Shown: positions 1 through 64,000 of the stretch, in pieces
Layout of the letters: every line of letters starts with the position of its first letter
How positions within the stretch are numbered: the stretch's first letter is position 1
From: Octopus vulgaris
Lineage: Eukaryota
Length of the DNA: 64,000 nucleotides
Assembly: GCA_951406725.2 (NCBI GenBank)
Contig: OX597820.1
Location: 33,294,001-33,358,000 of the forward strand
Direction: 5' to 3'
The notes under the pieces: generated by a model
The model's input: only the letters and a program-made list of their open reading frames with translations
Told to the model about the DNA's origin: nothing
The model's database searches: none
Position numbers and translations under genes: made by a program

Positions 1-267
1 AAATAACATTAATAACGTTTAATAAATGTTGCTTACTGCAAGTTATGGATGATTCTTTTATGACTTCATTGCTTTCAGGCTTAGCTCAAGGTATTTTCGC
101 GCCCGACATCACAAAATGCGTCTGAATAGACATTGCTGGACAGCAAATAGAGACTCGGACATTGCTTGGAAAATAGTTTTCATTTTTAACCTTGTATATA
201 GTACGCACTAGGGATTTTGACCTTTTAGTTTGAGGGGAAAATGCGGATTATACACGGGGATTTACGG
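1..267. mobile_element. Right end of a pogo/Tc2-like DNA transposon remnant
   Basis: Ends in GCGGATTATACACGGGGATTTACGG|TA, i.e. a CCGTAAATC..GTATAATCCGC-type TIR followed by TA. The other end is not in the window. Confidence 0.45.
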
Positions 268-480
268 TAATTGATTCCTGACAGTGGACTAACAAAGGCT
301 AAATCAAATGGAGTTCTAGATACATATGTGTGCGCGTGTATGCATGTATGTATATACATAAACTTACATATGCATTTAAAATTAGTTTCATTTTTGCTAT
401 ATACATATGTACATACATATATACTTATATATTTACGTACATAGATAAGTAGACAGGTAAATCGATATATATATGTATGT

Positions 481-707
481 GCGAGCTGGCAGAAACGTTA
501 GCACGCCGGGCGAAATGCGTAGCCGTATTTCGTCTGCCGTTACGTTCTGGGTTCAAATTCCGCCGAGGTCGACTTTGCCTTTCATCCTTTCGGGGTCGAT
601 AAATTAAGTACCAGTTACGCACTGGGGTTGATGTAATCGACTTAATCCGTTTGTCTGTCCTTGTTTGTCCCCTCTGTGTTTAGCCCCTTGTGGGTAGTAA
701 AGAAATA
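481..707 (+). mobile_element. tRNA-derived SINE, family A (Nin/Deu-like core)
   Basis: A-box-like GAGCTGGCAGAAACGTTAG, B-box-like GTTCAAATTCC and core GCCTTTCATCCTTTCGGGGTCGATAAA. Near-identical copies at 4180, 14483 and 63873. Confidence 0.85.
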
Positions 708-999
708 TATATATGTATGTGCGTGTGTGTGAGAGAGAGAGAGGGGGGGAGAAACATATATAGGTTTGTGAGCACGTGTGAGAGAAAGAGAGAGCCCATT
801 TACCACAATACAATCGGTTAGTACTCATAAGAGTGCCATGTCTATTGTAGTTTATCTGTTACATTCGTCTAAGACTATTCTAACTAGCGTCTGTCAGTCT
901 GCAGTGTCACAATTCCGTAGCGCCAACTGGTCAATTGGCAAACAATAGAGTTGAGAATGAGGTCAACGGTCTTTTATAATCTGATTGATTTTGCTGATT

Positions 1000-1521
1000 G
1001 TAGCGGTGGTAGTGTTAGTGGTGATGGTGGTGTTAGTGGCGGGGGGGGGGGGCGAGGGTGAATTTGGTGTTAGTGCAAATAGTATTAATCCCCGTTGTTG
1101 CTTAGTTGCAGGTCATCTCTGATCGAACAGATTAACAATCAAACACATGTACCCGTGATCCCACCGCTTTTTCTTTCCCTGCTTCTTATTCTTCAGGCAT
1201 TTAGTATCAATTTTGTCTCAAAGATTAGTTTGTATCGAACTTGAGATGGTATAAAGCACGAAAAGATTTGGTTCTATCGATTGTTTATTGATTGATTTAC
1301 GCTGGATCACACACTTTTAACAGGTAAAAACGTGTTGTTGATGAGGACGATGATGATGATGCTGATGATGATGATGATGATGATGGGGTGGTGTGGTAGA
1401 AGCTATTGGCGATAGTGGATAATAAAATGGGTGTAGTGGTCTTGGTGGCTGTTGTTATTGGTGGTGGAGGTGGTGGCGGCGGCGGTGGTGGTGGCGGCGG
1501 CTGCGGCGATAGCGGTGGTGG

Positions 1522-1552
<31 letters not shown>

Positions 1553-1760
1553 GGTGGTGGTGGTGGTGGTGGTGGTGGCAACAGTGGTGGATAAAAGTAG
1601 TGATGGATGGGGTAAAGATGATAGTGGTGGCGGTGGTGGTATTTGTCATAATAGCGGTGGTTTGTAGAGGTGGAATTCGTGGTGGTAGAAGCGGTAGTCA
1701 TGGTAGGGATGACAGTTTTCATAATGGCAGTGGTTCTTAGGGTGGTGCAGTTTGGTATTG
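1000..1760. repeat. Degenerate (GGT/GGC/GAT)n trinucleotide low-complexity tract
   Basis: Visible (GGT)n and (GAT)n runs, which produce the poly-G/P/H/V ORFs. Confidence 0.85.
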
Positions 1761-2057
1761 TAGTTCGTATTGTTGTTATTACGATTGATATTGCTAGTAT
1801 TGTGGTATTGTTGGTATTATCATTGTTTTGATGCTGTTATTGTTATTGACAATGTCCTTATTGTTATTGTTATTATTCCTGTTGTTGTTGCCGTCAAAAT
1901 GTCGTCAAAGACTTTCGTTACTTTAACAATTTATTTTCTCACAACTTTCGTAATTTATTGTAGTTTCAGAAACAACGCCCTCGGAAGTATTTCCTGCATG
2001 CATACATACATACATACATACATACATACATACATACATACATACATACATACAGCA

Positions 2058-2181
2058 CACATTCATGGAAAAAGTACCCTGTTAATGCAGTTGAAATTCC
2101 AGTGAAGGAGCCTTGGATCTAGGCTAGAAACCAGCTCTTTTTCTTTTCCCAAGAAGTTTTGAAATAAAACTGTATAGTGAC
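2058..2181 (+). mobile_element. 3' terminus only of the (CATA)n-associated R4-like retrotransposon
   Basis: GTTGAAATTCCAGTGAAGGAGCCTTGGATCTAGG...TTGAAATAAAACTG..TGACAT matches the reverse complement of 4908-5005. Preceded by (CATA)n and followed by CATA-like sequence. Confidence 0.75.
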
Positions 2182-2222
2182 ATATATACATGCATACTTA
2201 CACACATACACACATACATTTG

Positions 2223-2253
<31 letters not shown>

Positions 2254-2304
2254 TTATCTAACTATCTCTATCTATCTATCAGGTAGATAGACAGATAGAC
2301 ATAC

Positions 2305-2428
<124 letters not shown>

Positions 2429-3189
2429 GTGTAATTAAAACGAAACAAGAAAAGTGAGTTAATGAAGAGTAAGTAGGAAAACTAGATGACAAAACCTGAA
2501 CATTGTATATTTACACAACAGGGTTACCTGCAAATGATGTTAATGCGACTTGAATCGGCAAGGTGAGAGAAGAGGTAAGTAGGTATCACATGACACTCTT
2601 GTATCTGTTTGATGTCTAACTACCCGCCCGCCACTCGTTCTGATCATATGTTGGACACACAGCTGTCCATCTACGTTCATATATATACATATATGCATAT
2701 ATATGTGTGTGTGTGTTTATGTATATATGAACTGTGTGTGTGTGAGTATGTATATGTATGTATACATACACACACGCATACATACATACGTACATGTATA
2801 CATATACACGCGTGCGTACGCACGCACACGCACGCACACGTGCACACACATACATTTTATTTTTTACTTGCTTCAGTCATTAGACTGCGGCTATGCTGGG
2901 GCACCTCCATATATATCACTTCCTATCCAGGTGTCTGTCATATATTTTTATTAGAGCCTTAATGTTCTTGAATCGCAAATCTGAGTTTTTGGTTCACAAT
3001 TGATTCAGCGACCAAAGTTAAGAAATAAGCGCGACAATATATAAATCAAAAATATTTGTAAACATATCGAAATGTAAATGATTATCAGTAGATCGAGATT
3101 ATTTATGTTGCCGAAACGGCTGTTAGAATACGAGGAACATGGCCAGAGATTTAAGACCATGTTCTAAAACATGTTTTCATGGCTTCAGA

Positions 3190-3400
3190 ATTTTTTTTTA
3201 CTGTGCTGATAATTATTATAATCATGCGTTAAAAGACAGTAGCTCCTACGATGTAATACATGGAAAGAGAACCACACCCGTATTCATAAAACGCAAAAAC
3301 AGAAATGCTTATATGGTACAGTTCACTCTATAATTTAGTGTTCGTTGTAATATTGCCAGGACTCTCCTGAAGCTTATAAAGAAGCATTTTCTATAGATAA
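3190..3400 (+). pseudogene. Degenerate Penelope-like element ORF fragment (RT-to-GIY-YIG linker)
   Basis: Translates across frameshifts as ADNYYNHALKDSS...RKNRN..IWYSSLYN...NIARTLLKLIKKHF, resembling the PLE linker YxxALKxSGY / RxIIWFNPPY / NIGxxFLxLIxKHFP. Confidence 0.55.
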
Positions 3401-3765
3401 CATAGGGACTTATAATGAAAAAGAGATTGGTGCAGCGCATTGTTGTATCATAAACTATCATTGTTCTATAACCTGATTAAACAGTCACAGGGCGAACAAC
3501 CGAAATTCTTCTCTATGCAATTAAAATAACCCGATTGCTTAACTTCTCAACGATTTATATCTTTCTAAAGCATTTATTTACTGAGCTACGCTTCCCTTTG
3601 CAGATGATGCTAAGACAAAAAGCAATAAATGGCTTACTGAAAATCCTCTTAATGATACATTCTCGGAATATATGTACGCATTCAGAATTCAAAATGACGC
3701 CGTACACTTTCACTATCCAAATATATTTAGATCTTAAGGTAAAATAACAAGTTCAACTGATACAC

Positions 3766-4060
3766 TAATTCTTTGTAAGCCCAGTACTTATTCTATCGGT
3801 CTCTTTTGCCGAACTGCTAAGTGACGGGGACGTAAACACACTAGCAATTCTAGGGAGACAAACACAAACACACAAACACACACATATATATATATACATA
3901 TATACGACAGGCTTCTTTCAGTTTCCGTCTACCAAATCCACTCACAAGGCATTGGTCGGTCCGGGGCTATAGAAGAAGACACTTGCCCAAGATGCCACGC
4001 AGTGGACTGAACCCGGAACCATGTGGTTGGTTAGCAAGCTCCTTACCACACAGCCACTCC

Positions 4061-4063
<3 letters not shown>
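3766..4063 (-). mobile_element. tRNA-derived SINE, family C (internal microsatellite)
   Basis: Minus strand reads GCAGGAGTGGCTGTGTGGTAAG...GGTTCCGGGTTCAGT...GTGGATTTGGTAGACGGAAACTGAAAGAAGCC. Related copies at 13325, 52865 and 62778. Confidence 0.8.
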
Positions 4064-4148
<85 letters not shown>

Positions 4149-4179
4149 TGTATGTATGTATGACGGGCTTCTTTCAGTT

Positions 4180-4415
4180 ACTTATTTCTTTACTGCCCAC
4201 AAGGGGCTAAACACAGAGAGGACAAACAAAGACAGACAAACAGTTTAAGTCGATTATATCGACCCCAGTGCGTAACTGGTACTTATTTAATCGACCCCGA
4301 AAGGATGAAAGGCAAAGTCGACCTCGGTGGAATTTGAACTCAGAACGTAACGGCAGGCGAAATACCGCTAAGCATTTCGCCCGGCATGCTAACGTCTCTG
4401 CCAGCTTGCCGCCTT
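4180..4415 (-). mobile_element. SINE family A
   Basis: Reverse complement of 481-707. Confidence 0.85.
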
Positions 4416-4907
4416 GTTTCAGATACCGTCTAGTCTACCAAATCCACTCACAAGGCCTCGGTCGGCCCGCAGTGGGACTGAACCCAGAACTATCTGGTTG
4501 GGAAACAAGCTTCTTACCACACGCCCACGCCCAAAAATGTGTAAGCCTTTTCTATAACTTTCTATGTTTGCCAAAACTTTGAGATGTTGTGCATAAATTT
4601 CTATATCTTAAATATATGTATGTGTGTCTGTGTGTGTGTGTGTGTTTATTTTTATGCACACATGATAAAAACAATTTTACATTAATCTGATGGGTTACTC
4701 TACACATTTGTAGAGTATATATTTATTATTTTTAAGCAAGAAAAGCTTATTAGTATTTGAAGTAGTGACTTTAAAATTTCCAGCAGATAAGCAATCGTTG
4801 CAAGATGGGTTGACTGACCGTAACTTCGAAGTCACTATCAATAATATTATTGTTCAAGAATAATAATATATGCACGACTGTATATATGTATGTATGCATT
4901 ATGTATG

Positions 4908-5027
4908 AATGTCATTGATCAGCTTTATTTCAAGATTTCTTGCCAATAAAGTAAGAGCCTGTTTTTAACCTATATCCAAGTCTCCTTCATTGGAATTTCA
5001 ACATCACCAGCAGGACATTTTTGTATG

Positions 5028-5061
<34 letters not shown>

Positions 5062-6078
5062 TGTATGTATGTATGTATTTATGTATATATGTATGTACGT
5101 ATGTATGATTGTGTGTATGTATACGAGTAAGTTTTGTTTTACGCATATATTCTCATGAATATAGACATGCTCATATATATGTAAATGATAAACTTCTGTG
5201 AAGTTTTACAGGTTTTTACAGTTCCACTAATGGATTGGATCTGTAGTCTTCTAATTAGCTTTCACCTTCATGATTTTGAGACGCCTAATTTCTCAAGATT
5301 GGTATTTAGGTAGTATGTTACATATCCCAGGACCCCAAAAATTACAGGTATTAACCTGAAATTGTAATCTGGATAGAGTAATTACAAATTTCTCAATAGT
5401 TCAGCGTAGATATTCTCTTTTTCACTGCAGTTAATTCCCACAACTTTTCACAGTTTCTCCTCTCTATCCCAAATCATAACAGGTCTATTGCCCTTACATT
5501 TTATTGAGGTCTTCACCTGGAAATTCCACCAGTACTCCCTTTTTATTGTGAGTGGTTATGGCTTCTGCCATACTGTGGGTTCTTATTTCTTTCTCCTCGA
5601 GGTTATCCTTCCGACGGATTTTATTATAGAGTGTCCTAGCTACAACATCATATCACATCGGTAGATTATACCGTGATGACATCTTCGGTGTTAACTCCAC
5701 AACGTCTGCATCGGTTGTCACATTTTACTGCATTTCCTGCATCACTATCCCTTTTGTGCATTAGGTACTAGGTCGATATTTCTTGTTCCTGGATTGCAAA
5801 CGCATACCTTTCAAAGTGGGAGGTAGTTAGTACCCCGGCTATTGGTCCATGATGAACTGCTTTGATGCTCAATGTTACTATCGTCATCTGGGAGCTTTCT
5901 ACTAGCATGTCCATGTATAGTCTCATATAGACTTATCCTTTCATCTGATGACGCGTTTCGGTAGTCCTACGACTTCTTTGGGAATGTATTCTAGGTTATC
6001 AGACAAAAATTTGCTCAAAGAGCTGCCTTTCAAGTCTCATGATGTTATCAGCCTCATGTGTGCAAACTTGGTCAATGG
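4908..6078 (-). mobile_element. 5'-truncated, decayed R4-like RLE non-LTR retrotransposon embedded in (CATA)n
   Basis: Minus-strand translation fragments: IHGH, FAIQEQEIST, CDNRCRRCG (Zn knuckle start), YDVVARTLY (RHD region), WWNFQVKT..KGNRP (PD region), EKENIYAELLRNL, IPVIFGVLG. A 3'UTR follows. (TATG)n lies at the 5' junction and in the UTR; a short TATG-rich stretch lies at the 3' end. Confidence 0.8.
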
Positions 6079-6109
<31 letters not shown>

Positions 6110-6143
6110 TGTATGTATGTATGTATGTATGTATGTATGTATG

Positions 6144-6209
<66 letters not shown>

Positions 6210-6599
6210 TGGTTAACCTTTTTTCTCTTCTCAATTCTGTCCTTATATCCATTTGAAGATTTCTCCCAGGCATCAATCCATCATTCTCATGTTTGACCCC
6301 AAGGCTATATTTATTTATTGTCATCGTTTCAAATTTCTGTTGTTTACTTTCGTACGTCCACCCTGTATATTTTCCTTTGCACGAGCCCTAATTCTCCGCA
6401 GTTCTTGCGGTTGCCGCCGAGATACGAGGTTCCTAGTCTTGTCGTTAAAGGCATGAAACTAGGTATTAGTTTTTTTCAGTCGATAACGGATGAATTATTA
6501 GGGTTCTGGTGTCTATCCTACGTGTACGTTTTATACCATCTAAAGCGCTTTTCATTTACGGAAACCGAACGCCACGCATCTTGACTTTTGTTAACAGTA

Positions 6600-6656
<57 letters not shown>

Positions 6657-7034
6657 GTATGTATATATGTATGTATGTATGAATATTATTTATTTATCTA
6701 TTTCTCTATTTTTCTATTTATATACTGCTGAAAGTAAACATTTGAACAATTTTTTCGAGCTGTAGTCTTTCTTACGGGATACTATTTATATAGATATATA
6801 AATTTAGTCATAAATTTGACAATACCATTAACAGACTTCAGTGTCGATCAATGCTTCAAAAATGCTAACGCTGCCTAGTCCATGAGGTGTTTGTAAACAA
6901 CACAGGAAATAGTAGAGATGTGATGTAATTTATGAAAACTTTGTTAAAAACATTCTGGTATCCATCAGTTATAATTTTATAAATATACTTGTTAGATTTA
7001 TGTCTATAAATAATTCGTTCTACTGAAATTTGTG

Positions 7035-7210
7035 GGCTGGGGCCGAGTCAATTACATTGATCCCAGTATATGATTGGTGCTTATTTTATCAACCCCGAAA
7101 GGATGAAAGACAAAGTTGATCTTGGCAGGATCTGAACTCAGAACATAAAGATGACAATGCTGCTAAGCATTCTGCCCAGCGTTCTAACGATTATGCCAGC
7201 TTAACGCCTT
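7035..7210 (-). mobile_element. SINE family A, diverged
   Basis: CCCCGAAAGGATGAAAGACAAAG core in reverse orientation. Confidence 0.7.
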
Positions 7211-8443
7211 ATTTATATCTATAAATAATGATTTATATATGTCGTGTATGCCACAAATCTACCATAATGCAATTACTAACATCTAACACCATTAAATTCT
7301 TTGATTACTAAATTCCTGATGAACTCACACTGATAACAACCTAAAACTATCTAGATCCAATTAGATATATGGACCCTATAATTTCTTAAACGTAAAATGA
7401 AATAAATTACAATAGAAACAATTAAAACTAGACACTGACATATTCCAGGCTAAGGATAGAACCCCACAAAAACAACGAATTCACTCGGGGTTAACATGGA
7501 AACGCTGAAGAAGATTAAACCACACAAAAGAACTAATCAAAAACTACAACGTACAAATATGAGGACGAACACGCAACCACGTAATCATCACAATAGTAAC
7601 AACAACAGAAAAAGTATGTGAATAAACACAGTGATACCATCATCAGCTACACCACTGGAAATCATTGTGGTCTCGACACTAAGCTGTAACATTCAGTCCA
7701 AGGTTCTCAACAGTATAAAAGGAAAAGTATTTATATTGACTTTATGATAAATATATTACGGTTACTCATAAATGTCATACACCAGTTATTGGCTTGTACT
7801 ATTTTATCAAACTCTTGAAAATGGAAGACAAGGTGGGCCTTGGAAAGTTTTGAACTCAGTGGTTTAAAAGTCGATAAAAGTACTAGAAGACATTTTGTCC
7901 GACACTCTACAGAATCCGGTGGTCTCCACGATCCTTCTGTTTCTTATCCTTGTTACCATCATCGTCTTCGTCGTCATCATCATCAACAACAACAACATTA
8001 TCATCGGAGTCGTCTTCATAATCAAGAGCATGAAAATAATAGTAACAACGACAAAAATAATCCTTTCCGGTTTAGGTACAGGGCCTGAAGTGGACGAGGA
8101 GGAGGAGGGGAGGGGTAATGAGGAGGGGGGATGCGGAGGGGAGGAGGAGGGGAAGGAGGAGGAGTATAGTTGATTGCGTCGAACTCAGTGCTCAATTCCT
8201 ACTTATTTTATCGATGTCGAACCGATGAAACGCCACTTCCAGTTCGGCGGGATTCTGAACACATCATAAATAAACGATCAAGAATACCTGGCGAAGTTGA
8301 ACAGACATTTTGCTCTCTCCGGACTACATGGACTGTTTATAACGGATCATATATTCGGTAAATTATTTTCGAATTTTTTTCTCTTATGAGGCAGCAACAC
8401 TGGCAACGGAAAAAGCGATAATAATAATAATAATAATAATTAA

Positions 8444-8521
<78 letters not shown>

Positions 8522-8740
8522 CATCATCATCATTATTATAGCGATAAGCATTTTGTGCTATGCTTTCACGGCTCTGCCAGGATACATCCGCTAATGTAGA
8601 CCTAAATCACTTCTAAAAAGATGGGCTGCGCATGACTGGAAGGGTACATATCATAGATCTACTTGATTGTATTTGACGCGGCACGAAACAAGTCGGATGA
8701 ACAATTATAATAAATAATAATAATGATAATAATAATGATG

Positions 8741-8819
<79 letters not shown>

Positions 8820-8928
8820 TGATGATGATGATGATGATATATATATGCACAGACACATATATATAACAGTATATATATATATATACATATATATGTATAT
8901 ATATATATATAATATATATATAACATAT

Positions 8929-9021
<93 letters not shown>

Positions 9022-9126
9022 TATACTTATATATAAATATATATAGACAGATAGATAGACAGACAGACAGACAGAAGACCCAATATATACAGAGTGTGTG
9101 TGTTCGTGCCTGTATGCGTGTGTGCG

Positions 9127-9177
<51 letters not shown>

Positions 9178-9430
9178 TAGATAGTTAGATAGATAGAGAG
9201 ACGAGAAGTTAAAAATAATCTTCAGATCACGTCAGTTCACGTGTCATAAGAATTTCCATGGAAGTTCTAAAAACATTGAGTCACAAATGCGGTTGGTATG
9301 GACATTGTCTTACTAGAAAACACGGTTTACTATTCCTACAAGTAAAGCTAAATTATCTACGTTGTGAAGACAGGAAGCTAATGTATACATACAAATATGC
9401 ATATGTATACATGGAATTATATATATATAT

Positions 9431-9531
<101 letters not shown>

Positions 9532-10448
9532 ATAGATACATACATACATACATATACACATACATATCTATATATACTTGTGTATATAAATATATATATA
9601 TATTTACACATATATATACATACAAATATACATAAATACATGCATATGTATGTGTGTGTGTGTGTGTGTTTGTGTGTGTGTATTTATATACATACATACA
9701 GACATATATATGAACATATACATACAGTATCTATCTATCTATCATAAATATTTCGCTCATATCTTTGAAAATGTTAATTGTTTTGTGTTCCAAATTTGTA
9801 TAATGTTTGCATGTATAATACATTTTAGTCTTAATCAATTTCGTTTGATTTCTTTCAATCTTATCAGAGTAATGACGATTTTACTGAAATTTATTTGGGG
9901 GATACAAATTTAACAGGCACAAGGAGGAATAGAATTCTAAACCAAAGTGTCCGACGAACGGGAACGTGAAATTCTCTGAGTAACAGTTTTTGTGATATTT
10001 TTGCTGCTTTTTAATAAAGTATATATATATATATCCTGGTACTGCCATGTCGATTATTATGCACTCTTGTTTTATCCCGCCTAAAGATTACTATATTCGG
10101 CCTTCTTTTTTCCTTACTGATATGAACTATGATTTATATGGCAAATAACAAGCATAAAGATTATATATGATATGATATATATAGATTGTTGTGTCTTACC
10201 ACAGGTTAAGCTTTAGCTTGCATATATATAATTATCTTTGTCATACATATCAGACAATATCAGACAATATGATGGTATCCTTGCGATACACGTACAAGTA
10301 GTTTGCTCCAACAAGGCGACTAGGTTACCTTGCAACACCATGCACTTTAATGCGAGAGCGATACTGGAACAGCTCCGTGGATACACCCTTCGGCATAGAT
10401 TGGGCTTAGTGGATAGAAGACGATGATAGAAGTCTGATGTTCCTTCTC

Positions 10449-10524
<76 letters not shown>

Positions 10525-10750
10525 GATAGATAGAGAGATAGATAGATTTATTAGATAGATAGATACACAGCAGAGCTAAATTTATTGGCTTGCATTAAAG
10601 GCAAGGGACAAAATACAAAGTAGAGCTTTTCTTTTCGGGGAAGAAGAGAAGGAGGGAAAGGGTTGGGGGCGAATTCCGATTAAAAGGATCGGGGAAAAAT
10701 GTGGGGCCGATCAATAGGAAATAGGTAGATAGATACAAGTAGGTAGGTAG

Positions 10751-10900
10751 TCCAGCAGCTTACAGCGATATCCAAATATGGATCTGCTAATCGTGTCAGG
10801 TTTTCAAAAATCCCATTAGTTTTTCTGTGTCAATATTTAGGTTGTTCAATAATTGTTCAAGTGACTGGAGAGAGGATAGTTACTTCACTTAGCACTCTGA
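10751..10900 (-). mobile_element. Short repeat, probable LINE 3' end (I/Nimb-like), copy 1
   Basis: Clearly homologous to 12781-12931. Minus strand encodes LEQLLNNLNIDTEKLMGFLK; adjoins GATA/GGTA-type repeats. Confidence 0.5.
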
Positions 10901-10972
10901 ATCTGTGTGTGTGTGTGTGTATGTGTATGTGTGTGTGTGTGTGTCTGTGTGTCTGTGTGTCTGTGTGTCTGT

Positions 10973-11005
<33 letters not shown>

Positions 11006-11047
11006 AGTGTGTGTGAGTGTGTGTGAGTGTGTGTGAGTGTGTGTGTG

Positions 11048-11081
<34 letters not shown>

Positions 11082-11096
11082 TTATATATAAAAAAA

Positions 11097-11399
11097 ACGT
11101 CGCCCTTCTCAAGCCTAGCCAGTCTCATGGGCCCGGTTTCCCGGTTTCTGTAACGTATGTGTTTCTCCCAGCTGGACGGGATGCCAATCCATCGCAGCGT
11201 TACTCAAGAAACAGACAGGAGAGAGTGAAAGAAAGTTGTAGCGAAAGGGTACAACAGGGGTCGTCACCACCCCTGCCGGAGCCTCGTGGAACTTTTAGGT
11301 GTTTTCGGTCAATAAATACATACAACGCCCGGTCTGGGAATCGAAACCGCGTTCCTCCGACCGCGAGTTCGCTCCCCAAACCACTAAGCCACGCGCCTC
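11097..11399 (-). mobile_element. tRNA-derived SINE, family B
   Basis: Minus strand GAGGCGCGTGGCTTAGTGG...GGTTTCGATTCCC head and GCGATGGATTGGCATCCCGTCCAG core. Related to 27737 and 52003. Confidence 0.8.
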
Positions 11400-11427
11400 C
11401 ACATGCCTATATATATACATACATATA

Positions 11428-11572
<145 letters not shown>

Positions 11573-12445
11573 TTATATATATGAGAGGGAGAGGGAGAGG
11601 GAGAGAAACAGTGATTAGGAAAAATGTTTAGAGACGAAAGGAATGCCTAAACGTTACGCATTCTAAGAATAATAAATTTCATAATTTCGCTCTCAGTGGC
11701 ATCGATAACTCAGTATTCCTCAAAACAAGAAGACATATACATATGCCGGTGGAGGAGGAAGAAGACAGACAGAAGACACAAGACACACACACACACATTT
11801 CCGTATGCATATATATATACAGGTTTGTATGTATGTATATATATATATATGTGAATGTATGTAAGCGTGTAGTAAAATCAACAAAACGAAGGCAGTGAAC
11901 TTGCCATGGGGGAGCAGAAAATGCAACGTTTCGGAGAGAATACTTCTTCCAGTTGATATTTAAAACTGAAATTAATTTTTGAAGTCGGCCAATTTTCTAT
12001 TCCGCACATTTTCCCTTCAAAAGTACTATGTCAGAAACGTTGGATTTTTCTATTCTTCAGGACAGATTGACTGTACATTTTATGTCGATTTTACTAAATA
12101 AAACAAAGTTAGCCGATGGCGTGCAACTTTACCAATTTATATAGGTTTAGTTGTACAAACGCAACAAATAGAACAAAAATATTGAGTGTGTGTGTTTGTG
12201 TGTGTGTGTGTGTGAGTGTGTGTACGTGTGTGTGCGTATGCATGCGTGCGTTTGTGTGCGTGGGCGTATGTTTGTGTGTGTGTGTGTGTGTTTGTGTGTG
12301 CGTGTGTGTGTGTGCGTGCGTGTGAAATCTTGTATCCCTAAATAAATTTCAGTGTATGTATATTTGTTTATTTAATCGCCAGACGTTACAATGTGACCCA
12401 AGAGCCGAGAGTTTCTGCTATACCCGAGCCTGCCGTATATGTGTG

Positions 12446-12492
<47 letters not shown>

Positions 12493-12700
12493 TTTATATA
12501 TATGTGTGTGTGTGTTTGTGTGTGTGTGTATATGTATATGTGTGTGTGATCTTTTTATCTGTCGGTCTAGTTTATATCCACATGTATATATATAAATATA
12601 TATAAATATATATATATATGTATATATATGTATATATGTGTGTGTATATATATATACATATACATGTGGATATAGTGGACATAACTATACCCACAGATAT

Positions 12701-12776
<76 letters not shown>

Positions 12777-12780
12777 GCAG

Positions 12781-12931
12781 GACAGCAGCTTCCAGAGATA
12801 TCCAAATATGGATCTGTTAATGTATGTGTCGTGTTTCAAAAATCCTATTAGTCTTTCTGTGTCAGTATGTAGGTTGTTCAATAATTGTTCAATTGCCTGG
12901 AGAGAGGAAGTTACTTCACTTAGCACTCTGA
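12781..12931 (-). mobile_element. Short repeat, probable LINE 3' end with (TATC)n tail, copy 2
   Basis: Encodes VLSEVTSSLQAIEQLLNNLHTDTERLIGFLKHDTYINRSIFG and runs into (TATC)n on the minus strand. Confidence 0.5.
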
Positions 12932-13013
12932 TTCATTCCGCTATCAAGAAAGACAAAACACAATACTTCTTTGGCTTTGCGTGTTTATAGACATATTAAT
13001 AATGTCATACTCT

Positions 13014-13228
13014 AAGGCAGTGAGTTGACAGAATCGTTAGCTCGCTCCAGAGAAATGCTCAACGCAGCATTTTGTCCGTCTTTACGTTCTGAGTTCAAAT
13101 TCCACCGAGATCGACTTTGCCTTTCATCTTTTCGGAGTTGATAAAATAAGTACCGGTCGAGTACTGAGATCAATATAATCGACTTAGTCCGCCCGCCCCA
13201 CGAATGAATTTGTAAATTTTGGAGATTA
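13014..13228 (+). mobile_element. SINE family A, diverged
   Basis: GAGTTCAAATTCC B box and GCCTTTCATC core. Confidence 0.75.
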
Positions 13229-13231
13229 AAT

Positions 13232-13314
<83 letters not shown>

Positions 13315-14451
13315 ATCGTAGTAAAATGTCTTCTACTATAGCCTCTGGCTGACCAAAGCATTGTGAATGGATTTTGTAGACGGTAACTGAAAGAAGCCCT
13401 TCGTGTGTGTGTGTGTGTGTGTGTGTCACATAGCGGCTCGGCAAAAGATACCGATAGAATAAGGCTTACAATGAATAAGTCCTGGGTCGATTTGTTCGAC
13501 TAAAACCCTTTAAGGCGGTGCTCCAGCATGGTCGCAGTTAAATGACAGAAAGAAGTAAAAGAGTAAAAGAGATATATATATATACTCTGACAAGTATCTA
13601 CACTAATTGACACTTCTCTCTGTACCATGTGTCATTCTGCCATTTCCTTTGAACTAAACAAGATTTCCGAATTGAATTCCATCAATATAGTAGCTATTGT
13701 CAATGGAAATATGTCAGTTAATGCTCTGCTTTTCTTTTTCTGAATCTATTTTCGTCCTGTCTGTCTGTCTATCTTTCATTCCAGCCTATGCGATGTTTCT
13801 AACTGTTGATGTTGTTGTTATTGTGTTTGCTTTAGATTAGTGATCAAGGCCTTCCAGCCGTGACCATCACAGAGCGCCCAAGACTACATTGTCAAGTGAC
13901 TGCCTCATATTTTAATGCGACTGAGTGGAGTGTTATTCGAGGGAGGCTTCGGTCCACTAAAGGGGCCACGATATAGAGACCATCTCGTTGCAGACGCAGA
14001 TCTTCACTAATTTCCCAGCTTCGACTGTTATTCTTAGCTACTTTCTCTGTCTCACTATGTATGTGTTTGTGTGTGTGTGTATATATACATGTATGTGTGT
14101 GTGTATGTATGTCTTTGCGGCTATGTTGCCCCACCATCACCGATTGACAACCGGTGTTGGTGTGTTACATCCCCGTAACTTAGCTTAACTTTGGCCTGGC
14201 CAAAGAAATCGATAGAATATGTACCGTTGGTGACATTTTAGAGAAGTCTTTCATGCACGCGGCACAGTCTTGATTCAACACACAAAACGCCCTTTTCAAT
14301 GCGGTGCCCCAATGAATGGCCATTTCTAATGACCTGAAAAGTGAAACATACCAAGACTTGATATACATATAATTTATACACATGGTGGTTGTCTATATAT
14401 AAATATATATATATATGTGTATGTATGTATGTATGTATGTATGTATGTATG

Positions 14452-14797
<346 letters not shown>

Positions 14798-14832
14798 ATG
14801 CGTATATGTATGTATACATGTATGTATGTATG

Positions 14833-14863
<31 letters not shown>

Positions 14864-14959
14864 GTAAGTATGTACGTACTGATATCTGTATATAACTGTA
14901 TATCTTTTAACGTTTATTTGTTTTAGTCATTAGACTGTGAGCATGGTGGGGAGTTTAGA

Positions 14960-15007
14960 GAGACTACATTGAGTCTGTGTCGCATAACACAGACTCAATG
15001 TAGTCTC
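14960..15007. repeat. Perfect 21-bp inverted repeat with 6-nt spacer
   Basis: GAGACTACATTGAGTCTGTGT-cgcata-ACACAGACTCAATGTAGTCTC. Confidence 0.9.
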
Positions 15008-15056
15008 CTATATATATTCTTCTGTTACTACCTTTCTGATGTTTTCTTCATCTTTT

Positions 15057-15172
15057 TGCACTGAGGAGAAGGGTAATACGTAATTAAATTAATTTAATTT
15101 AATTATAATTAATTAAATTTTTTTTCCATGTTTCTTACATGTTGGTGTTATCATTTGAAACGACCGTATGGA
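15057..15172 (+). ncRNA. Putative Penelope-type type I hammerhead ribozyme with enlarged helix II (degenerate)
   Basis: CTGAGGA at 15061. Helix II GAAGGGTAATAC/GTGTTATCATTT encloses an AT-rich insert. GAAA-CGACCG-TA at ~15157-15168. Confidence 0.45.
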
Positions 15173-15421
15173 TTAAAATTTTATAAAACTTTTAACATCC
15201 CTTCTCCATCTTTAATTGTTAGTTGAGTTTATATAGGATTGTATCCTTTATATGCTCATAACTTACATTTTACTTGTTAAATTTTCATATTTTTTAAATA
15301 AATACTTACAAGAGTAAGCTAAAATTTAATATGAAGAATCTTTGTTAGAAGTCTGACTTCGGACTCCCACCAATGTAAAAATTGAACTCAACCTTTCTCA
15401 TATAAATTATATATATATATA

Positions 15422-17048
15422 CAGTTACGGCCAAAATGTTCAGAACGGTATTGCTTTCTCAGAAAAGTAAGTATAAGTTTTTATCAAAGTAGTTTTATAT
15501 TCATAATTTTCACAGACAATAAATACAATATTAATTGTTATTGTCTGAGATTTTGGTGTAATTTGAGAGGATAATACAAAAGTTATGGATGATTTAGTGA
15601 TTTACTGCAAAACCCATGGCGGCCAAAATGATCAGAACGGTTGAAAAAATAACAAAATAATCAAAAATGACAGAGAATACTGGAATTATTTAATATTTAG
15701 TGTGAAGCCCTTTAGCTTCAATCACACTCTGACATCTTCGACTGCATGAGGAAATTAAATTTTCAATTTCTTGCTGGGTGATCTTATTCCATTCTTCCTG
15801 AAGGGCATTCCATAATTGCTCAGTTGTTTTAGGATTTCTGGCTTTCGAACGTTCTCCTAGAATATTCCATACATTTTCAATAGGATTGAGATCTGGGCTT
15901 TGAGCAGGCCAATCCATAACAATAACCTTTTCAGCCTTGAGGAAGTTCATGACCACTTTAGCCTTGTGACATGGGGCATTGTCCTGCATGAATATGGGTG
16001 GTCGCTTAGTTGAATTTCTCAGCACAGGCAAGACATGATCTTTTACAAGTTGTTTATAAACTCCTGCATTTACCTTTCCATGTAATCGCACCAAAGGGCC
16101 CACACAATCTCCAGATATCATCCCCCAAACCATGACACTTCCTCCACCGAATTTAACACTAGTCTTAAGGCATTTAGGCGACAATTTTTCACCTACTTTT
16201 CTACGAACGTACCTTTTCCCATCTGAGCCAAATAACATAAACTTAGATTCATCACTGAAATGCACCGTTTGCCATTTTTCTTGAGACCACAACACATGTT
16301 CGGTTGCAAAGGTAAGACGACACTTTTTATTCTTGGAGCTGATCAGTGGCTTCACTGCAGGTGCTCTTGCTTGTAGGTCATGTTCAACTAAACGACGAGA
16401 CACAGTTTTTCGAGATAAAGTTTTCTTCAATACAATGCTCATTTTCCGAGAACCAGCAGCAGCAGTTTTAAATTCTGTCCTTTTTAACCAACTTTACCAT
16501 AGCACGATCTTCTCTCTTGGTCGTTTTCTTGGCCTACCTGTAAACTTTCTTGCTTCACACGAACCACAATCATCGTAGACCTTAAGAATACCGTGTACAA
16601 CACTTTTTGACTTGTTAACAATCTTTGCAATAGATCCAATACTTAAATTATCCTTCCTTCGAAGCTTAATAATCTGCTGACGAATTGGTAACAGAGTAAG
16701 TGGCATTATATTAACAAAGTACACTGCAAATATTCTTACTAATGTTTAGTAAACGAACCATCACGTAAACAAATTCAAAACATTAGAGTTCGCCGGTTAA
16801 ATATACTAAAACACGGAGTAAAAGCAACCGTTCTGATCATTTTGGCCGCCATGGGTTTTGCAGTAAATCACTAAATCATCCATAACTTTTGTATTATCCT
16901 CTCAAATTACACCAAAATCTCAGGCAATAACAAATAACATCGTATTTATTGTCTGTGAAAATTATAGAATATAAAACAACTTTGATAAAAAATTATATCT
17001 ACTTTTCTGACGAAAACAATGCCGTTCTGAACATTTTGGCCGCCACTG
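15422..17048 (-). mobile_element. Tc1 DNA transposon, IR/DR type, ~220-bp TIRs, TA target site
   Basis: TIRs 15422-15643 and 16825-17048. Each has two direct repeats GGCCAAAATG(T/A)TCAGAACGG. Flanked by TA within (TA)n. DD34E transposase inside. Confidence 0.95.
15690..16706 (-). pseudogene. Tc1 transposase (DD34E), ~338 aa, with two compensating 1-bp frameshifts
   Basis: N-terminal HTH and GRPRK, then FSDESKF, MQDNAPCH, SPDLNPIE (34 residues between D and E). The N- and C-terminal ORFs share one frame; indels lie near 16525 and 16473. Confidence 0.9.
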
Positions 17049-17074
17049 TATATATATATATATGTGTATATATA

Positions 17075-17116
<42 letters not shown>

Positions 17117-17130
17117 TATAGTATAGATAA

Positions 17131-17415
<285 letters not shown>

Positions 17416-17420
17416 TAATT

Positions 17421-17562
<142 letters not shown>

Positions 17563-17641
17563 CTGAAGAAGTAAATATTATTCGATGGAGTTGAATACGG
17601 ACTGTTCCCACAGCCCCTTAATATTCTCTGAAACGGCCGTA
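17563..17641 (+). ncRNA. Putative hammerhead core with enlarged helix II
   Basis: CTGAAGA...AATATTA/TAATATT...GAAA-CGGCCG-TA with palindromic helix III. Helix I cannot be checked because the gap follows. Confidence 0.4.
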
Positions 17642-17644
17642 AGT

Positions 17645-17744
17645 NNNNNNNNNNNNNNNNNNNNNNNNNNNNNNNNNNNNNNNNNNNNNNNNNNNNNNNN
17701 NNNNNNNNNNNNNNNNNNNNNNNNNNNNNNNNNNNNNNNNNNNN
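17645..17744. other. Assembly gap (100 N)
   Basis: Run of N. Confidence 1.
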
Positions 17745-18740
17745 CAGACGACTTCGGAATCTCCTGCAACTCTTCTGGACAGACTCTTTGTTTAGGTTGG
17801 TGAATACTGCCATAACGCTTACCTTCAGTTCATCTTTGGTGATACAAGAAGTTTTGTTGGTTCCTTAGTCAACTGCGCCCCACACATAATAATCAGGTGG
17901 GTTGCAATCTGGGGAGTTAGGTGGCCAGATGTTTGGGGTGATGTGGTCGCAGAAATTGTCTGACCCCCATGACTGGCTTCTTACACTTGTGTGGCATGGT
18001 GCAGAGTCCTGTTGCTAGACATAGGGTCTTCCAGCAGCCACCCTCTTGACCCAGGACAGCACTACCTCCTTCAGGCACTTGATGTAGGCCTCCGTGTTGA
18101 GTTTGAGGCCGTGTGGGAAGCTGAATGGAGGTATAACGTCGCTATCACTATTGATCACCAAAGACACCATGATGTTGACTGAATTTTTGATTTTTATCAT
18201 TCTTGGTACATGTCCTCAGAGTGCACAGTCTTCAGGTTGACACCAGACACTCTGAAATGTCCGTACTGAAGCTTCCAGCGCGACTGGCAAGCAATACAGC
18301 ATGTCGTTTCCACATTTCTGGCAGAGTGAATTGCGTCACGGTGTTGTTTTTCTCACAGATATTGTTATATTTCGGAAGAGTCATTTTTTTTTGCCAAATA
18401 AACACACGCGCTATATATTCATTCTTCACTCGTTATTATTGTTCTTATCTTATCTTATATTCCATTGTCTGGAAATCTTTCGTCACACACCTGTGGTCTC
18501 TTCAGCGGCTCTTTCACCACACACGTGTATCCTGTTTTGTTTAGTCCATTCTTGTGGGCTGAACATGGACTAAACAGAACAGCAGGGCGCATGAGTGGAG
18601 GAAGAGTCGTTGAAGAGGTCACAGATGTGAGACTGAAGATTTCCAGACAATGGACGTAAGATAAAACAATAATATCGAGTGAATAACGAATATATAGTGC
18701 GTGTGTATATTTGGCAAGAAAAAAATATAACAATATATAC
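17745..18740 (-). mobile_element. Decayed DD37D (maT-like) Tc1/mariner element
   Basis: Minus strand VIPPFSFPHGLKLNTEAYIKCL...QQDSAPCH-...-SPDCNPPDYYVW, with 37 residues between the two Ds. Stops and an internal deletion. Confidence 0.85.
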
Positions 18741-18748
18741 ATACATGC

Positions 18749-18797
<49 letters not shown>

Positions 18798-18869
18798 GTA
18801 TCTATATGTATATGTGATTTATGTATGTATGTACGTATGTATAGAAATATAAGTGTGCGTGTCTGTGTA

Positions 18870-18906
<37 letters not shown>

Positions 18907-19211
18907 ACGAATACGTAACAATATGTATGCACTATTGTGTTGACCGAAAAACCAGTTAGTCATGTGTTTAAAGGGACCGTAATAGTAAACAGGGGTCCGC
19001 AATGGTTGTAATGAATTGATATTCATGTGTTGTTTGTGTTGTTTTTGTTTTATTGGTGCGTTTTATTGCTTTTGCAGGGGTTTTTTCGGTGTTTGGGAGA
19101 GTTTATTTTTGTTGAACGAAAAATAGTAGAAACAAAAGTGATTACCATAAAATTATGATAATGATGATGATAAAGATAATAATTCTTTCATCTGATACTA
19201 AAAAAGTAGTT

Positions 19212-19212
19212 G

Positions 19213-19306
<94 letters not shown>

Positions 19307-19307
19307 C

Positions 19308-19358
<51 letters not shown>

Positions 19359-19416
19359 TAAAATATTATTATTAAAAATATTATTAAAAATAATAATAAT
19401 AATAAAAAGAAACTCA

Positions 19417-19447
<31 letters not shown>
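19212..19447. repeat. (AAT)n switching to (ATT)n microsatellite
   Basis: Direct inspection. Confidence 0.95.
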
Positions 19448-19449
<2 letters not shown>

Positions 19450-22422
19450 GACAATCTTTTGCACTTCTTGCAGGGATGGTAAGCCAGGGATCATTCTCAT
19501 ATAATTTTCGGTTCCCTTCTTGATCATTCCTAGTGCTCCTACGATCACTGGTATTGTAACCGCCTTGAGATGCCACATTTTCTCAATTTCAATGAGTAGG
19601 TCTTTATATTTTCTGAGCTTGTCAAACTCTTTCGCTGAGATATTATGATCACAGGGGATGCTCATGTCGATCAATAAGCAAACTTTATTGTTTTGGTCTT
19701 TCACAACAATATCTGGTTTATTGGCCTTGATGGTTCGGTCTGTATGTACTGGAAAGTCCCACAGAATGGTTACATTTTCTCCTTCAGTTACAGCCTCAGG
19801 GTGGTGATTATACCACTTGTCGGCAGTTTTGATATTGTAATGCCGACTTATTAGCCAGTGGAGATATTGGCCAACTCTGTCATGTCTTAATTTATACTCC
19901 ACTGGTGCTAAGACTTTACATCCAGAGATTAGGTGGTCCACTGTTTCAATCATGTCGTTGCAGAATCGGCATTTTGGGTCTGCTCCATTTTTCATCACAT
20001 TGGCCTGGTAGTTCCGGGTTAATAGGCTTTGGTCTTGAGCAGCCAGGATGAAACCTTCGCTCTCTGCTTTTAGCCCTGAGCTCCGCAGCCACTGATGGGT
20101 TTGCTTCTGGTCAACATCAGCTTGTTTGCTGCGGGTCACATATTTGCCGTGCAGAGGTTTCTCCTCCCACCTATCAGCCAATTGCTCGTGCGCTTTTTTC
20201 ATTGCCATCATTTTCACCTTCTTTGCAACAATAGTTGCCGTACTTCCCTCGGGTTGTTCAGTTTGGGTATCCTGCACGAGATCAATAGCAAATTTTTTGC
20301 TTTCCTTGATGATAGAATGAAGCTTCTTTCGTCTCTCGTGATTTTCCACGAGCTTTAGCATCCAGTCATTCGATATTTCGAGATATTTGGCCAGTCCAAT
20401 TGTGGTTGTTTTGTAAGCTATTTCAAATTGGATCAGGCCTCGACCTCCTTGGGCTCTGGGAAGGTAAAGGCGATCTACGTCTGCCTTTGGGTGGTGCATC
20501 CTATTACAACTCAGCAGCTTGCGTATTTTTCTATCTATATTCTTTACTTCACTCATATTCCAGTTCAACACATTGTAGCTATAAGTAACAACTGGAACTG
20601 CTAAGGAATTTATAGCTAATACCTTGTTACGTGCATTTAGTTCAGATTTCAGGACTGCACGAACTCTCCTATAACATTCCTTCCTGATTTTCTCTTTCAT
20701 GCTTGCATGCTGAATACCAGAGCCTTCATTTATCCCTAAATATTTGTATGTCTGTTCTTGCTCAAGCTCTCTTATGACTGTGTCAACATCTAACACGACT
20801 GAATTTGTGGTCTTCACTTTCCCTTTCTGGAAAGTGGCCTTGGCACACTTCTCAAGTCCAAACTCCATCCCGATGTCATCGCTGAATGCTTTCACTGTGC
20901 GCAATAGGCCTTCAAGTTCATTATTGTCTTTACCATAAAGTTTTAAGTCATCCATATAAAATAGATGGCTTATTTTTTTATTGGCAATTTTATACCCATA
21001 CCCTGTTCTGTTTAATTCACTTGTAAGGGGTATTAGGGCTATGCAGAATATTAAAGGTGAAAGTGAGTCACCTTGAAAAATTCCACAGTTGATGTTTATA
21101 TTTTCTGAGGCAAGTACTCCATTAGAGTGGTATAATTGGAGATTCGTATTCCACAACGACATATTGTGCTTCAGGAAGTTTGAAATCACAGGGGAAATTT
21201 TAAAGATGTCCAGCGATCTCAAGATCCATGGATGCGGTATACTGTCGAAGGCCTTTTTATAGTCAATCCATGCGGTGCTGAGATTTCTGCGCTTGTTGTG
21301 ACAGTTCTCAAGGATCATACGATTGATTAGCAGTTGATCTTTGCATCCGTAAGAGCCTCGGCGGCACCCTTTTTGTTCAATGGGGAAAATATCGTTCTTC
21401 TCCATGAATGCATATGTTTTCTCCGCCAGGATAGATGTTAGGATTTTATACGTGGTGGATAGACAGGTTATAGGCCGATAGTTTTTTGGAAGGTTGGTTT
21501 CGTTATTCTTTGGGAGTAGGTAAGTAATGCCACTTGCTAACCATTCAGGTGTTTTCTTTGGGTCTCTCAAAATTCCATTAAGCAGCTGAACTAGCTTACC
21601 GTGTGCGCACGGGAGCGATGCGAGCCAGAAATTCGGCACCCTATCTTTACCGGGGGATTTCCAATTATGGGCCTTCGTGAGTGCCTTTCTTAGGTCTGCT
21701 ATTGTGATGTCTTCCCATGCTTGTTGTTGTAAATTTTGGTAGGATCCTTGAGTTTGTATAATCCAGTCTGCATTTATGTTGTACGTCTTCTTGTCACTCC
21801 AAATCCTTTCCCAAAAGTTTTGAACTTCTTCCATGGGAGGAGGGTCTTTAACGGTTACTTTCTCCTTCCCTATTTCTCTGTAGAATTTTTTGGCATTGGA
21901 TGTGAACAGCTTATTTTGCTTGTAAAACTTGTTTCTCTTCTCAAATCTTCGTATTCTTTGGGCTTTTGCTTGGACTTTTTGTTTCAGCCTTTCTTTTATT
22001 GATATCAGTTCTTCTCTTGGTGAGGATCCAAATTTTCTCTTCATCTTTCTTCCTGTTCTGGATCTTACATCATTTCCACATATTAGTTCATTTAATATTG
22101 ATATTTCCCCTCTCATAAATTCAATCTCTTTTTCAATTTTACTTCTCCAGGTTTGATTTCTTCCCAGGTTTTGTTTTCTTTGTTTTTTCGGGGGCATACA
22201 GCTGGTTTCAATTGCCCTAGCAGAAGCGTAAATAATTTCATTTAACTCAGTAAAATCAGGTTTTAATTCTCGTATTATTTCATTTGTTACATAGTTGGCA
22301 ATTTGGATTTGTTTTTTATTTTGGTTTGTATTTGAGAGTTTATGAAGCGGTTCTCTATCATTCATACTTGTATGTCTTACAACTTCAAGCGTATTCAGGA
22401 TTTTCTGCCTCATTTCTGCCAT
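19414..22422 (-). CDS. Reverse transcriptase / CCHC zinc knuckle / restriction-like endonuclease polyprotein (frame open upstream to ~22677)
   Basis: Motifs KSPGKD, NYRPITCL, EQKGC, WIDYKKAFDS, GIFQGDSLSP, YMDD, YKYLG, GGRGL, HGKY, CRFC..ETVDHLISGC, RHD, KPDIVV..IDMSIP..K. No internal stops. The last codons read into (ATA)n. Confidence 0.92.
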
Positions 22423-22757
22423 AGACTCTCTGTGTTCTTCAGCAAATGCGAGATCTTCAGTTACTGTTGTTTTTTCGTTTTCCTGGCTATCTTTAACAGG
22501 TACAATAGAATTTCTTGTATCTTCAGGCCTTTGCGTACTTTGGTCAGATGGCAGTCTTTCAATTAAGCCTCGTGGCGGGCTATACTGTTCATCTGATTCT
22601 TCATTTCCTTTGTGTCTTATATTTATGTCATTTTCCGTTGCGTGCTTGATCGCACTTATTTCACTGTCTGTGAGTCTTATTTCTAAAGATATCCCTCCTC
22701 ACATTTGCTAATTTGTTCTCGTCCAAATAGGGCCTACTGTCTTGATTGTCTACTGTC

Positions 22758-22758
<1 letters not shown>
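19448..22758 (-). mobile_element. R4/Dong-clade non-LTR retrotransposon, element 1, in (TAA)n; truncated at both ends
   Basis: Single ORF with RT, CCHC and RLE domains. Both ends abut TAA repeats. An N-terminal remnant YLDENKLANVRRDI lies at 22690-22730. Confidence 0.95.
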
Positions 22759-22827
<69 letters not shown>

Positions 22828-22859
22828 CATTATTTTTTTTAATAATATTTTTAATAATG

Positions 22860-22940
<81 letters not shown>
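22759..22940. repeat. (TTA)n microsatellite between the two Dong-like elements
   Basis: Direct inspection. Confidence 0.95.
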
Positions 22941-22943
<3 letters not shown>

Positions 22944-23944
22944 TAGTTTTATTTTTATAGCGTGCTTTCACTTCACTACCGAACGCAGCTCTGTGTGCCT
23001 TGGGTATGTGCTGTGATTTGTTGTGATGCTCTGATGGTTATTGTATGGAAAGTGTTCTGCGTAGGATGTGTGCAGTGCCTAGTAGTGCAATTTTCTGTAT
23101 GTTATATGTGTTTGTAAGCCCTGGTGTTTTTATTATGTATTTGTCTGAATATTTTTTTATCATGCCTAATGCACCTACTATGATAGGAATTGTTTCTGTT
23201 TTTAGATTCCTCATTCTGGTTATCTCTATTTCCAGGTCTTTGTATTTTGAAAGTTTCTCCATTTCTTTTAGAGACACGTTGTCATCTGCTGGTATTGATA
23301 CATCAATTAGAAAGCTTTTTTTTCTTCATGATCTCTGACAACTATATCTGGTCTGTTGGCCTTAATTTCTCTATCTGTGTGTATCGGCATATCCCAGAGT
23401 ATGGTTGCATTCTCGTTTTCTGTGACCTTTTCTGGTGGGTGCCTATACCATCTTTTTTCTGTTGTTATTTCATAATGTTGGCATAGCTTCCAGTGTATGT
23501 AGGTCCCAACTCTGTCATGTCTGTGAATATATTCCTTCTTAGCCAGGACTGGGCAGCCAGAGATAATATGATTTATTGTTTCTTGTCCATCTCCACATAT
23601 TCTGCAGTTACTTGTAATATTTCTTTTCATTACATGTTTTTGGTAATTTCTGGTGGGGAGGCTTTGGTCTTGTGCTGCAATTAAAAATCCCTCTGTCTCT
23701 GCTTTGAGTCCTGAGCTTCTCAACCATTGCTGGGATTTTTCTTTGTCTATTTCTTTTGCATTTAGTTTAGTCCAGTATTTACCATGAAGGGGCTTTTCTT
23801 GCCATCGTTTTATCATGGTTCTTTGCTGTTCTAGTTTTAGTTTGGATTTCATTTGTCTTATAGCTTTTGTTGTTTCTTCATCTTCTTCTTCTTCTTCTTC
23901 TTTTTCTTCTTCTTCTTCTTCTTCTTCTTCTTCTTCTTCTTCTT

Positions 23945-23975
<31 letters not shown>

Positions 23976-25581
23976 TTTGTTAGGTGGTATGATTTCTTGT
24001 TTGTATTTGTCAGCTTCCTTAAATACTGAGAACAGATTTTTGTTTTGCTCGTGTTTTGCCGCTATTTGTATCCGTTTTCCTTCCTTCTGAAGTAGATATT
24101 TTTGCAGTCCTATAGTGGTTATTTTATAGTAGTTTTCCAGCTGTATAAGGCCTCTACCAACTTCTATACGTTGTATATATAGTCTTTCTATGTCAGATTT
24201 TGGGTGATGCATCCTAGATCCTGTCATTATTTTTCTTGTTTTCCTATCTATTTCGGTCAGTTCATTTAGTGTCCAGTTAAGGATAGTGTAGCTGTAACTT
24301 ATAACTGGGACAGCTAAAGTGTTGATACCTATTATCTTGTTTTTAGCATTGAGCTCTGTCTTTAGTATTGATCTAACTCGTCTATAATATTCTTTCTTTA
24401 TTTTCTCTTTCATTTGTGTGTGTTGTGTCTTATCTAGTTCATGGATTCCTAAATATTTGTAAGTTTGGCTTTGGTCTAATTCTTTATTTCATTGGTTTTT
24501 TCTAGCGTTATGTTGCTACTCTTAACTAGTTTTCCTCTTTACAGGATTACTTTGGCGCATTTTTCTAATCCAAATTTCATATCTATTTCTTTGGTAAATC
24601 CATGAACTGTCTTTAATAGTGTTTCCAGCTGTTTGTCATTTGCAGCGTATAGTTTTAGGTCATCCATATATAAAAGGTGGCTGATCGTTTTGCCGTAACA
24701 TTTATATCCGCATCCAGTTCTATTTAGCATATCAGATAGAGGTGACAGTGCCAAGCAGAAAAGGAGTGGAGAGAGCGTGTCTCCCTGGAATATTCCTCTT
24801 CTAATGGGGATGGCTTTGGTTTTCATGAGTCCCTCTTTTGTTTGGAGCTGTAGCACTGTTCGCCAATTATTCATAGAGTGACCTATGTATTTTATAATTG
24901 TTGGTGCTACTTTGTTAATGGCTAGTGTTTCGAGGATCCATGTGTGGGGGATGCTATCAAACGCCTTTTTGTAGTCGATCCATGCCATACTGAGGCCTTT
25001 CTTCTTTCTGTGGCTGTCGCCAGTAATGGCTTTATTGATCATTAGTTGATCTTTACAGCCATATGAGCCTTTGCGGCATCCTTTCTGCTCTTCTGGAAAC
25101 AGGTTGTTTTCGTCCAGGTGCTTGTTTAATCTTTGTGATATTACTGCAGTAAATGCTTTGTACATTGTAGGGAGACAGGTTATAGGTTTGTAGTTTTCTG
25201 GTTTTGCTGTCTCATTGGATTTGGGAATTAAGATGGTTTTCCACTTCGTGAGCCATTCAGGCATTGTCTCTGGCTCTGCCAGTATGTTGTTAAAGCTTTC
25301 AGCCAGCTTTTTGTGTATTCCTGGTAGATATTTCAACCAGAAGTTGGGGATCTTGTCATGCCCAGGTGCCTTCCAGTTGCTTAGTCTTTGCAGTGCCTGG
25401 GTGACCTCTTCAGTTGTTATGGGGGTCCAAAGTTGCTCAGATGCTATGTTTGTTGTTTTAATACTCCTTTTTTTTTGGTTGTTCATTCGTCGACCATATT
25501 CCTTTCCAGAATTCTTCCACTTCTTCTGCCGTTGGTGCTGCAGTGATATCTATTTTATTCTTGCCAAGTTCTTGGTAGAAC

Positions 25582-25583
<2 letters not shown>
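22941..25583 (-). mobile_element. R4/Dong-clade retrotransposon, element 2 (different family), 5'-truncated, with intact 3'UTR
   Basis: ORF pieces 24539-25486 (RT: YKPITCL, DYKKAFDS, QGDTLSP, YMDD), 23973-24413, 23307-23852 (CRIC..HIISGC, RHD, RPD) and 23038-23277 (GTAHILRRTL*). A ~97-nt 3'UTR runs into (AAT)n. Frameshifts and stops present. Confidence 0.95.
23873..23972 (-). repeat. (GAA)n expansion inside the element-2 ORF
   Basis: (TCT)n on the plus strand, in frame as poly-Glu. Confidence 0.9.
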
Positions 25584-25647
<64 letters not shown>

Positions 25648-25687
25648 CATTATTATCATTATTATTATCATTATCATTATCATTGTG

Positions 25688-25993
25688 AGGGCGCGTGGCT
25701 TAGTGGTTAGGGCATTCGGCTCATGATCGTAAGGTTGTGAGTTCGATTCCCGGCGACGCGTTGTGTCCTTGAGCAAGACACTTTATTTCACGTTGCTCCA
25801 GTCCACTCAGCTGGCAAAAATGAGTTGTACTTGTATTTCAAAGGGTCAGCCTTGTCACTCTCTGTGTCACGCTGATTATCCCCGAGAACTACGTTAAGGG
25901 TACACGTGTCTGTGGAATTCTCAGCCATTTGCACGTTAATTTCACGAGCAAGCTGTTCCGTTGATCGTATCAGCTGGGACCCTCGTCGTCGTA
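25688..25993 (+). mobile_element. tRNA-derived SINE (family B-type head)
   Basis: GGCGCGTGGCTTAGTGGTTAG A box, GTTCGATTCC B box, then GTGTCCTTGAGCAAGACACTT. Confidence 0.8.
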
Positions 25994-26115
25994 ACCGGCG
26001 GAGTCTTTTTTTTTTAATCATTATCATTATTAGTATTAGTATTATTATTATGATTATTATTATTTTCATTATTATTATTAATATTATTTATTATTATTTT
26101 GATTATTATAATTAT

Positions 26116-26506
26116 ATGCCTCGATGTAGTACCAGGCAGTGGCTCTCATAGTTTTTGATCTTAACTGATTGGAAGTGTTATCATGTTCATGTTTTCTCTT
26201 AGTATCAAAAGACGGGCTACAGCAAATACTCTACTCAGTACTACAGATTTGCTTGTCAGTTGTTTGATTTTAAACAGTTGAGCAAGTCCCTCCCTTGGTG
26301 GCTGACGATATATGCATCTCTGATCACGAGCAGAAGTAGTGGATAAGCATCATGTGTTGAGAGGAATTCTTTGGGGTTTGAAAAATTCACTCCTGCAAAC
26401 GTAGGTGTTTCGTTCATCATCCATAAACAGACCTTATTAAGGGACCTTTTGAGCGTAATGGGCTACTCAAGCTGAAGAAAATTCTAACTGGGCCCCACTT
26501 GCAAGG
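26116..26506. mobile_element. Unclassified interspersed repeat fragment abutting (TTA)n
   Basis: Sharp boundary with the TTA tract. Resembles a common octopus repeat from memory; no diagnostic motif. Confidence 0.3.
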
Positions 26507-27736
26507 GCAAACTCTTCATGGATCTTTGGTCAAAGATGGTGATATCTATCTTCAGACCTTTTAAGTTTCGTCCATTGCACGATTTTTTTCACCAAGGCCA
26601 CCAATCAGATACAGTGAGTTATGTTCTTCCAGGCCGAAGAATGGCGATGTAACTCTCTTCACAATGAGCTCAGCTAAAAGCCGGATCCATTTCTTTTGAA
26701 TGGATGTCTGGCAGGAATTAACAGATGTTATCACTTGGAGTGAGACAAAAAATATACTTAACGTTCCAATAATAGGAAATACGATTGTATTGTTCAAGTT
26801 TGATACTGAATGGTTATATCCTGGAGAAAACAATAAAGGAAGGAAAGAAAGAAAGAAAGAAAGAAAGAGGGTAGGAAGAAAACAAAGAAGAAAAGAAAGA
26901 AAGTAAAGAGCAAACAAACGAGCAGCGAATCCGGCTCTTCATGTTGGTGCAAGTAATATACACGAGAAAAAAAATAAAGATTTCTAAACGAAGCAAACAG
27001 CTGTTGATATTGGTGGTGATGGTCTAGCTATTGCTGCTGTTGCTGCTGCTGCTGTTGTTGTTGATGTTGTTAAGCAACAAGACGAGTATGGGTGATTAGG
27101 TGATGGTCTAGGGCTTAGGGGCGGGAGACCCCAGACATTGGAAAAAAAAACTTTGGTTGTCTTGTTGTAGTCGAGGGCTCTTCGTTGACGCCCGACACCA
27201 CTGGGAGGTGACCCTCGAAGTCGCTGGAAATGGAGATCTCCAGGTCCAAATTCTTGGACGGCTCCTGCTGCTGCTGCTGCTGCTGCTGTTGTTGTTATTG
27301 TTGTTGTTGTTTTCTTGTAGCCCCGTGCGTGTTCAAATCCAGCTAGTGACATGCGATTCATCGTTGAAATGGCTTGGCAGCAGACATAGATATAATCTTA
27401 CCGATATGCTCTGCTGCCACACAGCGGCAGGAAAAAATAAAAAGGAAAAAAATGCTTAAAGTGAGAATAAATGCATTTCAAAATTACTTTAAAACTTCGA
27501 TCTGTCCAAGTTCGAAAGAAACTATTAAGGGCAGTAATTACTACAATTTATAATTATATTGCACCAGAATTTTTATTGAGGCATTTTTTGCCGAAATATC
27601 AGTGATGTAAATATTATATTTATCGAGATCAAAATAAATTTCTTCTTACAGAACGGTACTCCTTCTTTTTATTTTCTTTTTCTTTTTGTTTTTTGTTTGA
27701 TTGCTTTTTTTTGTTGTTGCTTACTTGTTTCAGTAG

Positions 27737-27990
27737 AGGCGCGTGGCTTAGTGGTTAGGGTGTCAGCACCATGATCGTAAGATTGTGGTTTCGATTCCTG
27801 GACCGGGCGACGCGTTGTGTTCTTGAGCAAAAAAAATTCATTTCACGTTGCTCCAGTTCACTCAGCTGGCAAAAATGAGTAACGCTGCGATGGACTGGCG
27901 TCCCGTCCAGGTGGGGAACACATACGCCATAGAAACCAGGAAACCGGGCCCACGAGCCTGGCTAGGCTTTAAAAGGGCGCATTTATTTAT
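27737..27990 (+). mobile_element. SINE family B
   Basis: tRNA-like head, GCGATGGACTGGCGTCCCGTCCAG core, (TTTA)n tail. Confidence 0.85.
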
Positions 27991-28234
27991 TATTTTACTG
28001 GTTTCAGTCATTGAACTGCAGCAGCGTTTGTTGGACTGGGGTTGATTTGTTCGATGAGAGCTTGAAGGCTATTGTCGAACAAATCAGTAACAGTTCTAAT
28101 TTATTAAGCCTGCTACTTATTTTATCGTCCTCATTTTATGAAACCGTTAAGCTACGGAACTTGAACAAACCAGCAAGCGGTACTGAGTGACAAGTACAAA
28201 TACAGGCGCACACATACATATAAACATACATATT

Positions 28235-28310
<76 letters not shown>

Positions 28311-28316
28311 TTCATA

Positions 28317-28441
28317 CTAGCACTGCACCCCGGCGTTGCCCGAGTGTTATGACCTACAGCCACATTGTAATATTTATTCCTTTCTGATGAGCAGAATCGG
28401 CACACGAAGAGTATGAAGCAAACAACACTTCTTTATAAATA
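28317..28441 (+). mobile_element. Short Helentron/HINE-like non-autonomous element
   Basis: Starts TACTAGC..CCCGGCGTTGCCCG, a small hairpin typical of such 5' ends, and ends CTTCTTTATAAATA. Confidence 0.4.
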
Positions 28442-28653
28442 TGTTTCTCGGTCATTTTCTAATGAACAACGATGCAATTTCCGTCTACCAAATTCAGTCA
28501 AAGTCTGTGGTTGGCCTAGGTCTAAAGTAGAAAACATTTACCCAAGGTACCATGCAGGGAGACTGAACGTGGAACCATATGGTTGGGAAGCAACCAAACT
28601 TCTCAACCACACAATCATTCTTGCACCTAATATGTGTATGTGTGTGTGCGTGC

Positions 28654-28704
<51 letters not shown>

Positions 28705-29399
28705 GTGCATTTGTTGTTAAATCGAGTATCGTGTTCCACTATATCTCAAAGTTCAACAAGCAGAGATCTATGAAATAAATACCAGATTGAAATACGTACT
28801 GAGGTCAGTATGATCAATTAAATTTTTGAAGGTGATACCTCATCATGGCGACAGTCGAAAGACTAAACCCTGTAAAATACTTTACAGTAATGGATTACAT
28901 ACCACAAGATAATGAGTTCAAACTTTCGTATTAAACTTCCACTCTGTACGATAACATTATATGTACATCTCAGTCTACTTGGCTTCCAACAATTAGCAAT
29001 TGTAGTTTGAAGTTGAATGGTTAACCGTAAGAAAGATGTCCAGATTTCTTTAAAAGTTATTGCGTAAAATATTCTGAGAAAATGTATTGTTTTACCACAA
29101 CAAACCTACATACACACAGAGGTGTCTCTGTGGTAACTTAAGCTACTACAAATAGCAGCCAAATCTCTCTTAAAACACAACCTTTCATAATAAGAAAGAC
29201 ACAGATTTACAGTATTTCAGAAAAAAAATAGTATGCGATGTGTCTACATCAGAGGCAACTCTGTGTTAAATAAAACACAGACAAACATACTTTACATTAA
29301 AAGATTATCTACTAAATAATACTAAATAACGTTGACAGTATATCTTCGAAGTTTCATTCCCTGGTAAAACTCCATGTATTTTAAATATTTTCTCATTAT
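28396..29399 (+). repeat. ~1-kb segment duplicated in inverted orientation at 47253-48305
   Basis: Colinear matches across SINE pieces, (GT)n and unique sequence, e.g. TATCTTCGAAGTTTCATTCCCTGGTAAAACTCCATGTATTTT. Confidence 0.9.
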
Positions 29400-30071
29400 G
29401 ATCTATCTAAAACACAGATTGTTCAGACAGAGTTGCTTCCATTAGATAAAGACTTCAGAATTATGCAACTCGACCTCGTTTTCGAGGTCGGAGTTGTGCA
29501 AAAAACATACTTTATTTGGTATTCAGAGCAAACTTTACCACGACGACTTTGGAATACCAAATATTCCAAGTGAAATGCAGCAGGATATGGTAAGATGGTG
29601 ATAATGTTTGAATTTTACAGTACATGTTTACTGTATATACTATATCGACTTCTATGCCGGAAAAATACGAAGTAATGAGTAAGATAGGGTGGAGGGATAC
29701 GCTATACAACATTTTTCTTTATGGTATTGTGATTATGCATTGCAGTTAGCGTTTCTGCTAATGACTTACTTATCCATTTCTTTATCCGCCTGTCCTTCTT
29801 TCTTTTCTCCGCAGTATTTTGAAGAACGGTTCAGTGCAAAGTCCTTTGAACGTCTGTGAAGGAAAAGAAAGATGGTCACGTGAGGAAAAGAAAGATGGAC
29901 GATGTTCGGGTGTGAACGGTGCAAGAGGGAGAGTGAGAAAAAAAGAATCAGAGAAGGACGGAGGAAGAAAGCAGTACAGAGTCGGATCAAAAAGGTTAAG
30001 ATAAACTTACTTGAAAATGGATGTGTGGTGATCAATTAAATAAATATAATATAAATACAGATATAGATATA

Positions 30072-30115
<44 letters not shown>

Positions 30116-30119
30116 TATA

Positions 30120-30352
30120 TGGGTACAGGACATCACCAACGGTGTAAACAGCACGAAATAAATGAAAACAAACGAATTAAATACGCAAACAACGAGAGAA
30201 ATGAGGAGTAGATAGACAGCAGACAACTGATGAAGGGTTGCTCTCTATGTTTACTTGTCCTGTTTTCCATTTTTCTTTCGTTCTTTGCGTATTTAACTCG
30301 TTTGTTTTCGTATTTCATGTTGTTTACGCTGTTGCTGACGTCCTGTACCTAT
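30120..30352. mobile_element. Penelope-like pLTR fragment with fold-back (inverted) arrangement
   Basis: Arms GGGTACAGGACATCACCAAC... and ...GTTGCTGACGTCCTGTACC. The single-copy version is at 40186-40345. Embedded in (TA)n. Confidence 0.6.
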
Positions 30353-30360
30353 ATAGGCAT

Positions 30361-30439
<79 letters not shown>

Positions 30440-30542
30440 TATATATAGAGATATAGATATATATATACATATATATATGTAGGTATGTAAGTGCATATAC
30501 ATACATACGTATTTATATATATATATACATACATATATATAT

Positions 30543-30585
<43 letters not shown>

Positions 30586-30697
30586 GATATATAGAGATAT
30601 AGATATATATATACATATATATATGTAGGTATGTAAGTGCATATACATACATACGTATATATATATATATATACATACATATATTATATATATATAT

Positions 30698-30763
<66 letters not shown>

Positions 30764-30770
30764 TTAGAGA

Positions 30771-30993
30771 CAAATCAAACAATGAAAAACTTAAGCCAAT
30801 ACATAAGATTATTTAATTTATATTATTTAAATATATAACAAAATTATTAAAAAAATATAATTAATATCACACTACGATCGTTACGATCGTAGTGTGATAT
30901 TAATTATATTTTTTTAATAATTTTGTTATATATTTAAATAATATAAATTAAATAATCTTATGTATTGGCTTAAGTTTTTCATTGTTTGATTTG
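30771..30993. repeat. Perfect DNA palindrome, 111-bp arms with 1-nt spacer, in a Penelope-like pLTR fragment
   Basis: Centre ...CACTACGATCGT-t-ACGATCGTAGTG...; arms match base for base by eye. Confidence 0.9.
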
Positions 30994-31112
30994 CCTAATA
31001 GTGGTTTTGTCTCCAATTTAATATAATATAATATTTTACTATAAAATTGGATTCAATCCTAAATCTGATTTTTCCCTGTAAGTTTGGATTTATTCCCTAA
31101 TATTTATTATTA

Positions 31113-31179
<67 letters not shown>

Positions 31180-31858
31180 CATACATATACATACGTACAT
31201 ACGACGTGTTTCTTTCAGTTTCCTTTACCAAATGCTTTGGTTGGCCCGGTATTGTTTTTAACATCTTACCATACACCTACACCGGTACATATACATATTA
31301 CATATTATATTCGAAGAGGATCATTCTCTTATGTGTGGTAATTATTTTCATTATTTGGCTAGTCCTTTGTTTAGTTTTTTCTTTCGTTGTTTGTGCCAGT
31401 TTATATGCTGGTTAGGTTACTGTCGCTTTCAGTAATGTGATTCAATCAATTTCTCGTCTTCTACTGTTTTCCTGATTATTATCATGTTGCCGTTTTCATT
31501 GCTCAGTTTGTTGGTCGCTTTCTTTTTCATTGGTTGGTTCAATTTGAGAATCCGGTTTCTCTAAATTGTTATTCTAAATTAACATACGGAACCGATTAAG
31601 ACAAACAAGATAGCTTATAAATTGATCAATGCAACAGACATCACGTGATAATAGTTCAGATCTCAGTTGAAGGATAATACTTAGCGACACCAGATACAGC
31701 ACCAATATATTGTATGTATGTATGTATGTATGTATGTATGTATGTATGTATGTATGTATATGTATGTGAATGTGAATGAAACTGGAACGATGGAAACTGA
31801 GCTCAGGACCGTCGGATTGATTGTATGAATTGAAAAAGTATGTATGTATGTATGTATG

Positions 31859-31892
<34 letters not shown>

Positions 31893-33601
31893 TGTATGTA
31901 TGTATGTATGCATGTATGTATGTATGCATGTATGTATATATGTATGTATTTATGTATGTATGTATGAATGTATGTATGTATGTATGTATACACAGACATC
32001 TCAAAAGTAAATAGACACCATCGTTTTAAAAAATCTATTTCTCCTTTTTTTTCTTTTGGACATTTGCCGGCCCCGAAGAAAAGGTTACCTTCGAGCTGCT
32101 CTGTCATAGCTAAGCTGATGGAGATGCATGCCTTGGAGATACCTCACAAAAGTACCTCGTCTCAACTGGAGTTTCTCTGCAGCATCACCTGCCTTACAGC
32201 GAGGATTATTTTCAACAATCCACTTGGTAGCCCGAAGACACCGGGCAGGGGTCCTGGGGCGGCGGAATTTGAACTCAAGGTGCAGAGAGTGGGATCAAAT
32301 AATTAACGATATACAAGGAATTTATTGTCTCTATGTAATCACTCACTAACGCTAAATAACGGGTATGTAAGCACTCCAACACTGGTTGTCAAGCGATGGA
32401 GAGAGACAAACACAGACGGAAATTAAAAAAATTAAATACCATAGATATAATTACCCTTGTGGAACGAGACGCAAATTCTACAGCGGTGGGATTCGAATGC
32501 CGAATGCAATGAAATTGACCCACAAAATTTATGCGGTACTCTTCCAATTCTAACTTCGATCACTCCATGAAATCAAAAGCAATATTGATCTTTTAACGTA
32601 AGCTAACGTCTGTAAATATCTGGTGACGTTGGGTAATAAGCAATCAAATAAACCTCAGTATGTGACTGATATCTTATTTTATCACTGCCACGACCACCAG
32701 CATAGAAGGATATAAGGTTAAAATCGACCAAGACGTGACATAATATCTGAATATAGGGAATTTAAATACCACAAGTATTTAGTCTGAAGATGCCATCCAT
32801 CGATCTTTGAAAGCTGAGCTAGTACTGATTTTTATCATAGCTAACAAGGCTTCGATTTTGGTGGATTGATATATTCGATGATATTCATTCCAGAACACAG
32901 CTAGTACGAGTCCGGAATGCCGAAAAGCGGAAGTAGACCTAGTTGAGTATTGAACTCAGGGTGTAAACGTACAAAGCCTTTGTCCAATACTCTATCGCTT
33001 CTTCTAGAGCTGGCTTAAAATTATCGACCCTGCTTGTTTACTCAAATAATGAGGTTACATACACTGGATATATTTAGCTCGCTCATAGCAGCTACAAAGG
33101 GAAAAAAAGTAAATATACATGAGTATTAATAAATATTTTATTGTCACTCGATTTTAGTCATGTTAAATTATGCTAATTCATGTTAATTTATGTTAATTTA
33201 TGTTAAATCATGTTAAACTATTCTCTTCTCAAATGAACAGCAAAATCTCTTTTTATTATTCATTCACTAATGTTGACCATCATTCTTATACTAACATCAT
33301 TGACCATACTACCACTACACTGACCATCACTATTCTACCAATCATACTGGCTATTATCCTTTTGCCAAATCTTCTGGCCATTGCAATTTTACTCATTCCC
33401 CTGACCATCACTGGTGAAGCCGAAATGGGAGCTTCTGTGTGGTCGCTCGATCTGCTACAAATTGCACGTAAATGACTTTCAAATCACATCCATTGATTAA
33501 TGTAACTTTGAATTCCTTGCATATAGGAAAATGATAGGATTGTCTCGGGTGGAATACCTTTGATCACATGTCTGCCTAATAAGAGCTGACATGGACTACA
33601 C

Positions 33602-33745
33602 CAGTCATGGCCAGCCTGCGACCCGCGAGATTTTCTGAATGACACGCCTGCGGCTCGCTTGATGAGGAGTTATATCTCATGTGGCCCGCTTGAAGATGAG
33701 CCACGCCTCATGCAACTCGCTTCTCGAAAATATTGCTCATGCCTG
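33602..33745. mobile_element. Old hAT-type MITE
   Basis: Termini CAGTCATGGCCA / TGCTCATGCCTG with subterminal GCGACCCGC and GTGGCCCGC motifs. TSD degenerate. Confidence 0.55.
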
Positions 33746-34534
33746 GTCCAAACAGCAACAACCATATCAGTCTTTGTTCGACCAGTTCTAGTGGTACGAG
33801 TTAATGAGTGATAGCAAAAATGACCGGATGTTGAGGCGTGTATTTCCTTCTCTAGATGCTTAGGTAACATAAGTGGAGTGAAGAAGATACAGCAGAGAAT
33901 CGAAATTGAATCACGTTCAGGATGTGCTGCAAATGTGACTTCAAACTACCCGGTACACACCCATTATACCTCAATAAGAGGTTCCTGATGTTAGTTTTCA
34001 CTGAGTAGACTTCGCCCCATTTTTATGCATAATCTATTTAGTAATACGTTATTCAATGTATCCTTCGATTTTTAAGATAGAAAGATAATATTCTTTTTAT
34101 TTTGAAGGGAGGGGCAGTTGATTATATTGATCCCATTTCTCGACTGGTATTTATTTTATCGACTCCGAAAGAATGATCTCAGCGGAATTTAAACTCAGAA
34201 CATGCTGTTAAAGCATTTTCTTCGGCGTTATACTAGTGCGGTATTTGAATATTTCTAGCAGGTAAAGCGACCACATACAAGCTCATTCTTTGCTTTCTGT
34301 GTAAGACAACATAGCAGCCGACATGCCCTTTATATGTAAATGATTGGTGTCTTCACTAATTAGATAGTGGTGTTTTGACAAGTTGTGAATGAAATGGGTG
34401 TAGTCATTGAAATTTGCTTGCGGTAACGTGTGAATGTGCGTGTGTATTTGTGTGTGTATACGTTATTGATTTGACAATATGCAAATGGGCTATAATTTCC
34501 TTTACAACACACACACACACACACACACACACTC

Positions 34535-34587
<53 letters not shown>

Positions 34588-34605
34588 TATATATATTTTA
34601 CATAT

Positions 34606-34636
<31 letters not shown>

Positions 34637-34757
34637 TATTCATATATATACTTTACATATATACATATATACATATATATATATATATAGACCTACATAC
34701 ATACATACACACATACATACATACATACATACATACATACATACATACATACATACA

Positions 34758-34789
<32 letters not shown>

Positions 34790-34791
34790 CG

Positions 34792-35021
34792 CAGGGTTGG
34801 TCCAAAGTCACCTGACAGTAAATCAAAACCATTTGATTCCAAGATTTATTTATGTTTAACAACTGAATGAATTTATTAAAAGCATCTAAATATGAAACAT
34901 CGTGAAAATTGTTCAAACTGAAGTCCTTCTTGAGCGACATATTTTCCCATTCGAGTCGCTACAGCATTACAGAGAGTATTTATGGAATTTTTATTTACTG
35001 TCAGGTAACTTTTGGCCAGCC

Positions 35022-35024
<3 letters not shown>
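34792..35024 (-). mobile_element. Internally deleted Tc1/mariner-type MITE
   Basis: ~32-bp TIRs CAGGGTTGGTCCAAAGTCACCTGACAGTAAAT / ATTTACTGTCAGGTAACTTTTGGCCAGCCCTG. Retains a transposase C-terminus-like ...EGLQFEQF. Confidence 0.8.
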
Positions 35025-35077
<53 letters not shown>

Positions 35078-35083
<6 letters not shown>

Positions 35084-35497
35084 AATGGGACAACAAAACA
35101 TCCAGATAGATGATACAAAGAAAACAAGGACAGATCATTGGAAGTTTTCTTTCCTCAGTCAATTAGCAGATTATCTTCGCAATTTCGGCTGATTATACTT
35201 GAGATTGCTCCAATCTGGCCAGCCCCAAGGAAAAACTAAACTAAGAGCATTAGATTCCTTGGAAGAAAGCAGCGAATGTATACAAAAACAAGGACGGAAA
35301 AAAACGGATAATGTTACACAAATACAATGAAAATAATAATAGGACATAACAACAGGTGTCTCTCGACTAAGGTCGAATTAAGTTAAGCTGGCATGTGTGG
35401 AAATGAAGCCTTACGGTAGGGATACAAGATTTCACAAACACAAGGAGGAATATCGATGTTGCACGGACAACGGCCAGACCAAGAAAGAAAGAACTGA
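35078..35497 (-). mobile_element. Probable Penelope-like pLTR fragment between (TA)n tracts
   Basis: Bounded by TA microsatellite with a T-rich minus strand. Only degenerate hammerhead-like boxes. Confidence 0.35.
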
Positions 35498-35542
<45 letters not shown>

Positions 35543-36152
35543 TGATACTTCCTTTAGGCATACCGGTATTAATAACCTGGTGTGAAAACTCAATATACAT
35601 ATGCTTTAGAAGTCGGGTACAGAGCGGAAATAAGAAATTAGAATGACAAAGGAATGTTACACGTGGCCATTTTCTTTTCTTCTTTTCAGTAACCAAAATA
35701 CTAGTCTAGCTCACGTCACACTGCAAACCCTCCTCTCACCGCAACCACCTCGTATCACACCTACTAATCACCCTCTTTCTGAGTTACTCAGGGAACGAAG
35801 TTTCTCGAAAAGCAAAGCGACCGCTTAACTCACTCTACACAAGCACACCGCTTTCTCCCGCTATTTCTCACACTATCGCTGTCGGCTGGCGAGCCAACAA
35901 GAAAGTTTTTTTTACGTGTTTACCCAATTTGCTAGAAACAGCAGTCAAATTTCTCACAATCCACAATCTGCCATCTTAGAAAAGGACCCGTAGTGTTAAA
36001 TGGTTTTGTGTTCTCTGCACGTTGAAAAATACCTTGCTGGTCATGGTTGGAATGTTTTTGATCATATTTTAATTGATCAAGGCGAACTAGTGCTAAACAA
36101 TAATAAAAGTAACCCTTCTGGATGGATATATATATAGATATATATATATATA

Positions 36153-36230
<78 letters not shown>

Positions 36231-36285
36231 CGCAGGAATGGCTGCGTGGTAAGTAGCTTGCTTACCAGTCACATGTATATATATA

Positions 36286-37140
36286 CAGCGTGCGGTAAAA
36301 TGACCTGACATATTTGTGTGTTTAATGAAAGCAAACGAGAGTAAAGAATGAAAAACATATTTCTATTTTCGAAATCTACATATAATGCCATTTTGTTTAA
36401 TTTGGTTTTAAAAATTAAATCAGTTAAGTGGGTGCCTTTACTGTCTACACACTGTTGACGAGTCATTTCATGTCGAATGGCAGCAATTTCTTGACGAATG
36501 GCATCTTTTAGTTGATCAATAGATCGAGGGCGATGAGTGTATACCTCTGATTTCATGTATCCTCGCACGGGTTCAAATCAGGTAATCGGGCGGGTTAACC
36601 GATGTCACCGCGCAATGAGATCAAATGATCGGGGAAAATCTCCCTCAAAATCCTCTTCACACGTCGAGAAGTGTGAGCTGTTGCCCCTTCCTGTTCAAAG
36701 CAAACATTCTCCCTATCGTCAAGTTCATTCAATTTGTGTTTCAGAAAAGTCTCTAGTATCACACAATATCGACCAGAGTTCACAGTCACTGTAAAATTGT
36801 CTTCTTCGAAGAAGTACAGACTCCAAATGCCGAATTCTGCTGTCGCAGAATTTCACGTAGGTACAGGATCATGTCTACATAATACACAGAATGCTCTTCA
36901 TGTTGCAGTTACGGATTCGTTGTTCTTGATAAACGTTTCCACAATGAAAGTGCGATACTCGTCCGTCCAATGCATGTTGGCAGCTGAAAGCAAAATGAGT
37001 CAAAATGTCACAAATTGCACCTATTGAAATAAAATGGCATTATGTGTGCATTTCGAAAATAAAAACACATTTTTTCGTTCTTTTGTCTATTCCCCTTTTA
37101 TTAAACCTAGAAATGTGTCAGATTATTTTGCCGCACACTG
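36286..37140 (-). mobile_element. Decayed DD41D (rosa-like) Tc1/mariner element with TIRs
   Basis: TIRs CAG(C/T)GTGCGG(T/C)AAAAT..CTGACA(T/C)ATTT. Transposase relics FEQEGATAHT...(W)PARLPDLNPC have 41-residue spacing, then GYMKSEVY. Confidence 0.8.
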
Positions 37141-37152
37141 TGTGTGTGTGTG

Positions 37153-37228
<76 letters not shown>

Positions 37229-37236
37229 TTATTTAG

Positions 37237-37295
<59 letters not shown>

Positions 37296-37305
37296 TCTAT
37301 ATGTA

Positions 37306-37348
<43 letters not shown>

Positions 37349-37913
37349 GTGTGTGTGTTTGTGTGAATATATATATATATACATCATACATACACATATA
37401 TGTATGTACATATAGATACATATATACGTATGTATGTATGTATGTATGTATGTATGTATGTATGTATGTATGTATGTATGTATGTATGTATGTATGGGTG
37501 TATGTATGGGTGTATCGTTATTTCGCGTTACACTAAGAAGCGGTGTACGGTACTAAAATTTTCGACTTGGATCAAATATCTTTGTAAGTATATCCGCCTA
37601 AGCGGAATCCGGACCGGCTCGTTTATACCGGTACCGAGTTGTATTACTTGTAATGATGAAGTCGAACCGAATAGTGATATTTTGAAATCATTTAATAAGT
37701 ACGTTTCGCTCTAACCACATACATATTCAAATATTTCCTTCAATTTCTTCAGTTTTGAAATGCTTTAACTGAGGAAGGTTTAAGTAATGGATGTACTTCC
37801 TGTTTTATATTAAACAAACCTAAAACTTGGATTATAAATGATCTCCAAATATTACTATTTGGTTTGACTTCATTATTACAATTATGTGTACATATACATA
37901 CATACACACACAC

Positions 37914-37961
<48 letters not shown>

Positions 37962-38074
37962 ATGTATGTATGTATGTATGTATGTATGTATGTATGTATG
38001 TATGTGACAGCGTGTGTACCGTTGGCGAATTTTTTCCCTCCGTCTTCCCTTCTTTGGATCTTTCCTTTTCCTAT

Positions 38075-38109
38075 GTTTCTGACGAAGAGCTCCGCTCGAA
38101 ACGTTAAAC
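38075..38109 (+). ncRNA. Minimal type I hammerhead ribozyme (Penelope-type)
   Basis: GTTT-CTGACGA-A-GAGC-tcc-GCTC-GAAA-CGTT-AAAC: intact boxes, 4-bp helix II, palindromic AACGTT helix III and a short helix I. Confidence 0.75.
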
Positions 38110-38112
38110 CCT

Positions 38113-38158
<46 letters not shown>

Positions 38159-38160
38159 AT

Positions 38161-38405
38161 ATAGTGTACATTTAAACACATTAAGAGTTTTCCGTCATTG
38201 GAATCCTTTACGCTAGAAAGAACAGCTAAAGTCCAAACCAATAATTAGGGATAAATTCTCGAAGTACCAGACATGGTAAATGTTTTTATTTTTCATTCCC
38301 TTCGAGAATCTATCCCTAATTAGTGGTTTGGACTTTAGCTGTTCTTTCTAGCGTAAAGGATTCCTATGATGGAAACCTCTTAATGTATTTAAATGTACAC
38401 TGTAT
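38161..38405. repeat. Diverged ~104-bp inverted repeat (fold-back of the 17283 unit)
   Basis: Arms 38161-38264 and 38301-38405. Confidence 0.85.
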
Positions 38406-38439
38406 TTTATATAGATAATATATAGTTTTCGACGTTTCA

Positions 38440-40110
38440 AACTTATACTCTTCGCCAGAAATGGATGAGAAGAATCAGAGACATCGGGAAACAGAATGAA
38501 ATGTGTAAGATCTACATAAACGGAACCTGCTGGCACGGAGACACTAGGACAACCTGCTGATTTGCTCATCCCAAATCTCGTAAGACTGGAACCAGATTTT
38601 CTCATCCCAAATCCCGTGATACGTGAGGATTGTCCCCAACAGGATAAACGCTTCAATCGAGATACAGCAAACACACCGTCTCCACCATGGAGATGTATGG
38701 CGGTCGGATGTACTACTCCCCACCACCACAAGCATCACAAAAATATACAGTATGTAGATGCAGTACGGACAACAGTAGCCGAAAAATGGAATTGTAAGAG
38801 AGCCGACTTGGTTTCATCAAACAAGCTATCAAAGCTATTCGCACCAACACCGCAAACAGCAAAAAATCTAGGGTGACCTCCCTTGACACCGCCACAAACA
38901 TCACACCAATGGTCACTACTGATGTTTCATACATCACACCAGTGTTATTGCTGAATGCCAGAAGCCTTGTAAAGCATACCAACCAGTCTAAAGTCCCATG
39001 CCTAAGAGGCTTAGTCACATGTAATCAAGCATTATGCATAAAGGAGTAGGCAGAACAGACGCTAAAAATTATAGGCCTGTCTCTCTGACCTCACATGTCA
39101 GCAAAGGCATAGAGCGAATTGTTAGGAGGAAGTTCATCGTCTTCCTAGAAGATAATGACCTTCTTCCTGACCTTCTTCTAACATAGCTTCCGCTCAGGAA
39201 AAAGCTGCCTTACACAGTTTCTGCAGCATGATAACTATATGTTGAGACAACTTATGAATCGTTTAAGCGCGGATTTTGCAAAGGCTTATGATAAGGTTGA
39301 TCACGGGATGATGTGTCACAAATTACATGGACTCAGTATAGTTGGAAAACTGGAAGAGTGGTTACATGACTTCTTGAAAGACTAAAACCTGGCTTAGCGA
39401 TAAATGAATCCTTCTCAAAGGAGACATATTTAGTAAGTGAAGTGCTATTTGTGGTAGCTCTCTCAGACATACCATCGCTTATACAGGTAGCCACTCTCAC
39501 TAGCTATGCTGATGATACAAAAGTAGCATAAGCAGTCAAGAACCCTTTTTGATGCTAATCTTCTACAGAAAGATCTAGATGCCTTATAGATATGAGCTGA
39601 AGAAAACAACATGCAATTTAATACAAGGAAATTCCTCCGTTATCAGCCATCTTGTGTTAAAACATTACAACAAAGATATTTCGGATCAGAAGGAGCAACG
39701 ATATTAGAGTTAAACCAAGTGCATCATCTGAGGATTGATATGGTTCATGTAAATATCACCAAGATGGGAGCAATGTGCAAGCGAATGGCTGTATAGATTC
39801 TGAGAATTTTCAGAAGCTGATCCTTTGGAGGACATTTTCTCTCAGCCGTCTGGGCCGCTGCTCTCAGCTATGGACACTCTACAGTGTGAAATTAAAAGCT
39901 CGAAACAACTGGATGGTGCTACACCATGAAGATTGCTTCAGTAAGAGAGTTGGGATAGGCTAAAAGAATTACGACTGTACTCCATGGAGCAAAGACGTGT
40001 AAGGTATACAATAAGAAGTATGGAAGATCTTAGAGAAACTGGCACCAAACTTTGGCAACTAGAATTATACCAACTCCTGAACAGGAAGTCACTCTTCAGT
40101 GGCAACGGCC
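38440..40110 (+). mobile_element. Decayed CR1-type LINE (ORF1 CCCH finger, APE start, deleted RT)
   Basis: CKIYINGTCWHGDTRTTC*FAHPK, then LLNARSL, then NYRPVSLTSHVSK, SFRSGKSC, DFAKAYDKVDH and YADDTK, with many stops. Confidence 0.8.
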
Positions 40111-40185
40111 CCAACATTTCGAGGATTCAACGACAATATGAGTCTTTAAAGACAGTTGCCCCCATATTTGTCGTTGAATGCTCGT

Positions 40186-40345
40186 TGAAATGAGGAGTAG
40201 ATAAACAGCTGAACAACTGATGAAGGGTCTTTCTCTGTGTTTACTTGTCCTGTTTTCCTTTTTTTCTCTTGTTGTTTACGCATTTAACTCGTTTGATTAC
40301 ATATTTCATGTTGTTTATACAGTTGGTGATGTCCTGTACCCATAT
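40186..40345 (+). mobile_element. Penelope-like pLTR fragment
   Basis: Homologous to 30197-30352; ends in (TA)n. Confidence 0.55.
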
Positions 40346-40361
40346 ATGCACATATATGCAC

Positions 40362-40419
<58 letters not shown>

Positions 40420-40432
40420 GTATATATATATA

Positions 40433-40557
<125 letters not shown>

Positions 40558-40580
40558 CTGACATACATACACACACACTT

Positions 40581-40613
<33 letters not shown>

Positions 40614-41297
40614 ATGAACACGGCTACTCTCACGCATGTATCTACGTATGTCAACACAAGCAGGCGTGGACGATAACATGATGTGCTTATGTGTTAACTG
40701 CATCTAAGAGGTCGATATACGCAGCACGTAATCCGTTTCTAAATAGCGCTGTTTGTTAAACAGGACACTAAGAGAAAACCGCCAATGAGCTGGTCGGTAA
40801 ACGGTGGTAACTCTGGAAAGCTGGTGGAGCGGGGGCGGGTAGTGGGAGGCGGTCGGGTAATCTAAGAGGGGTTCGGTCATCTTGGTAAGATCGCTAGGTC
40901 AATAAAAAGGAACCTAGAACGTGTATCGCATACGCTGTATGGCACACCCTGCCTGTATTGCATACAATTAGTGTGTCAGCACACTTGTAATTAGAGATAC
41001 AGGCTCATAATTAAAAACCCACACGTATCTAGAAGTATCTATGTACATATATATATATATGTGTGTGTATACATGCATATATATGTACACACACACGCAC
41101 GCGCGTATATATATAGTAGCTGCTCAAATGATTTGAACTTAGACCCGACTCCGATGTCTCGAGGTCTTTACAAGGGACCAATTCTGCAGGTTAAAAAGTG
41201 GTTATAAGAGGAATCCAAAGAGCACATACTGAGGCAATTATATAGATAAACAAACTAAATATAAAGGCTTAAGTTTCATATACAATATTTGTACGTT

Positions 41298-41349
<52 letters not shown>

Positions 41350-41618
41350 TGTGCGTGTGTGTGTGTGTGTGAGTGTGTGTGTGCATGCAAACAGAAAGAC
41401 AGCAGAGATTTTCTGACGATGAATATTCAAGTATAAATATATTGAAATCAATAGACCAAACTTACAAAGTACAGACACAGACAAACTTAAAGGAGAGGAA
41501 GTAATATGTTATAAGTCTAACAGCTGTTTCTGGGAGATCTGTCATAATGTTGGTAGATGTAGTAACCAAAGTATACAGCCAGTAATTGAAGCAAATAAGC
41601 ATTGGATAATATACATGC

Positions 41619-41664
<46 letters not shown>

Positions 41665-41843
41665 TTTATATATATATATATTTATAAATGAGGGTGAAAA
41701 ATTTATATATATATATATATATATTTATTTTATATATATATATATTTATAAATGAGGGTGAAAAATTTGATATTAATTTAATAATACCATCAATTTAACA
41801 CCAAGTGGCTTAGCACATAAAACTAGGGAGATAATATAAATTT

Positions 41844-41890
<47 letters not shown>

Positions 41891-42384
41891 AATATTCTTT
41901 TCTACTCTAGGCACAAGGCCCGAAGTTTTGCGGGAGGGCGCCAGTCGATTACATCGACTCCAGTATGCAACTGAACAGCAGAAGTGAAACTTTTGATCCT
42001 TGACCATACGAAAGTAAGTACTTCCTTGATGGGGCCTGCATGCCCCATCGTGAATATAATCACCAGTCCTCCAGCTTCGGCTCTACCTCCATCCATCAAT
42101 ATCTGGGAATCCGGCAAAGAATTTGATCAAAATATAAACAAATGCACTCACAAACACACTCGTCCTAACATGGCAGACATCCCTGGAATAGACCATTTCT
42201 CTCCACCGACCCCAATATAATCCCCGACACATATTGTAACCCTACCCACACCGCATGCCTGCATCAATGCCCCAAGAATTTAACCAAAACACAAAAGAGA
42301 GAAAACACACTAACGAACACGGATGTGCAAGCTCCCTGCAAAGATATGCATGCCCTCCTGTTCTGTTTTCTGTTCTGTAAAAAC

Positions 42385-42580
42385 GAACTAAGCAGAAGAG
42401 GAGGATACACGTGGGATAGAAGTGTCGCTGAAAAGGTCACAAGTGTGTGACGAAAGATTTACAGACCATGGACATGAGAGGAAATAATGAACAGTAGTAA
42501 ACAAGTGAAGAACGAATATATAGTGCTTGTGTTTTATTTGGCAGGAAAAAAATGATCATCCCGAAATATAACAATGTTTC
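42385..42580 (+). mobile_element. 5' subterminal fragment of the DD37D element family
   Basis: Reverse complement of ~18360-18540. Confidence 0.6.
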
Positions 42581-42628
42581 AACACAGATTTCTCATCAGG
42601 ACCTTGCATAAAACACATTCATAAACAA

Positions 42629-42659
<31 letters not shown>

Positions 42660-42901
42660 GTGTTTATATGTATATGTATGTATATGCATATTTATACATA
42701 TATATCTGTGTGTGTGTGTGAGTGTGTGTATGTATGCGTGTGTGTGTGTGCGTGTGTGTTTATATGTATATGTATGTATATGCATATTTATACATATATA
42801 TCTGTGTGTGTGTGTGAGTGTGTGTATGTATGCGTGTGTGTGCGTGTATGTGTATATGTGTGTGAGTGCGTGTGCATGCGTATGTGTGTGTCTGTGTGTG
42901 T

Positions 42902-42998
<97 letters not shown>

Positions 42999-43451
42999 TT
43001 CACGCGTGTGTGCATGAAAGCGAGAGAAAGCTGAGTGAAAAAAATTACCCAACACATTTTCAGAACGCATTCATTATTTGCAGCTGAGTTTTCTTTCTGT
43101 AGCTACTCTGAGTTTTTTTTTTTTTTTAATCTCCTGTTTTTCCGGCTACAATAAACGGAAGTTAAAGCTTCATGGATAGCTTTATATATTGTTATGAACA
43201 TTTCCTAAACGGATTTAAACGTTACACTTTAAACATAAAGACATTTAGAATTCATAAAAAAAAAGAACCAGCTGTGAATTCCAATACAAAATACTATTTG
43301 AGCGCTCGAATATGAACATACACCCACACACTCATACACATAAATACACAAACATATATATGCAGACAAAATGGTAGAAGATTATATTATATTATATATA
43401 TATTATATATATATATATTCCTAAACTAGCAACATGACTATCCCCAAATAC

Positions 43452-43512
<61 letters not shown>

Positions 43513-43672
43513 CATACATACATACATATATATGTAAATATATATGTATGTATGTATGTATGTATATGGCGACACTAGTACTCTACATTTGTGGATAAAA
43601 CGAATAAGATATACGAGTTATATATATATATACGTACACACGCACGCACGCACACACACACACACACACATG

Positions 43673-43768
<96 letters not shown>

Positions 43769-44295
43769 ATTACGTATATATATAAGTGCATATTAACTTC
43801 ACTACGCGACAATATAACAAAAGCCCATAAAAATGATCACGCAATGACATTTACAACGACAGTAGTACTCAAGCTAAACAAATAGCAACCGGGCTTAGCA
43901 TAGGTAACGAAGCCCACGGCTTAGCCAAGAAAAAACGTAAATGTTTGACTCAAAGACTTCAATAAGACGCCGACAGCTAGCTTAATTATCCCTGCAAAAC
44001 CAAGCAAAACCAGAAAAAAATATCTCGAAAAGTAGTCTTTCATAAGATTTATTTATGAGGTAAAACCCATCGATATCATAAAGAGCAAATACAGATATAG
44101 ATTTATTTAATTGAGCATTGTATATTTATACCCAACTATTACTACAGTCATGGAGGTAGTGACGAAAATTAACGACGCGGGACTCTGTCGAGGCTCCGCG
44201 ACCGGAATGAGTACAATTATACCCTTAGATGAGCTAGAACAACAGAACGTTGTAAAATTTCACTCTTGTTTAACAACAGCAAACACTATGTAGAA

Positions 44296-44496
44296 CAGTG
44301 CTTTTCAAACTTTTTGCTGAAGCAGAACCCTAAGCAAACGTTCCACTGGCTCGAGGAACCCCTGTGCAATAATTTAATTGTCTTATGCACACATATCTGC
44401 ACAGGAGAATTAAAAATTACTGTCGATTTTAGCCTTTTTGTAACTTCTTGCGGAACCCCTGGACTGTACTGTCGGAACCCTGGTTGAAAACCACTG
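44296..44496. mobile_element. hAT-superfamily MITE with 8-bp TSD
   Basis: TIRs CAGTGCTTTTCAA / TTGAAAACCACTG. Perfect TSD ATGTAGAA at 44288-44295 and 44497-44504. Repeated GAACCC subterminal motifs. Confidence 0.92.
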
Positions 44497-44879
44497 ATGT
44501 AGAATATAAGAAAGTATGGAAAAGTATACGACGTTTCTATAAGTAATGATGCCGGTGCTGAACTGTGTGAACACACTAACCTATTTCTCCAGAATGAAGT
44601 GATGCAGATAGTCAACGAAACTGTTCTGTGGTTGTATAAGAACGCTAGCATAATGGTTTCAATGAAGCGATGAGGGATCACAACCATCATAGCCACCAAC
44701 CTCGTATCTACCAAATTCGTAAATAACTTTTATATAACCAATCTCTATATTAATGAATTCATAGTTAACTACACAACGTTTTCGGATATTTTGAAATGTA
44801 TAGTGTAATTTTTAATGCGCATACAATTTTGGTCTTATTATGAAATGCAAACACATGTCTACCCCACAAATTTTTTATT

Positions 44880-45898
44880 TTCCAGTTGATAGATGAAATA
44901 AGGTGGATGAAGAATTTTTTCCCAACCAAGTTCTTCGATCTTCTGTGATGTGATCTTTGCAGTGTGGCGTCGCGCATTGTCCTGATGAAACATCACTCCT
45001 TTTCGATTCACTAAAGCGGTTTTTTCTTTCCTTCAAAGATTGCTTCAAACGCTCTAATTGCTGACAATAGATTTGAGCATTGATTGTTGCATTAGGTGGT
45101 AACAATTCAAAGTGAATTACTCCTTTGCAATCCCGCCTGATAGAGAGAAGAACCTTTTTCCCATGAAGTTCCCTTCTCGGTTATGGTTAAGCCTTTTCCC
45201 TTTTACCAAGCCAGTGTTTACGACGTTTAACATTTCGATAGAAGATCCATTTTTCGTCACCAGTTACAAATCAATCTAAAAAGGGTGAAATGAGTTCGCG
45301 AGAATGGAGAGAAAAGCAGATGTCAACTCGGGATTTGCAGTTGCTTTTGGACAATTCATGAGGCACCCATTTTCCAAGTTTAGGAACCTTTCCAAGTTGT
45401 TGAAGATGACTATGAACAGTTGTGTGGTTTGACCTAAGCTTTATTGCCAATTTTTCAACTGATAATGCAGGATTTTCTTCAAGTAATGCCTCAAGGAGCT
45501 TATCATCAAACTCAACTGGATGTCCTGTTCGATCTTCCTCTTCACGGCTGAAATCTCCACTTCTGAATTTTGCAAACCATCTTCAGCAAGTTCTTTCATT
45601 CAAGCATTCTTTCCCATAAACTGAGTGTATGTTCAGAGTCGCTTCGGCTACAGAGCTTCCTTTTTTGTACTCATAAAGCATTATGCGCCTTAAATGCTCT
45701 TTGGATACTTCCATGATAGAAAGGGTTTTAATCAAAGAAATTTTAATTCTATTATTCTGTAAAATAATATTTAATTAGTTTAAATATACACATATGCATA
45801 AAAATAATTTTCATTTCCATTAGACATTCTAAAATACTATTAAATTTCATTCAATTGTAAAAAAGGTAAAATCGAACTAAACTTATGGAATAACCTGA
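44880..45898 (-). mobile_element. Decayed mariner (DD34D-type) transposon
   Basis: MLYEYKKG, RWFAKFRSGD, GKWVPHEL, VTGDEKW, HQDNAR and HPPY. One TIR TCAGGTTATTCCATAAGT at the right end. Confidence 0.9.
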
Positions 45899-45965
45899 TA
45901 CATGCACATTTACATATTTATATGCATGTATACACACACACACGCACATATATATATACACACAC

Positions 45966-46065
<100 letters not shown>

Positions 46066-46218
46066 ATATGTATGTAGGTATATTTGCATGTATGTATGTA
46101 TGTATATATGTATGTATATAAAAGTACATATATCTAGTAATGCTTCGATATACGTGTTAATTCGTTCTGCATGCATGCATACATACATCCATGCACACAT
46201 ACATACATACATGCATAC

Positions 46219-46261
<43 letters not shown>

Positions 46262-46432
46262 TGTATACATACATTCATTCATACATACATACATATATAA
46301 ATATACATGAATACTTACATAGATATACATACACATACATGCATACATATATAGACATACATGCAAACATACTATACATACATATACATACATACATACA
46401 TACATACATACATACATACATACATACATACA

Positions 46433-46464
<32 letters not shown>

Positions 46465-47016
46465 CATAATGCGCTCCACAATGAATTTGCGCGTTCTTGC
46501 GTTTTAGATTTAAGAAGTAGTTCCTAACCGCGCTCTTTACAAACGTGCACACCACTTACACAGGTGCGCATGCGCATTCACATTTATAGAAATGTAAATA
46601 TGTGTCTGTTGTGTGTGTGTACGTGTGTGAGAGAGAGAGAGAGGAGGGAGAGAGAGACACACACACAGACAGTACACAATTGCATACATTCAATCAGGTG
46701 CATATCATTAATAGTTTTCTACATAGAAACACTTATGCACTTATACACAAATAAATACACACATACATACATACATACATACATACATACATACATACAT
46801 ACATACATACATACATACATACACACGCACACACACTCACACAAACAAACACGTACATAATTTCTCTTGACCTCCATGTTTCCACATACACACACATGGA
46901 CATATATACACACACATACATAACTACATATTAGTGTACATTTATAACTGCACACTTACTGATATTCACATCCACTTCTGCATATCCTTAACTATACACT
47001 TATACAATACCGGATT

Positions 47017-47119
<103 letters not shown>

Positions 47120-47252
47120 ATTCATCCTGAAGTATATGCATATGTGATTAATAACTCAAGAGCTAAGAGCGGGCGTGTATGTGTATATGTGCGTATATGT
47201 ATGAATTTTAAACAAATTTATATGCATATTTTCAATAAAATATACCTAAAGA

Positions 47253-47543
47253 TAATGAGAAAATGTCTAAAATACATGGAGTTTTACCAGGGAATGAAAC
47301 TTCGAAGATATACAGTCAAATTTATTAGTACTATTTAGTAGACAATCTTTTAATGTGAAGTATGTTTGTCTGTGTTTTGTTTAACCCAGGGTAGCCTCTG
47401 ATGTAGCAGACCCATTGCATAGCGTTTTCTTCTTCTTTCTGAAATGCTATAAATCCGTTTTTCTTTTGATGAAAGTGTGTGTTTTAAGAGTGATTTGGCT
47501 GTTATTTCTAGTAACTCATGTTACTACAGAGACACCTCTCTCT

Positions 47544-47618
<75 letters not shown>

Positions 47619-48305
47619 GTTGTGGTGAAAAAGTACTTTTTCCCAAAATATTTGGCACAATAATTTTCGTAAGAAATCTGGACATCTTTCTTACAGCTAA
47701 CCATTCGACTTCGAATTACAATTGTTAATTGTTGGAAGTCAATTAGACTGAGATGTACATATGGTGTTATCGTATACAGTGAATGCTCAATACGAAATTT
47801 TGAACTCATTATCTTGTGGTTAGTAATCCATTACCTTAAATTTGAAGCTATTAAGTCTTTAAACATTTTAATGGGTTTAGTCTTTCGACTGTCGCCATGA
47901 TGAGCATCACCTTCAAAAATTTAATTGATCATACGGACCGCAGTACGTATTTCAATCTGGCATTTATTTTATAAAACTCTGCTTGGTGAATTGCTGAGAC
48001 ATAGTGGGACACAATACTCGATTTAACAACAAATGTAAACACACACACACACACACACATACACGTATTAGGTGCAAGAATGACCGTGTGGTTGAGAAGT
48101 TTGCTTCCCAATCACATGGTTCCACGTTCAGTCCCTCTGCATGGTACCTTGGGCAAGTGTTTTCTACTATAGCCCTAAGCCAACCACAGACTTGCGACTG
48201 AATTTGGTAAACGGAAACAGCAGCGTTGTTCATCAGACAATGACCGAAAAACATGTTTATAAAGAAGAGTTGTTTGCTTTTGCTCCATGCTCTTCGTGTG
48301 CCGAT
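47253..48305 (-). repeat. Inverted paralog of 28396-29399
   Basis: See 28396-29399. Confidence 0.9.
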
Positions 48306-48627
48306 AGAATAAGTACTAGGCTTGCAAAGAATAAAAGCGGTACTCCAGCATGGCCGCAGTCAAATAACTAAAACGAGTAAAAGAATAGAAGAATATATAT
48401 ATATATATATATATATGTACGTTCACACAAAACCTAAAAGCGTTATGAAACACACAAACATACACACACAGACACACGCGCGCGCGCACACACACACACA
48501 CACACACATACACACAGACATGACAGAAGCAAATAGACACCCCATAAAACATTGTTCTATACTTATTTTAACTTGGAAAGGTTTATGTTTTTTATTGATT
48601 GACATTTTTTATGTTTCAGGTTTTAAT

Positions 48628-49570
48628 CATGCCATGTACAAAAGAAACCTTAGAGCTGTCCGAATTTCACAGAGGCCGTATTGTAGGTCAATCTGAAGGT
48701 GGGCTTAGTCAGTGTAAAACTGCAGTAATAAACCTTGGGATCCTGCTTTCTACAGTTAATATACTGATTGTGTAATTCACCAGAGAGGGGAAGGAGTCCA
48801 CATCACCTCACCCATGTTGAGCAGGGCCCTCTGACAGGACCCTTCGCTTTGTTAAGGGAAGTATGGATGGAAGATAATCCTGACAGCAGTTGTTGTCAGT
48901 CCCAGAACAGTTGTCAGGTATCTCCACAAACTTGGCTCCAATGGTTGAGCGGCAATAAGTAAGCCACTTCTTCAACAAGCCAATATGAAGTGGTAAAAAG
49001 ATTGGGCCAGTTATATGGTGGAGAAGTCACTATCATTTTGAGACACTGTCCTATTCGCTGATGAGTCTAGATTTGCTGTATTTTCTGACAAAGATCCAGC
49101 GTGGGTCTGAAGACTCTGTGATCAAAAATTTGATGTGAAAAGATTGCAGCCAACAATGAAACACGACAGCTATTCTGTGATAATCTGGGGAGCAATTTGG
49201 AACAATGGTCGATCAGAACTGGTGGAATGTGAGAGAAACATAAACTCAAATAAATATGTGTCCATATTGCAGAAAGGACTACTTTCAAGCTTCTTCAGTG
49301 GTGAAATGATTAAGAAGGACTCTTTATTTATGAAAGACGGGATCTTTGTCACACAGCTAAAAAGACCCACGACTGATTGGAAGACAATGGCATTATAAAG
49401 CTTTCATGGCCAAGCCAGTTACCAGATATGAATCCTATTGAACAACTCTGGGACATAATGGATAGGATATTTCATAAAAGAGAAAAGCCAGATCTTTTGA
49501 GATTACTGCATGAAACTTGGCAAGAAATTCCTGAAGAGAAAATTCATCATCTGATCAGTAGCCTGCCTAA
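48628..49570 (+). mobile_element. Decayed Tc1 (DD34E-type) transposase
   Basis: [26 protein letters not shown] and WPSQLPDMNPIEQLW, with frameshifts. Confidence 0.85.
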
Positions 49571-49593
49571 TATGTGTGTATGCATATATTATT

Positions 49594-49690
<97 letters not shown>

Positions 49691-49875
49691 GTGTGTGTGT
49701 GTTCACACAAAACTTAAGAGCGTTATCAAAACCAGGAATATAATGATGGAAAATATTAAAATATAACCGCTAATTTTCTGTTTTAGAGTGTACTCTCTTT
49801 TTCTGGTTTATAGACATCTAGATGATCATATGTGTGTAGGGGGGGGTGTATGTATGCATGTATGTATGTATAAAT

Positions 49876-49956
<81 letters not shown>

Positions 49957-50297
49957 CAGACAGTCAGAGTTAAACAGATAGACAGAAAGAGAGATAGATT
50001 CGTATGATATGCACAAAACAAATACAAAATGCACTAAAAAATACTAAATAAACAAACAAAAACGGTTAATTTACTGTACATATTTACACATTGCATAATG
50101 GTGCTGTGTTGCAAATGTGCAAATGTAGCTGTACCTTAGACAAACACCAAACACCATCTGATTAGTCGAGAAGAAGATAAAAACAATTAAGACTATTAGA
50201 CAAACATTTACGAAATAAAGTAGGGCAGATGAATGTTTGCTACAACTATTGACATCAATGGTCTCCCTGTGACGTTTGGGGCTTTTAGGTCAACGTA

Positions 50298-51169
50298 CGA
50301 AGTGGTATGACAAAGTTTCCGGACTAGTTGTGTAGCGCGCCAAGAGATGCCAGCACACGGTTGTATGCGCAGCGAGAGCTAGCAGTGACCTTTATGAAGC
50401 AGTGTGCCGGGTGACATCGCTGTGTTTATTTCGCAAGTTGTGAAATTTGTGTTTTTTTGTGATCACGTGTATGCTGTAGTCTGTGATTTTTGTCATGGAC
50501 AGGAAGTTGGAGAAAAGAACCAATGTGAAATGAAAAAGATCCGACGAAGTAATGGGTCATACGCACTGTTGCGAGAGGCACGGGCGCTTCGAAAGCGGAA
50601 GAACGTCTCTGGAAAACGATGAGCGATCTGGAAGACCTGCCACGGGGTTCATCCCCACCTCCGCTGAAATGTGGAGAAAATTCAATGGCTTGTGCATGAG
50701 AATCGGCGGAGGACAACCAACGACGTTTTGAAGCGTTTGAGGTGGTGGGGACATTTGGTGAGAGCGACCGGATCTGTGGAGAGTGAAGAATTAGATTCTT
50801 CCCGACAATGCACTCTGTCACCAAGTTCTCCTCGCTCGTGAGTTTCTCGCCAGAAACAACATGGTATCGCTTCCGCACCCGTCCTCTTCGCCACATTTTG
50901 CACCTGCTGAATTCCATCTTTACCCCAAGATGTAAACGCAGTCCCAAAGGTCGCTATTTTAACACTGTTGTCGAAATCCAGAGCGGATCGCATAGAAAGC
51001 CCTTGACTCGCTTAAGAAAAATGACTTCCATGCTGCTGGGATGCTGGAACAGGCGTATTGCTCCACGAGGTGACTATTTTGAAGGAGATGATGTTAAAAC
51101 TTAGGTAAATAAGTTATTTTTTAAAATTATTAAACATTACTAATCCGGGAACTTTTTAATACCACCTCG
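50298..51169 (+). mobile_element. Internally deleted mariner with TIRs and TA TSD
   Basis: TA|CGAAGTGGTATGACAAAGTTTCCGGA ... TCCGGGAACTTTTTAATACCACCTCG|TA. Relics ENDERSGRP and GDYFEGD. Confidence 0.85.
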
Positions 51170-51286
51170 TAATTCCATAGGCTAATCACATATATATATA
51201 TATGACCTTCCCGAGTGTCAAACTAATACACCTGCTTGTTGTTTATACACCTGTCTTCGTCTTTTGTTCTTCTGTAAATTTCAACA

Positions 51287-51344
<58 letters not shown>

Positions 51345-51372
51345 TGAATTGAACTAGTTTCAGCTCACCATT

Positions 51373-51439
<67 letters not shown>

Positions 51440-51832
51440 GTATATATATATATATATGCATGTGTGCGTGTGTTTGTTTATAAATGTAGGTATATATGTA
51501 TATGCGTCATGTGTATATATGTATGTATGCATGAAGATATATATATGGTAGACTCTCCCATCGAAGACGACATATGAGCGTTCAGCTTACCCGAGTGACC
51601 TGCACAAATGATTTGTTTACAGTGATCAAATGTTCGTGCCGCACATTAGTTTACTTTCTCTATCAAATGGACGTTGTCTGAACAGATTATCGGTGTACCA
51701 TATGTCAGGTAACGAAGTGATCACAGAACAACGTGACGTTGAGTGTTTTGAACAAGAACACAACGTACCACCAGATCCACGAGCTGAAATCATGATCTGG
51801 CTATCGCACTGACTTCAGTGTTCAACTGATAC

Positions 51833-52305
51833 TTATCGGGGTGAAAGGCAAAGTTGAGCTCGGCAAAGTTGAGCGCGGCAAAATTTGAACTCAGAACGTA
51901 AAGACAGATGAAACGCAGCTAAGCATTTTGGTCAGTGCGCTAAAGTTTCTGCCAGCTCGCCGCTTATTTACGTATATATATTTTTTTATTATTTTTTTTT
52001 TTATGCGCCCTTTTCAAGCCTAGCCAGGCTCTTGGACCCGGTTTCCCGGTTTCTATGGCGTATGTGTTCCCCCCACCTGGACGGGACGCCAGTCCATCGC
52101 AGCGTTATTCAAGAAACAGGAAGAAAGAGTGAGAGAAAGTTGGGACGAAAGAGTACAACAGGGGTCGCCACCACCCGCTGCCGGTGCCTCGTGGAGCTTT
52201 TAGGTGCTTTCGCTCAATAAACACACATAACGCCCGGTCTGGGAATCGAAACCGCGATCCTCCGACCTCGAGTCCGCTGCCCTAACCACTGGGTCATTGC
52301 GCCTC
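51833..52305 (-). mobile_element. Adjacent SINE A fragment (51833-51965) and SINE B (52003-52305)
   Basis: Homology to the other copies in the window. Confidence 0.8.
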
Positions 52306-52716
52306 CTACGTATATGTATTAATGATAGTAAATTGACAATGACGTTAGTTCTTTAATGTAAACTTCTATTAACCTAAATTATGTGTATGTGCCTGTGTGT
52401 GCGCATGTGTACGTATGTATATGCATGTATATGTATGTCCTGTATAAATGTGTCTGCATGTGAATGTGTGTGTGTATGTTTGTGTGAGGTTATGTGTGTG
52501 TGAGTGCGTGTGTGTGAGTGTATGTGTGCATGTATGTGTGTACGTAAGACCCATAATTTTGTATTCACCGCCCATCTTTTACCATGGATGTTTCAAGTGA
52601 GGTCTACGTGGCTTAGGGGTTCATCTGACTCCTATTTCAAGCGAAGCTGGTACCTTGCAGTACCATGATTACATTATATATATATATTCATAAACTTTTC
52701 AGCACGGTTCATACTT

Positions 52717-52831
<115 letters not shown>

Positions 52832-53171
52832 TTATATGTATATATATATATACGTATGTATGTATGTGTGTGTGTGTTTGTCCCCCAACCCTCGCTGGAC
52901 AAGGAATGCTGGTGTGTTTATGTCCTCGTAACATAACGGTTCGGCAAGAGGGACCGATACTAGGCTTAGAAAGAATAAGTCCGGCGGTCGATTTCTCCGA
53001 CTAAAAGCCCTTCAAGGTGGTGCTCCAGCGTGGCCATAGTGAAATGATTGAAGGAAGTAAAAGAATATATATATATATATATATATACTGCAATCAACAA
53101 TGAAAAATAACACAGAGAGGACAAGGTCTAAAAAATAGATTATTAAGTTGAAGCTTTAATGGAAAGAGAAA

Positions 53172-53210
53172 GATCTTATACGTTTCAGACGTTAGTCCTT
53201 CATCAGAGAA
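53172..53210 (-). ncRNA. Minimal hammerhead ribozyme motif in a Penelope-like pLTR fragment
   Basis: Minus strand TTCT-CTGATGA-A-GGAC-taac-GTCT-GAAA-CGTA-TAAGA; helix I is weak. Confidence 0.6.
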
Positions 53211-53380
53211 AACAGAAAGGGTGGTGGTGAGAAAGATAAATAGTAAGTGAGAGTGTGGAATGTAACACACGTACATACAATACCTACATTCGCAATAGTT
53301 GTGTATGTAGGTACACTATAGTATTGCATGTGACAACTTTTTTTTCACGTAGGTCGTTTAAATTTCATATATAGGTGGAT

Positions 53381-54520
53381 TAATTCAACCTCTATACAAA
53401 AATCCTACTCAACATAGTCTCCACCGTAAGGTAATGCATTCGTACCGTCGTCGAAGCCAGATTTCCAATTAGCTTTGAAAAAAAATAATTGAAGTGTGCT
53501 CTTTTGGACTGGCTTCTTCATGCCCATTTTTACTTGCGCTGCATCATCAAATCGCTGTCCTCGAAGACTGCTCTTCATTGAACCGAACATGTGGAAACTG
53601 GAGGACCCCAGATCCGGGCTGCACAATAGATAGGAGCCACAGCTTAGTCTAATTTGCTGTTTGCCTGATTTATTGCTAAAAAGGTGTGTAGTTACGCATT
53701 GTCATAATTAATGTGGATAGTTTGAAGATTTTTGTTAGGTGTCTTCTCCCTAACCGATTCTCTAAATTTCTTTTAGTGTCTCAATGTACGCTATTCACGA
53801 TACATCTACGCTCCAGAGAATCAAGGAAAATCATACACCTGTTATCTCTGAAAACAATCACCGAGACTTTTTGTGCCAATCTTAAACATATTAGACCTTG
53901 AAGAAATGATGTGACGCCATTTCACGGACTGAACCTTCGCTTCCATATCATAATGATATGATCGCGTTTTATCCCTTGTCACAAGAGTGCAAAAAAAAAA
54001 CCTGTTTTCACTTATTCCAAATGCTACAGCTATTTACCTGTCCCCACTTCAAATCCGATACCAGCTACTAAGTTGAGCATTTTTCATGCACTCTGCACCC
54101 GATACCCAAAAACTACCACCATCGTCTGTGATTACGGTCCAGTTGTGCAGCAAGTTCACGGACTGTGACACTTTTGTCCACCCGAATCAATTCGTTCACT
54201 CACTGAAGATCCGTGCCAGTAGTCGCGTTCGATGGTCTCCACTAAATGGTTTGTCTACAATGCTAGTTTCCCTTTCTTAAGCTTCATCTATCAACACATA
54301 TTGCTTTTGTCAATAGTATCATTTCGATAAACAACCGGCAGTCTTCTATGGACGTCGGATGACTTGCAACTCTCCTTTGTCGTGGACTCAGCAAGAGAGC
54401 GTTACGTCTACTTGGCAGCTATTAATTGCCTGCAATGAAAAAGAACAGTAAGGGGACTTACTGTAGAGTTATTAAATAAGAATACGTTCTCTATCAAACA
54501 TATGCAATTTGGACGACCTA
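53381..54520 (-). mobile_element. Old mariner remnant
   Basis: CSPDLGSSSFHMFGSMKSSLRGQRF...GGDYVE, a mariner C-terminus. Confidence 0.7.
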
Positions 54521-54809
54521 TGTCAGTAAATAAAGAAGTTAAGCCGGGTTTTGCATTAATTTCAGGACACAATCCTCGTATAAATGTGTGCGTGTGAGCG
54601 CATATAAGCACATAAACAGGCGGAATCCACACACACATTCACGCGCGCGCTCATATATACATACGTGCATACATACATACATTATATTTATACATACACA
54701 CAGAGAACATGGTACACGTAGACGCAGTGTCTAAGTCTCAGTAATTTTCCTCTATTTGAATTATATCGCTTGTAATTTATATAGACACAGATACACAAGG
54801 GAACAATCT

Positions 54810-54864
<55 letters not shown>

Positions 54865-55145
54865 TATACATATACATATACATATACATATATATACATA
54901 CATACATTTCCTGATTTCTAAAGCACGTTCCAACCTACTTACGTCGCTTAATTACAAAGATTTTTATTACAGCAGGTGCACTTAATATAAACAAGGGTGT
55001 ATACATCTATACTTAGAAAAATACACTTACACATACACGCAAACGTACGCACTTTCCGATGTAAGTGGATATGTATATATATTATAAATATATTGATATG
55101 TGTACATACATACATGCGTATATACCTATGTATGTGTATATATAA

Positions 55146-55181
<36 letters not shown>

Positions 55182-55310
55182 ACACATATATGTAATACGT
55201 ATATATATATATTTATATATATATATACATACACATTTATATATATACATTATATATACGTATATATATATATAAAAAGATAGATAGATATATATATATA
55301 ATATATATAC

Positions 55311-55361
<51 letters not shown>

Positions 55362-55754
55362 AAGTTATATATATATGCAAATATATATACACAGACACAT
55401 GCATGTCTGCATAAACACGCATTCTAACACTCAGACATAAACACACACGCACATACACACACATAAACACACACAAACACGCACACAAACTTACAAATAC
55501 ACACACATACACACACGCTACCTAGCATTGAGTTAGCTTTAAATGTTCTGTGAGAAATGTAGCGCATAATTTGGTCAAGAATCTCACTGTTTGTGTTGAC
55601 CGAAGTGTTCCGCATCTTTGGACATCAAAGACTGCACTTATATCGTATGGATGAATGCATGTAATGTACGCTTGTATGCATATATATATGTATATGCGTA
55701 TATGTGTGTGTGCTTGTGTATGCATGTATGTATCGCAAACTGATAATACATATA

Positions 55755-56430
55755 CAGGGGTTGGACAAAATAATGGAAACACCTAGCATCTTAGCATCAT
55801 GATTTTGAAATATCTATAAAACCATCAAAAGCTTGTTCATTTTTGTTTTTTGATTTATTATTTAATAACCAGTTGATCTAGCAAGCGGGGCCTCATATCA
55901 GTGAGGGTGGCCGGTGCGCATTGATGCCGTCGAGAGGTAGGCCCCGAAACGGCGCGCATTCTTTCCTGATGACCCCATACACTTGCTGGCTTCTGGTATG
56001 CGGAATTCTCGACTGGTAGCACTTGCATGTGCAAGTTGTTTGCAAGACATGTTGCTTAATATGTTTTGCTAAAATTGCTGTTTCTTATCAGATATCATCA
56101 GAAAAAGACAATTAAAATTCATTAAAATGACAGATCTGTCGGACTTTCAAAGAGGTCAAATTATTGGTGCTCGTATGGTAGGCACTAGTGTAATGAAAAC
56201 AGCCGAAATGTTTGGTGTATCAAGAAGTATTGTCTCGAAAGTAATGACACCCTTTGAGAAAGAAGGAAAAACCTCCTCGTCGAAACAAAACTCTGGAAGA
56301 AAACCAAAACTTTCAGATAAGGACCGTCGAACTCTTAAGCGAATTGTTAGAAAGGGTCACAAAAGTACAGCTCCCAAAATTACTGCAGAGCTTAATGAAC
56401 ACCTCGAGAACCAAGTTTCCACGAAAGCTG
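55755..56430 (+). mobile_element. 5' half of a Tc1 element (left TIR plus transposase HTH), interrupted by a GC-rich insert
   Basis: TA|CAGGGGTTGGACAAAATAATGGAAACA, then ORF 56127 MTDLSDFQRGQIIGAR...SGRKPKLSDKDRR. No catalytic domain. Confidence 0.85.
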
Positions 56431-56629
56431 TGTCTATCTGAATAGCTATACTGAATTTCTCGTTCCTGAACCTCAGGTAACTGCTAACAGGATATTTGAA
56501 GCTGTTTCCAGCTTTAGGTCCTCACTGGGCCTTCTGTTTTTAGATTTGAGGGTGATTTAGTGTAGAGGTCACCTCGTCGGCTCGTTTTTGCTGCCGGTAG
56601 TAAATATGCTAATGGGGGAAAGCGAGAGG

Positions 56630-56671
56630 GATGATGTTGGTGATGGTGGCGGCGGTATTGGTGGTGGTGGC

Positions 56672-56708
<37 letters not shown>

Positions 56709-57560
56709 GTGGTGGTGGTGGTGGTGGTGGTGATCTAAGATGAGTGATGTCTCGTCTCGCTAGAACGGATGAAGTAACACATCATCAAACAGCCATGGTG
56801 ATGGAGGAGATTACTGCGTTGATGCAGGGATGCGACGGTGGGGAGGAGTGCTGGAACACATGGCTTGTAGTGGTGGTGGTGCTGGTGGTGGTGGTGCTGG
56901 TGGTGGTGGTGCTGGTGGTGGTGGTGGCAGCGGCGGCGGTGATGGTGGTCGTCGACGTCAACGTCGTCGTGGCATCATGGTATGATAATTATGTAAGTGA
57001 GCGAGAGGAGCGGAAAGTGGGGAGGGTGAAATCTGATGAGATAAAGGTAATGAGAGAATGGCGGTGGTAATAGTGTTGTAGAAAGGTGAAGGTGCACGGG
57101 TAGTGGTGGTGATGGTGGTGATGGAGATGGTGGTGGTGATTGTAGGGTTAGTGGCGTTGTTGTTGTTGATGGTGATGATGGTGATGGTGGTGGTGGTGGT
57201 GATGGTGATGGTGGTGGTGGTTGTAGAGTTAGTGGCGATGTTGTTGGTGGTGATGGTGATGATGGTGGTGATGGTGATGGTGGTTGTAGAATTAGAGGCG
57301 TTGTTGTTGTTGCTGGTGGTGGTGGTGGCGGCGGCGGTGGTGATGATGGTGGTGGTGTCCTGGTGACGCTGGTGATGGCGGTGATGGAACTGAAGGAGTA
57401 GCAGTAGGGGTAAGAGAGCATGAGGCGGAGTATGAAGTAAAGAACGGCGGCGGAGGAGGCGGTAATTAGCGAAGTGGGAGATGAAGGGTAAGTGGTAGTG
57501 GTGGTGAATGGGGAGGGGTGAAGGTGGGGGTGGGGGTGGTAGTGGCGGTGGGGGTGTTGA
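56630..57560. repeat. (GGT/GGC/GAT)n low-complexity tract
   Basis: Direct inspection. Confidence 0.85.
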
Positions 57561-57692
57561 TGTACACAAAATTTAAACGGTTCCGCAGATCATCGTACTT
57601 GGTCACCAGGAAAAGTAAACTGAAATTAGAACACTATGAGAAGACATCAAAAAACACTATTGGTGTGTGTGTGTATGTGTGTGTGTATGTGT

Positions 57693-57729
<37 letters not shown>

Positions 57730-58144
57730 TGTGTGTGTCTGTGTGTGTGTGTATGACGAGACAAAGAAACATACATAAGCAAGTATAAATATATATATAC
57801 ACACACATACATACAGAACCCATTTATATATATATGTCGATAGATAGATAGGTAGGTAGGTACATACAATCAAACATACATACAGGTTTACATATATATA
57901 TATATATACACACATAGGCACGTACATAGGTTCATACATGCATACATACATGCATAGATACATATATGTGCGTTGTGTGTGCTTGCGTGTCTATGTATAT
58001 AAGTATATGTGGGTGCATGTGTGTATGTAAGAAAGAGCAAAAAGAAAAGATAGAAAAAGAGAGATTAAGAAAGAGAATAATAGAATACTGTGGTTATATT
58101 TATATACATATATACATGCACATATATATATATGTATATATGTA

Positions 58145-58184
<40 letters not shown>

Positions 58185-58328
58185 CACATACAATCTATAT
58201 ATATATATATACACAAACACATACAATCTATATATATGTATATACATACACATGCAGTACATACATACCTATACCCGCTATATAAGTGTGTGTGTGAGTG
58301 TGTGCGTGCGTGTTTGTATGTATTAATG

Positions 58329-58372
<44 letters not shown>

Positions 58373-58382
58373 TATACATATG

Positions 58383-58429
<47 letters not shown>

Positions 58430-58430
58430 G

Positions 58431-58464
<34 letters not shown>

Positions 58465-58544
58465 TATTCGCACACAAACAACTACACGATTATGCATATT
58501 TATGTAGCGATCACGCTTTCAAAATGTCATATCTCTCTTTTCCG

Positions 58545-58619
<75 letters not shown>

Positions 58620-58620
58620 C

Positions 58621-58675
<55 letters not shown>

Positions 58676-59149
58676 CGATGTGTGTATCTATATATGTGCG
58701 TCTGTGTGTGTGCGTGTCCGTATATGTGCGTGTGAGAATGGATGTATGCATGCATGTATGTATATATGTAATTATGTGTGTTTTTATTCTGTAAATATAA
58801 AACAGCTAATCTCTTTCGAATATATTTTGATATTACAACACCAAAAGAGTGAACTAAACTTAATGATAACCATTTCTACGTAACTGGGTCTCGTCAGATT
58901 TGTTGCTGCAAGAACAACACGTTCGTTTTTGTTTTTGTTTTTTTTTTATTTTTCAACCATATTATTTCTCTGAACTTTCTTGTAAAGAAAATTCTCTCCG
59001 ATATTTAGTATTTATCTAAAAGTACAAGTCTGGTATGTAATATAGCAAATTAAATCATATATTTCTCTCAACTTTTCTGATACTTCTATTTGTAAATTTC
59101 AAAATGCCTGACTTGAAAAAAAAATTGTTATGTTTTGAGTTTAAAATAT

Positions 59150-59875
59150 ATATCTAATTCATTTTCTTTCTTTCCTGCTGGCCATACTTTTCCCGTCTAA
59201 ATTGTTTTTGCAAGGATCTAAATACATGAAAGTCTGATGGACTAAGAATTGAAGAATATGAGGGGTAAAGCATGTTTCTTATCCGAGCGATTCCAGAATA
59301 TGTTTTGTCTCTTGCAGGCTATGAGGTTGAGCATTATCTTGATTAAAGACAACCTACCGTCTGGCGATTAAGGCAAAATGTTTTCTTTCCAAAGCTGTTG
59401 GCAAAGAGTGACAAACTGTTGGCAAACTGTAGGCAAACAACGGCAAACAGTTGGCAAACTGAAAGTTGCTTTCAGTTGACTTGAAAGTAGTAGTTTTTGA
59501 TACAGCCCTACAAGTTCGAAATGAATAATTCCCTTCGTATCCCACCAAATACTTGATAAAATTTTCTTTAGCTTAAGTGCCCTTCGTGAATGTGGTCCAG
59601 GTTTTTGATTTAGGCCTTATCACTGTCTACGGGGTAGTGCTGAAACGTTCATGGCTTTAAGACTATCGCAAAAGGCCTGGCTGGAAGCCCAAGCTTCCGA
59701 GTTCTTTTACAGGGCTTAGAAAAAGTGAAGGACCGCTGAAACAAGAGCGTGAATCTGAGAGGGAAATATGTACAATTTTTTTTTTGTCTTTTAATAGTTT
59801 TGGCAGCATCGCTTACATTAGAACCACGAAGAAACTCGTAAAGCATGTGACAAATGTTGCTTGACACCATGATTG
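59150..59875 (-). mobile_element. Old mariner remnant with a short internal GTTGGCAAA(C) tandem repeat
   Basis: MLYEFLRG, WWDTKGIIHFEL, DNAQPH and LSPSDFHVFRSL. Repeats at 59396-59461. Confidence 0.7.
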
Positions 59876-59910
59876 GTTCTTTATAGACGTAATTTAAATG
59901 TGTGTGTCTG

Positions 59911-60009
<99 letters not shown>

Positions 60010-60051
60010 TAGAAGCTTTTATAATTGGCACTCATTTACGAACAGGTATTA

Positions 60052-60300
60052 TATATTAGAAGAAATAAGGTACTCAGAAATCTGGATGGTTTTATATTTA
60101 CAGATTTTTATTAATATGTCACATGTTTTCATAAATCATATATTAGCGCTCGCATCTACTCTAGCAGACTCTTCAGATTCAAATCTGAAGAGTCTACTGG
60201 AGTAGATGCAAGCGCTAATATATGATTTATGAAAACATGTGACATATTAATAAAAATCTGTAAATATAAAACCATCCAGATTTCTGAGTACTATATTTCT

Positions 60301-60310
<10 letters not shown>
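60052..60310. repeat. Near-perfect ~128-bp-arm palindrome centred at 60180, carrying a degenerate hammerhead on each arm
   Basis: Centre TCTTCAGATT-ca-AATCTGAAGA. The right arm reads CTGAAGA-GTCTAC-tgga-GTAGAT-GCAA-GCGCTA. Confidence 0.9.
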
Positions 60311-60368
<58 letters not shown>

Positions 60369-60805
60369 AACATATATGTAGTACACACACACATTGAAAG
60401 ATAGTCCCTATGGTTTATTATTTGAAGACACACGGCACGATATAAACACGAGTGAAGTGACTGAATAAAGTGAGACTTAAAAATAATCATGTGGTAATGA
60501 AACGACAGTATTAATTTAATAACTAATATCTATTCAATCATTTCATCTTCGCACGTGTTTCTGTGTTATTAAACCTCCTCAGTGGAATATTGAATTCACC
60601 GTACTTGGTGAATCATCGCAGAAGAAAATCACAAAGTGGATAGGAAGTATTGATCATGTGATGGCGTGCTTCTGAATTACCAAGTTTAGAAAAGTTGTTC
60701 ACTTAAATTCAATACCTAGAGACGTTATCTGCACGGGGAAAAATAGTTAAATGTAAACATGGTTGACGTACTTGGCTATGGTACTGATGAGTGATTTAAT
60801 AAGTA

Positions 60806-61200
60806 AACCAACCAACCAGCCAACCTAACCAGGCAGAAGCCAGCCAACGAACCAGCCAACCAGTCTGTTGACCAACCAGCCAGCCAATCAACAAGCCAAC
60901 CAACCAACCAATCAACCAACCAACCAGCCAACTAGCCAGCCGACCAGCCAACCAATGAATCAATTAATCAACTAACAACCCAGTCACTCGTGCAACCAGC
61001 CAACCAACCTGCCAACCAACCCGCCCTTCAACCAGCAAGCATGGCAGCCAGTCAGCCAACTAAAGCAATTAGCTAATCAGCCGACCTACCAAACTAACAA
61101 ACAACCTAACCACCAGACAGCCGACCTACCAGCCAACCAGCCAACCAGCCAACCAACCCTGCAGTCAACTCTCCAGCCACACCATTAACCAATCGGCCAA
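60806..61200. repeat. Degenerate (CCAA/CCAG)n tetranucleotide tract
   Basis: Direct inspection. Confidence 0.85.
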
Positions 61201-61269
61201 CAAAGATATTTGATGAATGTTGCAACTCTTATCTAACACTATCAATAACTACATTTTCATATCATACAT

Positions 61270-61680
61270 CTGATGATGGTGGTGAGGTGGGGGGCGGTGG
61301 TACGTGCTGGTGGCAGTGGTGGTACTGGTGATGATGGTGGTGGTACTGGTGATGATGGTGGTGACACTGGTGGTACTGGTGGTGGCGGCGGTGGTGGTAG
61401 TTGGGGTAACGGAGGTGCTGATAGTGGTAGTGGTCTGTAGTATTAATACCGGTGGTGTTGGTGGCGGTGGGAACTGTACCTGTTGGTGGTGGTGGTGGTG
61501 GTGGTGGTGGTGGTAATGATAGCGGTAGTGGTAGTGTAGCGGTCTTGGTAATGGTGGTGGTGGGGTTGGTAGTGGTGGTAGTAGTAGTGGGGTGGTAGTT
61601 GTGATGGTTGTGGTGGTTGTGGTGGTAGTGGAGGTACTGGTTTTATTTGCAGTGATAGTATTAATGGTTGTAATGATTTT
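61270..61680. repeat. (GGT)n low-complexity tract
   Basis: Direct inspection. Confidence 0.85.
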
Positions 61681-61803
61681 TTATTATTATTTAGCCGAGG
61701 TCGTCTTTGCCTTTCATCCTTTCGGGGTCGATAAATGAAGTACTAGTGAAACACAGGGGTCGATATCGTCATCGTCGTCATCGTTGTTGTTGATGTTATT
61801 ATT

Positions 61804-61894
61804 CAGTAGTCTTATTTTCATCGCGTGCTTTCACTGCAATACCGATCGTAGCTCTGGTGCCTTTGGTCTGTGCTGTGGTTTATTAGGGTGCTGA
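61804..61894 (-). mobile_element. Isolated 3'UTR of the Dong-like element-2 family
   Basis: CAGTAGTCTTATTTTCATCGCGTGCTTTCACT... aligns to 22941-23035; the 3' end again abuts TTATTATT. Confidence 0.8.
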
Positions 61895-61992
61895 GCGTCC
61901 AATAACACTATACTTGTTCCACATCCTCGCGTTGTTGTGTTTTCTCTTTGTTCATGTTTGGAGTAACCATATATATATATATACATATATAT

Positions 61993-62406
61993 AAGCATTT
62001 GTCTTATGAAGAAAGGCTGAAGACGCTCGACCTTTATTCTCTAGAAAAACGACGACGCCGTGGTGATCTCATTCTTGCTCACAACATCATAAGCGGTAAG
62101 TGTAACCTCTCGAAAGAGCTGTTCTTCACTCCTGCTCCAGAACGTCAGCTGCGGGGTCACTCCGAAAAGCTCCATCTGCGACGATTTCATCTCAATCGAA
62201 GGAGAGGGGCTTTCTCCGTCCGTTTTGCGGATCCGTGGAAAAGCTGCTGGACGAGATAGTCAAGATGCCGACGACCGCTCGGTTCAAAGTCTCCCTTGAC
62301 CACAAATGGCCTGAACTCTTTGCATGAACACCACCCGGTACATAACTCCATGTCTCCCTACATGGCCTTCCTTTTTGCTTTTTGAGCCAAAAAATTAACT
62401 TAACTT
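61993..62406 (+). mobile_element. CR1-type LINE 3' end
   Basis: LSYEERLKTLDLYSLEKRRRRGDLI...LRGHSEKL...FSVR..PW, a CR1 C-terminus. Short UTR ending (TTAAC)n. Confidence 0.88.
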
Positions 62407-62777
62407 TATTTAATATTAGTATTGACTTTTATGACAATATTATAATTAGAATCAAAAGAGTGAATCCTGGTATGTAACACCTATTACTACATGGATGAAT
62501 TTGTAAAGTCCCCTCACTGATACGCTCTAATTTATATTTTTTAAACACTCGATAAACAATTAACGATGTTTTCTATTGTTAGTCTCGTTGTCTCGTCGTA
62601 TCGTAACGATTCAAAACATATTCTAGCTCGGTTTTAGCTTCCTTTTCAGGTACGTAGCGGCAATTTGGGTTGTTGTAATGCTAGGCTGTGTTCCGGCCGT
62701 ATCATTTTCTGCGTTCACAGCGCCATGTTGAGTACCTGCACGCGTGCGCTGTGTGTGTATATATAGAGGCATGTCAT

Positions 62778-62912
62778 AGGTGAAGGTGCGGCTGTGAGCT
62801 AAGAAGCTTGCTTCCCAACCACTTGGTATCTTGGGTGTCTTCTACTATAGCCGTGCACCGACCAAAGCCATGCGAGTGAATTTGGTACACGGAAACTGAA
62901 AGAAGCCCGTCG

Positions 62913-62972
<60 letters not shown>

Positions 62973-63182
62973 CGTGTTTGTGTCCGCGTTTGTCGCCCAC
63001 CACCGCTTGACAACCGTGTTGATGTGTTTACGTCTCCGTAATCTAGCGGTTCGGCATAAGAGATCGATATAATATGTACCAGCCTAAAAAAAGGGGGTTA
63101 GTTTGTTCGGCTAATACCACTTAAAGCATACGACAGCATGGCCGCAGTCAAATGACTGAAAGAAGTAAAAATAAAAGAAAAA
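62778..63182 (+). mobile_element. SINE family C, diverged
   Basis: GGAAACTGAAAGAAGCCCGTCGTAT, an internal (GT)n, and 3' CAGCATGGCCGCAGTCAAATGACTGAAA. Confidence 0.75.
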
Positions 63183-63204
63183 TGTTATACATAGATTATG
63201 TACA

Positions 63205-63237
<33 letters not shown>

Positions 63238-63872
63238 TGTATACACACACATGCTGGTCGTTACTTCTTGTCAGAAGAATGTCATCTCTCCAATTGCACG
63301 ATCATGTGCACGCGAATGGTTTTTCAGCCCAGTTTTCGTTCTGTGAGAACCTTCGCCGATGTCACATTTAGTTTTCTTTCTAGAGCAAATGTACCGCGGT
63401 ACACTTGGCCGTAGGACCAACTCACAAGCAACTCGATTATGTAACTATAAATAGCAAACAAAGTATGCTCTTGAGAGAACAGATCATCCGCAAACTTTGC
63501 ATCTCAGTTTTTGCTGGGGGCGGGGTCCTACGAGCACTAATGTGAGGCTTTCTGCCAATGTCTCTACGATAGCCATATTTTAATCTCCAACGTTTTACGG
63601 GTGCCCTTTATTACGCCATTGAATCGTAGCGAGCTGGCAGATTTGATGTAATTGACTTGTCCCCTTGCCCGAACTTGCTGGCTTTGTGCGAAAATTTGAA
63701 ACCGATATTTAATCCGGTTCTTTACTTTCTTAACCCAAATCCCGCAGGTGGACTTTGCCTCCCATCGCTTAGGGACCGATTAAATTGATATAACACTCAA
63801 GTAATCGACTAACCCCTCACCTCAAAATTTCTGGCCTAGTGCCAAAATTTGAAAAACTATTATTACTAAAAC

Positions 63873-64000
63873 GGTGAGCTGGCAGAAACGTTAGTACGCC
63901 GGGCGAAATGCTTAGCGGTATTTCGGCTGCCGTTACGTTCTAAGTTCAAATTCCGCCGAGGTCGACTTTGCCTTTCATCCTTTCGGGGTCGATTAAATAA
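63873..64000 (+). mobile_element. SINE family A (cut by the window end)
   Basis: Near-identical to 481-605. Confidence 0.85.

What the first reader, a model, noticed from the sequence alone, without database searches (positions are those of the whole stretch)
4908..6078. An R4-like RLE retrotransposon family that appears specific for (CATA)n tetranucleotide repeats
Seen: a decayed RLE-type C-terminus (AIQEQEI, CRxC, NRP, K..Y) clearly distinct from the two TAA elements. Its 5' junction is in (TATG)n, it has a (CATA)n tract inside the 3'UTR, and its 3' end ...AATGACAT runs into CATA-like sequence. A second, 3'-only copy at 2058-2181 (opposite strand) is also in (CATA)n. Known: R4-clade Dong elements target TAA repeats. 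Inference: this lineage has switched target to (CATA)n, a specificity I do not recall being characterised. It would make a natural comparator for how RLE elements read microsatellites.
Basis: partly seen in the sequence, partly recalled or inferred. Interest (0 to 1): 0.72.

Follow-up and report, generated by a model that had tools for sequence, protein, structure and literature searches.

The report
Retrotransposons that insert into CATA repeats
This is a broken copy of an abundant, apparently extinct jumping-gene family, probably from an octopus, whose copies sit in (CATA)n microsatellites in one orientation; it likely chose those sites with its own DNA-cutting protein, whereas its described Dong relatives use (TAA)n.

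Summary
Window 4911-6080 (-) is a dead, 5'-truncated copy of a ~4.1 kb single-ORF non-LTR retrotransposon (Myb-like domain, RT, CCHC, RLE); 2070-2181 (+) is a tail-only copy. CATA is the target, not only a tail. Sense-strand CATA lies within 40 bp upstream of 20/25 exact full-length 5' ends (all genome matches), 44/64 truncation points (9/23 in a second sample) and downstream of 44/64 3' ends. Background is 2.4%; antisense counts are 0-2. A young Dong-like family in the same genome shows TAA at 9/11 truncation points and CATA at 0/11. Two more families (68% and 51% aa identity) also use CATA (5' junctions 14/22, 14/21). All three lie on a deep branch apart from the TAA Dong-like elements, so this is an old lineage trait; a switch from TAA is not shown. 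The 3'UTR carries its own expandable CATA tract, which later copies re-use. ACAY targeting is known for the unrelated APE-type Waldo elements. I found no RLE precedent in the papers searched, but Repbase and Dfam could not be checked. Verdict: new variant of a known kind.

The parts
6081..6146 (-). (CATA)n tract at the 5' junction: upstream half of the inferred target
   Evidence: TRF (TATG)16.8 at 6080-6146, 100% matches; element homology starts at 6080
5181..6080 (-). Decayed 3' part of the single ORF (end of thumb/linker, CCHC knuckle, RLE); frameshifted, with internal stops and catalytic motifs damaged
   Evidence: 82% DNA identity to the family majority sequence
5123..5180 (-). Proximal 3'UTR (12-bp deletion near 5164)
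5023..5122 (-). Internal (CATA)n tract of the 3'UTR; a family feature whose length runs from about 0 to 311 bp among 59 copies, re-used as an insertion site
4911..5022 (-). Terminal 112 bp of the element, ending ...AATGAC
   Evidence: 88% to the family terminus
4879..4910 (-). Degenerate (CATA)n at the 3' junction: downstream half of the target and/or tail
   Evidence: TGTA x8.8, 74% matches
1997..2054 (+). (CATA)14.5 upstream of the second copy
2055..2181 (+). Second, tail-only copy (terminus at 2070-2181), resembling the minor 3'UTR subfamily B
2182..2219 (+). Degenerate CATA/CA repeat at the 3' junction of the second copy
   Evidence: ACATACAT x5 at 2180-2219

Best explanation
This is a dead, 5'-truncated copy of a ~4.1 kb single-ORF non-LTR retrotransposon family, probably of the R4/Dong clade, whose copies lie in (CATA)n microsatellites in one orientation, and which likely targeted them by target-primed reverse transcription with its own restriction-like endonuclease. 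Shown: domain content, strand-specific CATA at both junctions, one dominant junction phase (...GAC|ATAC at the 3' end; (ATAC)n|TCGAAG at the cleanest full-length 5' ends), nesting into the family's own 3'UTR and tail, and two related families with the same flanks. Inferred from R2 biochemistry: the protein binds the repeat, probably through its N-terminal Myb-like domain plus the RLE; it nicks the (TATG)n strand; the 3'-OH primes cDNA on an RNA ending in GAC(AUAC)n that can pair with the primer; second-strand joining happens inside the same tract. Each copy leaves CATA tracts in its tail and 3'UTR that expand by slippage and would serve as new targets.
For: 5' flanks (at least one perfect 8-mer of (CATA)n within 40 bp, sense strand): 20/25 exact full-length ends, all genome matches of the pattern; 22/31 full-length and 44/64 truncated ends in the search-selected set (it partly overlaps the 25). 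Antisense 0/25, 0/31, 2/64; background 2.4% sense and 1.9% antisense in 20 arbitrarily placed 10-kb stretches. 3' flanks 44/64, antisense 0; first four bases ATAC in 36/64. TAGA tracts are as common as CATA tracts in the background (29 vs 30) but occur at 0/95 5' junctions; TAA also 0/95. Control TAA family: 9/11 TAA, 0/11 CATA. Families 2 and 3: 5' 14/22 and 14/21, 3' 20/30 and 14/30. The majority protein has FFVDDLK, C-x2-C...H-x4-C, RHD and PD..E..K. Top PDB matches of a full-length relative's model are R2 proteins. The N-terminal domain folds as three helices with Myb/SANT/trihelix domains among the top matches (Z 5.0-5.8).
Against: About a third of truncation junctions lack CATA, and in a second sample picked with a foreign protein only 9/23 family-1 junctions have it (counted by hand). 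In 19 of 20 non-CATA junctions re-fetched, no more 5' part of the element appears within about 8 kb upstream (L223 has a 69-bp piece), so they are not simply interrupted copies; they are off-target insertions or later deletions. (CA)n also occurs at 6/95 5' junctions (background 0.7%), so the target may be ACAY-like. No target-site duplication or empty site could be resolved. The Myb-like fold match is at a middling Z that the tool itself calls inconclusive. No intact copy was found, so no activity was tested. No named R4, Rex6 or EhRLE sequence was in the trees.
Confidence: 0.85

Rival explanations
1. CATA is only a 3' tail made by RT slippage, and 5' CATA comes from new copies landing head-to-tail in older copies' tails.
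For: 3' ATAC is present even in copies with no 5' CATA. 11 of 66 CATA-flanked 5' junctions lie just downstream of an older same-family 3'UTR or tail.
Against: 55 of 66 have no family-1 3'UTR or tail within 450 bp upstream (families 2 and 3 were not screened in that count). Truncation points are scattered along the element yet abut CATA. Nesting into tails is itself CATA targeting.
Confidence: 0.05
2. The endonuclease is not sequence-specific. Specificity comes from pairing of the RNA's (AUAC)n 3' end with pre-existing nicks or breaks in (TATG)n, plus microhomology at the 5' end.
For: All three families end in AC|ATAC-like junctions. 15 of 18 clean 5' junctions share at least 1 base between element and repeat phase (about half expected once chance alignment extension is allowed for, my estimate). 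About 30-60% of truncated junctions are not CATA.
Against: RLE elements are mostly site-specific through their protein (PMC4640811), and R4/Dong carry a Myb-like domain proposed to direct integration (PMC7998251). The target is shared by families only 51% identical in the endonuclease region.
Confidence: 0.2
3. Passive accumulation: copies insert anywhere and survive beside microsatellites in a repeat-rich genome, or CATA tracts grow after insertion.
For: The genome is very rich in microsatellites (26 CATA/TATG tracts in this 64 kb).
Against: Strict strand bias, a dominant phase, absence of TAGA and TAA at junctions, and a co-resident family that picks TAA instead.
Confidence: 0.02

Closest known systems
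Dong (Bombyx mori), DongAg, DongBg and ostracod Dong1/2 (R4 clade)
   Same: Single ORF with N-terminal Myb/SANT-like domain, RT and RLE, no N-terminal zinc fingers, and insertion into a microsatellite (PMC7998251, PMC3812793; passages read). RT region 38% identical to a B. mori protein taken to be Dong-like (inference; the record is unnamed) and to the window's TAA elements.
   Different: Target is (CATA)n, not (TAA)n. It lies on a separate deep branch (SH-aLRT 100, quick trees). No HDV-like ribozyme was detected at the 5' end, whereas Dong and R4 have one (PMC3774820). The 3'UTR holds an internal copy of the target.
WaldoAg1, WaldoAg2, WaldoFs1 (R1 clade, APE endonuclease)
   Same: Target ACAY microsatellites, which include (ACAT)n = (CATA)n (PMC3812793).
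   Different: Waldo uses an APE endonuclease; this family uses a C-terminal RLE in one ORF, so the shared target is convergent.
R2 (R2Bm, R2Tg, R2Pm; PDB 8gh6, 9dou, 9nl2, 9nl3)
   Same: Same RT-linker-knuckle-RLE architecture; best sequence and fold matches in the PDB; the model for the inferred mechanism.
   Different: Only 16-18% identity; R2 targets 28S rDNA and has N-terminal zinc fingers (recalled, and PMC7998251).
Octopus 'LINE/Dong-R4' repeat-library families
   Same: Dong-R4 is reported as abundant in octopus and other coleoid genomes (PMC13282606, PMC8967140, PMC9115989); these families may well be inside that bin.
   Different: The passages returned for 'target', 'microsatellite' and 'Dong' give no insertion target and do not separate a CATA lineage.
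Argonauta hians hypothetical proteins GAB1597890.1 and GAB1605922.1
   Same: 55-56% RT identity to family 1; sister to family 3 (SH-aLRT 96).
   Different: Unannotated; their flanks could not be seen.

Membership tests
R4/Dong clade | Single ORF with RT followed by CCHC knuckle and PD-(D/E)xK RLE | tested here: met
   Family majority ORF of about 1,200 aa with one residual alignment frameshift; Pfam RVT_1 E 2.5e-10 on a real copy, zf-RVT below cut-off
R4/Dong clade | N-terminal Myb/SANT-like domain and no N-terminal zinc fingers | tested here: inconclusive
   Three-helix model, pLDDT 83.6; Myb/SANT/trihelix among the top matches at Z 5.0-5.8, nothing significant by Foldseek; aligns with the N-terminus of the B. 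mori protein; no C2H2 motif seen in the ORF
R4/Dong clade | RT phylogeny groups it with R4, Dong, Rex6 and EhRLE against R2, NeSL, CRE and HERO | tested here: inconclusive
   38% RT identity to Dong-like proteins versus 16-18% to R2 structures, but the trees held no named R4, Rex6, NeSL, CRE or HERO rows and no outgroup
R4/Dong clade | HDV-like ribozyme at the 5' end (shown for R4 and Dong) | tested here: inconclusive
   No ribozyme family among Rfam hits on 8 loci with 5' ends; my descriptor found 0 hits but was not validated on a known ribozyme
Dong (TAA-targeting families) | Inserts into (TAA)n | tested here: not met
   TAA at 0/95 5' and 0/64 3' junctions
Dong (TAA-targeting families) | Falls within the branch of TAA Dong-like proteins | tested here: not met
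   Separate branch, SH-aLRT 100 in both quick trees
Waldo (R1 clade) | Targets ACAY repeats | tested here: met
   CATA at 55/95 and CA at 6/95 5' junctions by perfect 12-mer
Waldo (R1 clade) | APE endonuclease upstream of RT | tested here: not met
   One ORF with a C-terminal RLE; top matches are R2 proteins
A described Repbase/Dfam family with this target | Sequence match and annotated target | not testable with these tools
   Neither database is available here

The most novel reading that the evidence does not exclude
(CATA)n targeting is the ancestral trait of a large, undescribed R4-related subclade spread across many animals, the first RLE lineage reading a tetranucleotide repeat. It breeds its own targets through a CATA tract in its 3'UTR and tail, and so helped build the CATA microsatellite load of octopus genomes.
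Probability: 0.35. Interest if true: 0.68.

Novelty: new variant of a known kind. Interest (0 to 1): 0.52.

Why it matters
How RLE retrotransposons read a periodic target is poorly understood, and they are being developed as gene-insertion tools. One genome here holds three CATA-reading families (51-68% identical in the endonuclease region) and a young TAA-reading family with the same architecture. That is a natural matched set for domain swaps between Myb-like domain, RLE and RNA tail. The same repeat being used by an APE element (Waldo) and an RLE element is a case of convergence. Self-seeding of targets would link retrotransposition to microsatellite abundance. The limits: no intact copy was found among those examined, and the target may already be noted in Repbase.

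Tried and rejected
Target-site duplication: none resolvable in 38 copies with both ends. Empty site: contigs of four runs laid on 4650-5020 showed the family terminus at high depth and TATG-type loose ends in all four coded organisms, but no listed piece bridged this locus. Flanks of outside relatives: one metagenome contig (L180) ends without visible flanks; genome contigs gave nothing; the one viral-contig hit (31% identity) was not examined. RNA: no RNA holder listed, which is not evidence either way. 5' ribozyme or xrRNA: no Rfam hit, descriptor 0 hits. No solved structure matched the RLE fragment alone. The protein atlas gave no answer. Monophyly of the three CATA families plus Argonauta: borderline rejection, p-AU 0.048. 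The careful tree did not finish; only quick trees are reported. Earlier scan notes held nothing on this family by sequence or words. Kojima & Fujiwara 2004 and the 2025 STITCHR paper were not held, so their target tables and supplements, which could bear on novelty, were not seen.

Full report
OBSERVATION. The element runs from 6080 down to 4911 on the minus strand. The ORF remnant is 6080-5181, then a short 3'UTR, a CATA tract (5122-5023) and a 112-bp terminus ending ...AATGAC. It is only weakly like the window's TAA elements (27% over 81 aa). The 2070-2181 (+) copy is the same terminus. The main copy is dead: deletions remove half the zinc knuckle and part of the RLE. The host is probably an octopus: the nearest named relative is from Argonauta hians, and earlier scan notes on this genome say octopus (unchecked).

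THE FAMILY. Searches of G000 gave 6,627 first-look candidates for the coding part, 1,894 for the terminus and 382 for the 5' part. An exact 25-mer across the 3' junction occurs 714 times. Two family pieces turned up in 200 kb of background, which suggests of the order of 10^4 copies (rough inference). Copies with a 5' end define a ~4.1 kb element. Its majority ORF is about 1,200 aa with FFVDDLK, a CCHC knuckle, RHD and PD..E..K. Copies are 80-94% identical to it, median 90% (113 long matches). The longest open frame among copies fetched was 241 aa, so the family looks extinct. Contigs of runs from four coded organisms hold its terminus with TATG-type flanks.

TARGET TEST. Criterion: a perfect 8-mer of (CATA)n within 40 bp. 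Background in 20 arbitrarily placed 10-kb stretches was 2.4% sense and 1.9% antisense. Full-length 5' ends: 22/31 in the search-selected set, and 20/25 for all exact genome matches of a 5'-end 23-mer (some loci are in both sets); antisense 0 in both. Truncated 5' ends: 44/64, antisense 2. 3' ends: 44/64, antisense 0, with ATAC as the first four bases in 36/64. By perfect 12-mer, the 95 5' junctions hold CATA 55 times, CA 6, TA 4, TAGA 0 and TAA 0, although TAGA tracts are as common as CATA tracts. As a control, the TAA family at window 19414-22698 shows TAA at 9/11 truncation points and CATA at 0/11.

RESULTS AGAINST. A second sample, picked with the Argonauta protein, gave 10/32 junction calls. 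Nine of these calls are cross-matches to other families below 75% identity; family 1 alone is 9/23 (counted by hand; two loci look like duplicates). In 19 of 20 non-CATA junctions re-fetched, no more 5' part of the element appears within about 8 kb upstream. A real minority of copies therefore lacks 5' CATA. No target-site duplication was resolvable in 38 copies, and no empty site was found.

SELF-MADE TARGETS. The internal 3'UTR tract varies from about 0 to 311 bp among 59 copies. A minor subfamily (6 of 85 termini, including the window's second copy) has a mostly non-repetitive segment there instead. Eleven of 66 CATA-flanked 5' junctions sit in an older copy's 3'UTR tract or tail. Eighteen termini have no upstream body within 400 bp; most of these start at a CATA tract, as expected for truncation in the internal tract or nested insertion (inference).

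SISTER FAMILIES. Family 2 (68% aa identity to family 1 in the C-terminal region; 5,586 candidates) ends ...GAGAC|ATAC, with CATA at 20/30 3' ends and 14/22 resolvable 5' junctions. Family 3 (51% to family 1, 63% to Argonauta; 2,531 candidates; median 86% to its own majority sequence) ends ...GAGAAC|ATAC, with CATA at 14/30 3' ends (antisense 5/30) and 14/21 5' junctions. Loci without a resolvable 5' junction (8 and 9 of 30) were dropped before these counts.

PHYLOGENY. In a quick RT tree of 91 rows (proteins of at least 600 aa, plus the window's and L180's, covering the RT stretch) family 1 lies in a 71-row branch (SH-aLRT 100, length 0.67) with Argonauta and unnamed assembly proteins. It is apart from the B. 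mori Dong-like protein and the window's TAA elements, which are 38-39% identical to it. In a C-terminal tree of 59 rows, families 1 and 2 are sisters (98) and family 3 pairs with Argonauta (96). Forcing all four together is borderline rejected (p-AU 0.048). CATA targeting thus may predate a radiation that includes many unnamed proteins, but their flanks are unseen. Both trees are midpoint-rooted and lack named clade references.

MECHANISM. A model of a full-length relative (P0282, pLDDT 86) matches R2 structures best. The family's N-terminal 75 residues fold as three helices resembling Myb/SANT/trihelix domains (middling Z). This agrees with the Myb-like domain reported for R4/Dong (PMC7998251). 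The CATA branch has a conserved RNR(D/N)Y arm before the first tryptophan and a different third helix from the TAA family's branch; these are candidate readers (hypothesis). The junction phase implies a nick in the (TATG)n strand and priming on an RNA end complementary to it (inference from R2). Protein readout versus RNA-tail pairing cannot be separated here. I favour protein readout helped by pairing.

LITERATURE. Ten searches were run; none listed an RLE element targeting CATA. Seen as passages only: PMC3812793 (Waldo ACAY, Dong TAA), PMC7998251 (Myb-like domain; Dong targets TAA in most insects, molluscs and cnidarians), PMC3774820 (HDV-like ribozymes of R4 and Dong), PMC3636483, PMC8967140, PMC9115989, PMC3124438, PMC5753468. 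PMC4640811: passages and reference list. PMC13282606: first third and passages. No supplements were read. Repbase, Dfam, Kojima & Fujiwara 2004 and the STITCHR survey were unavailable, so I put the chance that this target is already recorded at about 30%.

VERDICT. A real, well-supported target specificity in a Dong-related lineage: a new variant of a known kind. Interest 0.52.

Noticed in passing
window 19414-22757 (-): The TAA Dong-like element belongs to a very young family: 35 of the 40 best matches to a 651-bp piece are 100% identical at top score. The window copy is cut short at its 3' end, running into (TAA)n about 220 bp before the family's normal end.
   Followed up: partly
window ~22940-25584 (-): A second, frameshifted TAA Dong-like family (50-57% aa to the first) lies head-to-tail with it in TAA tracts.
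   Followed up: partly
window 15690-16493 (-) and 56073-56441 (+): Open frames that look like Tc1/mariner transposase (recognised by eye).
   Followed up: no
window 480-705, 3780-4060, 4145-4530, 7030-7210: Several SINE-like repeats, often beside TA or TATG microsatellites (family assignment not tested).
   Followed up: no
L247 (G000:C13:72926986-72930758), L200, L049: Family-1 sequence directly follows family-2 CATA tails, showing cross-family nesting at the shared target.
   Followed up: partly
L182, L186, L191, L203: Some tracts have drifted from (CATA)n to (CATC)n next to the element end.
   Followed up: no
L096-L134: Many copies with an intact 5' end lack the 3' part within the 7 kb fetched, suggesting frequent later disruption.
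   Followed up: no

What the first reader, a model, noticed from the sequence alone, without database searches (positions are those of the whole stretch)
19212..26506. A (TAA)n array used as a landing pad by several Dong-type RT-RLE retrotransposons
Seen: two different RT-CCHC-RLE elements in the same orientation, each with both junctions in TAA repeats. A SINE and a further repeat follow in the same array, and a lone 3'UTR at 61804 again abuts TTATTATT. Known: Dong elements (R4 clade) insert into TAA repeats by target-primed reverse transcription. Inference: at least two co-existing TAA-specific lineages with fixed strand polarity in this genome.
Basis: partly seen in the sequence, partly recalled or inferred. 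Interest (0 to 1): 0.75.

Follow-up and report, generated by a model that had tools for sequence, protein, structure and literature searches.

The report
TAA-targeting retrotransposons and a hitchhiker
Two unrelated young retrotransposon families sit here, and across this animal genome almost always sit inside TAA repeats on one strand, as the known Dong elements do; an abundant 558-base non-coding repeat shows the same habit and likely borrows their enzyme, while the neighbouring SINE is a passenger.

Summary
Confirmed in substance, wrong in details. E1 (19449-22757, minus) and E2 (22941-25583, minus) are 5'-truncated RT-CCHC-RLE elements of two young families, 50% alike in protein. But E1's 3' junction here is a unique break (normal end lost), the array left of it has opposite polarity, the SINE is not TAA-specific (0 of 25 copies; own 12-bp duplication), and the 61804 fragment has TAA on one side only. 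TAA targeting by Dong, including in molluscs, is in print, as are many Dong-R4 families in octopus. Less expected: the 'further repeat' is a 558-bp non-coding family (11,958 exact 3' 25-mers), TAA-flanked in 36 of 41 copies and 5'-truncated, a likely non-autonomous partner; full-length copies carry private tandem re-copies of their first bases (14 of 25 E2 copies); and many pads are TAA tails of earlier retroelements. New members of a known kind; interest 0.5.

The parts
19214..19405 (+). (TAA)n array of opposite polarity to the elements; left boundary of the cluster
19406..19418 (-). 13-nt piece identical to the middle of the E1-family 3'UTR, stranded between two opposed arrays
   Evidence: 100% over 13 nt, E 0.18 against the whole window; position next to E1 makes chance less likely
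19419..19448 (-). (TAA)10 standing in place of the E1 3' end
19449..22757 (-). E1: 5'-truncated RT-CCHC-RLE element, open frame of 1082 codons, C-terminus and 3'UTR missing; short re-copy of its own first bases at the 5' junction; 98.4% to copy L089
22758..22940 (-). (TAA)n array shared as E2's 3' flank and E1's 5' flank
22941..25583 (-). E2: 5'-truncated RT-CCHC-RLE element with intact 3'UTR, frame broken in several places, internal (GAA)n expansion at 23874-23974; 94-97% to copy L066
25584..25684 (-). (TAA)n array at E2's 5' junction, decaying to TGA units
25685..26015 (+). tRNA-headed SINE with a 12-bp target duplication (25673-25684, 26017-26028); family not TAA-specific
   Evidence: (tRNA 25.1 bits, under the cut-off of 29)
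26020..26113 (-). degenerate TAA-type array
26114..26509 (+). old, 3'-cut copy (84%) of repeat X, a 558-bp non-coding family that elsewhere is TAA-flanked on both sides; this copy is not in the usual context
61796..61892 (-). E2-type 3'UTR fragment, 85% alike, two TAA units 3', another repeat 5'

Best explanation
E1 and E2 are truncated copies of two young, distantly related Dong-type retrotransposon families whose copies sit almost only in (TAA)n and always with TAA on their sense strand, likely because their endonuclease nicks the TTA strand and the nick primes reverse transcription. Shown: architecture, copy numbers, junction statistics, polarity, excess microhomology with TAA at truncated 5' ends, and paralogous uninterrupted sites that already hold a TAA tract. 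Inferred: target-primed reverse transcription; 5' joining by annealing the cDNA end to the TAA strand, with repeated slip-back that re-copies the first bases; each insertion leaving fresh TAA on both sides, so that later insertions stack in the same orientation; and mobilisation of the non-coding repeat X in trans by one of these proteins (about 0.65). E1's 3' end here was likely lost in a one-off break and repair at a TTAA that mimics the array.
For: RVT_1 E 7e-30 and 3e-30; YMDD, CCHC, RH, PD..D, K..KY in E1; best solved folds are R2 proteins. 5' junction within 50 nt of sense (TAA)4+: E1 46 of 50 position-ordered copies (48 within 200 nt); E2 29 of 34 by script, 30 of 33 after hand check (one copy unresolved, one more within ~110 nt); polarity 76 sense, 0 antisense, 8 none of 84; background 0.64% in 200 kb at fixed coordinates, where TA, CA and other repeats are more abundant. 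25 of 25 full-length E2 copies start within 150 nt of TAA. Microhomology of 2 nt or more in 21 of 34 mappable junctions (61 tried) against about 12% expected. A repeat with an internal TAA tract in uninterrupted copies L039 and L151 hosts a Dong (L010) and X (L188, L206) at that tract. 47 of 115 upstream flanks fall in five clusters of retroelement 3' ends, 4 of them joined on simple repeat only. X: 36 of 41 copies picked by the 3' end have sense (TAA)4+ 5', only 18 of 41 reach base 1-3; 28 of 30 picked by the 5' end keep the 3' end; 5537 5' against 11,958 3' 25-mers.
Against: No enzyme assay; no true empty allele (skipped the repeat letters). No named Dong, R4 or Rex6 in the tree. In L068 a cluster with long arrays sits at a site where paralogous copies hold no TAA tract, and arrays round insertions (medians 87 and 63 nt) are longer than the 21-39 nt in the uninterrupted paralogues, so part of the TAA is made at or after insertion. 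Four of 83 resolved copies lack a (TAA)4 array (L040, L096, L026, L080). X shares no sequence with eight Dong 3'UTRs or two 5'UTRs, and its window copy is not TAA-flanked in sense. No HDV-like ribozyme found at either 5' end. The E2 sample was ranked by likeness to the window copy, not drawn at random.
Confidence: 0.86

Rival explanations
1. The TAA arrays are mainly products, not targets: the enzyme inserts at short or degenerate AT-rich sites and lays down (TAA)n itself, from a UAA-tailed RNA or by telomerase-like repeated copying, on both sides of the insert.
For: L068 site without TAA in paralogues; TAA filling the E1 break in the window; private tandem re-copies at 5' junctions, up to about 14 units of 68 nt in L267; (GAA)n runs at 5' junctions that match the element's first letters; arrays longer than in empty paralogues.
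Against: Paralogous empty sites with TAA already present; many 5' arrays are tails of older elements; excess microhomology fits annealing to an existing TAA strand; long microsatellites of every kind are common in this genome, so slippage after insertion explains length.
Confidence: 0.1
2. E2 and E1 arrived together: the RT jumped from the 5' end of one RNA to the UAA tail of another, so the tandem is a single event rather than stacking on a pad.
For: Same orientation; 20 of 104 clusters hold two or three inserts; template jumping by R2 RT is recalled from the literature.
Against: The window copies differ in divergence from intact relatives (E1 98%, E2 94-97%); 84 of 104 clusters are single inserts with TAA on both sides; partners include much older subfamilies and SINE tails.
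Confidence: 0.03
3. Copies insert anywhere and survive or are rearranged into TAA arrays passively.
For: Dong-like DNA is abundant (6.6 kb of 200 kb).
Against: Over 90% against 0.64% background, strict polarity, copies 98-100% alike, and a SINE control with 0 of 25.
Confidence: 0.01

Closest known systems
Dong (Bombyx mori), DongAg, DongBg; R4/Dong clade
   Same: Single ORF with RT and RLE; (TAA)n target, stated for insects, molluscs and cnidarians (PMC7998251, PMC3812793; passages seen); N-terminal helical domain with a W-T-x-E-E start and no N-terminal zinc finger, as described for the divergent SANT/Myb domain (PMC7998251).
   Different: Many lineages share one target in one genome at high copy; E1 has a ~2-kb 5'UTR (about 5.7 kb in all); no HDV-like ribozyme found, whereas B. 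mori Dong has one (PMC3774820, passages); frequent private tandem re-copies at 5' junctions.
Dong-R4 LINEs annotated in octopus genomes
   Same: PMC13282606 (text parts 1-2 of 3 and a search of its supplement) lists 5 recently active families and 51 families, 92.7 Mb; PMC8967140 and PMC9115989 (passages) also name Dong. The host here is probably an octopus (recalled look of its repeats; not tested).
   Different: None of the passages seen analyses targets, polarity or partners; whether E1, E2 or X are among those families could not be checked.
R2 (solved structures 9nl2, 9nl3, 8gh6, 9dou)
   Same: Best sequence and fold matches; microhomology and non-templated bases at 5' junctions (PMC2718515, passages).
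   Different: Only 15-19% identity; R2 targets 28S rDNA and has N-terminal zinc fingers.
EhSINE/EhLINE and R2 SIDEs (non-autonomous partners of RLE elements)
   Same: Non-coding RNA moved by an RLE retrotransposon (EhSINE: PMC1635306, passages; SIDEs: recalled).
   Different: EhSINEs have no specific target; SIDEs and EhSINEs share ends with their LINE (recalled), while X shares none with the Dongs tested and has no Rfam head. PMC5786205 (passage) lists RTE, Ingi and R2, not R4, as makers of bipartite non-autonomous LINEs.

Membership tests
Dong / R4 clade | RT followed by CCHC knuckle and restriction-like endonuclease in one ORF | tested here: met
   E2's PD..D and K..KY read across a frame change in the window
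Dong / R4 clade | Insertion in (TAA)n with fixed polarity | tested here: met
   46 of 50 and 30 of 33; 0 antisense of 84
Dong / R4 clade | Divergent SANT/Myb domain and no zinc finger at the N-terminus | tested here: inconclusive
   Four-helix domain, pLDDT 89; Zeste Z 5.3 (rmsd 2.9, 67 aligned) tied with unrelated folds, R2Bm residues 144-215 Z 4.5, TRF1 Z 4.8; no Foldseek hit at E<=0.001; no Pfam Myb in 37 proteins. No N-terminal CCHH seen.
Dong / R4 clade | RT groups with named Dong/R4/Rex6 in a tree | not testable with these tools
   Two searches gave no named reference; tree of 48 rows has none and no outgroup. Motif pattern matches the clade from recall only.
Dong / R4 clade | HDV-like ribozyme at the 5' end | tested here: inconclusive
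   No Rfam ribozyme in 4 loci; own descriptor 0 hits in E1 and E2 5' ends, run without a positive control; E1 starts with a compact hairpin region.
Dong / R4 clade | Nicking and TPRT on (TAA)n by the protein | not testable with these tools
   needs an assay
SINE (repeat X) | Head from tRNA, 5S, 7SL or snRNA | tested here: not met
   Rfam, E<=10, no such family
Non-autonomous retroelement (repeat X) | Non-coding, fixed 3' end, variable 5' truncation | tested here: met
   no long ORF; 28 of 30 against 18 of 41
Non-autonomous retroelement (repeat X) | 3' end shared with its partner LINE | tested here: inconclusive
   No likeness above shuffles to eight Dong 3'UTRs; lineages not sampled remain possible
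TAA-specific element (SINE 25685-26015) | TAA at both junctions | tested here: not met
   0 of 25 copies; ordinary target duplications

The most novel reading that the evidence does not exclude
This genome runs a self-feeding TAA niche: about eight Dong lineages plus a headless 558-bp parasite RNA (X, about 1% of sampled DNA, also abundant in two related organisms) that is targeted to a microsatellite by Dong protein without sharing Dong's RNA ends, each insertion renewing and lengthening the pad, with a joining step that re-copies the 5' end many times over. X would be a microsatellite-specific non-autonomous partner of the R4/Dong clade and a natural example of cargo RNA delivered site-specifically by an RLE protein.
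Probability: 0.5. Interest if true: 0.68.

Novelty: new member of a known kind. Interest (0 to 1): 0.5.

Why it matters
The Dong-TAA link itself is known. What this genome adds is scale: thousands of near-identical copies give junction statistics for a clade with no solved structure in the PDB searches, so microsatellite recognition, 5' joining and RNA choice become testable. If X is moved by Dong without sharing its ends, RLE proteins can be looser about cargo RNA than R2, which bears on RNA-based gene insertion tools. It would also explain much of this genome's long TAA microsatellites: 13 of 21 arrays in sampled DNA touch E1, E2 or X.

Tried and rejected
DNA search with E1's 3' part found nothing because common words are skipped; exact patterns were used instead. 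Read check of the odd E1 junction gave no verdict, as the tool skips repeat letters; an assembly error there is not excluded. Raw-read runs X9 and X10 laid only 11 and 53 reads on X, too few to use. No named Dong reference came from two protein searches; the tree is a quick one with SH-aLRT only and shows only that E1 and E2 are not sisters. HDV descriptor hits in X were internal and common in shuffles (12 of 30). Search for TAA-only inserts inside elements found five premature ends and none resuming in register. SINE as pad user: rejected. X as Dong 3'UTR, coding piece or DNA transposon: no likeness, no ORF, no terminal inverted repeat. Earlier findings of the scan: three look-ups, nothing. 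Not in print as far as searched: (open-access library only; Repbase, Dfam and the Zenodo library of PMC13282606 not seen). PMC309301 and PMC4795812 were not held, so X may be an already named octopus repeat.

Full report
Observation. The window is G000:C7:33294001-33358000 in a 2.80-Gb genome; the host is probably an octopus, from the recalled look of its repeats, not tested. Two elements lie on the minus strand: E1 (19449-22757) and E2 (22941-25583). Both carry RVT_1; E1 shows YMDD, a CCHC knuckle, RH, PD..D and K..KY in one open frame of 1082 codons; E2 has the same parts in broken frames. They are 64% alike in DNA where they align and 50% in protein against an open E2 copy, L066. Arrays reading TAA on the elements' sense strand stand at 19419-19448, 22758-22940 and 25584-25684.

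Corrections. E1's 3' junction is a break, not the element's end: 46 of 50 family copies continue through 14 more codons and a ~200-nt 3'UTR to a TAA array (44 by script, 2 by eye). The window's junction is the only one of its kind in the genome, against 2241 exact matches of the adjacent 42-mer. Beyond ten TAA units lies a 13-nt piece of the missing 3'UTR and then an array of opposite polarity. A one-off break with templated repair is the likeliest cause; reads could not test it. The SINE is a passenger: 0 of 25 position-ordered copies have TAA at either end, they carry ordinary target duplications, and the window copy has its own of 12 bp. The 61804 fragment is 85% alike to E2's 3'UTR, with two TAA units 3' and another repeat 5'.

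Family test. E1 copies were taken in genome order (50 of 2241 matches); E2 copies were 34 of the 40 best-scoring of 514 candidates, so ranked by likeness. A sense (TAA)4+ array lies within 50 nt of the 5' junction in 46 of 50 E1 copies and 29 of 34 E2 copies by script; by hand one more E2 copy qualifies, one is within ~110 nt and one is unresolved, giving 30 of 33. Polarity was sense in 76, antisense in 0, absent in 8 of 84. In 200 kb taken at fixed coordinates the same rule covers 0.64% of strand-positions, and TA and CA repeats are more abundant than TAA. 3' ends: 34 of 34 E2 and 48 of 50 E1 run into TAA-type arrays. All 25 full-length E2 copies examined, of 361 matches, begin within 150 nt of TAA. 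Full-length E1 is about 5.7 kb with a ~2-kb 5'UTR (56 matches to a 5'UTR pattern), E2 about 4.0 kb. RLE ends in the fetched loci show about eight 3'UTR types by eye. In a quick tree of 48 RT regions E1 and E2 are not sisters; it holds no named Dong.

Pad or product. Truncated 5' ends share 2 nt or more with the TAA phase in 21 of 34 mappable junctions (61 tried, 27 unmapped) against about 12% expected. A repeat with an internal TAA tract in uninterrupted copies hosts a Dong and two X copies at that tract. 47 of 115 upstream flanks cluster as 3' ends of E1-type, E2-type, a third Dong, X or a SINE-like repeat, 4 of them on simple repeat only: pads are often tails of earlier insertions. Against: in L068 long arrays stand where paralogues have no TAA tract, and arrays round inserts (medians 87 and 63 nt in 104 clusters) exceed those of the empty paralogues. 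So TAA is mostly target and partly product.

5' re-copying. 14 of 25 full-length E2 copies carry two to seven tandem copies of their first bases, with unit lengths private to each copy, mostly 18-28 nt. Truncated copies, including E1 here, show shorter versions; one X copy has about 14 units of 68 nt; contigs of organism B show go-back joints to X's first base, so this is not a long-read artefact. Repeated slip-back during second-strand priming is inferred; whether RT or host repair does it is open. PMC2718515 (passages) describes microhomology, non-templated bases and target duplications at R1/R2 junctions; I saw no multi-unit re-copy of the element's own start there.

Repeat X. The 'further repeat' is an old, 3'-cut copy of a 558-bp family with no long ORF, no Rfam head and no inverted ends. 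Exact 25-mers: 11,958 for the 3' end (one two-fold position) and 5537 for the 5' end. Of 41 copies in 40 position-ordered loci, 36 have sense (TAA)4+ within 50 nt 5', three more have three units, 37 have TAA 3', and 18 reach base 1-3. Of 30 picked by the 5' end, partly the same loci, 28 keep the 3' end and 23 have (TAA)4+ 5'. X covers 2535 of 200,000 sampled bases and is abundant in organisms B and C. This is the junction pattern of the Dongs, so mobilisation by a Dong protein is likely (about 0.65), but X shares no sequence with eight 3'UTRs or two 5'UTRs, and its window copy faces the other way.

Protein. The model of L066 (pLDDT 76.6) matches R2 proteins best (E 1.5e-25). Residues 98-190 fold as four helices with weak, tied matches that include Zeste, TRF1 and the R2Bm Myb region (Z 4.5-5.3), in line with but not proving the SANT/Myb domain of PMC7998251. 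No HDV-like ribozyme was found (no positive control).

What is known. TAA targeting by Dong in insects, molluscs and cnidarians is stated in PMC7998251 and PMC3812793 (passages). Dong-R4 in octopus, with 5 recently active and 51 total families, is in PMC13282606 (parts 1-2 of 3, supplement searched), with no target analysis in what I saw; PMC8967140 and PMC9115989 (passages) name it too. PMC3747384 (passages) gave nothing relevant. Searches found no TAA-specific non-autonomous partner; repeat databases and two key papers were out of reach.

Verdict. The hitchhiker X, the tail-as-pad cycle and the 5' re-copying raise it above routine. Interest 0.5.

Noticed in passing
window 15400-17050: Tc1/mariner element on minus with DDE_3 and HTH_Tnp_Tc3_2 (ORF 15690-16493); the end 16700-17050 shows a repeated 30-nt motif.
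   Followed up: no
window 18000-18720: Stretch that looks like a second DDE transposon remnant, with an inverted repeat of about 100 nt (about 18390-18490 and 18630-18720).
   Followed up: no
window 23874-23974; L068: An internal site of E2 is unstable: (GAA)33 after a TAA here, and a Dong cluster inserted at the same site in L068.
   Followed up: partly
L039, L151, L010, L175, L188, L195, L206: A repeat with a built-in internal TAA tract serves as a recurring pad for Dong and X.
   Followed up: partly
L167, L085; runs X4, X6, X9 at L098:1490: Another repeat shares X's middle (bases 106-270) with different flanks, so X may be composite.
   Followed up: no
L267:840-1760: About 14 tandem units of X's first 68 nt, all with one private variant.
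   Followed up: partly
L107, L111, L114, L055, L089, L099, L136: (GAA)n runs between the TAA array and the element's 5' end, matching the element's first letters.
   Followed up: partly
L036, L040, L083, L059: Other copies with premature 3' ends running into TAA, at A-rich or TAA-like internal spots; may be internal priming.
   Followed up: partly
L118, L112, L178, L027, L105: 5' inversions (fold-back junctions) in E1 and X copies.
   Followed up: no
window 27738-27975: Second SINE sharing the head of the 25685 SINE (83%) with a different body.
   Followed up: no
window 26510-26840: Single-copy stretch among the fetched loci, held in runs of organisms A, B and C; no ORF.
   Followed up: partly
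window 61990-62330: Fragment reading like the C-terminal end of another LINE ORF (recalled CR1/L2 look); further mariner-like fragments near 44880-45580, 49110-49760 and 56070-56440.
   Followed up: no
P0001, P0086: E1 is closer to an unnamed protein (63%) and groups with a Penaeus japonicus protein rather than with E2; old lineages or transfer between marine hosts, untested.
   Followed up: partly

What the first reader, a model, noticed from the sequence alone, without database searches (positions are those of the whole stretch)
19414..22758. Uninterrupted >1000-codon RT-RLE ORF that lacks its own 3' end
Seen: the frame is open from ~22677 to 19414 with all catalytic motifs intact, implying a very young family. 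Yet it ends at ...VQKIVL and reads straight into (ATA)n. It lacks the GTAHILR-like C-terminus and 3'UTR that element 2 has. TPRT starts at the RNA 3' end, so 3' truncation is unexpected. The junction GTCTTAA|TAATAA suggests internal priming at a UAA microhomology, or re-cleavage/recombination. The 5' junction has a small GACAGTAG duplication.
Basis: partly seen in the sequence, partly recalled or inferred. Interest (0 to 1): 0.7.

Follow-up and report, generated by a model that had tools for sequence, protein, structure and literature searches.

The report
Tailless retrotransposon copy at AT palindrome
A young but broken copy of an abundant jumping gene lacks its last ~217 bases in this assembly, likely because an AT-rich hairpin beside it broke and was patched by error-prone repair; thousands of sister copies keep that end, so this is likely a one-off scar, not a new way of jumping.

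Summary
The 1094-codon frame is one copy of a young, (TAA)n-targeting, Dong/R4-like RT-RLE family (about 5.5 kb, 1235-codon ORF). The family does not end here: 3058 + 29 genomic sites continue past GTCTTAA and only this one runs into TAAT. The copy lacks ~217 nt (13 conserved codons and the 3'UTR). It is also 5'-truncated and frameshifted, so it is dead. The junction is not a clean join. After (TAA)9 come 13 nt copied from the lost 3'UTR, then an inverted copy of a 23-mer from the 5' flank (3 sites in 2.8 Gb, two flank this copy), then (TTA)62. Plain internal priming does not explain that. Best reading: a hairpin-prone (TAA)n/(TTA)n palindrome broke next to the tail and microhomology repair with templated inserts removed the 3' end (0.45). 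Rival: break-coupled insertion with template jumps (0.3). Public contigs neither confirm nor refute the junction (artefact about 0.15). Other 3'-truncated copies exist (2 of 53 sampled). The closest known cases are L1 non-classical insertions and Pol-theta delins. Four look-ups in this scan's notes showed no earlier report of it. Low interest.

The parts
19446..22747 (-). Body of the retrotransposon copy (3,302 nt of a ~5.5-kb family), truncated at both ends
   Evidence: BLAST to 39 long copies, 97.8-99.8% identity; position in family
19414..22698 (-). 1094-codon stop-to-stop frame: RT, CCHC knuckle, RLE; family frame only from ~22677; ends in 10 Ile and a TGA supplied by the junction insert
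22677..22678 (-). Private 2-nt deletion that shifts the conserved N-terminal NKLANVRRDI motif out of frame
   Evidence: 0 of 39 copies share it; motif conserved in 36-sequence alignment
22748..22759 (-). 5' junction insert: 10-nt templated duplication AAGACAGTAG plus AC
   Evidence: absent from 29 of 29 other loci; similar duplications in about 6 of 89 other copies by eye
22758..22940 (-). Left target tract (TAA)24-jumble-(TAA)26; also the tail of element 2
22836..22858 (-). 23-mer ATTATTAAAAATATTATTAAAAA, left copy, 78-100 nt upstream of the 5' junction
   Evidence: 3 sites in the genome
19446..19448 (-). 3' breakpoint: TAA microhomology; family continues CTGGTACATC (13 codons + 3'UTR, ~217 nt lost)
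19419..19445 (-). (TAA)9 filler
19406..19418 (-). 13-nt TATGAGTTTCTTT identical to the family's lost 3'UTR (templated insert)
   Evidence: 0 of 516 flank segments reach 11 nt; 9 of 20,000 shuffles reach 13
19368..19390 (+). 23-mer, right copy, inverted relative to the left one
   Evidence: 0 of 77 control copies share 15 nt or more inverted between flanks
19213..19405 (+). Right tract (TAA)~62 on +, i.e. (TTA)n in element sense: opposite to the normal target orientation, forming a palindrome with the left tract
22941..25583 (-). Element 2: older, broken RT-RLE copy of a different family with an intact 3' end (GTAHILRRTLSIQ-stop, 3'UTR, TAA tail)

Best explanation
This is a dead, 5'-truncated copy of a young (TAA)n-targeting RT-RLE retrotransposon family (likely Dong/R4) that lacks its last ~217 nt, likely because it inserted normally into one arm of a (TAA)n/(TTA)n palindrome, a hairpin break likely formed just behind its tail, and microhomology-guided (Pol-theta-type) repair likely deleted the 3' end while copying in (TAA)9 and 13 nt of the lost 3'UTR. 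Shown: family structure, both truncations, the 13-nt insert, the inverted 23-mer, the flipped flank, and that intact copies with a tail followed by (TTA)n exist. Inferred: the order of events, the hairpin break and the repair enzyme.
For: Breakpoint unique, 1 of 3088. 3-nt TAA microhomology plus an insert from the deleted interval, placed out of order after (TAA)9; this resembles the delins signature in PMC5068794 (passages). The precursor state exists: at least 42 distinct loci in the first 100 of 193 matches have an intact 3' end, tail, then (TTA)4+, and convergent flips are 9 of 442 (TAA)8+ runs. The genome-rare 23-mer on both arms in inverted orientation (0 of 77 controls) fits a fold-back palindrome into which the element inserted. 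Microhomology deletions are common in this family: 8 events in 93 copies/227 kb, most with 0-3 nt overlap. PMC11371274 (passages) reads internal-transgene-to-genome fusions as non-TPRT because TPRT needs the template 3' module.
Against: The copy is very young (3 private substitutions and one 2-nt deletion in 3.3 kb), leaving little time. At least 42 copies tolerate the palindrome intact, and the other 3'-truncated copies seen (C29, L118, L124) have no flipped flank, so the link palindrome-to-loss rests on n=1. The insert source lies ~135 nt from the left breakpoint, whereas most mapped delins in PMC5068794 come from within 20 bp. The inverted 23-mer and the 5' duplication are equally explained by one messy insertion event. 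No empty or intermediate allele was seen.
Confidence: 0.45

Rival explanations
1. One break-coupled insertion: a (TAA)n 3' end on the wrong strand (cruciform tip or target deletion) primed synthesis; the polymerase copied the opposite flank in inverted orientation, then 13 nt of the RNA 3'UTR, jumped to the (UAA)n tail, jumped again to the internal UAA and ran on for 3.3 kb (like L1 non-classical insertion, with RT template jumps).
For: The 23-mer was ~80 nt from the target before insertion but is 3.4 kb from the 3' junction now. Both ends carry templated pieces; the 5' kind occurs in only about 6 of 89 copies. Each step has 2-3 nt microhomology. NCLI loci are 3'-truncated, AT-rich, with filler DNA (PMC1920257 passages). 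R2 protein cleaves 4-way junctions (PMC6895275 abstract) and template-jumps. L117 shows element piece-TAA filler-element at a 5' junction.
Against: Needs three jumps and a non-canonical primer; R2-type jumps are described to RNA 3' ends, not internal sites. No fold brings the breakpoint next to the tail (z = 0.66). A pre-existing palindrome (about 2% of tracts) explains the 23-mer without copying.
Confidence: 0.3
2. Assembly artefact: the AT-only stretch behind the element was mis-assembled or mis-polished, leaving a 13-nt remnant of the true 3'UTR.
For: The junction lies in ~230 nt of almost pure AT with hairpin potential; a surviving 13-nt piece of the 3'UTR could be a consensus remnant.
Against: The body is near-perfect (0.24% from majority), no N, and the remnant is not at colinear spacing (27 nt instead of ~135 nt). 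Similar AT jumbles occur in read-derived contigs at other junctions (table 7), and the other sampled tails are assembled cleanly.
Confidence: 0.15
3. Simple internal priming: the normal (TTA)n target nick paired with the internal UAA instead of the tail.
For: TAA microhomology and (TAA)9 directly after the break; internal priming is described for Alu (PMC5402677 passages); L124 ends at the internal A-tract.
Against: Used once in 3088 sites; does not account for the 13-nt 3'UTR piece (p about 5e-4 by shuffles) or the inverted 23-mer.
Confidence: 0.07

Closest known systems
Dong/R4-clade non-LTR retrotransposons (Bombyx Dong; Dong-R4 families of Octopus vulgaris, PMC13282606; ostracod Dong, PMC7998251)
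   Same: Single ORF with RT, C-terminal CCHC and RLE; no N-terminal zinc finger; (TAA)n target and tail; young, high-copy. PMC13282606 lists 5 families and 1,129 recently active Dong-R4 insertions (passages).
   Different: No tree against named R4/Dong proteins was possible. This copy lacks both ends.
Non-classical (endonuclease-independent) L1 insertions, NCLI (Sen et al. 2007, PMC1920257)
   Same: 3' truncation, no proper tail, filler DNA including AT-rich repeats, microhomology, AT-rich site.
   Different: RLE element, not L1; sits in its normal target tract on the 5' side; pre-insertion allele unknown, so insertion versus later deletion is open.
Polymerase-theta delins (van Schendel et al. 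2016, PMC5068794)
   Same: Deletion with 1-3 nt microhomology and templated inserts, some in reverse-complement (snap-back) orientation.
   Different: Insert source ~135 nt from the breakpoint, farther than most mapped cases; enzyme not shown here.
Alu/L1 internal priming (described in PMC5402677)
   Same: Loss of the 3' end at a short match to the primer.
   Different: Gives a clean junction with TSDs; here the junction is composite.

Membership tests
Dong/R4 clade | Single ORF with RT followed by CCHC knuckle and restriction-like endonuclease | tested here: met
   1235-codon ORF in 6 of 39 copies; RVT_1; CCHC, RHD, KPD, K..KY; only significant PDB hits are R2 proteins
Dong/R4 clade | (TAA)n microsatellite target (insects, molluscs, cnidarians; PMC7998251) | tested here: met
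   72 of 83 scorable 5' junctions have a TAA-type run within 80 nt (window included); tails are (TAA)n or degenerate in 39 of 39
Dong/R4 clade | No N-terminal zinc finger | tested here: met
   No CCHH pattern in the family ORF; no Pfam finger in the first 300 aa
Dong/R4 clade | Diverged N-terminal SANT/Myb-like domain | tested here: inconclusive
   A conserved K/Q-W...Y...W helical block at aa 85-150 in 36 homologues, but no Pfam or PDB Myb hit
Dong/R4 clade | 5' HDV-like ribozyme (PMC3774820) | tested here: inconclusive
   Rfam gave no HDV-type hit; a loose descriptor finds possible folds but is not specific enough
Dong/R4 clade | RT phylogeny groups with R4/Dong | not testable with these tools
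   No named R4/Dong reference sequence came from any call (one search hits are unnamed)
Non-classical insertion (NCLI) | 3' truncation without tail or TSD, with filler DNA | tested here: met
   no direct flank repeat, though informative TSDs are visible in only 1 of 77 controls
Non-classical insertion (NCLI) | Empty ancestral allele shows that only element-boundary sequence changed | not testable with these tools
   No relatives held for this genome
Non-classical insertion (NCLI) | Site departs from the endonuclease consensus | tested here: inconclusive
   5' side is a normal (TAA)n target; 3' side is flipped
Pol-theta delins | Microhomology and templated insert at a deletion junction | tested here: met
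Pol-theta delins | Dependence on polymerase theta | not testable with these tools
   needs genetics

The most novel reading that the evidence does not exclude
An R4/Dong-type retrotransposon patched a cruciform break at a (TAA)n/(TTA)n palindrome from the wrong-strand primer, its reverse transcriptase hopping three times along its own RNA (3'UTR, tail, internal UAA) before copying 3.3 kb: a genomic fossil of endonuclease-independent, break-primed insertion by an RLE element, with thousands of sister copies available to measure how often it happens.
Probability: 0.2. Interest if true: 0.5.

Novelty: new member of a known kind. Interest (0 to 1): 0.22.

Why it matters
As a single dead copy it matters little. 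If the junction is real, it shows that an RLE-type LINE can lose the 3' end needed for TPRT at AT palindromes next to its own tail. The family (over 3,000 copies under ~1% divergent, a few percent 3'-truncated, dozens followed by inverted tracts) is a ready data set for asking whether such losses arise during insertion or later. That bears on junction fidelity of R2-type gene-insertion tools.

Tried and rejected
Read support: Logan contigs of X1, X2, X23, X21 (the repeat part was skipped by the tool) and X1, X2, X21, X3 showed no contig crossing the 3' junction (depth 0 at 19435-19443 in 4 of 4). Contigs drop rare variants, the stretch is almost pure AT, only ~80% of X1 was read and the individuals may differ, so this is no evidence either way. 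'Family ends here': rejected. 'Family has more 5' than 3' copies' (769 vs 29): an artefact of my first pattern carrying an older variant base; the young variant gives 3058. Recurrent priming near this site: a 30-nt-gap search found 2 loci, the window and C29; two neighbouring anchors found 0. Inversion with a reciprocal 3' piece: none in the window; the two C7 orphans, 19 and 65 Mb away, look like ordinary short insertions. RNA fold bridging breakpoint and tail: not found. 23-mer as part of another repeat: rejected, 3 sites only. The script's 'templated' class at 5' junctions (9 of 82 others) included substitutions near the junction, so I counted by eye (about 6 of 89). Two of 60 fetched regions were taken on the wrong side of the anchor and gave little 5' flank; 9 of 62 copies with an older 3'UTR were left out of the 2-of-53 count. 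The Atlas gave no result for the N-terminal domain. The Dong paper PMC309301 was not held. Literature searches listed no paper on 3'-truncated Dong/R4 copies, but none could match the primed term exactly and subscription journals are missing.

Full report
Observation. The minus strand holds a stop-to-stop frame of 1094 codons at 19414-22698, 1002 from the first Met, with RVT_1 at E=7e-30 and R2 proteins as the only PDB matches. It ends QEVQKIVL, ten Ile and a TGA. The window lies in a 2.8-Gb, 227-contig genome. The repeat landscape, and earlier notes of this scan that call the genome octopus (unchecked), suggest an octopus; I did not test this.

The family. A search with the 3' part gave 29 other loci, all of which continue past GTCTTAA. 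A search with the 5' part gave 769 candidates. I fetched the 39 best other hits in full: 39 of 39 keep the terminal 3'UTR and a (TAA)n-type tail. Exact 21-mer counts are 3058 for GTCTTAA|CTGG, 29 for the older |TTGG variant and 1 for |TAAT, the window. Full copies are about 5.5 kb with a 1235-codon ORF ending IVLTGTSHVLRRALSM, whole in 6 of 39. These 39 lie 0.03-1.85% from their majority (median 0.36%; they are best hits, so biased young). The ORF has QGDSLS, YMDD, CCHC, RHD, KPD and K..KY and no N-terminal CCHH. With the (TAA)n target this fits Dong/R4 as described in PMC7998251 (passages); Dong-R4 is the largest recently active LINE group in O. vulgaris (PMC13282606, passages and one supplement row; PMC8967140 passages). 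No tree with named references could be built, and the Myb-like domain and 5' ribozyme tests were inconclusive.

The copy. It starts about 1,980 nt into the element, has a private 2-nt deletion at 22678 and three private substitutions, and lacks ~217 nt at the 3' end. The lost 13 residues are conserved in 36 aligned proteins (R1230 in 35, H1227 in 32, T1225 in 31). It cannot be an active copy. The 5' junction has a 10-nt duplication plus AC; similar duplications are visible in about 6 of 89 other copies, and extra or duplicated bases at R2 5' junctions are known (PMC2718515 passages).

The 3' junction. In element sense it reads GTCTTAA, (TAA)9, TATGAGTTTCTTT, an AT jumble, then (TTA)~62. The 13-mer is identical to the family 3'UTR about 135 nt beyond the breakpoint; 0 of 516 flank segments match 11 nt or more and 9 of 20,000 shuffles match 13 or more. 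The jumble holds a 23-mer that also lies, inverted, 78-100 nt upstream of the 5' junction. It occurs 3 times in the genome, twice here (the third site is unrelated). None of 77 control copies shares 15 nt or more inverted between its flanks (maximum 10). The right tract is flipped relative to the normal target; 1 of 53 sampled copies has (TTA)4 within 150 nt of its end.

Context. 3' truncation is not unique: a second copy on C29 ends 17 nt earlier, 2 of 53 young copies sampled from C1 lack 54 and 123 nt, and one X1 contig shows a copy running into (GAT)n at 19470. Internal deletions of 30 nt or more number 8 in 93 copies (227 kb), 4 in copies under 1% diverged. Convergent (TAA)/(TTA) flips are 9 of 442 runs in fetched DNA, and at least 42 distinct loci (first 100 of 193 matches) have an intact 3' end followed by tail and (TTA)4+.

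Mechanism. I favour normal insertion into one arm of an existing AT palindrome, followed by a hairpin break behind the tail and microhomology repair with templated inserts (0.45). The precursor state is common, the junction has the delins signature (PMC5068794 passages), and TPRT normally needs the 3' module (PMC11371274 passages). Against it: the copy is very young, many palindrome-flanked copies are intact, the other truncated copies have no flip, and the insert source is far from the break. A single break-coupled insertion with template jumps (0.3) explains the same letters and ties both ends together; it resembles L1 non-classical insertion (PMC1920257 passages) and fits R2 junction cleavage (PMC6895275 abstract). 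Mis-assembly stays open (0.15) because no raw reads were available. Plain internal priming (0.07; cf. PMC5402677 passages) leaves the 13-mer and 23-mer unexplained. That AT palindromes form cruciforms and break rests on a search listing and general knowledge. PMC3774820 and PMC4640811 were read as passages; PMC13526784 as abstract only and is not relied on.

Verdict. Real in the assembly, an uncommon but known kind of event in a known kind of family. Interest 0.22; new member of a known kind. The inverted flank copy and 3'UTR insert are the new details; only an empty or intermediate allele can decide the timing.

Noticed in passing
window 22298, 21989, 21750: All 3 private substitutions of this copy are C<->G transversions; background among private changes in the 40-copy alignment is 32 of 414. 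Post hoc and unexplained; could reflect error-prone fill-in or consensus error.
   Followed up: partly
window 15690-16493 (-), inverted repeats from ~15545 to ~16923: Tc1/mariner element: 267-codon frame with HTH_Tnp_Tc3_2 and DDE_3 above cut-off and a perfect inverted match of at least 59 nt at its ends; looks young.
   Followed up: partly
window ~25685-26005 (+): SINE-like element with a tRNA-like head (by eye; ARAGORN calls no tRNA) just 5' of element 2; SINE, element 2 and element 1 are nested in one TAA tract.
   Followed up: no
L075 and L072/L094 5' ends (full-length copies): The first ~110 nt of the family are structured and could be an HDV-like ribozyme; Rfam gives no hit and a loose descriptor is inconclusive.
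   Followed up: partly
L066 (G000:C12:88262524-88269024): A ~125-nt direct target-site duplication of an interrupted TAA tract flanks this copy; 1 of 77 copies shows one.
   Followed up: no
L069, L076, L087, L097 3'UTR A-tract: Runs of T inside the internal poly(A) tract, as from quasi-palindrome template switching or polishing error.
   Followed up: no
family 3'UTR (L070 ~5440-5490): By eye a stem TTTCTTTGCC...GGCAAGAAA; the 13-nt insert overlaps its 5' arm. The fold of the whole 3' end is no better than shuffles (z = 0.66).
   Followed up: partly
window ~8446 (-): A second convergent (TAA)n/(TTA)n flip in the window.
   Followed up: no
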